A model generated the notes under the pieces. The model searched no databases, was not told the origin of the DNA, and saw only the letters and a list, made by a program, of their open reading frames with translations. Shown here in pieces: positions 1 through 56,880 of a DNA stretch of 56,880 nt. The position numbers were made by a program, and so were the translations under genes. The stretch comes from Vezdaea acicularis (lineage: Eukaryota): positions 62,001 through 118,880 of the forward strand of contig JAPEUI010000049.1 in NCBI GenBank assembly GCA_026025075.1, in the 5' to 3' direction. Position 1 is the stretch's first letter, and every line of letters begins with the position of its first letter.

Positions 1-1707
1 GGCAACGGCCGAGAACACCACCTGAAACCTATCTGAATCTTCCTGAGAAGCAAGGTTTGCGCAAGCACCAATGACGGCAACTTTGACGGGAGTTGGGCGG
101 TCTTCTCGCAAAGAGTTTTCTACAATACTTCTCACTGCGCCGTCGATATCTAGACGAGCTAAGGCGGCGAACGCTGCAATTGCCAACTGAAGGTCATGGC
201 TGCTGTCTTCCACCTTGGTCCACGCATTGCTGGTATGCTCTAGTACCTCTGCCTGGACATCGAGTGCGAAACTAGACAAGGCGGATACTGTATTCATAGA
301 GAATCGGCTCGCTTCTAAGCATAGCCATACGAGGCAGAATGCAGCGGCATGATGGTTATGCTTAGAATCCAGGCCCTTTCGGAGACCTTGAAGAAATGCT
401 GCTTTCCTAGCAACTTGGCTACTCTTCGGGGTGCTCATGCTTCCCGCGACTTCAAAAGCTTCTGGGCTTAGCAGCACCAACGCTGTCTGCATTGGCCAAA
501 TTCTGCCTTTCCTGTTCGTCCTGTCGTCGTTGATAGCACTAGTCATACCAAAGAGCACGTCGGCACCAAGGATCCCTTTGCTATTTGAAGAGTGGAGAGA
601 TGCAAACTCTGCCGGATTTGCCGCAATCCATCGAGCAACCGTTCCAGGTAGGAGAATCGCAATTGCATTCTGCGCAGTCTTTCTCAAGTTCAAAAAGCAA
701 CCGCAGAGTTCTTGGATCACTAGACTTAGTTGCCTGCTTGTGACTCGGAAATGTATCATAACTTGCAGAGCTGCCAAAAGGCAAGCTTCATCCGCCTCAG
801 CTGTGGCTTCGAGACCATTGACTCCAGCTGGATTGGCGCTCGAAGATAATGCTCGTAAAACATTTTGATAGTACGTGAAAGCTACCGGCCAATTTGATAA
901 AGATATGTAACCCAGGATGGTTGATGATGCTTTGTTAAGCGTGGTCAAGGAGCTAGCTGGCTGGTCTTCAGGTTGTTCCTCGTGCTGCATATGGATGATC
1001 ACATCATTGGGTAGCTGTATGACATTATCCAGGAGCCATGAGGAAGGAAGCTCAGTAGGTAGGGGGCTTGCAAGCCGTACGACAGCTTCCAAAAGTTGCC
1101 TGGCCTGACCATCGTTGAGAGAGTCGAGCCCGCTTGTTGATTCTCCTGAGATGCTGTTGACAGAAAAGACATCCACTTTTGCATGCACACCACTTTGCGT
1201 GACCGTAGTTGCTTCAGAGAGTACGGATGATGTATCATCAGCGCTACCTTTCTTTGATTTACTCCGCTCCGCTTCAAGCGGTGCTGCTTCCCTCCTCGCT
1301 GAACAACAGTCTGCAAGCAGCTCAATGAGGTATAACTCAGAGCACCAAATATATGTTCCATCCGTCCGAGGGGCCTTTGATTGCTATTGAGCCATCAGTA
1401 TGAACCTTGTGCCAGACAACAGATATGCACTCATAAGGCATGCTCGCGCACCTTATATAGATCATCCAAGAGTGGGAGTAGAGCGCCAACTAAGGCGTCT
1501 ATTGAGGTTTTGCTAGAATCCACGAGGGTCTCCTTCGTGAGCACCACGAGCTCGTCAACGCGGACATCGTCGATTTCGGAGCCAGTTCGATATGGAAGCT
1601 GGAATATGTCAATTAAGTATCAATGGGTGCAGAAATTGAGAGAAACTGCGCACTTTCGTTGCAAGACGGTCGACCAAACTCTGTACTAGCCGATTGTCAC
1701 CTTCCAT
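1..1707 (-). CDS. Neurofibromin/Ira1-Ira2-like Ras GTPase-activating protein, N-terminal part (runs off the left edge)
   Basis: Manual minus-strand translation: MEGDNRLVQSLVDRLATK|LPYRTG...LLDDLYK|...SELYLIELLADCC...YISLSNWPVAF...LVIQELCGCFLNLRK...IWPMQTALVLLSPEAF, open to position 1. GT-AG introns at ~1599-1653 and ~1384-1451. Resembles the N-terminus of fungal neurofibromin-like RasGAPs; the GAP domain is outside the window. Confidence 0.75.
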
Positions 1708-2480
1708 TGCCGGTATAGTGTATGCTGTAGTCCATGGATATCGTAGCAAGGTTGAGGGGCAGGACAACGGCGCCAGGTGTTGCCCATTAGTAGGAGGAAA
1801 GAGTGCAGTAACCGCTTATTGAATGATATCGAGTAGTATATATAAGCTATACAGGCCACTGCTGTAACGTACCGAAGGAGTGATGGAGTTACAAAGAATC
1901 TGCATTGAGCGATTGCTAAACTTGATGCTTAAGTTACGGCTTTTCAAACTTAAAATCTAGGGCTACGCATGCGCGTTGACACGCGATAGTCCCGCATGGC
2001 GGGAATTTTATCTAGAAATAAGCTGAACCGGTCAAGCATATATTAATGGGCACGGTGCAAAGCCTGTGATAGATTGATTAGGTCATACTTTCAATATATT
2101 CGGATATGCCGTTGCACGTCGTTACATACGCTCCAGCTCAAAACGAGTGCGACACAAGGACTTGCGCGAATCCTTCAGAAGGTAGGCCAATTAGCAAATT
2201 CTCATTCACTCTTCACGTACAACAGACATGGCTTCAATGTCTTATGAGCTACATGACATGGTCGCGTTCTATGTTACAAAGATATAACTCTTGGCCAATG
2301 CGAATCCTACTTCCGACAGCTCAAAGCCCAAGACCTGATCCCGTATAAAGACTACACGTGCTATATAACAACGCCAGGAGACTTGAGGAATCGTCCATGT
2401 ATAAGTAGCATTAAAACCCATTCGTACCATCTGCTAGCAACATGCGCTTTGTAGAGAATGTTCCGCATCATTTACTCGTC

Positions 2481-5400
2481 TCAAAAGTCATCAGAATCGT
2501 CGCTTGCTTCACTCTCTTCTTCACTATCGATCCATGCTGGTTTTTTCCTCGTAGCTGCAGCAGCACGACGAGCAGGTCGACCCAGAGCACGTGGAGGTGA
2601 AGAATCCATCTCAGGTTTCGCTGGAGGAGAAGATGCCAAGAGTTCGTTGATCTCATCGTCGTCATCATGATCCTCAATTTTCTTCTTCGCTGGCTTTGAA
2701 GTAGTAGTAGCCACTGAGCCTTTATTAGACACCGGAGCTACTCTCTTCGCTGGGGGTTTCTTAGGTGCAGCTTTAGCAGCTGCTTTTCCAGTCATTTTCG
2801 ATACCTTCACGATGGGTTTAGAATCAAACTGCATGGAATCGTCTTCACCATCCGAGATTATGGTAGGACGAATACCGGCAGAAGCTAGTGATTTGCGGGG
2901 AGAGGATACTGGAACCAACTTAGAGAAGTCTGTTTCATCATCAGAAAGGTCGGTAATCCGCCTTGTCTTCTGGCTTGCCTGCCGAAGTCCGGCGCTGCTG
3001 CCAGGTCGAGACATCGAGGCCGAAAATAGTGGCCTACTTCCGGCAGCTGGGTTGCCTCCAATACCTTTAACCATTTTACTAACATCTCCTAGCATATCAT
3101 CTCCATTGTCACCGTCAGACTCGCTCGTGAGCTCGTATTTCACGGGCTTAGTCGCGGCCTTGCGTTGTTGCCGCCCACCGCCGGGTACTGTCATAGCATT
3201 TTGCGAGACAGTACCGAGATTGTCGATATCTAGAGGTTCAACTGGGTCTGAAGCGCCGTCAAGCTGATCCATTGGCACCGCATCCGCGATTTGGGATTTG
3301 GTGACACCAGCTTTAGGGGCAGCTGGGGCCGCAGGCTTCTGTTGCTTATTCAGAGGGATCTTTGGCTTAAGGTAGTCAAAGGCTCCTCCCTTAGCCTGTA
3401 TCTTCTTCACAGCAGCTTTCTTTGGCTTAGCCCCCTCGAAGTCGGAATCATCTGCGTCGTCACCAGCAGCTTTGCGCTTCTTCGCACCGAGCCCTTTGGC
3501 GCCAATCTTTAGCTTGTTGGAAGCACGCCGGCCAAGGTTGGCAATTTTTCTGGATCGCTTCGCATCATCTTCGAGCTGGAAATTCCATTCGGAAATGAAG
3601 TCGTCAAGGTCTTTGCTCCAAATATCCTTGGGACTTAGTGCTGTCAGGACTGAAATCTCTTCTTCCTTATCACCAATCTGGCGGAGGAGCTTTTCGACTC
3701 GTTCCTGTGTGAGCGACCAAATTGCCATCTATACATATTAGTAATGTGTAATCATACACAAGAATAAGACTTACGCCGAGCAAGTAATCGTAGTCATTCG
3801 CTCCTGGTTCCGTGTCTTCCGCGGCATCATCTTCATTTTCCAGGGTCTCTTCAGTTTCACCTTCCTTGCTCGCATCGGCAACTTTCGGAAACGGTCTGAA
3901 GCCTTTCGCCTTGAGCTCTGAGACCAACACAGCCTTCTTCTTTTTAGAGACTACGAGTTTTCCATCAATAATCATCTTGATAAACCTAGCTTGATTCGTT
4001 AACTTCTCAAGCTGATTCTGCAAATCTCCAAGTTGATATTGCTGTTTTCACGTCAGTACAAAGATTCAAGGAAGCCAGAGTAAAGCTTACCTTTCGCCTC
4101 TGGTACATCTCAAGTCGCATCCAATAGAAGTCTCTTAGGATCTCATCCACAGAGGCGTATCTTCGAAGTCTACCTTCTCGGTCAAAGGCCACCATGTTAG
4201 AGGTTGCAAGTGTCTTTGACAATTTGAACTTCTCTTCCAAGCCATCCTCAAGCGTCTTTTTCATGTGCTTTTCCTCCATTTGTATGACGAAGTGTACTTT
4301 GACGTGTGTGTTGTAGTCAGCATAATCCTTGATGAACGAAGGAACCTTTTCCGCCTTGATAGTTTCTTCAAGTTTATCCTTGAAATCCTGCGTCCACGAG
4401 CGAATAGGCAATTCAGTAACTTCCACTTCTGTGTCCCCAGTTTGTCTGACAATGCCTGTAAACTTGTACCTATCCGGTGCGATCTTCGTAACCTCGCCTT
4501 TGAACCCCCGGAACCAGGGTTTCATCTCGGTTGGTTCTTCGTCCCTCATTAAGCGACGTAGATTATCAACGATCTCCTCAGGGTTATAATTGGGAATGGA
4601 AGTGCTCCATCCCGTTCCAATGCCGTCAGCGCCATTGATGAGTATCATTGGCACAACAGGGCAGTAAACCACGGGCTCAATCTTCCTTTCATCATCGAGG
4701 TTGTAATCCAGAAGCGGGTCGTCGAGTGGGGAGAATATCTTCCTAGCAAAAGGAGAGAGGCGCGTGTAGATGTACCTAGCGCTGGCACAGTCGCTACCTC
4801 CTTGCAGACGGCTACCAAAGTTACCGCTTGGTTCCAAGCAATTGATGTTGTTAGCGCCGACAAAGGTCTGAGCCAGGCCTACAATCGTTTGCTGCAGTGA
4901 TGCCTCACCGTGTTGATAGGCTGTCGAGCCAGAGACAAGACCTGCAATATCTGCAACTTTTCTATCTTTCACGATCTTTCTTTTGAAACACACATGAAGG
5001 ATCTTGCGCTGGCCAGGTTTAAGGCCGTCCACTACTGAAGGTATTGAACGAATGTTGTCAGCCATACTGAAGAGAATAAGCTCCCGGTTCACGAAGTCTG
5101 TATACGTGATTTTACTGGCGGAATGATCAAGGTATGTTCCTGGTTTGAACTGACGAAGCCACTCTTTCCTTTCATCAGCCTTCTTTTTCGAGAACGCCAG
5201 TTCAATTAGCTTGTCCTCGCCCTCCTTCATGGTATGAAATTCTTTCAAATGGCGATCTAGGTCTTGGAAATAGGCTTGGCCTTCATCTGTGGAACTTGTC
5301 CCAAGACCCTTGTAGTATTTATGCTCCCAACCTCGCTCATGCTTGTGGGCTTCCTTCCACTCTTGATATTCCGGCATCGAGAAGAATGACTTGGACTTGG

Positions 5401-7649
5401 TAGGATGCTTAGGATCCCCCTTATAAACCTTCACGATGGGAGTGATGAATTCAATCAAGAATTCAGGGATTCTCAGCAAACTAGGGAACGTGCACTGGAG
5501 AAAGTTAATCAGCAGGCCTTTGATATGACTACCATCGTGATCCTGGTCGGTCATGATCATCAGGTGACCATAACGTAAAGACTTGGTGTCCTCGTACTCC
5601 CTTTTATGTTGAAGGCCAAGAAATTTTTTGATGTTCTGGATCTCCGAGTTCTTCTGTATTTGGTCGATTGAGGCGTCTCGGACATTAAGAAGCTTGCCTC
5701 GAAGTGGGAAAACACCAAACTCGTCCGGTCCAACGATAGCTCTGCCAGCCATAGCAAGGCCCTTAGCTGAGTCACCTTCTGTCAAAATAAGAGTGCATTT
5801 CCAACCCTCTCTTGTTCCAGCCTTGTTTGCATCTGTCAATTTGGGGTTGTCCATTCGCGCTCGCCGGCTACCATCGGATTTCTTTAAAACCTGATCAGCC
5901 TTCTGTTGAGCGAAATGGAGGATATTATTGACGGCTTCGGTCTTTGCGATCTTCTTGAGAAACTCATCGCTAACTGCGCACTTGCTTCCGAAAGCACTTG
6001 CTTTAGTGGTCAATTGCTCTTTAGTCTGAGATGTGAATGCCGGATTGTTTATTAGGCAATTAACAAAGAGAAAGATATGGTTACGGATCTGATTGTTCTT
6101 CAGGGTCACCCCTTTGGGATTCTTCTTCTTGACAATCTCCATGAGCTTATTGACAATCTGGTCTCCCACATAATTGACGTGTGTACCCCCGGAGGTTGTA
6201 GCGATAGAATTGACGAATGAAACTTGTTGGAATGATCCGTCGGACACGGCAAATCCGATCTCCCACCTCACGTCAGGGGTATCGGTAATGACAGCGGTGT
6301 TCGCAGCGTCCTCTGGGTTCTCTAGATTTCGCTCCTTATTTATTGCCTTCGCATACATTTCCATGTACTGCTTGAAATTTCGAATCTTGATACGTTCCCC
6401 ATTAAGAGCGACTTTGACGCCATGGCATGTACCCGCGAGATCATAGACCCGCCGCTTCACGAGAGCTTCGAAATCATCATCGATACCATCCATACCAAAC
6501 TTCGAAAAATCTGGTTTGAAAGTAACTTTGGTATAGTCGTCGGATTTATTCGATGTGATCTTCGCTTTGCCCATTTTTCCCATGTTATCGGTCCACGTCT
6601 GCCTGTATTTCTGCTTTGAGCGGGAATCCGCTGTTTCGACCGTGAATTCCGTGCTGAAAATGTTACAGAGCTTTGCACCGTAACCATTGCGACCACCAGT
6701 TACTTTGTCGGTCTGGTCATCGTAATTCGAGGATGTCAGCAGGTGTCCGAAGATCATTTCTGGAATGTAGATTCCCTCTTTTGCGTGGATCTCAATCGGG
6801 ATACCACGTCCGTTGTTATAGACGCTAATCTCTCCATTTTCTCGGCTAACCGTGACTTTGATGGTGTCCATGTTCTTATCGTTCTGCTTATTATCCGCAG
6901 CGTTGACGAGAATCTCGTCGAAGATTTTATATAATCCGGGAACATAGTGCACCTCCCTCATCACCATACTCTCTGTGACACTATTGAAAACCCACATTTG
7001 CCTATCAGTCCGTTCAACGGAGCCAATGTACGTATCCGGTCTTTTAAGGATATGTTCTAATTGCGTAAGCTATCACTTTGGCGTCAGTAGTGTTTTAGGC
7101 CACTCTGCTTCCCATACTCACCTTAGTGTACTTTTGCGTAGCTCCACTGTCAGCCTTCAAGTTCGGCATTGGATCGCCGCTTCCATCGAAGCCAGATACA
7201 TCGTTGTCTAGAGGCTGCAGAGGTTTTCCTCCCTGCTTCTTGGCTGCAGGTGCTTTCTTCTGTTTCTTTGCGCTCGGCGGGGTGACCGACATGAACGAGT
7301 CGTCAAGCACAGAATCCATTGCCGTTTCGGACGCTTCATCCTCGGGGTCAGGATGTGAGCGTTTCTTCGAAGCCGCTGCTTTAGGCTTAAGGGTCGTTTG
7401 TGTCGGGTTCTTCGCTGCTGGTTTCGTTGATGGTTTCGCTGCTGGTTTAGAAGCGGCCTTAGCCTTGGGAGCGGCGGTTTTCTTGGGTGCTGCTTTTGCA
7501 GCTTTTGATTTAGGTTTCTAGAATTGAATGTGCATTAGCGAAAGCCTTCATCACCCCTTTACAGAAAGGGATATGCTGACAACCGGAGAGAAGGTATCAG
7601 AATCCCCTTCAAGGTCAAAGACGGAATCATCCATCATAGAAGAATCCAT
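2481..7649 (-). CDS. TOP2: DNA topoisomerase II
   Basis: GHKL ATPase (EILVNAADN, GGRNGYGAK), TOPRIM (LTEGDSA, PLRGKLLN, IMTDQDHDGSHI), catalytic ASARYIYT and a basic/acidic C-terminal tail. Start MDSSMMDDSVFD at 7649; introns ~7518-7580, 7070-7121, 4042-4090, 3729-3774. Confidence 0.98.
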
Positions 7650-9524
7650 TCTGGAACGGTTCGCGCTTGGCGTTGTAGGAGTAGTATGCCGTGCAATAGC
7701 CCAAGAGTTCCCAAAAGACAATTATTGAGACTTGTGACCTAAATAACGTCGTCCCAAAAGGTATTCAAGCCCTACCATATCCTGAAATGCTGGATAATCG
7801 CCTCTAGAAAGCGCGAGTTGTTTGTTTTCGTGTTCGCTTAGGCAAGTTGTACCTGGCGGCTATGATTGCCGCGAGCGAGTAGCGTGTGTTGACCCCTGCG
7901 TTGCGCATTCGGCTATATTGATACACATGCAAACAAGATCTGAGTATCATCACCTCCGATCCAAAATTAAATGGGAACCATGCCTAGACCAACTACATCA
8001 CTCAGTGCTCAATCTCCACCTAGTTTCGTGAGTGTCTTGTACATGACGGACAAAGGATTGCTCCAGACAGTTCAGCAATATTTGCTTTTTAGTAGTATTC
8101 AATCTAGAGTCATCAAACCATAACAGTCATGAGATAAAATCTGTTGTTGGAACATTTGCAGCGCCATTCACTTCTTCGTTATTCGCTTCACTCCTCTTCG
8201 GTCACCAAACCTCCTCCACAGATGATGTCATATGTTACGACGCTACATCGGCCGGTTGTGTATTACTCAACTTAGGTCTTCTTACGAGTGGAGTGCAGAA
8301 GTCCGAGCAAGCCTTAGAAGATAAGATGCTTGAGTCTGAGCTCTAAATTCTTTGCAATTGCAATCTGATAAGCTATGCTGAACTCTAAAAATCCTCATGA
8401 AAAATATACGGTTGAAGCTGAGGAGGTGACTTGACCCCTTGACCCAAGGAATTCAAATACTCTTCACTAAACGCCAACACAGTCAGGCTTCTGCGCGTAT
8501 GGGAGGTGAGTTTTGAGGTCAAGAAATACGATCTACAGCCCTTTCGCAAGTAACAAAGTTTTGTTGTCGATCAGCAGAAACTGCTAAATCCTGCGATCAA
8601 GCTTTGCATCTGGTTTATGAGTCGCGATGTCGACTCGAGATACGGCCAATGACACGCAGCATCTTCGTCAGCATTCTCATATCATGAAGATGGTGATGCA
8701 AGGCTTAGGCCTCCAACGGTACAAGAGTTTCCAACGCTTTGTGAAGCTCATGATATCATGATCCCGATTTGCTCAAAGACTGTGAAGCCGGGACGGAGAC
8801 TCAAATATTGATTCTCAAAGTGTAATTCGTTATGCTTCGTTGTGTAAAGCAAGGCAGTGTCAAAGATCCTGAAAGACATGAGACCGATTCATTGTAGCAA
8901 CACAGAGCTTACGGAATCTGAATTTTGAAACTCCATGATGAGCTCTCCATGGGGTGCTGGACGCATTCGTGCGGCGCGAAATGGACGTGTTTGGCCCAAT
9001 CGCGACCCCAACCCCATCTTAGCGATGCTTGGCGCGGCATGGAGCTTGTGCCCCTGAAACCCATATGCCTAAGCGAATAGACCGGGGTCTTCCCCCCTCG
9101 TTTGATCGTGATGCTTTCCGTGCCTCTCCTCAATCAGCACGGTTTGATTCTGTCCTACCATGATTGCGTGACAGATGTTCCGGCGTAGCTGTCAATGATC
9201 GCTAGTCACTCCTTTACCATCCCACATCGGTCTTCCTGAGAGAGATTTTCGGCATACATTCTCTTTGCCGATCCTCCATCGTCACTCCTTATTTTGGGAG
9301 AGGCCCTCATTCATTACTTGATCTTTTGGCTACGCTACCATTTCACGAACACTTTACTGAGCTTTCCCTTGATCGACGTTTCATATTTGAGTTATTCACA
9401 CAATTTTCTTGTCTTGGAGCATCGTGCAATCTACGCATGTTTCTTGACGGAGCTCGGGTCTCTAGCATTCCAACCCATTGCCTGAAACACCATATCCCGC
9501 TTTCATATCAAAGAGCATACTCAA

Positions 9525-12500
9525 ATGACTGTACACGGGATGGAGCGACCTAACTCGCAACACGAAACTGACCACGAGGACGAGCAACCCGCAAAATCTT
9601 CTACACACGTACAAATCAATGAGAATCTGGTGTCAACAGACTCTATGGTGACAGTTCAGTTGTCAAGTCCAGAAATTCAACCAGAAGATATTCCGCTACC
9701 AGAGGACACTGCTCCATTACTTGAAATCGATACCAATATCACACTGGAAGCCGCACTTTCAAGCGAAGAGGATTCGCCGGAGATAGAAAGCACAACACCC
9801 TGTACTGAATTTCAAGACGTGGACGATATAAACCATACGATTCTGGCTGATCCGGTGACAATACAAGAAGTCGCTGCTGTCGAAGAGGAGGGTTCTATTA
9901 GGGACGAAAGCCCAAAGACGGTCCCACGATCGCGAAGTAATAGTGGAGGTACTGAGATAGACTGGGACGAGCTGGAGCGCAACGAAGAACAAGAACCTCG
10001 AGATGAAGGATCAGACGAGGTTCGTACAATTCATGTGAGCGTGTTCAAAGAATCGATAAGCTGACCAGGCTTCTAGTCGACTGCGTTCCTCCTAGCTAGG
10101 CTAGAGCAAGAGAATAACGCCTTAGCAACCAACCCCAAGGCTGGGCTGTCCAAGTCGCCGAGCCCAGCAGCTCGTCCAAAAGGGCATTCCAGGCCCCCTT
10201 CAATACAGCATCTCAAGAAACTGGTTCACGAAACTCCGCCGCCGTCTCTTCGATATTCTCAACTACCGGCTCCCCCTCCTATGACTGAGCTTGAATTTTA
10301 CACAGCTCTTGTCACGGATTACAAGAGGACTGCACAATGTCTCCCCACGTTGCTATCGAAGAAGGTCCGAGGCGGCATTCCCCCACCTCTTAGAGGGATG
10401 GTCTGGCAGAGCATGGCGGGATCAAGGGATCTACTGTTGGAAGACCAATATGACAGATTGGCTGAGGAATCGAGCCCTTATGAAGGCATGATTGGGAAAG
10501 ATATTGGTCGAAGCTTTCCCGGTGTTGATATGTTCAAGGATTCAAACGGCGATGGCCAACGTATGCTCGGACGAGTACTAAAGGCCTTTAGCCTTTACGA
10601 CCACAAGATTGGGTACTGCCAAGGTCTTGGGTTCATAGTGGGCCCTCTGCTCATGCACATGGGCGAAAAGGAGGCATTCTGCATCCTTGTCCGGTATGGC
10701 TCCTTGGCCTGTTACTCTCAATCAAACTAATCCTTGAGCAGATTGATGGAACAGTATGACCTACGTTCATGTTTCCTGCCCGATCTCTCTGGCCTACACT
10801 TGAGAATCTTTCAATTTTCACGCCTTCTCGCACAGCATCTACCTACCCTGTCGACACATTTCGAAAAGCTACAGATAGAGCCAGCTTATGTATCGCAATG
10901 GTTCCTCTCATTCTTCGCCGTCACCTGTCCCCTTCCAATGCTCTTTAGAATTTACGATGTCATATTCGCGGAAGGAGCCTCTGAAACAATAATGCGGGTG
11001 GCTTTATCTTTGATGCGTCGGAATGAAATCAAATTGCTAGGGTTCACCGAGTTTGAGGATGTCATGCAGTTCCTCCTCTCACGTTCGCTCTGGAATACCT
11101 ATTCATGCAACGCCGATGACCTCGTGAACGACTTCGTTGGTCTAACGGGTATAGTGACGAGAGAGAGTCTGCAGGCGTTGGAAACTAGCTTCAAGGACAG
11201 TCAACCTGGAGATGCGGCATCGAAGGTTGTCCCTCTCCCGGACCTACAAGCGGCAGCATCGCGATTCCTTGGTAGGATTTGGGCGGGATCGAACTCCTCA
11301 ACAAAATCGGTCACACTCAGCCCTGGACTTTCTGCACCCTCAAGGCCAGCTAGCTTCTTGCGACGGACGCCTTCGAAGCAAAGCCTTGCCTCTACCTTGA
11401 ACTCCATAGAAGGAAAGTCAGAGAGCGTGGCCAGTGGTGTGCCCACAGAGGCAACCACGATGTCTCGAGATTCGTCTGCTGACTCGGCTTCGGTAAAATC
11501 TGCGTCGGATTCTTTGACGATATCAACAATCTCAGTTCGAAAGACTGCGCCGAGCAAGGACAGAGATCTGCACGGGCAGATTGAGGATTTGTTGACCGCT
11601 TTAAGCGAGATGCAGAAAGACCAAGCCCTACTCGCGGGCGAGCTACAGAGAGAACGTGAGGAACGAGATGAGGACCGGAGGACAGTCTGCTCTCTTCTCA
11701 AAGGTATGAAAGCTTCAGAGCCTTCAGATACTCTAGACGCACTGGAGGATGACTTGAAGGCATCTGAAGACGTCTCAGATGGAGAGACCATCGTAGTTCC
11801 TACCGAGGAGAAATCAAAGAATCTACCGGCGTTGATAAAGAGCGTTGAAGACAGGTTTTCTTCTCGAAGATCCCGAATATCAGCCATCCTAGAGACCAAA
11901 CAGCAGCTTCGAAACGAGATTGCAAGGGTCAAGGAACAATACGACCTAGAGCAGGTCCGCTCTCGAACCCTCGATCGACAGCTCACTGAGAAAGAGCAAG
12001 AGCTTGTCAATGCTAAAGAGGATCTCAGAGAGGCTCGAGCACGAGTGCAAGAGAGCAATCAGCGGCTAGAAAAGGAGAGGCTCGACAATCACAAGAGCGG
12101 TAAGAAGGCGACTTCTCCTTCAGAGAGCGGCGACCGAGTAAAGAAGACAAGCAGCCGTGACAGCTCAGCTAACCGCAACTCTGCTTACGGCGGGTTGAGA
12201 GAGCTCAAGCTGGGCAGACCTGACTCCATGCGCTCACCTCAACAGTCATCTACGTTCGCAAAGCGCTCAAGCAGCCTCGCGACGCAGACTATCCTTGCCA
12301 CAGACAATCATGCCCCCGCAAGTCCAGACACACTCCTTGTTGAGCTCGTCAACGCGAAAACTGCCGAAGCTGTCGCGAAGCAGGAAGCAGAGGAAGCTAA
12401 GGCAAAACTTGAGGCGTTAAGAAAGATGCTTGGACCCGCGACAAGCTCGGCTGGGACCGCCGCTGCTGGCCATCGGCCCAGTCCCAGTCAGCCTAACATC

Positions 12501-12671
12501 GAGCGGAGCGCAACCATGAGCGCGTTCAGTTCTTACATCAACTCCAATTCATCCAGGACACCGGATCTGCCCAAAGCTCAGCCGGCGCAAGCACCAGCGA
12601 TTACTACATCCAGCGGCGGCTTCTGGAGTAGCTGGGGAAAGAGGAACGTCTCGGCAGCTGAAGCCCGGTGA
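9525..12671 (+). CDS. TBC-domain Rab GTPase-activating protein (Gyp5-like) with C-terminal coiled coil
   Basis: GIPPPLRGMVWQ, IGKDIGRSFP (Arg finger), IGYCQGLGF (Gln finger), YVSQWFLSFF. Introns ~10020-10076 and ~10694-10741. Start could be 9525 or 9540. Confidence 0.9.
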
Positions 12672-13012
12672 TGTCTCTGGTGTGGCGCTCTTGCCCTTTT
12701 TGTACCCGTGTATTTTTCCAGTTTTGGTGGGCTCTTTCAGCGTGCACACTTTGTTCTATTCACCTTCGCTTCATCGGGATGCTAATTGTGTCGTAAGCCA
12801 CGTTTTTGTGCATCTTTGATCCAATGTAGGGCCGGATGTCAGGGCAATGTGAATCATATTACTCTTCAATTGTCTTCCATTTGCCGCATTATAGTGAATT
12901 GTGACAGCATGCTCCTTATCTATCTTTCCCCAAACGCAAGACCGTCCTGGTTCTTTCTTTTTCCCCTCCATCCTCAGCTCTAATACTCTGCACTCGACAA
13001 AGACTCTATATT

Positions 13013-14383
13013 ATGCCCACCACATCACGCCCCTCGTCCTCCAGCTCCAGCAACAACCCGACTCGCCCAGATCCCTCCCTTTCCCTACGTCGAAGCCGCG
13101 ACGCAGCGCCCTCTCCGTCCCGGGGCCGTTCCCCAACCAGGGGCCGCTCCCTGACAATCGATCGCCCGCCCTCCCTTCGCGTCGAGACGTCTACCCCCGT
13201 TGCCGGCATTGCTGACTCGGCATGGCACGCCAACAATAACTCCGAAGCTTCCACCGCCTACTCCCGGGCCTCGACCCGCGCTATCAGGCGTTCTAGCCCT
13301 AAGGCGCCGGACCCACTGAGTGATAGGGAGTCGCACCCACCTTCCCCACGCCACGGCGCAAGTCCGCCAACTTCTAACTCTCCCCGAGGCTCGAGGATCC
13401 CGAGCTTCTCGGACCCCTTTTCAAGCTCACATGGCGGACACGCGTCTACGCCGCAAGACGCGAGCGCGGAAGATGTCTCGCCGCGCGCAGGGGTGCCTTT
13501 TCCTAGGCTTCCACAGGTGCCGGTCAATACGCCGGGCTCTTCTCCGGTAAGGGTGGTGGGTGCAACGCTTGCGGATGAGCTCAAAGGTGCTGAGCCTGTC
13601 GATGAGGAGGAATCGGCTCAGGGGCTTGGGGAGCACGTGGGCGGGTGTACGGGATTAGAGGCCGATGTGCCGGCTCTAGATCCCAACTATTCTGCCTGTC
13701 ACTGCGACGATTGGTGCGGGACGGCGGTTCTTGAGAGAGCTAGACTGTCTGGAGAGGACGCCTTCCAAGGGCAATATGGACATGTGCAGGGAGCAGCTTC
13801 GCCGTCGGTTGGCCCAAGTACCACAGACGATGTCCTGTTCGAGCGGGACGAAGAGATGATCGTGCAGATATGGCAACAAGTCGGAAGCCTACTCGACGAC
13901 GTAGGATCTCACACGTCGCAGCTCGAAGACATGGACGAGACGGTCGAGTCTCTTCACACGCAGGTCGCTTGTCTGGCTCAGGAGCTCGCGGGCTTCACGA
14001 TGGAATTGAGACAATTAAGACGTGAGAAGAATGAGATTAAGGAGTTTCGCAACGCCTTGTATAAGAAAGAGGTGCGGCTCCGGCGGGTGGAGAGTGTGGT
14101 CAGGAAGCAGGTTGAGCTGGGGGAGATGGTGCAGGTGATGGCGGCGAGTATGCTGGGACATTTTGAAAATGGCCATTTGGTTGGTGGGGTGCTGCATGGT
14201 TTGTTGGAGGAGGAGGTAAGGCGGGTCTTGGGGCAGATTGAGGAGGAGAGGGTGGGTCTGGAGAAGAATAAGGGGGAAGAGGTGAGTGAGGTTGATGCGG
14301 AGACGGAGGAGGAGAGGAAGTGGTTCAGGGATGTTGCGGATGGGGACGGGGACGCGGACGGTCTTGCGGGTGATAAGGTATGA
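13013..14383 (+). CDS. Hypothetical protein (Ser/Pro/Arg-rich disordered N-terminus, C-terminal coiled coil)
   Basis: 456-aa intronless ORF with a heptad-like segment (LEDMDETVESLHTQVACLAQEL...LRQLRREKNEIKEF). No family recognised. Confidence 0.6.
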   Translation: MPTTSRPSSSSSSNNPTRPDPSLSLRRSRDAAPSPSRGRSPTRGRSLTIDRPPSLRVETSTPVAGIADSAWHANNNSEASTAYSRASTRAIRRSSPKAPDPLSDRESHPPSPRHGASPPTSNSPRGSRIPSFSDPFSSSHGGHASTPQDASAEDVSPRAGVPFPRLPQVPVNTPGSSPVRVVGATLADELKGAEPVDEEESAQGLGEHVGGCTGLEADVPALDPNYSACHCDDWCGTAVLERARLSGEDAFQGQYGHVQGAASPSVGPSTTDDVLFERDEEMIVQIWQQVGSLLDDVGSHTSQLEDMDETVESLHTQVACLAQELAGFTMELRQLRREKNEIKEFRNALYKKEVRLRRVESVVRKQVELGEMVQVMAASMLGHFENGHLVGGVLHGLLEEEVRRVLGQIEEERVGLEKNKGEEVSEVDAETEEERKWFRDVADGDGDADGLAGDKV

Positions 14384-14757
14384 ATTGGAGAGAAGAGTTT
14401 GTATGAGACTTAAGACCCGGAAGAAGGGTAACGATAGGAGAAATAGATTAGGAATTCTGAAAAGACGTAGACTTGATTAGAAGTCCATCAAGACATTTGT
14501 CAAAGTGATAGAACAATATTCCATGTGCCGCAGAAAGTCGATACTCAGGTATCTGCAGTATATTGAGAACCAACGACTCCCTTTCGTTATTGATGTCATG
14601 TAAGTTCTCCATGATATGAGTTACCCACATCCTCAGTGGCCATATTGAATTAAGCCGTAGCTTTCCATCGTCAAGAATATCCATCTGTACATTCCATCCG
14701 TATTCCCGAAACTCCCATAAACCCCTTCTCATGGTATATCAAGGCACCATCGAGCCG

Positions 14758-15249
14758 TCATCTATCCCCCTCCTCCCCACCGACCTTCTCCCACTCATCC
14801 TCCGTGCTCGCCTCCGTCCCACTCCCCGCACTCCTCCGCTTCTTCAAGTCCGCCTTATCCTGCACTTCCAAGGCGGTCCCTCCCTTTCCTCCACCCTTGA
14901 CTATTCCCTCGCCCTCGCCCTCCGTGCCCTCGCCCTCCTCCTCCGTCGCCGTCGTATCCCCACCGGCCGCCCCAACGCCCTCCCTTCCCTTCCGAATCCC
15001 CCTCAACCGCTCCGCCTCCTCCTCCTTAGCCTTCGCCGCCGTGACCTCGTTCGCGAACCAGTTGATGGCCCACCACAGGCCGCCGCAGAGGAAGGAGAGC
15101 ACGGCAAAGTGCACGCTGTAGGTCGCGATGAAGAGGACGGCGAGGAGGAGCTGCAGCGCCGCAAAGGAGACGTTGGTCGCGAGCACGAGAGAGGGCGTCG
15201 GGCCGGGCGTGAATATGGACTCGAAGAGCTGCGTGAAGAACTGCGACAT
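14758..15249 (-). CDS. PKR1: V-ATPase assembly factor Pkr1
   Basis: N-terminal LFESIFTPGPTPSLVLATNVSFAALQ...HFAVLSFLCGGLWWAINWF with two TM segments, and a C-terminal STEDEWEKV motif. Confidence 0.9.
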   Translation of the reverse strand: MSQFFTQLFESIFTPGPTPSLVLATNVSFAALQLLLAVLFIATYSVHFAVLSFLCGGLWWAINWFANEVTAAKAKEEEAERLRGIRKGREGVGAAGGDTTATEEEGEGTEGEGEGIVKGGGKGGTALEVQDKADLKKRRSAGSGTEASTEDEWEKVGGEEGDR

Positions 15250-15836
15250 GTTTTGGTCTGTGAGGGTTCTTCCGACGGGGTGAGACCGAATATGCGATGT
15301 ACGTGCGGTCGTATCTAACGTCTACTGTGCTCTCGGAAAAACGCTGCAGTGTGACCGTAGCTGATAGAAGGAGCCCCTCGATAGCGATTGGCGATCCAAC
15401 AAGATATCCGCGCGATAATGGTGCAGCTGGCAAGTTAATATATAGAAGTTCCAGATATGAATGATTTTGCTATCCAGCAGCGATGTTCATGCGCCGTGAA
15501 AGTGGACTTGTTGTTGTTGATGACCTGTCATCTACTTCGCGGTCTGTTGTGACCTGGCCTCCCTCCCTCCCTCCCTCCTACCCACCACCCACCATCCACC
15601 AGCGTCATACTAGCTGCCTGATCCCCAAGCGGTAAAGCGCCGTTTCGCCCCGTGCGCGCCAAACTGCATTTGCGCACGCGAGAAGCTCGAATTCGAGAAC
15701 CGCACACCAACCAAATCCCAAAACACCTTCGAGGACTTTGTCTGACGACGTGCAAGGAGCGGTCTTTGCGTCGAGTTCAAGGCGATTTGATTTATTTTTT
15801 TCGTGAGAATTTCCCGGCTATAGACACGGCGCAGTC

Positions 15837-16420
15837 ATGAAGCTCGTTAGGTATGTTCCGCACCGGGCTTTGTACTGAGTAACTCTCAAAATCTTGAAGC
15901 TTGAGTAGCTGATATATATATTTCCTAGGTTTCTCATGAAATGTGCCAACGAGACGGTCACGATCGAGCTCAAGAACGGTAACCTACATCCCCTCCCCAT
16001 CTCTCCCCCATCCACTGCATACCAGCCTCCCCAAAGCATTATACCAAGCCCCACAAACCTAGCCATACCATCCAACTCCCCTCTTCGCACAACCTACTAA
16101 ACAAGCACACAGGCACAATCCTACACGGCACCATAACCTCCGTCAGCCCGCAAATGAACACCTCCCTGCGCACAGTCAAGATGACGCCCAAAGGCCGCGA
16201 CCCCATCTCGCTCGACACGATCAACATCCGCGGCTCCACCATCCGCTACTACATCCTCCCCGACAGCCTGCCCCTGGATACGCTGCTGATCGACGATGCG
16301 CCGAAGCCGAAGAATAAGGCTCGTAAGGAGGTTGCTGATCGAGGGGGGAGGGGCAGGGGCAGGGGCGGGCCGAGGGGAAGAGGGGGTGGAAGGGGACGGG
16401 GAAGGGGAAGGGGGTTTTAG
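15837..16420 (+). CDS. SMD1: Small nuclear ribonucleoprotein Sm D1
   Basis: [37 protein letters not shown]...[21 protein letters not shown] plus RG-repeat tail. Introns ~15851-15928 and ~15979-16112. Confidence 0.97.
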
Positions 16421-16679
16421 GGGGGGTGGAGATTGGATGAGATTGGTGGGTGCGGCGGAGATGGGGGATCGAGTGGGATCTGCTACTACTGCTGCTGCTG
16501 CTGGTGGGAAAAAGCGGTGTGCGTTTTATACGCAGCCTATCTAGTTTCTAAACCGGCGTTCTGGACAATCCCCTCGAAGGCCAGCCGCACCATCTATTCT
16601 ACTTCCAACGCCCAATGCTAAACCCACCAAACCCGCCCCTCCAAGATCCTCCACCACCACCTATCCCTCTCTCCCCACC

Positions 16680-17621
16680 CTACCCCTCCTCCATCCCACC
16701 CCTCCAAACCCTCACAACCTCCAGTTTCTCCCACCCCCCCCACCTCCCCGACCGTCCCACAGTCTCCGCCCTCCACCCCCCCTTCCAAGCCCTAACCCCC
16801 TCCTTAACCTCCTCCGGGCCGTTACTCAGACACAGCAGGATATACGCCACCCCCCACCTCGGATGCAACAGCCGCGGTAAGTCGGACAGGATGCGGGATG
16901 TCACTTCCATGCCCTTGTGCCCGCCCGCGTAGGATTGGGACAGGTGGTGGGATTCGGTTGGGAAGTGTTTGTTTGTGGGGGGGTTGGTGGTTGTGGCGGG
17001 GGGTGCGGGAAGGGAGGAGGGGGGGAGAGTGTGCGGGGGAACAGTCGAGGTAGGGACATACGGCGGATTCACCAACAGTAGATCCACTACCCCCGCTCTC
17101 AGCGGGGTGGCCAGATCCGCTTGCAGGGCCTCCAGAAACACTCCTTCCCCCTTTTCCCCCTTCCCTCCTCCCTGCTGTTCTCGCCCATCAAACAAAGCCT
17201 TCCCCACCGTCTCCCCTGTAGCACGACAAGCGTATGGATTCATATCCGTCGCCAGGCCCATCACTCCGCCCCTCCCCCCCCTTTCTGCTTCTTCTTCTTC
17301 TTCTCCGCCGAATATGTCTCCACCGAATATATACCTAGAATGCGCGAGGAGGAAGGAGAGGAGGATGCCGGAGCCGGAACCGATTTCTAAGGCTAATAGC
17401 GGAGGTTTACCTCCGTTTTCCGTGGAAGCAGGAGGAGGCGTGGGGGTGGGAGTGTTGGTGGAAGTAGAAGGGGGAGCGGTGGGATTGATGGAGGAAAAGT
17501 GGTGGTGTAGGAAGGCTCGTTCGGAGAGGCTGGAGAGTGTGTCGAGCATGAGGTAGCTGTCTTCGGCGGGTTCGTAGACGAGGGAGAAGGGGACGTGGGT
17601 GGTGTTTGGGGTGGGTAGCAT
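16680..17621 (-). CDS. MTQ2: HemK-family eRF1 glutamine methyltransferase catalytic subunit (Mtq2/N6AMT1)
   Basis: MLPTP...VYEPAEDSYLMLD, LEIGSGSG, TDMNPYAC, NPPYVP, YAGGHKGMEV, with several low-complexity insertions. Confidence 0.92.
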   Translation of the reverse strand: MLPTPNTTHVPFSLVYEPAEDSYLMLDTLSSLSERAFLHHHFSSINPTAPPSTSTNTPTPTPPPASTENGGKPPLLALEIGSGSGILLSFLLAHSRYIFGGDIFGGEEEEEAERGGRGGVMGLATDMNPYACRATGETVGKALFDGREQQGGGKGEKGEGVFLEALQADLATPLRAGVVDLLLVNPPYVPTSTVPPHTLPPSSLPAPPATTTNPPTNKHFPTESHHLSQSYAGGHKGMEVTSRILSDLPRLLHPRWGVAYILLCLSNGPEEVKEGVRAWKGGWRAETVGRSGRWGGWEKLEVVRVWRGGMEEG

Positions 17622-18977
17622 GGTTTAAGCGTATACTAGCTACCGTGGGAGGGGTTTGGTGTGTGTGAGTGTGTATGTATGAATTAGAAGTGGGGGAAGG
17701 AGGCAAGTGGAAAAGTCACGAAAACAATCGGGTCCCATGTCTCTTTATCAATTTTCAACTGTTTTGTTATTGCCAGCTATCTATCTAAGTAGGCGGGTGT
17801 TTTTTTTATCTATTTAGTTTCCAAATTGCGCTTTAATCCAATCCAAATCCGTTTCCCGCCTTTCTCCTTTGGTCCATTTGATCCTTCGACAATTCTGCAA
17901 ATGAAAACAGTCTATTTCCCATCCTTCCCTTCCCTATTCCAGTTTCTTATTCCGAGGTTCGGGGGGCTATGAGCGGGTAGAAAGAAAGCGACGATATGGT
18001 ACAGGACAGGGCCAGAGTTTGAAAAAGAAAATGGTGTTACAGATCAGACGAGACGGAAACCGTAGTCGAACAGTCTAAAGGGTGTGTCTGTGCATAACAA
18101 AGGAGAAGTGTTCAGCTCGAGCAGACCATCATAAATCAGTAGCTATCTCATATATCAGACCTGCGTGACAAACGAGAAAAATGAACCGGGTGTAACGCCA
18201 GGCAAATGATGACGAGGGGGAAGCGTGGTGCACAAAGTCGAGACGGGAAAACCTTCTGAAAGGCTATTTTAAGACTTAAATGGGGTAATATGCAGAAAGG
18301 AAAAAGATATGTAAAAATCGAAGCCCCGCTTCTTTCGGAGTTCGCATCAAAAATGACTCCTCCATCGTCGCAAATCATGACGGCATCAAAAAAACGCAAA
18401 AGATGATCACCAACAAACGGCCAATGCGGAATGCCGAGGATCCCAAAAAAAAAAGAACCACGAGGAGAAGGATGTGGGTATGACAATTGCTGAGCCGACC
18501 ATCCGTAAGCCGCCGATTAGAAGGGGGAGGTATGTGCGGAATCGGGGGGTTATGACGGCAGTCGGCCCGGAGAAGAATGCCGAGCGACTCGATTTCTCCG
18601 GGCTCGAGGTGCAATCACTCCCCCAACCGAAAATTAGCGTCGAAGGGTCCTTGACGAGGATGCGCGCGATGATGTCAGTGACAGACGAAGAAACGTAAGC
18701 GCGGCCAATCATAGCCGAGGACGGGATCCCCTCCGATGCAGGATCGCGACGCAAATACACGCGAATCGTTGTGGGGTTGAAAGGATGGTAGGAGGGAATG
18801 CGCGTTGATGTTTGGGTCCTAGGGCCAAGTGCTCCTTTTGATAGAGTGGGGGAATCCCCGTGACGAGTATTCCCTTTGGATGCAGGGTCCTCATCCCCAT
18901 CGATAGGCTTCGATTGCCGGAGAGACTCCATGAACGAGAATGGTAGAAAATTGGCTGGACGAGTGTATCGTCCTAGT

Positions 18978-21071
18978 TCAATCTTGACCCTTTCTGCGTG
19001 TCTTGCCGGGAAAGTCGACATCTGGATGGACGACGCGCATATGCCTCGTCAGGGCGTCGTTGCGCGAGAAGGTCTTCTCCTCGGTGCAGAGATGGCATCG
19101 GACCTTTTGCTTGCGCGCATTATGAATGGTATCCTCGTGCCGAGTGAGGTCGTAAGGCCGCGAGAAGATCGTGTTGCACGGCTTACCCGTCGAAGGATTG
19201 ATGCGATCGCATTTGTGGGGTCCGGCTTGAGAGTTTCGAAGGAGGGCTGCTGCCGTCATCCCGTTCGCGTGCTCGGCGTTGGCCGCCGTGCTTGTATTCG
19301 CTTGCCGATGCCCCTCACGTTTATGCTTCTGAAGCTTCGCTGGTGTTTCGAATCGCAAGGTACAGCCGTGGTATGTGCAAGTGTAGACACCGGTGTCGGC
19401 AGTCGTCTGATGTGGCTTTGGGGTTTCACGGGAATAGTCTTGCGCTAGCCCATCGCTGATGCTCGACTCCATCGAGGTGAGATGTGCCGGGAACTCTGGG
19501 GTCGGAGCGTTGCCGTGTTGCATAAAGGCGCTCTGCCTACGCGGCTGCGAGTATTGGTACTGCTGAGGCATAGCGACGCTTCCGGGTATCGAAGGAGGGG
19601 TAAAGTTGAACCCGCCGTGTGAAAATGCGGTGCTTTGCCGTCTGCTGGTCGCGATACCACCAAAGGTCCGGTCTGACATAAGATCATCAAGGTCGGAGCC
19701 GTCTTGCGGGAAGAGAGGCATCTTCGCATCCTCCTCGTTCTCGTGAAACTCGAGAGTCACATCCTTAGGTGAGACGGTCTTTGGCGTAACCAAGCTCTCC
19801 TCCGCTCGTCGTTGATGGTCCCGGAGTGCCGCAGAATTCGCCTCCGCTCTTTGCTTCTCTCTCAACTGAGAGGCAGACCCGTATGTTGACTGTGGCGATC
19901 GGGATCCGTAGCCGTTTGACGACATGGCAAAGGGAGAGTCGTGCCGGAACGGTGACTTTGGCCCAGACAGTGAACTAGTCGGTGACATGTCCCGCAAATG
20001 TTCGTTGTTCGCCTGCTTTATCCTCTCAGAGAAGATGCTGCGATATGGTGAGAGAAGAGCGTTTTGTGATGCGGCGGCTCGTGATACCGCTGATGGTGCT
20101 GATGTGATGACAGAGGAGTTGTACAGCTCGTCGACAAATGCGTCGGACATGTTGTGCGTCGGTATCGAGTTGCTGAAATCTGTATCAAAATGTAAGTACT
20201 CGTCGAGCCAGCGGTTTACAGTGTGGAAGTCAACCATACCATTCTTGCCTCCGTCGTGAATATCTTCGGAATATGTAGTCTTGGGCGTCCGCGGTGAGTG
20301 ATGGTCGACGCTAGAGACGGAGTGCCTTCCAGAAACTGAGAAGGCCGGTGCGGGTGAGTCACCGTCCCCATGATGGTCCTTCAATGCCTGAATCATCGCC
20401 AACTTTGCTCTTTGATTTGCGGTCGAATCCCCCTGTGGATCAAAGTTTTGGAATGCCGGTGCGAGGAACGAGTCCTGCGCACCCTCAAACGGCTTGGACA
20501 TGTGGGGCGAGGCGTGCTGCTCGCTCGGGAAATCGTCCTGATAGATCGAGTCTAGGCCCCTAGGTGACAGTTCCGACTGAGCGATTTGTGGGTGAGATGT
20601 CGACGTGTTATATGGTGACGTTGGTCCGTCGGAGCCTATTGTCGACCTCGAGAAGGTCCTCTGATGTTTGCCTCCCTTCCTGTACTGCGCTGAACCTTGT
20701 CCCTGAAATTGCCACTCATGCTGCATAAGAGCGTTCTCCGAGAGCTGAGGAACGGGAGAGGATTGCTGTACGCGGATGTGAGGCGCCTGTGTGTTGTAGT
20801 AGGTCGACTGCATCAACGGGGTGTTCCCACCGAGTTGTGAATATGTCTGCGACTCCGATGTGTTCAACGATCTACCAAAGAGTTGTTGCTGACTCGAAGG
20901 TCTCGCGCTGCCTTGAGACGGTGATGGCGCCGAAGTGCCAAAAGAATTTGTAAAGTAGTGGGGAAAGGTGTTGATCGACGGCGAGTTCAAGTCGGCCGAG
21001 CAGGATTGAGAAGAGTGCGTTCGGTATGGGTATGAGAGTTGATGTTGAGTGTGGTGCGGGTTGGCGAGCAT
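18978..21071 (-). CDS. RPN4: Rpn4-like C2H2 zinc-finger transcription factor (proteasome gene activator)
   Basis: C-terminal HKCDRINPSTGKPCNTIFSRPYDLTRHEDTIH...CHLC...KTFSRNDALTRHMRVVH matches the Rpn4 finger pair, with an extra upstream CTYHGC...HKREGH finger. First ATG (MLANPHH) at 21071. Confidence 0.85.
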   Translation of the reverse strand: MLANPHHTQHQLSYPYRTHSSQSCSADLNSPSINTFPHYFTNSFGTSAPSPSQGSARPSSQQQLFGRSLNTSESQTYSQLGGNTPLMQSTYYNTQAPHIRVQQSSPVPQLSENALMQHEWQFQGQGSAQYRKGGKHQRTFSRSTIGSDGPTSPYNTSTSHPQIAQSELSPRGLDSIYQDDFPSEQHASPHMSKPFEGAQDSFLAPAFQNFDPQGDSTANQRAKLAMIQALKDHHGDGDSPAPAFSVSGRHSVSSVDHHSPRTPKTTYSEDIHDGGKNGMVDFHTVNRWLDEYLHFDTDFSNSIPTHNMSDAFVDELYNSSVITSAPSAVSRAAASQNALLSPYRSIFSERIKQANNEHLRDMSPTSSLSGPKSPFRHDSPFAMSSNGYGSRSPQSTYGSASQLREKQRAEANSAALRDHQRRAEESLVTPKTVSPKDVTLEFHENEEDAKMPLFPQDGSDLDDLMSDRTFGGIATSRRQSTAFSHGGFNFTPPSIPGSVAMPQQYQYSQPRRQSAFMQHGNAPTPEFPAHLTSMESSISDGLAQDYSRETPKPHQTTADTGVYTCTYHGCTLRFETPAKLQKHKREGHRQANTSTAANAEHANGMTAAALLRNSQAGPHKCDRINPSTGKPCNTIFSRPYDLTRHEDTIHNARKQKVRCHLCTEEKTFSRNDALTRHMRVVHPDVDFPGKTRRKGQD

Positions 21072-24000
21072 GGTTGTCGAGTACCGGTGGCGAAGACTGC
21101 AATATATAGAACGGCAGTCAGGGCTAGTCGGACAAAGGTCGGGCCGTGCGAAGAACAAGTCAAATCTTATCCGATTGATCGCCGAGTAATCCCCAATGCA
21201 GGAGCAGAAAAAAGTGTGGAAGGACAAGGAAGTCGAGGGAAAAAAGAAGTGAGCCGAGGAGCCGAGTCGGGTGACGAGCAGAGAGTGCGTAATCAACTAC
21301 TCAGCCAGGAGCGGTCGCAGCCGAAAAGCCCCACGGAATTAAGTCCGTCGAAGTATCGGTCGTAAAGGTCGTGATGCAATTGATTCCGGGGATCGTGGTT
21401 GAGCCTTCGATTGCGTCGTCTTGAAGGTGATGTGGGGGGGAGCATCGACCGGGCGATCGTCTTCTTTTATCGGCGTCAGGGACGAGCGCATCCCACAGGC
21501 GCTGGTGCGCAGACAGTTCTTGGGAATGACGTTGGGGGACGGTGCGGACGCAGGGATCGTGCGCAGGGGTCTTGCCGAGGGACAGCCGTCCAGCGCGAGC
21601 TGCTTGCACCCGGCTCGTCTGATCTGCCACCTTCGAGCCCGTTCCGCGCTAGAGCGGCCAGGGTCGGTCGAACGCGGTAATCGAATGCGAGGAATCCTGC
21701 GCTGGCCGCTGCTCTGCGTTCAAGCCACACCACTCGCAAAAAGTGGCTGAGCCCTGCCCCGCTTCCCCTCTTCAGCAGCGCCGGCGCGGAAAAGGGCCGA
21801 AACAGAAGTCCTCGGTTGAGTTCCGGCGCCCAAAGCAGCTGCCCACACACCCCGCTGGCCCGGCACCCATTTCCCATTTCTCGCTCGACGGCTATTTTTC
21901 GCGTTGCTGGCGGCGCGCTCCGGCCATCGACAGCAAAATCCACAGTTTCGCATCGTGCGCGCTGTGCCTGACATCGACATCTCGCTCCTCCATTATTCAT
22001 CCCCGGTGAAGTCGTCGAGAGGGCGCATGCATTGCATTGCATCGGCCGCCTCGACCATCGTGGCATGTCCACCAGACACGACGATGCCATTCGTCCCTCG
22101 GCACTCGTCCGTCGCATCGTTCTGGCGAAGAAAGCAAGCGCAGCCGACTCCGCAGGGGACGGATTAAAGTCGGGCCCAGACCGCGCTGGCCCTTCTCGCC
22201 AGGGGTTTCAGATCGCCGCATCCGTTTTTAGTTGCTCACATCAAAGACACCGGTCGTCGCTTCCACTTCCATGGCCCTCGCTTGGCCCTTCTCCGCATCC
22301 AGGTCCTGGCCCCGTCGCAACTGCGCCTCACGATGATGTGGCTAGTGACGGCCCTGCGTCCTTCATTGGCTGCAGCTGCTTCGTAGATCATCGTCTGCAT
22401 ATGCTGCTAGAGAGCTTTCCTTTCTGCATTGGGCGCGGATGAGTCCAGATCGGCCGAATCTTCACCCGCAAGACCGGTTTGATACGTCCGTAGTCGTCAT
22501 CCAGGTCCAGCTACCCACATGCAGCGGTATACGTCTCGTTATCTGATCTAACGATGGCTGAACTATTATTACGCGTTGCACAATCGCACTCGTTCCTATT
22601 GCCTTGCCCTTTGGGCTTAGACCAACGTTTGCGTGTCTTTCCCGGGCACGTAGCGTCAGGACCTGAACAAAGAGTATTCGCGTTCACGATATCCCCTACC
22701 TTCAGCTTCGACGCAGCCAAGCACCCCAGTCCCCAAGCATCAGCTGACACTGCCCACGATCGCACTCGCCCAATAACACAAACGGACAGACCCGGATCAT
22801 TAGTCAGATGCGCATCCTACGACGGTGACATCCTGTCGTTCGTTCGGGTATGCTGCTCGAAAGCGGAAGCGAGATCCATCCACCAGATTCCACGAGAGGA
22901 ACAGTACGTGTACCCCGTAACCTCCGCCGTGGCTGCGACGCTACAATGGACGACTTGTGGCTTCGCTGATATTTGAAAACCGCCAATACTCTGCAATATG
23001 CTGACCGGTAAGGCGCTTAGTTGCCCGGCGCAGTCGGCGGTGCTGTTGCTGCTGCTGCTCGCACACTGAGGATCAGGAGGACAACGTGGTTGACAAATGC
23101 GGCTACAACAACCCAAAAACAGCTTGAATCTCCGATCGCAGCAGCGCATGCTAAGCCCGACGCAGTAACCCGCCCAGCATGCAAGGGGGAGTAGAAAAGA
23201 GAGTGCTGACCGAATCCACCCAAAGAAAACGGGTCCCAAGGGGAGGGTAACTCCCTGTCGCAACATGTTTTCCCCCCCAAAAGGAATCCGGCAGATCTCC
23301 GGAACCGCCCACCACAAGACGTGGGGCAGTGCAAGGAAAAGAGATCTGCACCAGCGAAAATTTCCCACGCACCATTTCCCTCTTCGGCTAGCAGACGCGA
23401 ACATCCTGGAAGCCTTCTCGCTCCTACAACCAATCACACCGCATGCTCCACCATGCACCATCCACACTTCCCAAAGCCACACCTCCGCTATCTCCTGCAT
23501 TTCCGGCAACCATTCATTCCCACGCGAGCACCCTGCATTGGTCGCCCTACAAGGCCCCTCGTCCATTCCCGCAACGTCTAGAAGCAAATTATCGGCCCGA
23601 AGTTTTTCCGCAGCGCAGCGGCGGGCGTTTGAGACGCATCTCGACAATGCCTCCCTCCCTCTCTGCTCTGCCATGAATACCTACTTCACCAACCAAACGA
23701 AAGCCCCATGTACGACCGAGCGACCACTGTGGCTGAACACCTCCGCGCCAAGTTCGAGATGGATGCCTTCTCCCGAGGGAAGCATCTGGCGAGTCCGACC
23801 GCGATGGGGCAGCATGTCCGATGCACCTTCAATGGTGGCATGATATGGTATGGGTATGTGACTCCGCCGGGGCAGGTGACGCATCCTTTTCTCTTTTTTT
23901 TCGAAAAGATGGTTCGAGGGAGGGTCATGTGCCCACATAGACAAGCCCAGCAGCTGGTGCTATGACAAGACAAGCCCTGCCTACGACAAGCTCACGCCTG

Positions 24001-24931
24001 ACGTCTCGGGGGGGTGATGAGCCACACCGCTCACGCACGCGCAACCCTTCCTCTCTGCCTACGGGGTATTCTCGGGGTTAGCATCGGCTTAGCAACGATA
24101 TCTTTCTTTTGTCCAGCTTGAACGCGCGCTCGATTGTGTATATTCATGTCACGTGATATCTCAAGAGAGTCCTCCTCGCTTCGGGCATCGGAGTAACCCG
24201 GCTCCGCCGGCACTCACCTTTTTTCCCGCGCGAGCGCGAGACTCCGGGCGCCGAGTTCCGTGATTTCGTCTGATTGTTCAGCATTCTCAACCACAATTCG
24301 CTTTCCCTCCGTGTTATATCCGGGTTGGGTAAGCGGATATCTACTTGGCTTGGGGGAATTGGTGATGTGGTGCTGCTGCTGGGTTGCGTTGGGAGGAAGG
24401 GATCTTGTGGTTGCGAAGGGCGTCGGTTGGTTGCTGAGCCGGTTCGTGCGCGCGGGCGTGAGGTGTAGCTGGGATATAGGAGGACGGGGAATATCTATCG
24501 ATATTGCTCGAATAAGAGTTTAATGCATTGGTTGTCCTCCTCGTAATATCTACTACCTCTGAATCGGTAATTCCAAGACTTTTATCGTCGATTGTCGGTC
24601 ACACTCTGAACTCTGCCAAAACACCTCCGGTATCTATGATCTCACTACCGATTTCACCAAAGAAACATATCTATTCGAAGAAACTCGCATTTACCCCCCA
24701 CCACCACCTCTTAAAAAATCGAAATAGTACGTAAGTAAAACCTATACAACTTAATAATCACGCTGCCTCAATTTCTGCTATATTGCGCAACGTTGTGAAT
24801 TTTGCCTGTGCGCCCGACTGATACCCTCTCCTCGTGAAGCGAACTCTCTCCTTTCTGCGCCTATACATGGACGGGAGAAGGGCTGCGCGACACAAAGGGG
24901 GTAGCTTTCGGATTATTTTACGGGGGGAGGG

Positions 24932-24986
24932 ATGAGTCATGATACCTCTTGGATTTGGATTTGGATTTGTGTTTATTGGTGAGTCA
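24932..24986. promoter_or_regulatory. Two AP-1/Gcn4(CpcA)-type TGAGTCA sites
   Basis: ATGAGTCAT at 24932-24940 and TGAGTCA at 24980-24986, between the RPN4 5' region and the H4 3' end. Confidence 0.35.
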
Positions 24987-25466
24987 TGCGGTTATTGGAT
25001 TTAGTTGATGCGATGGAGATAGCAGGTGATGCGACGGCACGTGTGTGGGATCCTAGAGTTGCAGTCGTGGAGGTGTGGGCAACGTTGGCGTTGCATAGGA
25101 CACGACTACGTGGAGGGGAGGGTTCCGACAAGGACGCTGGAGCCGGCGTGGCTAGTGATAGGATAGCATAACAATGGACGCGCGTGTGAATGTTCGCGAG
25201 AATGGCAGGGGGTTTCAAGACGAGGTTCACGATGCAAAGGGAGGCGCGAGAGTCACGTATGTTGCATGTCAGGAGTGAAGGGGTAAGTAAGCATGGGATC
25301 GTGGGTTGTAATTCATTCCAGATAGCTTCAGCATGAACACCGCCCCGTCCTTATGATACAAAAGCAGACCCAAAGAGAAAAGACCCGATTCGTCATCCCA
25401 CACCGCGCAACCCGATGAAGAAGAAACCATCCACCGCCAGCCAGGCTCCCACCGAGCCCAGCCAAT

Positions 25467-25497
25467 GGTGTTGTGGTTGTTGTTGTTGTTGTTGTCG
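25467..25497. repeat. (GTT)n microsatellite in the H4 3' UTR
   Basis: ggtgttgtggttgttgttgttgttgttgtcg. Confidence 0.7.
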
Positions 25498-25523
25498 TAA
25501 GAGGAAATGCATTAAAAAACTTT

Positions 25524-25972
<449 letters not shown>

Positions 25973-26793
25973 GTTGATAAGAGTTGGGGGGTAGAAGGAG
26001 CTTTAGAAGCTGGTATGATAGTAGACTGAGATAAAAGTCTGATGTGTGAGGGTGTAGATGCGGGTATGTGGATTGCAGAGTCGTAATATTAGAAAGGAGG
26101 GAAAGCGTGGTGGTGGGGGCTCCTCGCGGTATTTGAGGTAGGCGAGTTCACGCGGAGAATCACCCGCCGTCTCCCCAGATCACGGCGGTGCGAGTTGCGC
26201 TAAACTAGATCTAGAAAATCACCCGCTTGCCCGCTTTGGGATAGCCCAATCCAGCTCCGCAGCGCCGCAACTGATCCAGGCACTGCGCCGCAGATGCGAT
26301 CGCTGGGGGTTTGACAGGCTGCATTCACTGCGCAGACTTCACCAGATCATATGAAATTGAATTCATAGATCATGGTAGTAAATTGCAGCAGTCGTGCATT
26401 CACTGCTGCTTTGTGCCTGAGCTCGCGTTGATTTGGGATGGGGTGATGGGGGCCGCTTGCGTGGTGCCGGGGCTGCTCGCCTCCCATTGGCCGGATCCGC
26501 CAGAATCAGGTCGTTTCGGCTGAGCACAAAGACAGCAGAACATGAGCAGCTTTCCAGACGCTTTTGCGCGACGCTGAATTCGACGCTAACACCGCCAGGC
26601 AAACACATCAGAATCAGCGGGCGCCCCCAGAAGATCACTCGGCTCCCACAAATCGTACTTAAACCTGTCCCCACCCACCTCTCTCGCTTCCTTTCTTCCC
26701 TCCCACTACATCTACCCTCTCGACCAACCACTACCCGTCCACCACAACTTTATCAAATTTTCATCAAAATATTCATCTCAGACATCTCTCACG

Positions 26794-27433
<640 letters not shown>

Positions 27434-28107
27434 ATAGTTGTGGCATGGACGCGTCCTGTCTAGTCTCTTCATCCAGGGAAACACTCTGCCTTTGACACCA
27501 TTTGCGATCTTCGGATCGCATAGCTGTTGCGAGCTTCTCCTGGACGAAGATGTCCTGGTCGTCGTGTTCCCTGTCCGCAGCTTTCTTCTTTCAAATCATG
27601 GGCTTTGGGGAAACGGATGGGATGGTGAACATGTTGCAATTTGTTTTTCTTCTTTCTCACTTGCCTGGGTCTGCTTTTTTACCGGTTGGCGATGTAAATT
27701 AGCTGGTCATGAATTCCATCCAGCACGGGTAATGAAAGCATGAGCTCTTCCTTTTTTCTGGAAGCAACCGGACCTTGCCACACAAATTTTGCACTCCATG
27801 ATTGTGATTGTGACTTGTGATGATCCCACTGCTGAACGCGTTGTTTACTACTAAGTTCCGCGAAGAAGCTAACGCGTGTCTGCCCGGACTAGGAACACAA
27901 TTCCCCGCCACGTAGACCGGGCCAGCCCTTCCCCCAGGCCTTCCCAAGCTCCTGCACCGGAAGTGCTTCTCCCCACAACCTGCCTGAAAGTGCGTTGATT
28001 CCTACACCGAAACACAGCCCATACTGGCTTAAACGCCACTGCAACAACACCATGCACAAAGACGTATAAACCTGGAACTAACCACCCGCAGTGACAGCGA
28101 CACAAGC

Positions 28108-29268
28108 CTACCCTCCACCCTTCCGATTCCGCCCACTGAGCACCCTCCGCTTCTTCTCCATCCGATCACCCACCCTCTCCTCTCCGCCCCTGGGACCATC
28201 CGACATCCCCCTCTTGCGACTCCTCTCCAACAAGCCCCCCACCCCCCCGCCGCCCTTCCGCCTCGTAAGCCTTTCAATCCTCTCCACGCCCTCGCCCAAA
28301 CCCCTCCATTCCTCCCCGCCATACCCGCCCATTGCATCTCTACCTCTCCCGCCTCGTTCTCCTCCAGCGCTCCGTTTGCGCTCGGCTCTGCTCTCTTTGG
28401 GCAGGCGCACGAAGTTGCTTTCTTCGTACGTTTTTCGCTCTTGCTCGGCGAGTTGCTCGCGTGCGGATTTCGTGCGGCGCCCGGAGGCGGTGATGAGGGA
28501 GCCGATGCTGGGGAGAGGCGTGGGGGCGGAGCTGAGCTCGGTGGTGATGTATTCGTCTAGGGTGCGGGAGGTGGGGGGGGGGCGTCGGGTGGAGGGTTTG
28601 GAGGGGTTGGTTGTGGGGAGGGAGACGGGCGTTATGCGGGGAGGTTTGTAGATCGCAGAGGTGCTGCTCTTGTTTGTGGGGTTGGTGGGTACAGTGGAAG
28701 AGGAGGTAGGCTGGCGGCGCTGCAGGGCGGAGGGATTGGGACGGTAGGAAAGTTCGTCGATTTGGGGGGTGGTGTTGCTGGTTGCTGCTTCGTCGTCGTC
28801 GGCGTCGGAGGGGCCAGAGCCATCTGAAGAGTCGCCCGATTCGTGAAGCTTTTTAGGGCGCCCATTTGTTGAGGTAGGCTTCTCTTGCTGTTTCTGCGAG
28901 CGTGAGGCATCGTCGGCAGCGTGGAGGACTTTGTCGATTTGGTACTTGAGTCGCCCTTCCATCGGTCGCACGCCGCGCTCGAGGTAGATGCGCAGCTCAA
29001 CGAGCTTGCGCACGACTTGGTCGTCTAGCTTGGATGCCTCCTCTTCATCTCTGTTGCTGGAGGCGGCATTCCGTAATTTGAGAATGATCAGGAAGACAAG
29101 ATTTTGTAGGTATGACAAGAGTAGCTCGTTCTTGGTGTCGAGCAGGGATATGCCGTCTTTGGGAGGTAGAATTTTGGAGGAGTCGGGAAGAGATGCTGCT
29201 GCAGACTCGAGAGACTCTCTTAGAGAATCCAAGAGGTCGGGCAGGCTCTGAATGGTTGCGGGCGCCAT
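28108..29268 (-). CDS. LCP5: Lcp5/neuroguidin (Sas10/Utp3/C1D family) SSU processome factor
   Basis: DGISLLDTKNELLLSY, LVELRIYLERGVRPMEGRLKYQIDKVL, YRPNP, IYKPPRI, YEESNFVRLP. Confidence 0.9.
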   Translation of the reverse strand: MAPATIQSLPDLLDSLRESLESAAASLPDSSKILPPKDGISLLDTKNELLLSYLQNLVFLIILKLRNAASSNRDEEEASKLDDQVVRKLVELRIYLERGVRPMEGRLKYQIDKVLHAADDASRSQKQQEKPTSTNGRPKKLHESGDSSDGSGPSDADDDEAATSNTTPQIDELSYRPNPSALQRRQPTSSSTVPTNPTNKSSTSAIYKPPRITPVSLPTTNPSKPSTRRPPPTSRTLDEYITTELSSAPTPLPSIGSLITASGRRTKSAREQLAEQERKTYEESNFVRLPKESRAERKRSAGGERGGRGRDAMGGYGGEEWRGLGEGVERIERLTRRKGGGGVGGLLERSRKRGMSDGPRGGEERVGDRMEKKRRVLSGRNRKGGG

Positions 29269-29665
29269 GATAAACTCTTCTGCAGTGATGCTGGATTTGT
29301 GGGTTTGCGAATGAATGCTCGGGTCGGAAAATTTCCTGGCGACGGGTGACTAAGCGTCAGGGACGACACCTTTCGCATACGCGGAGGAGCAAGACACATC
29401 TCCGAGATTCAGCACTTACGTCAATGACAGAATCTATCTTATCATACTATGCTGCCTAAAGCTTCGATAGAGGATGCAAATATTTGATTATTGAACCCCT
29501 ATCAGGATTGTGCAACAACCTCGGAAGCTGCCCGTCAAGGGCGCTGTAACTTCGCAAAACGTTCTCCTGTGTTTGCCTAGTAGACAAAGAGCTATCTTGG
29601 CACCAAAGCGCCATCACGACAATAAACAGGCTGTACTGACACCCCCACTTCCGCGGTAATTCACG

Positions 29666-31708
29666 ATGAGGTTACGGAAAGCCGATACAAATACCTCCTT
29701 ACTCGTAACCGCCCTTCTCTTCGCCGTCAATCCTTCATCAGCTTTCTATCTTCCTGGCGTTGCGCCGACTTCATATAAATTTGGCGACAGGGTCCCACTG
29801 AACGTCAACCACCTCACACCCTCAAGATGGACAAGTGACTTACAACTGCGCTCTGTTGTAGCCTACGACTACTACTTCGAGCCGTTTAGGTTCTGTAAGC
29901 CAGAAGAGGGGGCGAAGTATGTCACCGAGAGTCTGGGTAGTATCCTCTTCGGAGATCGCATACGGACGTCACCCTTCGAACTATCTATGGGTAAGAATGT
30001 GAATTGCAAGAAGCTCTGCGAAGTGGAATTCAACCAAGAAGACGCACAATTCGTCAACGCACGGATAAGGGAGGGCTATAACATCAATTGGTTGATTGAT
30101 GGACTACCTGCTGCTGGGACAGGGCTACGGCTTGAATCTGGGGAGGATGTACCTACGCAGGGCTTTCTGCTGGGTGGACTAGGTGCCGAGCCAGGCAAGC
30201 CGAAACTGCACAACCACTTCGATATCAAGATCGACTATCATGAGCTGAAGAGCAAGGAGCGGAGAGTGGTGGGAGTTCAGGTAGACCCTTCCTCGAGGTT
30301 AAGTGGAGGGTCTGAGACGGACTGCGGAGACTCCCAGAGCCTTCCAGTGATACTTTCGGAATTAGGAGGCACTACGAAGGTCTCATGGACCTACAGCGTG
30401 GAGTGGATTGCGTCTGATACAGCATGGGCTACACGGTGGGATAAATACCTCCACGTGTACCTTCCAAGCATACATTGGTGGTCGCTGATCAGCTCCGCGG
30501 CTATTGTGGTGCTTCTGGTATTCATGGTGACCTCCATTCTACTTAGAGTGCTTAGGAAGGACATAGCACGATACAACCGACTAGATACGTTCAGCCTGGA
30601 TGATCTGTCGGGAACTTCGGCTGCAGTTGAAGACGGTGTACAGGAGGATTCTGGCTGGAAGCTGGTACATGGAGACGTTTTCCGATCGCCAAGGCATTCA
30701 TTGATCCTCAGCGTCTTCCTAGGGAACGGAGCCCAGCTTTTTGTCATGACTGGCGTAACGATCTTTTTCGCCCTCTTCGGGTTTCTCTCACCATCTTATA
30801 GAGGCTCCTTAGCCACGGCTATGATTCTTTTGTACGCCATCTTTGGTTTTGTAGGAGGTTATGTCTCGGCGCGTGTCTACAAGTCGCTTGGAGGAGAGGC
30901 ATGGAAGCAGAATATTGCGTTGACGCCCCTGCTGGTGTCGGGAATTGTCTTTTCCGTATTCTTCTTCCTCAACCTGTTCCTCTGGGCTAGCAAGTCCAGT
31001 GGTGCTGTTCCTTTCTCCACCATGCTTGTCATTATTATCATATGGTTCGTGATAAGCGTTCCCTCGAGCTTTGCGGGCAGCTGGACAGGTCTCAAACAAG
31101 CGGTAGGTTGTCCTTCTCTGAATTCTCGCTGCGCATGCTAATCGAACCACAGGCAATCAAGCCACCAGTCCGAACCAACCAAATCCCCCGTCAGATCCCT
31201 CCCGCAGCAAATTACTTCAACTACCTTCCCTCCATGCTCATGACCGGCATCCCTCCCTTTGGTGCCATCTCCGTCGAGCTCTTCTTCATCATCGAGAGCC
31301 TCTGGTTTAACCAGGTCTACTACATGTTTGGCTTCCTCTTCCTATGTTATTTCCTCATGATCATCACGTGCGCCGCCGTCACAGTGCTCATGATCTACTT
31401 TCTGCTCTGCTCGGAGAATTATCACTGGCATTGGAGAGCTTTCAATACGGCCGGAGCCTGCTCGATTTATGTCTTTCTCTCTGCCTTAGGGTATCAGGTC
31501 ATGAAAATGAGTTTGGGAGGTGTTACGAGCAATGTACTATACTTGGGATACAGCATTCTGATCAGCTTTTTATGTTTCATATTGACGGGTAAGCTGCTCT
31601 TGCACGCCGCAATAGAGCTTCTAGCTAACGAGGCTCACAGGTACCATTGGCTTTTTCGCTAGCTGGGCATTCGTGCACAAAATCTATGGTTCGATAAAGA
31701 TTGACTAG
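29666..31708 (+). CDS. Transmembrane 9 superfamily protein (Emp70/Tmn)
   Basis: Signal peptide then FYLPGVAP, ESLGSILFGDRI, WATRWDKYL, QEDSGWKLVHGDVFR, VRTNQIPRQIP and C-terminal IYGSIKID*. Introns ~31103-31151 and ~31589-31640. Confidence 0.95.
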
Positions 31709-32730
31709 GGCGATGACGCAAATGCAAACGCCTGCATCTCATAAGGGAAACGTGTCTTTTTCTAGCTCATCTTACTGGTTGTGTACAAAAATGTCAGACA
31801 AGGGCTACCCCCCGTAGCTTTGCGAGCGAAGTGCCTATGTTAGCGGGAATTAGAGGATCTGCATTTGTGGTACGGGCCATGTATTCATATATGCAAGCTT
31901 CTCTCAGCTATCGAGAAAGTCGCCCTTGCAGGTCCCAGCATCATGTGAACCTTATTTTCCCCTTAATGGGCTCTAAGTGAGCGACGTCTACGGCTGACGA
32001 AGTGCGATCTAGTGTCTGCCCATGGCCAAGGCGCTCCTCTCGACTCTACTCTTGAAAAACTCGTTCCCTGTTAGGACCCACTCCGCATATGTTTCCCCAT
32101 TATACCAGGACGTGAACTGCGACGGCTTTGAAAAGTCGTATTTACACTGACTTATCGAGTCGCAGTGACTTGACTATCTGGTGTGCTAAGCCCGAACCTT
32201 CAAAGGTTGAGGGAAGCTTTGATGATGTTGGTACAGTAGTACACTTAATTGCACACCAGTCGTTCTACAGTAGCATCGCAGTCCCTCTGCTGTTTCCGTA
32301 AACGGCTTCGAATCAAAGGTTTAAGTATTTCCCGTTTACTCAGCTCTTCCTAGCATGGAATGGGAGTCTTGTGAATCATATACTACAAACCTCCAGCTTA
32401 ATCCTCAACCACGGTCTTGACCCAGATCTTGTTTCAACCCCGCAGCGGGCGCTATCGGTTAGTTGCAGGTGGCGCCCTACCAGACCCCTACAACCTTAAA
32501 TGATAAATCTGTCCGTCGATCACTGACCCAGACTTGAGGGACACCCTGAATTTTTAAAACCCTCAGAATTTGGCGGGTAATGTAGTTGCCCAGATAGGAG
32601 CACTATAAAGCCATTCCCATTAGTCCATTTCGTCGAACGTCTATAGCATACCCCACGCTCCGCCTTTCAGCGAACGACGTCACTAGCTCTTCCCTTCACA
32701 ACATTACTCAATTGCCCAGACATCTCAGTT

Positions 32731-33459
32731 ATGGCAGCCACACCAGCTACAGAGCTCGCAACCCTTCCCCTCAAGCCAGAAGTTACAATCGAGGATCCCT
32801 CATCGGAGGCCGGCAAAATCTGGAACGAGGCATTGGAGACCGTCGCGAAGCAGCCAGGCTGGCAACGCAGTTGCTGGGGCCGCCAGCTAGAGGACAAGAA
32901 CACGCTACATTGGTATCTAGGTGATAAGTTTTTCCTAACATCTTTTCTTCTGTTTGCTGATAGGACCCTTCCAATAGATTGGGACTCCATGCAGGACCAT
33001 CTCAACTTCATGGCTTCGGAGGCATACGGCCCCTTCGTTGAGAAGCTCACTCCCGTCGTGGACGGTCCAGCCTACATTACTCACGCGAATCTCACACCGC
33101 ATCCGCCCGCTCCGTTGACTGCTCCGGTGACGGAAGTCTGCACGTGCTATATCGCCGCCTCTGATCCGCCGAGCACTGCCATAGAGCTTGGAAAAGCATG
33201 GGCTGCGCTTACACAGGCGCTTTCTCAGCATGCAAAGGGTTACATAAATGGGGCGATGGGGTGGGTGATAGAAGAGGTGGAGCATGAGAAGTTGGGCGAG
33301 GAGAAAGGGAAGGCATTTGTGGTTATGTATGGATGGGAGAGTAAGGAGGCGCACATGGCGTTTCGTGATACTGAGGAGTTCAAGAAGGCCATTGCGCCGT
33401 TAAGAGGGGTCTGGAAAGGAATTCGGATGTCTCATGTTAGCTTTGAATCCTTCAAATAG
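32731..33459 (+). CDS. Dimeric alpha-beta barrel (ABM-like) protein
   Basis: Two ABM-like halves (QPGW...WGRQLED...DWDSMQDHLNF; GWESKEAHMAFR). Probable 57-nt in-frame intron at 32921-32977. Confidence 0.7.
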   Translation: MAATPATELATLPLKPEVTIEDPSSEAGKIWNEALETVAKQPGWQRSCWGRQLEDKNTLHWYLGDKFFLTSFLLFADRTLPIDWDSMQDHLNFMASEAYGPFVEKLTPVVDGPAYITHANLTPHPPAPLTAPVTEVCTCYIAASDPPSTAIELGKAWAALTQALSQHAKGYINGAMGWVIEEVEHEKLGEEKGKAFVVMYGWESKEAHMAFRDTEEFKKAIAPLRGVWKGIRMSHVSFESFK

Positions 33460-33742
33460 GCACACTGTAGAAAGAAGAGCTTCAATGCTACCCTTGTATA
33501 ACCCTTCATTGAATGGAGAACCATGATCTTATTGATCTAATCGAAACGCATTTATTTTGGGTATGCCTTACGCGTGGCAAGTACAGGATCAGGATAGAAG
33601 AGCGCGTGGCGAGCTTCTAGTAAGTCATGCTCCTATAAGACAGATTGAGAAGCTGGTATTTATAGATACCTGATCCACCCGAGGAAATCCCTTTGTAATA
33701 GCAAGAAAGCGTGCGCCCATTGGCAATCCAGCCCGCCACTGC

Positions 33743-35292
33743 CTACATTCTGTGCTTCTCGCTCTCTGTGAGAAGGTTAGTTATATTTTCACAGCCTCAA
33801 ATAATCAGGGAGTGGTACCAAGTCTTGAATAAAGCATATACAATGCCATTTGGTTACAGTCCTGAGTGCCAGTGATGGTGACTAATCTTTCGTTGCTATT
33901 ATCTTGCGGTTCGTTAATCTTGATCACACTTCCACTAAGTTGCCGTATCTCATTAATCTTGGCTCCCCCTTTACCGATGATAGCCCCGACCATGTCGTTT
34001 GGAATGAAGATTTGCTGAGTGAGTGGCTGTCCTGGTACCATCCCAGGCATTTGTTGTTGAGGTGGACCCTGAGGGTTGACGGCATGCTGTTGAGTTGGCT
34101 GGTGTGGACCCGCACCACCATAAGCCTGCTGAGGAGAGCCAGCAAAGTGTTGTGGGCCTGGGCCTTGCGGCTGTGGATGTTGAACAGGATGTCCGTAATT
34201 GCCATATGGGTTAGCTGGGCCCCGCTGACCTGGTTGTGGATGCCGTCTGAAGTTGTCGGGATGTCCATAGTTGCCTCCAGCTGGCTGAGGAACGTAAGGT
34301 ACAACTTGCATGCCCCCAGGCATGACACCGGTTGGGCCACCTGTGCGTGTTGCATAAGCCGAGGCTGCAGGTCCGTTGTAACGCTCAGTCAGTTGTTCAA
34401 CTAGAGTCGTAGCGACATAGTAAGTTGCGATGTGAACAGCATCAGCGACGCCTAGTACAACCACAGAACGTTCAGTAGAAAGGGGCAAAGTAGTTTCAGA
34501 CGCATTAAGGTGAGCCCCTGACATTTCTTGGATCTCGCGAATGCGCACGCCAGACTTGCCAATGATTGCTCCAATGAGGATGTGAGGGATAAGCAGGCGC
34601 AAGGGATATGTCTTTGACTGAGGGGTAGAGGCACCTTCAAGAGACTCGTTGTTGAGGGTGCGAATGATGAGACCAAATGCCTTTAAGGGAGGATGAGTGC
34701 AAGGACAAGATGGAGAAAAGATGCCACGACTTACCTTGGCAACAGCATCCGTCAATCCGCTGACCGTCAGAATCCGCTCGACAGCACCTCGTGAGTATTC
34801 GCTGACAGTGCACTTTGCGCCGGAGAGCTTCCTGATCATGCTAACATTCTCACCCCCTTTCCCAATTACTGTAGCAGCTTCAGCACTGGTAATGACTGCA
34901 CGCATGTGGAGCCATTTGCTCTCATCCTCATGAGCTCGATTAGAAGGTGTACGCGACGATCTGTCATTGGAAGAGGTAGTAGTCTGAATTGGTTGTGTCT
35001 CCAGGACAGTTGCAGCGTCTGGTATCACAGTATCGCCCTGCCCGTCCTTTGCTCCATTTTCGGAACTTTCCGCTTTAACATCTTCAGAGACTACAGCATC
35101 AACCGTGGGTGTAGAATCGGCAGTCTCGATAGATTCGATAGCTTCCTGTGTATCAGTGCCATCGTCAGACCTAACAATCTTGTCAAGGGCGGGTCTTTTC
35201 GCATCTGGCTGGTCAGTAGATCCTGTCGGAGAAGAAGGGTCCTCCAGAGGGCGTTTTTGAGAAGGCACTGTTGGCGGTGGGGAGGCCGACAT
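33743..35292 (-). CDS. Three-KH-domain RNA-binding protein (Rnc1/Pbp2/hnRNP-K-like)
   Basis: Three GxxG loops: VIGKGG, IIGKSG, IIGKGG. In-frame intron ~34682-34735 and a last intron giving C-terminal ESEKHRM*. Confidence 0.92.
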
Positions 35293-36586
35293 CGTAGCTA
35301 CAGATTAATACGCTTTTGCAACTCGAAGATGGTAAATTGCCAAAGCAGAATTGTATTTGATTGTTTCGTTATTTACACCAGGTGCTTTCGAAGGAAAACG
35401 GGCTGGTGCAACGCTGATTGAGGAAATGATCTGTAATGCGTTTTGTGTAGGGGAGTGTGAAGGTCGTGATCAAGGGAGAGGGAGAGAATTGTGCTGGGTG
35501 ACAGACGCGATGCTCTATGGCAGCCTCAAAAAAAGCGTTGCTCGAATCTGAGGCGAGCAAGAGTGTACGAGGTAGGGGATGAGCTCTAGATGCTCTGAAA
35601 TTGTGTTGAAGTACAATAGAGGTAATCAAGCTGGATATGACGGTTAAGGAGTTGTTGAATGCGCAATGAGGGATAGGGTGGGCGGTGAGAAGTCTGTAAG
35701 TGAGGTCTGAAAGAAGTTAATCTACTCAAACCTTGGATGATCGTGAGACCAGTAAAGCCGACCAGAGAACCATCGATCAGTCTGCGTAAGAGCTTCTAGA
35801 ATCTGAGAGAGCTGGGCGAGTTCTTACTCCGATGAGCAAACTTCAGGCAACGGATCGTCGTCGTTGCGAGGGGTTTCGAATGAAAGGCTCGAGATCTTCA
35901 GGAGCCTTGCGAGCTTCCGTGGAAGGAAGCGAATCCTGAACGTATCACGTGATAATTCGTCAGATTGGATGACGGACGAACCACTTGTTTCACGAGCGGG
36001 AGCCGCCATCAATCTCATGTAGAGGAATACGGAAGGACAGATAGGTATGATTGCAACACTGATATTATCAAAGGACATCTATTAACGAGTTGTGCGATTG
36101 GATGGGTCATGTTTCTGCATGTATGAGCAGGGAACAGACTAGGCTAGATGCGGAATGGACACAGGCATGACAGAGGGCTGCGGCAAGAGGTATCGGAGGG
36201 TAGTAGATATTCTTTAATTGTAATAGATGTCTATATACCATTGGGACCTGGGCACTCATGTTCCAGCGCTGCAGTGGCGCCAGGGATTAGCGCGGTCAAG
36301 GTCAAGGGCTTAGCGGATTCGTCACACAGACGTGAACCGTAGTAGTTCCACTTCTGATGCCTGAATCACGATTCAGAAGCTGCAGGTCGCACGAGAAAGG
36401 TCTTACACTACTTATAAGAAGAGATCTCCGCACTCAATGGGATGCCAATGGAGTTTCTCAATGTTGACGGCTCGGCTTCTCTAGCCTGCCCGCTCTCGAA
36501 CAGCTTGACGCGAAGCGCGTCGCTGTAACTGTGCGGTGCCGAGACTTTATATTTCTACAGGCTTCTGCTTTCGTGTTCCCAATACC

Positions 36587-37736
36587 ATGACTGAATCAAC
36601 ACCATCCGCATTTGCCAAGGTTCAGGCTTATGCTGATGAGCTTCAAGAGGCGCAGAGCGCCCGAAATGGAGCAGACTCAGCTGGAGCAGGCGCCGGCGCC
36701 GGTAGCTCTTTTCATGATGCGCTTCTAGATCGCACCATTCAGAAGCTGCGCGAGGAGATCAAGCAGAAGGAGTCTACGCTTGAAAAGGTGGCAAACAGCC
36801 GAAACAATAGAGCGGCAGCGAGTTGCTAATGATTTTCATTCATAGCTGCAGACTACTTCGACGGCTCAAGATTTCGATCGACCCTCTGAAGACCCTCTAG
36901 AGCGTCTCACACAGCTACGAGCGATGAAGACTGCGTTCGATGAACTCTCCTCAATTGCACCTACCCTACCATCTTTAGAGTCCCCATTGCCAGCGCTACT
37001 AGCCTTACGCACCACCCAACAAACTATCATAGACACAAAACGATCTGTTTTAGACTTAGAGCAGACGCTCACGGAAACCCAGTCACGGCTAGACCAAGAA
37101 AAGGCAGAGCTTCGAGATGCCAGATTGATTACGGGAAGTTTAGAAAATCGTATCGAAGAACTGCAAGCTGCAAAGCAGGAGAGATCCTCCAAAACACCGG
37201 CTCAAGCTGGGAAAGACATGATCAAGGACCTTCATAAGAAGAACGCTGCGTACGAGAACGAAAGAATGCGGCTAATAGACCAGTTCAATGCATTTATCGA
37301 CGATCGACTTGCTATAATGCTTGCAGCTGAAGAGCTTGGAGGCCCCGTGACTGGCGACCTTCTCAAGCTGGATGATGATATGCTCATAGCGGGCTTCTCA
37401 TCGCAGGGCAGAGCCAAAAGAATAAAGCCTACTGTTGACGAGGACAAGCGGCAACGTCGTATCGACCAGATTTGGGGGCCTCGAGCAGTTGAAGATGAAG
37501 AAGAAAGATATGAGAGAAGCGAAAAAGACGCAGCTGGTGCAGAAATACGAGCCTTGACTGAAGAGCTCCTAAATGCTTCAGCCGAAGCTGGTGAAAGTGG
37601 CAGCGCAGCATACGTTCTTCTGCAGCGAGAGTCTGCAGCAGCACGATTTCTTGTGCGAGCAAAAGTAGCACAATTTCATCCTCAGGATGCTAGGAAACTA
37701 CGGCTTATTGACTTCGGAAGGGAATTGGACGAATGA
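36587..37736 (+). CDS. Probable inner-kinetochore protein CENP-K (Sim4/Mcm22-like)
   Basis: Coiled-coil protein ending ARFLVRAKVAQFHPQDARKLRLIDF, resembling the CENP-K C-terminal HPxD motif. Intron 36788-36845; MCB/SCB-like ACGCGAA just upstream (~36507). Confidence 0.65.
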
Positions 37737-38284
37737 ATGTTTCGTCTACCCAGGTTGACACTTTTACTATTCAAGATTCAGTCATCACTTTCCATCGCAC
37801 TAGAGACAATGCCCTGGGTTTTAAGCCGAAGTCATCGATGCTTTAAGCTGCAGAACCCTTGATTTCGAAACCCTGAGCCATGTTTTCTGTACGCCACATT
37901 GGCGTTCAGCGCACAGACCTTGAAAGAGTTGCCGGCAACTTTATCTCGAATTCGGCTGCAAAACTCACTAGCGGAGGCTTGCGAATTGTGGAACATCTCG
38001 TATGTTACTTTATCACAGTCCGTGCCTTCGATTACGCGCACCCGAATTGTTTTCCACAATTACCCTCAGTGGTCTGTGCTATCAGGAAGGATTGCGAAGG
38101 AATGAAGACGATCTTATTGGGCTCGACAGTAATGTCTTACTGCGTCAAGGCTTCATCATCTGCCTCGCCGTAAGCCATTCACGTTACATGCGTTGCATAC
38201 GTTCGAGGTTAATGACATTTGATCGCCAGCGTGAAGCAGCTTCCACGGCTGGGAGCTTGAGGTCCTGACCTCTTACTAGTTGCC

Positions 38285-39400
38285 ATGGCTCTTCTCGACT
38301 TACGGCTGTTGTGTTTAGTCATTGCGATCACTGCTGCGAGTCGTGCTAGTCCTATGGAACCGCGGGCAGTGCGCGGAAAACCATACGTATGTATCTTTCC
38401 CAATAAATCAGAGTCAGAAATACTTACATGAAGCTATCAGTCTCTTATTTGCCAAGGGCCAGTTCCTTCAACGAGCTATCCGGCCAATTTTCAGAGGAGT
38501 AGCTTCACAAACCTTGTGGATTTTTGCTCGATGGGATGCAATTGCAGTAGCGCGGAGTCCATCAACGATGGCAAACCAGCATGTAGCGATCATGCCAACA
38601 AGGCCCCTATCAACGGCTTTGTAGATAGCGGAGCAGGGCAAGTTTGCATAGGGAGTTGTCATTGTACGGGAGCCAACGGAAAGGTCGCGAGCCCAGGATC
38701 AGCGTCAGATGGTCCGGCGGCCTTAAGTACGACTGCAGTAAAGGCGGCACAATCCTCGTCGTCCAGTATTCTCTCGATAAACCCAAGCGACTATCAAATT
38801 GATCCTGGCACTGGGGGAGCAACAATATTGCCCGGCTATACAGCGACCACGACAAGTTTGCCCAGCATTGCCATTGCAACAGCTCACCCAGGTAACAACA
38901 CAGTCTGTCCGAAAGGACCTCTGGTTGATCCAAACATAACGAACGGTACAATAAACCTCTACTGTACACCGTCAAATGCAACCATCTGGGTCAAAGCGAC
39001 GTCCAACTTTAATACTTTTTCAGCCTCACTATGTGAGCAATGGTATGTTGACAAGAGAATGAAGTTTCAAACGCACTTACTAACCTTTTTCAGCCCTAAC
39101 GGATATGGACCAGATCCAGCCTGTCTAAAACAGCCAACCCCACTTCCAGGCCCCTGCTGTCGCAAAAACGGCTTCTGTTGGTATGCTGGTACGAACCAGA
39201 GGTATGGAACTGGCGGTGGAGATCCGGCAACCGCGAACGTGACCGCGAACAACAACCGACAGCATAGCAACATTACTATAACGGAAACAGGCTTGTCTCC
39301 CTGCAGCCCGGGCTCGTTTACTGGGGACACGGCGTTAGTCGACAACATGGACGACTACTACTGCGCTCTTGCCGTAGCAGAGGGCGTGGCGATTTCCTAA
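38285..39400 (+). CDS. Secreted cysteine-rich protein of unknown function
   Basis: Signal peptide MALLDLRLLCLVIAITAASRA-SP. Introns 38387-38440 and 39043-39093 give ~336 aa with ~18 Cys in the mature part and Ser/Thr linkers. Confidence 0.75.
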
Positions 39401-39488
39401 ATACTTGATAAAGAGGGGTTTTACATTGCACATAGCCATTTTGACAAACAATATAATTCTGCGCGCTCTTTTACAGAGGCGATGATGC

Positions 39489-41598
39489 TCAGCACCTGAG
39501 ATGAATGCCCTGCCTCATTTCCTGTTCTCGTACTTCAAACATGATCTGGACGCCGACAAAGAGACATGCGCATGCCGCAACGAGGAAAACAACTCCTTAA
39601 ATCTGTATGTTAGCGAGTTTAGTCTGAGATATTCATGGGAATACCCACCAGAATATGATCCAACAATGCCATGCACCAGCCCCTGAAGACCGTCTAACCC
39701 TACCGCGAACCCAACTAGATTTGCTGCCATCATCATCAGGACATTCCCAATCGCGCCTATCCCGCAAATGACTCTGTACGCCTCCTTATTGTTCTCCCAC
39801 TTCTTCCGTGGGAATAAGACCGTCGCGATGATTTCAGGTAACACGAAGAGCGTGATCAGCCATCCCCACATGAGCAGCTTGAGGTTGATATCATGCCACA
39901 GCGCAACAAACGTGAAGACCGCCAAAAAATTGCCCACAACTCGCACCTTCCCCCAAAGGCCATGACTGCCTGGAGCGCCGCTGCCTCCGAGGGGAATGTA
40001 GATGTAGCGCACCGTCCACTTATTGAAGCTACGATGCCAGCCGCGCCAGAAAGCGATCGCGGAGTAATTGTCCGACATGCACCGGACCATGTTCTCCGGG
40101 GGGTCAATCCCGTCGATCAATGCCCATAGCCTGAAGAAGCGCCACGGGAGCAGGAGCTTAAGCCAGATGATGTGGAGGTTAAAGTACCCGAGCATGCTGA
40201 GCTGGAAAGGGGTGTATATCTCCCATGCAGGATGCGCCTTCGAGATTGCAACAGCGTAGATGAAGTGTAGCATGAACTCCATGCAGAGGAGCGTGAGGAG
40301 GAAACGGATGCCGTATAGGGCGGTACGGCGGCTGTCGAGGCTTGAGGCGGGATAGCGGAGCTGGGACATGTAGTCATTAAAGGTGAGGATGGGACCGGCT
40401 ATGTATAGGGGGGAGTATAGAGCATATGCGACGTAATTCCTGAAGGAATAGTCGTGCGGGCTTGCTGGAGTCGAGATTCGGTCCCGCTCGGAGAGATTGG
40501 CTACGTCTAGTTGCTTCTTCTTGTGCGCATTAGTATTGGGCGTCATATGACGTGGCTCATAGCGCGTACCTCAATGGGGCTTCCTCCTGATCTGCTCAGG
40601 CTCCAGTAGTAATCCAGGTTGAAGCTTATCATTTTCAATACGGTGATGTTGAACATGATCTCCCATCTCGGTACGAGACCACCGTAATCATCTATCATTG
40701 CTCCCCAATTTTTCGCTGTCTTGAGCCCCTTCCCATCTACGGTCGTCACGGACCAAGGATATACCGCGTCAGCGATTGCTGCAAACTTATAACCGCCGGA
40801 GAGCTCGTTTGCGAACAGAATGCCAATGTTGAAAACCCATGTTGCCGCAGGGATGTAGCTTTGGGGCATACGCGTCGCGATGGAGTAATTGACGTACAAG
40901 ATCAAGAATATCTTTAGGACGGATACTCCATGAAGGCCTGTTAAAAGTACAATAGCAAAGCCGATATCAAATACGACTCGGTTGCCGAGCCTGGGCTCAG
41001 CGTCGGCCGCAGAAACAGGCCCAGATACGCTCTCATTCGGTTTTGCACTAATCGCAGCGTATCGCCCACTGCTCCCTCCATTCGATGGTCGGAAGCGCTC
41101 AAAGACCTTTCGTAGAAGTGGGTGCGTGCCAAGTAGGAAAAACATGAACAGTAGGTTTTCCCTGAAACCAGCGTATTGCGCGTCGGAGTTGTCAACTTTC
41201 CGGCCCAGGATCCAGCCCGTCTCGAGTAACGACTCATAGGTTGAATAATTGGGATGAGATGCTGCATAATAGCAATTAGCCCGCGTTTCCAGTCCCTGGA
41301 TTATAAGACCCCTAATCACATACTAACCTCTTGATACTTCAAACGCCGCATTGAACATTAGAGGAAGTACTACTATGATAACAACATAATACAGGAAGAA
41401 CTCCGGGGTCTTCCACCGGGAAGGAGATGGCTCTGTAGTCCCTTGTCTTGCTTCTGCCCCGGCTTTGTTGGTCTTGTCTTGCGCTGGGTCAACACGTGCT
41501 TCACTGCCCCGTTTGAGGGGCGTCCGGGTAGTTGTGGTGAATCGGGTATCGAGAGTGTCCAGGGAGTACATCCGCCGGATCAATTCGAACGTTGTCAT
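39489..41598 (-). CDS. GUP1: MBOAT-family O-acyltransferase Gup1
   Basis: [59 protein letters not shown] (catalytic His), ending [13 protein letters not shown]. Three introns. Confidence 0.93.
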
Positions 41599-41966
41599 CG
41601 TGGAATCATGAGTGAAGCTAGCAGAACTCTCCAGACAGTAAAGCAGAAAAAAGAGCGTAGATTTGGTGGGTTTGTGAGCTTGAGAGTTATGATAGGGGTT
41701 TACCAACCGCGCTTAAAGATGCTCAAGATCCACGGGGAGCGATATGGCCTTTCATGCATTTCGTGGACTACCGTAATTCGTGAATGCCAACTGTGCAAGT
41801 TGCGCGTTCGTCCTGGATTTCGCGATTCGGATTCCAATTCATGGGACGAATTTGAGGGTACGCAACAATAAAAAAAGTTCCCTTTGCGCCTAACCACATC
41901 ACACCTCAACCACACCAGACAAGACTCTCATCTGCAAGTTCATAACCTGACAGAACTCAAAGCTCA

Positions 41967-43488
41967 ATGGCGCAAGTACAGAGCTCATCTACAGCCCCCA
42001 TACCTACAGAATATGGAGGGGGTACAACGGCCCCTCGCCCCAAAATTTCACAGAGCTGACATCAAAGTAGATGAGGTATCCGCCCTGGTTCTTGACCCAG
42101 GCTATGCTACGACCCGTGCTGGTTTTGCCGGTGAAGACGTCCCCAAATCCGTCATTCCGTCCTACTACGCCCTCGCCGACAAATCGACAAACCCGCTCTT
42201 CGGCGACAATGCAATCCACACACCGCAAGGGGGGCTCTCGATACACAACCCGATGTCCAAAGACGGCACCGTTGAAGACTGGGAAACGGCGTCTAAGCTC
42301 TGGGAGTATGCCATCACGTCTCGGCTCACGAATGCAAAGCCAAGCAATCCAGCCACGAACGGGCTGAACGACCCAGAGAATGGAGACGAGATGGAGGTGG
42401 AGATGGAGGCGTTGGATGAGAACGAGAAAAGCTTAGAGGAGCACCCACTGCTGTTAACGGAGACGGGTTGGAACTCTGCACGAGCAAGGGAGAAAAGCAT
42501 ACAAATCGCCATGGAAGACTGGGGCTGCCCTGCATTCTGGATGGCACGGAGCGGAGTGCTGGCCGCCTTCGCACAAGGGAAAGCGAGTGCGTTGGTGATA
42601 GATGTAGGGGCGAGTAACATCGCCATCACGCCTATACACGACGGGCTGCTCTTACGGAAAGGTCCAATCCCCCCTCCCCTAAGCCACAGCTAAGCACCCC
42701 ACTAACAAAAGCCCACAGGCGTCGTCCGCTCCCCTCTCGCAGGTAACTGGCTATCGCAACAAGTACGACTGATGTTCGCGTCCTCGCAGCCCCCCGTGCC
42801 CCTCACACCGCACTACCTCATAACCTCCAAATCGCCCGTCGACGCCGGCGCGCCCGCCTCCGCCACTTACCGCACCTTCGCCCAGCCACCCACCGCCTCC
42901 TTCCGCGCCCTCCAAGAAGAACGCGTGCTCACCGAGTTCAAAGAATCCGTCGTGCAGATCTGGAGCGGCCCGCACCGCCTCAGCTCCCAGAGCCCCCAGG
43001 CCGGCATCTCCAACGAGGAGCTCCTCCGCTCGCAGCCCGGCAAACCCTTCGAGATGCCCGACGGCTGGAACCAGGTCTTCGGCGTCGAGCGCTACAAAGT
43101 GGTGGAAGGCATGTTCGACGCCAAAGCCGCCTACAGCGACAGCGAGAACCCTGCGCCGACGGCCGCGCAGACGTTGCCGGCCCTGCTGCGCGAGTCGCTC
43201 AACGCCGTCGATGTCGACGCCCGTGGTCACATGCTAGGTAACGTCGTGGTCACGGGCGCGGCTAGCCAGCTGGTGGGCTTCCTGGACAGGCTGAATGCGG
43301 AGCTGAGCGCGATGTTCCCGGGCATGCGCGTGAAGGTTGTGGCGCCGGGTATGAGCATCGAGAGGAGGTTTGGGAGCTGGATCGGGGGGAGTATACTCGG
43401 CAGTCTGGGGACGTTCCATCAGATGTGGATTAGCAAGAAGGAGTATGAGGACCATGGGGCGGGCATCGTGGAGAAGAGGTGTAAGTGA
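41967..43488 (+). CDS. ARP4: Actin-related protein 4 (NuA4/INO80/SWR1 subunit)
   Basis: [31 protein letters not shown]...[37 protein letters not shown]. Two introns. Confidence 0.93.
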
Positions 43489-43753
43489 GGAGAAATGGCG
43501 GGAGATGAGGTATAGATGGGAGTTATGGGAGGGTTTTCTAAAAGCGTAGAATCAATCAATGTGATAAGTCTTAGGTGTTTTGCGCGTGGCCATCCAGTGA
43601 CCGTCTAAACAGAGATAGACTCCAGACCATGTAAATGCAACGAAGTCGCCCCGCAATAATGCTCTCATCGACAAACACAGCGTCGCACAAGTCCAAGTTC
43701 CGCTCAAAGCGCCCGCATCAACGCCAGAAAATAGCACCGAATACTCACGATAT

Positions 43754-45552
43754 CTAAAGCGGGGGGAGCGGCTCTTTCTCCTGCGCCACAATTGCAGCTC
43801 TTGCGAGATCAGGCTCACTTTTGTTTTTCCCACCTCTACTCCAGCTCTTCCAGAACCTCAGACTCCCCCTCTTGTTCAGAGCACCCTTCTCCTTTTTGTC
43901 CCTGTCCCCTCTTAGCGAGACTGCACCACCACTTGTCTTCCTTGAGTGCCCTCTTGAGCTCACCACGCTCGATACCATTGGCGTGGCCAGCTCATTTCCC
44001 GGTGTAGCAAGACTCGTCGCTTCCGCTGAGCTCCCACTTGCGTAGGCCGAGTCCAAGCCTACCTGCCGGAGCGGACTTCCCACCTGGGGAGACCTGCTCG
44101 CGGCAGCCTTCTTGTTAGGGGACTGGGCCCCACTCTTCTTCTTTCCGGCAGGTTTGAGAAGCCCGGGCAGTTGGCCGCTAAGAATACCCTTTTTTTCGCT
44201 CTTGGGCCCTTCTTTCTTTGCGTCGAGGTAATCTGACCCTTCACGAGGCTGCTGGGAGATTCCGGGACTTATCTTTGGACTCGCTGAGTTGGTGTCAGAA
44301 AGGGCGTCAGGTGATGTGGCCAAGAATCTTGTCTCGCGTTTTGGAGGCCGTGTCTTCTGCTCTGCGATATTGGATGTGTGCGGTCGTACGTGCTCGACAC
44401 TCGGTATTGGAGGATGCGCCGTTGCAGGGGCGGTAGGAAGCCTTTTCATCTGTGATTTTCGACGCTGAACAGAGGTATTGGGTGTTGCGGCAAGTTTCTG
44501 CTTCCCGTCGCCAGTTTGAGGTCTGGTGGGTGGCAGTATGGAAGGCTACTTTACATGTTAGCGAGAGATTCTTATTCAGAGCTTAGAGTAGGACGATGGG
44601 ATGTGCTCCTGATGCAAGTCTCCCCTAACATCCAAGTGGAGAGTGTAAGGCGGCGTCCACTTACTATAGCTTTCCTACTCGCGACGCCGGCACGCTTCTG
44701 GATCTCTGCTACCACGCTACCAAGCTGTTGCAGAGCAACACCCAGCACGTCACCCTTTGTTTGCAGACCGACGAAGCATCGGAACCATCCCTCGGCATTC
44801 CCCTTCATAGCCAAGTAGACGCTTTCGAGCTCTGGGGACCGGTACTCCCACTCTTTGTCCAAGCGAATTTGATATCGTGCCAGCTCTTTCGTAGCATCTA
44901 GACCTTGCTTGATGTCTCTTAGAGCATCAGTCATCGCAGCCGCAGTTCTGTTAATAATATGTTCGATCTTCTCATTCCCATCCACGATCTCGATACGAAA
45001 CTCGCGAACGGTCAACATCTCGTCGAAGACTTCCGAATGCTCAAGTGGCAGCTTCAAGTATCGCATTCTCTCCTCGATGTCGTTTATAGCCAAATCAAAG
45101 TCTTCTGTAGTTCGTTCCAGGAACCCATCAACCTCATCAACGTGTGTCTGTAATATCTTTATGACTTCCTCGTCCGACTTTGCCATCTGCTTATGTAACA
45201 GATGCACTCCAAAAGCGATCTGCGCTACTAGCTTCCACAGAGGATGGTAACGTTCCCCAGGCTTCTGCCTCCATTTCGCCGCATGAGTCTCCTCGTTTGC
45301 TTCTTGTTCTAATAAAATGCGCCGGCGCGTTGCAGAATCTATCTTCTCGGATTGTACTTTGGACGATTGGCCACTAGCATCGTTTGTCGTTTCGATCATC
45401 GACTCTTCGAAGGCGCCCTGCATGCAAGGCACTGGATGGATCGGCGGTTTGTCGGCCATGGATTCGGAGTCGTCGTCTGCATCACCTTCGGGCTCTCGTA
45501 TACTCATTAGGGTGGGATCGTCCCTGACCATGTCGTGGTGCTTGTTTGCCAT
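43754..45552 (-). CDS. Hypothetical protein (helical/coiled-coil N-terminal domain, disordered Ser/Lys-rich tail)
   Basis: 326-aa ORF (HPLWKLVAQIAFGVHLL...HVDEVDGFLERTTEDFDLA) joined in frame to the 231-aa ORF by a GTAAGT...CTAAC...TAG intron at 44546-44664. Confidence 0.75.
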
Positions 45553-47214
45553 TGTAGATTTTACTAGGAATCGGGTTCTTGAGCAGGCTGCGCATGGGGC
45601 CAGTCCGTGGTTTCACAATGCGATCGCGAATTCGAAGGATGAGACGCCCTGAACGCCGTGATCGCCCCCTGAGAAATTGAAAGCGGTGTAGAAGTACCAA
45701 AATTTGTATCTGGTGCAGGAGCACCACGCTGTTGGGAGACTGGGAGGAGTTTAGAATCCAACAGAGCGGGGGCCGGAGAGCTACAGTATCTCGGTTCTGA
45801 AGGATTGCATGGGAGTTGTCTTGTCACCAATTGGCGTAGTACAGGGGGTTAGACCATGGGACAGATCGAAAAATTGGAATGCAGCGAACCACAAGGTCAA
45901 AGAAGTGAACATGCAAAAGGGACAGGAATTGATGCTCGAATTGCTTCTGGGAAAGGCGATGAGGGAGGTCAGCGAGCTATGGTTGGCTCGCGGCCTTAGT
46001 ATGCTTATGGCATGGCGCGATTCCCGAAATTGCGCTGCAGCTCGTGCTGACCACAGTGCATCTATCGCGTCTAAAGGAACCACCACTCAATGCATTGTTT
46101 GGGACCTGATGCTGACAGGGATCTGCCACGTTCAAGTTGGGGGCTCGTTCTCCAATTTCAATGAGGGGCGACAATAAAAGGAGAAGATGAGGGGTACCCC
46201 TTAGAGCCGCAGGTACGTCGTACATCGCAAGGCAAGCAAGCTCATGGATAGGGCAATGCTAGAACGTATCCTACCAAATCTCTAGACTCTGTTTGATCTA
46301 CTCCACATAGGTGTTATGTGTGGTACCATTGTCAGCTACATCTTGACTCGCAGCGCCCCGAGTCCCAGGTGGAGTTGCATGAATTGGAGCAGCTGTTTCT
46401 CGTGAGAAGTTGTTTGCGCTTGGACAAGACTCGCCGCTCAAAAAACGACTGCAACGACAAAATTTGCCTCGACCGCAAGAATCACGAGGGACTCATGTGA
46501 TTCTAGAATTTATACGTTGCAGGTCGCAAGCCTTACGCATGACACGATCAGCCCTTTGACAATGCGAAGGATGGGACACGTGACGTGTGATTTCTCTCAT
46601 CAAGCTTCCATTAAGGTTCCGGTAACGGGGCTTCATTGGCCAAGTCACGAACCGCTCACTCACAACCACCCAATCCGAACAAAGATCTCAAGCCATTTCT
46701 ATATCGAGCTTCACGTTAGGGTCGGCTTTCGGAGAGGAGCTGACAATCGCCATGGCAAGCAAATGGAGATCACAACGGGGTCGTAGCACTCGGCGAGGAC
46801 TCCTAATTAGCAATGTCACCAGCTCCATCCAGTCGAGTGCTTTTGGAGACCCGCCGGCCCTTGCGTCGGGGTATCGCAGTGCACGGCGTCGTTTCTGCAG
46901 TGGCCTCGGGTCGGCCCTAACCTCAGGCTCCAAACGCAACGCAAAAAGTCCTGCTCATGTGACGTTCGCTTCAAGAGCCAGTCATGGCTGGCTCTGTATC
47001 TTGCTCAAAGCAGTCCATAATCGCATGATATCACTCGGAAGTATGGGTATTACGCGTCTAATTGGCCATATAGGTTAGAGATGTTGAAGGCTACTACATT
47101 ACATCTGATGATGTTAAGTTCCCGTTGTTTCTACCCCGCGTGTGGCCTGTGTCCATCCTGCATCGAGTCTAGTCGGTTGGGTACCGTGCCCCACAGGCCT
47201 AACCTCACAATCGA

Positions 47215-47972
47215 AACGCAAAATCTTCTATATCACGTGTATTTTTCGCATCTCACGTGATGTGATCGTTTCTACGTTCGACTCTGTATGAGTGTCCGCA
47301 GCAATGTCGCAGCGCCCCCGCAAGGGCTAGCAAACATAACGCGAAAACCTTTATCTCACGTGATATGGAAGGAAATGCACGTGAGGTAAAGGATCTTGCA
47401 TCGCGGTAGTCAGCGTCAAGATGAGGGCATTAGAGATCGCAGGAGTCCCGCGGGGGGAGCCGCAGAGGATGCGCAGGCAAGGCAGGGAACCACTTACCCG
47501 CCGATCGTGACGCAGGAAGTCATATCCCACGTGATACTAGAGGGTGGGCACGTGGGGAGACGGGTTTTGCGTTGTGTCGGTGAAGATCAAGATGAGGGCA
47601 TTTTGGGTCGTGTCCCGCGCAAGGGCGACGCAGGTGAGTAACACGACTGGAACGCGAAAAGTCAACTATCACATGATAAGACAGGAGAAGCACGTGAGAA
47701 TGTGGTTTTCATGTTGCGAAATGGGGTCGCAGTGTCCTCGCAGCCCGCCCGCTCGCTCCGTCTGATATTCACGACGCAAAAGGTGATATATCACGTGAGA
47801 TAGAGTGAGAGCACGTGGGCGTGGTTTTTGGCGTTGCGTTGGTGACCGTCGAGATGAGGGCATTTTGGATCGCAGGCGTGCCGTGTTCACCAAGAAGATT
47901 ATTGTGATGCAAAAGGTCACATACCACGTGATAAGATAGGGAAAGCACGTGAAAGTTGCATTTTGCGTTGCG
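47215..47972. repeat. Array of six ~62-bp dyad-symmetric double-CACGTG elements
   Basis: CACGTG pairs start at 47234/47254, 47357/47378, 47528/47549, 47670(CACATG)/47691, 47792/47812 and 47925/47946. Each pair is flanked by ACGCRAAA-like and TTTYGCGT-like inverted ends. Confidence 0.9.
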
Positions 47973-48849
47973 TTCTCAATGAGCTGCCCAACTCTATCAC
48001 ACTCCATTTAACACGTTTTCGGCAATCACGATCGCCCCCACGCCTGCGATTGGCGACTTGGGGGCTAGCGGTATTCCTCCTATCCGACTTTTTTGATCAA
48101 GCCTCCCATGCTGCACGACAGGCTGCTTTTTATCACTTTGCTAGCTTCATCGGAGGCCATGTGGCAAGCTGGGGATCTGGGGGTAGAAGGGTGTCCCTCC
48201 CCCTTTTTTTTGTCTGGCCTTTACTTGTGACCCGCGAGCGTGGGTGCTTGTCCGACGACACTTTGCGAGACAGCCACTTCAGCGATTAAGTGAGAAAATT
48301 TATCTCGAGACGTGCTTTGTGTATTGCTCGTTGAAGTAGATGTTGATCTAATCACAAAGGCAATTTGTGAGGACTTCGATATCACGTGACTTGTTGATTG
48401 GCTTGGAAGAAAATAAGGCTTCGGGGCGGATTGAGCAGCCATAAACCCCTGTGCGGTTTCTCATAATGTGGAGAATATACAACGAGTTTTTCCCGGGATT
48501 TTAAGGTGTACGGTAAGGCCCCTTCGAGTGTTCTCAGTTCTGTCTTTAATTCCGATGCGGTTCAGGGTTATTTTGGAGCCCTGGCGTGCGCTCTCCGCAG
48601 AAAAGGACATCACTCCTTCGGCTCTCTTCAAAACACAGGTCCTCCACAGAGCACAGTATCTCGCCACATTATTATATGTCATATCGTGCACTGTCACTGA
48701 CAGTCCTAGCTTCTATTCACGGAGAGCATAAACTCCTCACCGCCGCTGAGAATCCCAAATATCAAACGGGATGTACCGCCATCAACGGATACCAAGTGCG
48801 ACTGGCCAACCGGGGAATGAGGTGGCACCCGATTGGGCAGATGGGCTGA

Positions 48850-50095
48850 AGATAAGCATTTCGCACCTCTGCACGCTCCTTGTTTCTCAATTCGGTCGGC
48901 CTTAAGCCCACATGGACGTCTCCGGCAAGGCCACTGTCGATCACTACGGGGAAAATCCTCTGGCGCGTCCTGATAGCATTGTCCATTAGCTATCGGACTG
49001 TGACTTTCGATGGTGAACGATCTTGGCGTGGGTGAAGATAAACTTCAAGGACACCTCAAAGTCACGGGAGACCGAAAAATGTTAGCACTGGCGCCTCATT
49101 GTAGAGGAACTGGAATTCATCAGCCCCAGAACCATACTTTGCCTCTCCGGAGAAGCGTGCAAAACAGCCGCGGAGATGGCGTCTTATATCACAATAATAT
49201 CCGCCCCCCACCGTCGCGGGCATGGCAGCAGGGAGGCACTGATAAGGGCGTTGTACACCACACTTGGAGGCAAATGCATCTCCGGATCGTCCGGCCAATC
49301 ACACAGCGCACCCGCACTTGGAAGAACTTTACGATAAGCCACTGCTAAGGAACAGGACGCTCTGTGATGCTGATCTCCGACATCTCCTGTGACGTTCTCG
49401 GAGGGAGAGGGAGTGGCTGCGCGCGCTACGCAGCATTCCAAATCGACGCCAGTCCCGAAAGGACGCGTTGGCTTGGCGCGAGATAAGGTGCGCGCGCGCT
49501 CCCATTGGTCGCATCTACACTTTCTCCTGGTTTCGTGGCTGCTACGGCTTCGCGGCGCTCCCACGTTGTGCACCGCGCCGCAGATCGTGAGCAACCAACT
49601 GTCAGAATCTTATCCATAGCTCCTCGGCTCAATTGACCTGGATATCAGAGTTGAGCTGCCTCCTTGCTGCTAGAGTGCATGCAATTGTTCTTTTCTGTGG
49701 AGAAACGATCATCTCCGCGCACGTCGTATCTCGCCAAGTGCATTAGATCTGATCGAATAGGGTCGAGACCCCGTCCCGAGCAGTCTTGAGCCAAGCGCTT
49801 TCGGGGCTTCGTTGGACAGGACCCAAAACACTCCCATCCATCTGCCGAATGAAGCTGGCCTCCTCCAGGTTTGGCCTCTCTTATCGGCTCAAGGCGAATC
49901 GTCTTGGAATTCCCATACAGCTCATCCTGGTGTCAATCTAGACTTGGGGGAGACAAGGCGTTGTAGTGGCTCCCGTTTGGGTATGATCTCATCCGCGGAC
50001 ATGTCGAACGTGACTTTTGCCTGCCTAGCCTACCCAACCCCGGAGAAGGGAGAATCAGATCGCCAAGTCCCTCTGATATGCTAGTGTTATAAGAG
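48850..50095 (+). promoter_or_regulatory. Nitrate-transporter promoter with NirA/NIT4-type and AreA/NIT2 GATA sites
   Basis: CCGCGGAG (reverse complement of NirA consensus CTCCGHGG) at 49168-49175 and TCCGCGGA at 49992-49999. Multiple GATAA/TTATC sites (~48850, 49037, 49241, 49333, 49482, 49611, 49881) and TATAAG at ~50088. Confidence 0.6.
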
Positions 50096-50226
50096 CAGTC
50101 CCTTGTCCTTAAACAACAACAACTTCAATCCTCTTCGTACCTCCACCTCCCAACCGCTTTGTTCTAGTCGTAGCACGCGAAGCTTCCTTCCTCCAGGCAA
50201 GGTCACTTCAGAGGCATACCGCAAAG

Positions 50227-51927
50227 ATGGGTTTCAAGGCTCAGCATCTCTGGCAAGCTCCAGAAGTCAACCCTCTCAACTCCAAGGCGAGGTCGATCCC
50301 AGGCCTGAACCCCATCAACAAATATGGGCGAGTCTTCTTCTTCAGTTGGTTTGGATTCATGATCGCGTTTTTGTCATGGTAAGCACTTCTACTGCACCTG
50401 CAAGCCTTCCTTCGCTAATCCGTCCATAGGTACGCGTTCCCACCATTGGTACGTCAAGCCCCCAAAGCAGAATCTCCACGAGTGCCGTATCTCGCGAATG
50501 CACGGACCAAGACCTAACAAAAATTTACAGTTGACCGTCACCATCAAGAAGGATCTCAAGCTCTCACAGAACGAGATTGCGAATTCCAACATCATCGCCT
50601 TGACTGCGACATTACTCGTCCGTGTCATTGCCGGCCCAGCTTGCGATCGTTTCGGTCCCCGCTACACCTTTGCAGGATGTCTCCTGCTTGGTGCTATCCC
50701 CACTGCTCTTGCCGGTACCATCCACAGTGCTACGGGGCTCTACGTTATCCGGTTCTTCATCGGCATCCTCGGTGGTAGCTTCGTGCCCTGCCAGGTTTGG
50801 TCGACGGGATTCTTCGACAAGAACGTCGTTGGAACCTCCAATGCCCTGACAGCTGGCTTCGGTAACGCTGGCGGCGGGATCACATAGTGAGTACCTCATC
50901 ACCCGTGCATATCAATAGGGAAGCTTAGTTGACATTCTCATCACCTAGCTTTGTCATGCCTGCCATCTTTGACTCTCTCGTTCGCCGAGGAGAGCGCCCT
51001 CACAAGGCGTGGCGGGTCTCCTTCGTCGTTCCTTTCATCATTATCACGGCCGTGGCTGTTGCTCTCCTTCTCCTCTGCCAGGACACCCCCAACGGCAAAT
51101 GGAGTGAGCGCCAAGTGAAGACCGAGCAGAATATTGCTCAGGTGGTTGATGTCCCCGGTGGCGCCATCGGTGATCACAAGCCGTCTGTCTCTGGATCAGA
51201 GTCTCCGTCTAGCGTCCACAAGGGCATTGATGACAAGGAGGCTCAGACCGGCACCGGTACCATCGCCATAGTCGAGGAAACCAAGGGAGAGGTGATCCAG
51301 AAGCCGACATTCAGAGAAGCCTTCAAGGTTGCCTCTTCACCGCAGACGCTCGTGGTCATGTTCTGCTACTTCTGCTCCTTCGGCGCGGAACTTGCCATCA
51401 ACTCTATCCTCGGATCATACTACGCCAAGAACTTCCCGAAGCTCGGACAGACCGGATCGGGCAACTGGGCTGCCATGTTTGGTCTTCTCAATGTCCTCTT
51501 CCGCCCCCTCGGAGGCATCGGATCCGATTTGATCTATCGAAACACTAAGAACCTGTGGCTGAAGAAATCTCTTATCCATTTCTTGGCCGTCCTCACTGGC
51601 TGCTTCCAGCTGGCGATCGGTCTCAAGGACTCGCACAACACGCACACCATGTTCGGTCTCATCGCGGGCATGGCCTTCTTCCTCGAAGCCGGCAACGGTG
51701 CTGTGTTCTCGCTCGTCCCCCACGTCCACCCGTACGCCAACGGGATCGTCTCTGGGTTCACGGGCGCGACCGGCAACCTCGGCGGGATCATCTTCGCGAT
51801 CATCTTCCGGTACCATGGGAAGAACTACGGCAAGGCCATCTGGATCATCGGCTGCATCACCATCGCCATCAACCTAGCGATCGTCTGGATCCGACCCATT
51901 CCCAAGAACCAGATTGGCGGGCACTAG
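50227..51927 (+). CDS. High-affinity nitrate transporter (NRT2/NNP family, CrnA/NrtA-NrtB-like MFS)
   Basis: [25 protein letters not shown]|, CDRFGPR, nitrate signatures [10 protein letters not shown] and [18 protein letters not shown]. Introns 50379-50429, 50449-50530, 50887-50948, with a 19-nt micro-exon at 50430-50448. Confidence 0.95.
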
Positions 51928-52365
51928 GGGCGTTTTGACATTCCGGCGTTTGGGACGGAGTGGGGCGGTATGGTGCGGCGATACCCTCGAAAGGGCGGGA
52001 TGTTGCCTACACACAATGTCCATGTATTTACGTAAAGAAGCAAATGAAAAGCCATGCTTGACACTGTCATGTACCTGCTGTCCACTCTGCCGTGAACCTA
52101 GCGTCTGCCGCGCATTGATATCCCGCTCGCCCCCAAAACAGACCGATGGGGCGGTGTGCACCATTGAGTTTGAGGTTCGAGGTGGGTTGATAATCATTGC
52201 GTCCGACAGACGGGATGTCCCGGCGACCGGTGCGCGCATTGCTCAATGACATTCGAGTCTGATCTGAGCCCGTATATCATCGGTATGCGGGCGGTACCGC
52301 AAGGAGCATAAGCCGTGCATCCGGCAACCCTCCTCTGGATCGCACTTCGCTTCCGACCCACGCGC

Positions 52366-52427
52366 CAGGACACCGACCGGCCACCAGCAGGACCCCGACA
52401 GGACACCGACAGGACACGAGCAGACAG
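52366..52427. repeat. 11-bp minisatellite (CAGGACACCGA) x ~5.5
   Basis: caggacaccga ccggccaccag caggaccccga caggacaccga caggacacgag cagacag. Confidence 0.75.
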
Positions 52428-52881
52428 TGATGCGCCCTCGCCCTCTTGATTCGTGGCCCCACCGCGCTGGCAACCGGGAGCGCCCCCCCCGGTCGTGCAG
52501 CCCACGCACCCGCTGCGCTGGATCCTTTAAGAGGCCGGCAGCCACCCCACCGGCGGTGCCGTTCCCAAGACTCGGGATGGTGACGGTCTGCTGGGAACAA
52601 TAACCCTCCACAATTCCCTGGCCCCCTTTGGTGTTCCCCATCGACTTGCCCTCTCTCTCTGGGGCAGTTTCTTTCGTTTTTGAAGGTGCCGTCGTGTCGT
52701 CCTACGTCATCGGTCATTTCTCTTTGTGCGCGGCATCGGCGCCTTTGGACTGCGCGGTAGCTTCTTCTTCTTCTTCACCGCCAAAGGAAAAGGGCTCGCT
52801 TAGCTGCTTGCCCCGGCTTTTTGGGGAGCTGTCAACCTGGTGAAGTGTGACTCCGTTCTTTTGCATTCACTCCACCTTGCC

Positions 52882-54800
52882 ATGGCGACCACCAGCGACT
52901 TCCTCAATACGGTGGTGGCGAGTCCGGAGCCGGAGGAGAGTGAGGACAGTATCACGCATGTTGGAAGCTATATCGAGCCGGATGTGAGCATTGCAGCCCT
53001 CTCTCTCGCCACAACACCCGCCGATGTGGGGGCTTGGCGGGTCCGTGCTTTCGGGAAGGCGAAGCTGACGGCCCATGGTACTGCAGAACTCTGAGCAGCG
53101 TGATTCCGACAACGAACTGTACGTATCCAGCTGTCGCAGATATCCATGGAAGCAATTGCTGTGGATCCGAACGCGAGAGAAAAGTGCTGATGGCGTTGAT
53201 AGATTAGATACCGAGACGCTGTACTCCGACCTACTGCGCTACCCGGTCGAGAATGGGCGGAGATACCACAAGTACCGTGAAGGGAGTTAGTCCACCCCCA
53301 TTGAACCAGATTCGTGGGCCTTGTTGGCTGATCAGGAACAGCATATGTATTCCCCAATGACGACGTAAGTCCTCTACGTGCCGGTCCTCAAGTATCAAGG
53401 CTGACAACAGCGAGGTAGAGCGAATCCGAGCGGCTCAACTTGCAGCATTTCATCCTGGAGAAGCTGTTCGGCGGCCGCGCCCACTTCGCTCCGCTCCAAG
53501 ATCCCAAGAAGATCCTCGACATCGGCACCGGCACCGGCCTATGGGTGCTCGACATGTCCGAGATCTACCCCGACGCCGAGATCGAGGGCACCGACTTGAG
53601 CCCCATCCAATCGACATATGTGCCGCCGAACGTGCGCTTCGTGATCGATGACGCGAACGAGGAGGACTGGCTGCATCCGCCTGAAACGTTCGATTTCATC
53701 CATACGCGCATGATGATCGGGTGCTTCCACGACTTTGCCGGCATCATCCGGAAGTCGTACAAGTATCTGAAGCCGGGCGGGTGGTTGGAATCACAGGTCA
53801 GTAGCAGCCCGACGACCCCATCATCTGTTCTTGTGCACCATCTCTCTTAGACTCCCTTTTTCTCGGTTTCCATCACCCTTGCCCTTCCGGCTGACTGATC
53901 GCTCCGCTAGGAAATCTACCCTGTTCTCTACAGCGATGTCCGCCCCCTCCCCGCCGACTTTCCGCTCGTCGAATGGAATGAAAGGACGCATGAGGCATCC
54001 ATGAAATACGGCACGCCATTCCGCACCGCCAACAAGCTGAAGATGTGGTACGAGCGCGCCGGCTTCGTCGACGTACGTCCCCCCTTCCTTTTCCCTCCCC
54101 ACCCCCTGCTCACTATACCCTCACCCCTCCTCACATCCCACTGAAAACTCCTTTTCCACAGGTCCACGAAGAAATCCTCAAAGTGCCCATGAACCCCTGG
54201 CCCGCGGACTCGCACTACAAAGAAATCGGGCGCATGAGCGAATACAACCTCCACCTCGGCGTCCAAGGCTTCACCCTCGCCCTCTTCTCCCGCGTCTACG
54301 GCTGGACCAAGAACGAAATCGAGGTCTACCTCGTCAACGTCCGCAAGAGCATCAGCGACCGCTCCGTCTGCGCTTATCATCGCTGCTATGTCGTTTGGGG
54401 CCGTAAACCCGGCGTTGGTGAGAGTGTGGCACAGGAAGGGAGTCCCAGTCGGAGCCAGCGGCCGTCGCAGCCGTCGTCGGGGAGGGCACAAGCGGGGGGA
54501 GAGGCCGAGGGACAGCCGACTAGAGATGGGATGGGCAGGGTGTATGATCATCAGGCGAATCCGGCGGCGCAGTTGGCTTATCGTGAGCCGCTTCCCCCGT
54601 CTTCCGCCTCTTCCGATCACCCATATCACTCCCCCTCCTCGGCGAGGCAGACGCAGTCGCAGACGCAGCAGCCAGGGCAGTACCAGCAGCAGGGTGGAAA
54701 GAGAAAGTCTACGACGTCGCCCGAGATGGTCGAGTTGGATGTCGCGGCGCGCGGGGATGTTGCCCTGCCTCCTGGAATCGGGGAACTGGGACGGGAGTGA
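52882..54800 (+). CDS. LaeA-like (Methyltransf_23) SAM-dependent methyltransferase with disordered C-terminal extension
   Basis: ENGRRYHKYREG|.YVFPNDD|.ESERLNLQH, ILDIGTGTGLW, GTDLSPIQ, PPNVRFVIDD, FDFIHTR, LKPGGWLE, VVWGRKP. About six introns. Confidence 0.88.
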
Positions 54801-55112
54801 GTAAAGGGGGGGTTAAAGGGGAGTAGTGGGGGAGAGTAAAGGGGTTAGGGGAGGATTCAAGGGAGAGAGGGGGGAAGGGGTATGGAGAGGCTTTCTTTCT
54901 TTCTTTCATAGCTGGTGGTAGCGCGTTAGTTAGGCATCGTATTGCACTGCACAGTACTGCACTGCACAGCGCCGGACCGGGCGGGTGGGATATTCTTCTT
55001 CTTTCTTTCTAACTATTCCGTTCTCGTTTTTAGATAATCAGAGAAATACCTACACCCGCCCTTCCCCACCTAGGCCGCGTCCCATCCCCCATCCCACCTA
55101 AACAAACCCCAC

Positions 55113-56880
55113 TCATCCCCTAATCTTATACCGCCCCCCCACCATCTCCAACCTCTCCTCATTCACCATCCCAGCAAGCCACTCCCTCAACTCCTCCGAC
55201 GAGCAAGGCAAGCCCCCCGGAAGGGCGAACTGGAGCATACTCACGATGGCCTGGAGAGGCATGGGCCCGCGGTTCGTGAGCATGCCCTGGATGAACTGCC
55301 AGGTGATGCGCAGACGGTCGTGGGCTAGGTCGTCGGCGGGGCGGAGGGCGCTGATGGTTGTTGTTGTTGTTGGGGGGATAGTAGTGGTGGAGGGAGGGGG
55401 GGGAGAGGAGGGGGAATAGGAGGGAGAGAGGGTTTCGATGACGGAGTAGGATGGGGGATCTGAGGAAGGGTGGGCGCGGAGGACGCGGCGGGTGGTCCAG
55501 AAGGATAGGGCGGCGTGGAGGAGGGGGGGGGGCATGGAGAGGCGGGCGGTGAGGGTTGGGACGCTGAGGGTTTTGGGGGGAGTTGGTTCGCTGGTGGTGG
55601 TGGTGGTGGGGGGTTGGTCGTCGTCGTCGTCGCCAAAAGCGTAGATGACGCTGGCTTGCCAGGGGGTGACGACTTCGGAGATGCGGCGGTCGGCGAGGTC
55701 GAGCTCGACGGAGACGGAGCCGAGCATGTTCAGCCAGGAGAGCTTGCGCGAGGCCTTGAGCGATTCGAAGCCGGCTTCGTAGGAGGCTTGGAGGGCGGTG
55801 ATGGCGGGGGGGATGGTGAAGGGTTCGTTGTGCAGGGAGGGCCAGAAGAGGCGGGAGAGGATCTTGGCGTGGATGGTAGGGGGCGCTTGTTGGTGGGTGG
55901 GGTTGGGGGTTGGGCCGGATTTGGTCTGGTCGAGGCGGATGGAGGCGTCGATCCGTTTCGAGTCGGATATGTCCCGTAGCATCACCATGCAGGCCTGCAG
56001 AGCGCCTTCGTCGAAGCGGAGTTTGAGGAGCTCGAGGATGCGCGTCTGGTGGGGGGGGGGTTAGTGGAGTAGAGGGAAGATGGAGGAAAAAGGGGGGCCT
56101 TGCCTCTTTCTGAAGATCAAAGTCTTTCTGAAGGAGTCGCTCACCCATCACGTCTTGGAATTCTTGGATGAAGACGTCTTTGGGGTCGAATAGACTGATG
56201 ACGCTGCCGATGACATCGGAACTCTTTGATCTTTTGTATTCTGGTGGATTCGTCAGCGAGGATAATCACTGTGATTAGCAGATGAGCAGACGTACCAGGC
56301 CCAGTGTCGATTGGGTCAGGCACCCAACGCATGTCGTCCCAGTCGAGGTCCGCACTATCATCTACCCCCTGTCCCGCGAATTCAGCTGCTCTGCTCAATT
56401 CACGTGCAAGTTCGACGAGCACTTCTCCGCTTGACTCTATTGCATCTCCGTCTTCGTCTTCGGTATCTGCGACCATACCAGCAACAACCACTTTAACCGC
56501 GTCTTCTCTGTCCCGCAGATAGCGGCGGATTGGCCGTGCTACACGGTCTAAGAGGACACCTTTCGGATCTAGCAGACCGAAAGATCGAATGAGCGCAATG
56601 TAAACCTTTAATATCTGAAAGGTAGACGCTCCCGGATGCAGCAATCGCCTGGATAACACGCCCGTGAAGGACGTAGTCAGGTATGTCCTCGTGGCTGGCG
56701 ACGTAATATATGCCTATGGTCCATCGTTAATGACCGCACCAGCTCAACAAAAGTGACTCTGTACCTTGAGGTCCTCCATAGCCCCTTTGCTCTCATCCCA
56801 ATCAACAACGACATCAAACAACTCTTCAACTCGTAACCGGCCAAGCCGCTCCATCCCCATCTCCTGCCACTTCACAACAT
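55113..56880 (-). CDS. APC2: Anaphase-promoting complex subunit 2 (cullin-like), C-terminal part (runs off the right edge)
   Basis: RRLLHPGAST, LDPKGVLLDRVARPIRRYLRDREDAV, WVPDPID, VMLRDISDSKRID, ILSRLFWP, LSWLNMLGSVSVEL and the C-terminal WHB domain. Confidence 0.92.

Follow-up and report, generated by a model that had tools for sequence, protein, structure and literature searches.

What is the array of paired E-boxes at positions 47215-47972 of this 56,880-base stretch of Vezdaea acicularis DNA (hereafter the window), and what has kept its motifs intact? The window is gene-dense and of ascomycete character, with genes for topoisomerase II, a RabGAP, histones H3/H4, Sas10/Utp3, EMP70, a KH protein, an MBOAT protein, an actin-family member, a methyltransferase and APC2. 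The array region has 52% GC and lies within a 4.6-kb divergent intergenic region in which no convincing ORF is found. To the left, on the minus strand and transcribed away from the array, lies a conserved hypothetical ascomycete gene (43754-45552) whose start is about 1.66 kb from the first unit of the array; its protein is 100% identical to a V. acicularis MAG protein, and its relatives at 60-72% include lichen fungi. V. acicularis itself is known solely from metagenome-derived sequence, and a search of the open-access literature for the genus Vezdaea returned taxonomy papers only. To the right, on the plus strand, lies an intron-containing gene for a NarK-family nitrate/nitrite MFS transporter (50221-51927), two exons of which score 143.9 and 186.7 bits to TIGR00886, and whose ATG is about 2.25 kb from the last unit. 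A search for solved-structure relatives of the neighbours' ORFs found none. The proximal promoter of the transporter is marked by the palindrome TCCGCGGA at 49992-49999, 229 bp before the ATG, which we take to be a NIT4-type site; further upstream, CCGCGGAG at 49168 presumably resembles a NIT4/NirA site.

The reading that we favour, with somewhat less than even confidence, is that the array is a lineage-specific, tandem-duplicated cluster of predicted composite bHLH binding modules with a cis-regulatory or chromatin-opening role. A long divergent region without a convincing ORF in a gene-dense window counts for such a cluster, and the arrangement of the motifs carries the argument further.

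The window contains 24 CACGTG against 12.1 expected, a count that 0 of 100 dinucleotide-preserving shuffles reached, and 11 of the 24 fall within 47234-47951, together with one CACATG at 47670. These counts confirm the eleven-plus-one boxes that had been reported for the array. The boxes form six pairs with start-to-start distances of 20, 21, 21, 21, 20 and 21 bp in units 1 to 6, in line with the 20-21 bp originally described. When the whole window was scanned for CACGTG-N14/15-CAYGTG, exclusively the six predicted sites were returned where 0.00 are expected, and the left-arm pattern AYGCRRRA-N10-CACRTG gave 8 matches against 0.02 expected. Six of these eight are left arms at the predicted unit starts, and the remaining pair comes from the minus strand, where the pattern picks up the right arms of units 2 and 3. 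Paired motifs so far beyond chance, both for the boxes and for the arms, count for a cluster of binding sites.

The six cores, all described on the plus strand, follow a common plan with individual departures. The ACGC motif had been placed exactly 18 bp before box 1 in every unit; the spacing is exact in 6 of 6, whereas the motif itself is not, since unit 6 begins with ATGC. Similarly, only units 3 and 6 carry the right end TTTYGCGT without deviation, and units 1, 2, 4 and 5 have mismatches or one-base insertions in it. Unit 1 (47216-47277) reads ACGCAAAA-N10-CACGTG-N14-CACGTG-N9-TTTCTACGT and is the outlier of the set, with T-flanks on both boxes and a pyrimidine-rich loop (21% purine). Unit 2 (47339-47401) has tctCACGTGata as box 1 and atgCACGTGagg as box 2, and is the sole unit in which the two N10 arms can largely pair (8 of 10 positions). 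Unit 3 (47510-47572) opens with ACGCAGGA as its left motif, carries gggCACGTGggg as box 2 and closes on the right with the exact TTTTGCGT. Unit 4 (47652-47714) carries the variant CACATG as box 1, followed by aagCACGTGaga as box 2 and a degenerate right end, TTTTCATGT. Unit 5 (47774-47840) has boxes tatCACGTGaga and gagCACGTGggc and the right end TTTGGCGTTGCGTT, and unit 6 (47907-47974), with its ATGC start, has boxes tacCACGTGata and aagCACGTGaaa and the right end TTTTGCGTTGCGTT. The purine-rich core that had been noted for units 2-6 is present, with 73-87% purine between the boxes.

The array had also been described as phased. This holds inside the units, where the two boxes are two helical turns apart, and fails between them: the periods, which are 123, 171, 142, 122 and 133 bp as first given, correspond to 11.7, 16.3, 13.5, 11.6 and 12.7 turns of 10.5 bp, none of them a whole number, and phasing is therefore confined to the interior of each unit. 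Taken modulo 3, the same periods are 0, 0, 1, 2 and 1. A protein-coding reading was rejected on this ground, as well as on the open frames over the units, which read the conserved blocks in different frames, and on the local ORFs, which have no Pfam match.

Comparison of the six units with one another separates the motifs from their surroundings. In ungapped register, pairwise identity is 0.94 for box 1, 1.00 for box 2 and 0.81 for the ACGCRAAA motif. With the anchors fixed, the N10 between ACGC and box 1 falls to 0.51 and the ten bases after box 2 to 0.31, which bears out the earlier statement that the N positions are strongly diverged. Invariant columns, counted in the register-aligned units, make up 11 of the 12 box positions and 7 of the 63 positions outside, and all eleven intact boxes are one and the same hexamer rather than varied complementary pairs. 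Homogenisation cannot explain intact boxes in units that are so diverged as a whole, and the contrast between boxes at 94-100% and adjacent spacers at 31-51% identity points instead to selection on sequence. At the edges of the array are copies that have lost their boxes, which we take to show decay without constraint. This pattern argues for selection on the motifs at the array locus.

The head-to-tail homology of the units makes the array an old, diverged tandem repeat (minisatellite-like) with a period of 122-171 bp, of which the six units are the best-kept copies. Direct-repeat families D1-D4 agree with this description of the units, and the spacers between them are homologous too (families D3, D4, D6 and D8), a feature that the original prediction had overlooked. 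In three places the spacer carries an exact plus-strand copy of the motif RAGATGAGGGCATT: after unit 2 (47418-47431) and unit 3 (47589-47602), 40 bp past the start of box 2 in both, and after unit 5 (47851-47864), 39 bp past it. A profile of the whole unit recovered the six copies at E 5e-31 to 5e-20 and one extra weak piece at 46896-46966 (E 0.0015), with nothing else under E 0.6 in the 56.9-kb window. Tandem Repeats Finder gave no report on the array, because the copies are too diverged. Decayed, box-broken copies flank both sides, at ~46933, ~47005-47012, ~48285 and ~48374 (about 46900-48400 overall). On the left, the stretch 46896-47060 holds left-arm-like sequence with CATGTG at ~46933-46961 and CGCATGATA at ~47012-47030; on the right, the pieces within 48285-48395 comprise 48285-48306 and a single box at 48383. 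One arm of a perfect 14-nt inverted repeat lies at each edge of the array, 46933-46946 on the left and 47961-47974 on the right.

Such features could also be those of a repeat family without host function. A palindromic element of foldback or MITE type, or a minisatellite with such an origin, would have multiplied locally and perhaps reached other loci, and the motifs would survive in it through the propagation of only those copies with intact ends and internal sites. We consider this origin unlikely, while recognising what the array has in common with foldback elements, MITEs and derived satellites: inverted arms, tandem units, decayed copies at both edges, the bracketing inverted repeat, and cores that are each an imperfect palindrome of 75-80 bp (133 Watson-Crick pairs, 24 G.T, 17 A.C and 34 other positions in the arms). 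It departs from them in that target-site duplications were not seen when the sequence was read by eye, that no other copy was found in the 56.9-kb window by the whole-unit profile, and that conservation at this one locus is confined to the motifs. The conserved spacer motifs lie outside the palindrome, which is therefore not a self-contained element, and without selection, copies whose spacers had drifted to 31-51% identity where they stand should have lost their boxes, as the edge copies did. Nor does the array carry the RIP signature (TpA/ApT 0.56).

DNA from related organisms bears on the same choice. Six public DNA runs from 3 studies, 4 of the 6 labelled moss metagenome, contain parts of a 10-kb stretch of this DNA, and four of them (X1, X2, X5 and X6) were compared with 46000-49000 at 80% likeness. 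An exact copy of the array is present in 0 of the 4; related strains and species keep an array at the locus, with a different unit content. Over 46695-47912, one X1 contig remains colinear with the window and differs from it by 63 mismatches and 16 gaps; at that scale the array is therefore not unstable, which speaks against a freely spreading repeat. In X5, the left-flank and right-flank contigs both run into unit-like sequence and end there. The joins between contigs pass over 315, 232 and 541 bases of the window's array, and the last of the three has 230 other letters in their place. The turnover of unit content that these joins indicate is what a repeat family would show, although some of the joints have sides of 25-31 letters, and short sides at 80% likeness can be artefacts. 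A repeat family would also account for the 46-bp piece 47561-47606, which matches four separate X5 contigs, three of them beyond the flank-carrying ones and one match being internal to an 8132-nt contig that carries neither flank. The possible extra loci fit a dispersed repeat family as well as they fit a regulatory element.

Parts of the array have no cover in X5 and X6 at 80% likeness, and these cover gaps are not interpretable. Among the substitutions listed between strains, those in the array are 47735 and 47771, both in spacer. Across the 4 runs and 3 studies, box 2 is visible in six unit-like loose ends, five of which retain GCACGTG after a run of purines while their other letters differ, and the retention of this motif amid changed letters counts for the selected-site cluster. 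A scan of metagenomes with ACGCRRAA-N10-CACRTGA-N12/13-GCACGTG gave 3 loci, each with one isolated match and 2-3 CACGTG, against a rough estimate of a few chance matches; no arrays were found with this exact pattern, which would miss diverged relatives.

The palindromic cores also raise the idea that the array is transcribed and that each unit acts as an RNA hairpin, either in a small-RNA cluster or as a repeated protein-binding hairpin within a longer transcript. We regard this as improbable. From the base upwards, the predicted hairpin would consist of a lower stem of 12 bp, an internal loop of 9x9, the CACGUG stem of 7 bp and a purine-rich loop of 15 nt. The plus strand folds at -18.3 to -34.2 kcal/mol, and better than the minus strand (-11.0 to -24.8 kcal/mol) in 5 of the 6 units, with z-scores of -1.4 to -5.5 on the plus strand and -0.28 to -5.30 on the minus strand. 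In addition, RNAalifold proposes a common 19-pair structure for units 2-6, and the purine-rich loop is strand-asymmetric and kept in relatives. Hairpin z-scores down to -5.5 weigh against a pure DNA-site reading and leave some probability to a role in RNA or in DNA structure. However, the strong plus-strand values belong to units 1-3 (-3.3, -5.5 and -4.1), while those of units 4-6 reach only -1.4 to -1.8. The mismatches in the arms (24 G.T against 17 A.C) have no clear strand bias, the CACATG of unit 4 is uncompensated in its partner box, and complementary N10 arms are confined to unit 2. No covariation beyond column composition was detected, in a test of five sequences and hence of low power: only 2 pairs differ at both partners, and the observed values were reached in 368-401 of 500 shuffles. 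Rfam gave 0 matches at gathering score in the window (best local E-values 2.4 to 3), and C/D or H/ACA boxes were not at consistent positions when read by eye.

Readings of the units as snoRNAs (C/D, H/ACA), hammerhead-like RNAs or mini-introns were rejected as well, since no consistently placed box or splice signal was seen by eye and Rfam was silent. Two identical invariant hexamers are what would be expected of a sequence-reading protein and not of pairing alone, and a single invariant hexamer with no covariation suggests that the sequence itself is recognised; on this basis, recognition of the units as duplex DNA, rather than as a folded RNA strand, is the predicted mode that we prefer.

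Which proteins might recognise the two boxes is suggested by their flanks. Box 1 is AT-flanked on its inner half in 4 of the 6 units (2, 3, 4 and 6). In yeast, according to one study (PMC3643608), GT- and AT-flanked palindromes are those of highest Cbf1 affinity, and Pho4-dependent induction is lost on them. By analogy, box 1, (A/C)(T/C)CACGTGAT, is consistent with a predicted Cbf1-type site, its AT flank being of the type that favours Cbf1 over Pho4 in yeast. Box 2 is GCACGTG in 5 of the 6 units and GCACGTGA in 3. The Neurospora crassa DAP-seq consensus is GCACGTG for NUC-1 and GGCACGTGA for the repressor NUC-3 (PMC12506109). Box 2 matches the former in 5 of 6 units and extends to the latter in 3, and is consistent with a predicted site of the NUC-1/NUC-3 (Pho4) type, GCACGTG(A/G). 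For both boxes, we infer that the binding preferences of the yeast and Neurospora proteins would carry over to those of V. acicularis.

The array has the CACGTG core and the family-typical flanks of a bHLH E-box cluster, and it shares this core with the NUC-1/NUC-3 phosphate-regulon sites of Neurospora and the Pho4/Cbf1 sites of yeast. The PHO promoters known to us have a few dispersed sites close to the gene; unlike them, the array consists of six copies of a fixed 62-bp dyad module that lies ~2 kb away, and no phosphate gene is evident beside it. The original proposal that conserved motifs and spacing with free spacers imply a selected protein-binding platform fits the identity contrast between boxes and spacers, the lack of covariation and the published-type flanks. 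Its reading of the outer motif as SCB/MCB-like does not stand: ACGCGAAA, with a CGCG core, occurs in units 2 and 4, and units 1, 3, 5 and 6 are without CGCG. An MCB/SCB or StuA (APSES) element (WCGCGWNM / ACGCGT) was rejected for the same reason, and the scarcity of the APSES/MBF CGCG core in the outer motif (2 of 6 units) also counts against the composite modules that we propose.

A predicted Cbf1-type box brings in the chromosomal readings, in which the array would be a sequence-defined centromere, a replication origin or a chromatin boundary built on Cbf1-like binding. The CDEI core RTCACRTG is indeed matched in every unit in one orientation or the other, for example as ATCACGTG in units 1 and 5 and as CACGTGAT in units 2, 3 and 6, and in this the array resembles the point centromere of budding yeast. 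The position of the array between two divergently transcribed genes and the possible presence of unit-like pieces at more than one locus in X5 would also suit a chromosomal element. In a point centromere, CDEI is adjoined by CDEII, about 80 bp of very AT-rich DNA, and by CDEIII with its conserved CCG-containing core of the TTCCGAA type. The array, in contrast, is 48% AT, and the highest AT content per 80 bp between 46800 and 48500 is 0.65, far under what CDEII needs and located outside the units; no TTCCGAA/TTCGGAA core occurs in the same interval. It is moreover six-fold, 52% GC and placed between genes of the expressed type.

Regional centromeres of filamentous ascomycetes are long, AT-rich, repeat- or RIP-degraded and gene-poor. 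Here, AT is 0.48, TpA/ApT is 0.56, (CpA+TpG)/(ApC+GpT) is 1.15 and CpG observed/expected is 1.23, with neither a RIP signature nor AT-rich degenerate repeats, and conserved genes with promoter motifs lie within 1.7-2.3 kb in a housekeeping-dense window (topoisomerase II, histones H3/H4, EMP70, APC2). The centromere that had been named first among the options is thus very unlikely, and we hold origin and boundary roles built on Cbf1-like binding to be just as far-fetched. A related idea, to which we would give a very slim chance, is that the units are a lineage-specific family of selected palindromic modules at several chromosomal sites in lichen-type fungi, a candidate sequence-defined chromatin element. 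It would act as a boundary, an origin or a kinetochore-related platform, with a Cbf1-like bHLH protein on the boxes and partners on the outer dyad and the spacer motif; to our knowledge, no sequence-defined chromatin element of this kind has been described in filamentous ascomycetes.

We return to the cluster of composite bHLH sites. Mechanistically, tandem duplication of a 120-170 bp unit would have produced the array, and selection would then have kept the motifs only. Each well-kept unit would present two CACGTG sites separated by two helical turns on one face of the DNA, with the purine-rich core between them and the inverted ACGCRAAA / TTTTGCGT motifs on the outside, followed in three units by RAGATGAGGGCATT. 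Dimers of bHLH proteins specific for CACGTG, probably joined by partner factors at the outer motifs, would bind the six modules multivalently; once occupied, the region would serve to activate transcription from upstream or to open chromatin. For box 2, phosphate status would be the obvious candidate signal.

Several observations pull the other way. The conserved blocks, which include the outer dyad, the purine core and the spacer motif, extend beyond what a bHLH site needs; a distance of 1.66-2.25 kb to either start codon is far for a fungal upstream element; and proximal NirA/NIT4-like sites, at 49168 and 49992, belong to the transporter itself. In addition, the Neurospora orthologue of the transporter, nit-10, does not appear among the genes listed as NUC-1-bound, and deletion of nuc-1 leaves it unchanged (PMC12506109). 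An orthologue that is neither listed as bound by NUC-1 nor altered by its loss counts against the proposed regulatory cluster, and a link to the phosphate regulon by way of these Neurospora data was rejected.

Another of the closest systems known to us is the cyp51A promoter of Aspergillus fumigatus, in which, according to two reports (PMC9239056, PMC4954732), the tandem duplications TR34 and TR46 multiply sites for the bHLH protein SrbA and for other factors. These duplications are of recent origin, lie close to their gene and consist of 2-3 near-identical copies of 34-46 bp. The array, unlike them, is old, with spacers 31-51% identical, units of 122-171 bp and at least 6 copies in which only the motifs are maintained. 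It extends two known kinds of element, homotypic site clusters and tandem-repeat promoter elements such as TR34/TR46, and a search of the open-access literature found no published description of such a module.

If the proposed cluster of bHLH modules is correct, the locus would offer a natural enhancer-like element that was tandem-duplicated and then worn by mutation except at its working motifs. Its grammar would be on display: two E-boxes with different flanks are separated by two turns, an outer dyad keeps a fixed distance of 18 bp, and a third motif follows at 39-40 bp. This grammar would in turn yield predictions on cooperativity and competition between bHLH factors of the Cbf1 type and of the NUC-1/NUC-3 type in filamentous fungi, and it gives a hint that a nitrate-uptake locus may be tied to regulators of the phosphate type. 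The importance of the array is lower than had been hoped at first, since the centromere reading, the main source of its interest, is unsupported. As for the nitrogen regulators AreA/NIT2, the array contains 7 GATA sites (HGATAR), compared with 2.0 on average and at most 8 per 800 bp, an enrichment that is suggestive, not exceptional.

The array, six diverged tandem units with paired E-boxes, is bracketed by a perfect 14-nt inverted repeat, with one copy at 46933-46946 (AACGCAACGCAAAA) and the other at 47961-47974 (TTTTGCGTTGCGTT). The left copy forms part of a decayed unit flanking the array, and the left arm of this decayed unit is exactly complementary to the right arms, in their extended form, of both unit 5 and unit 6. 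Furthermore, CCTAACCTCA..AAACGCAA is common to the stretches preceding this decayed unit (46912-46939) and unit 1 (47190-47221), which lie 282 bp apart. Since these stretches are alike (83% over 24 nt), their sequences suggest an older, longer duplication layer.

CpG has an observed/expected ratio of 1.23 within the array (47196-48030), compared with 0.93 for the window, and is present in every conserved motif.

Among the best-supported differences listed for the four public DNA runs (X1, X2, X5 and X6), a minority of all differences, many fall in 46057-46590 and a single one (46804) in the 360 bp immediately left of the array (46590-46950). Because the majority lie outside this listing, the scarcity in 46590-46950 may be an artefact of it.

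To the right of the array, the NarK-family nitrate transporter gene is preceded by TCCGCGGA (49992-49999), 229 bp upstream of its ATG, and by CCGCGGAG (49168-49175), approximately 1.05 kb upstream. Both are similar to NIT4/NirA sites and mark the gene's own proximal promoter.

Elsewhere in the window, isolated E-boxes at 24150 (tgtCACGTGata) and 35946 (tatCACGTGata) carry Cbf1-type flanks identical to those of box 1, the first E-box of each unit. A divergent histone pair, consisting of an H4-like histone-fold ORF (-) and histone H3 (+), occupies 25565-27375.
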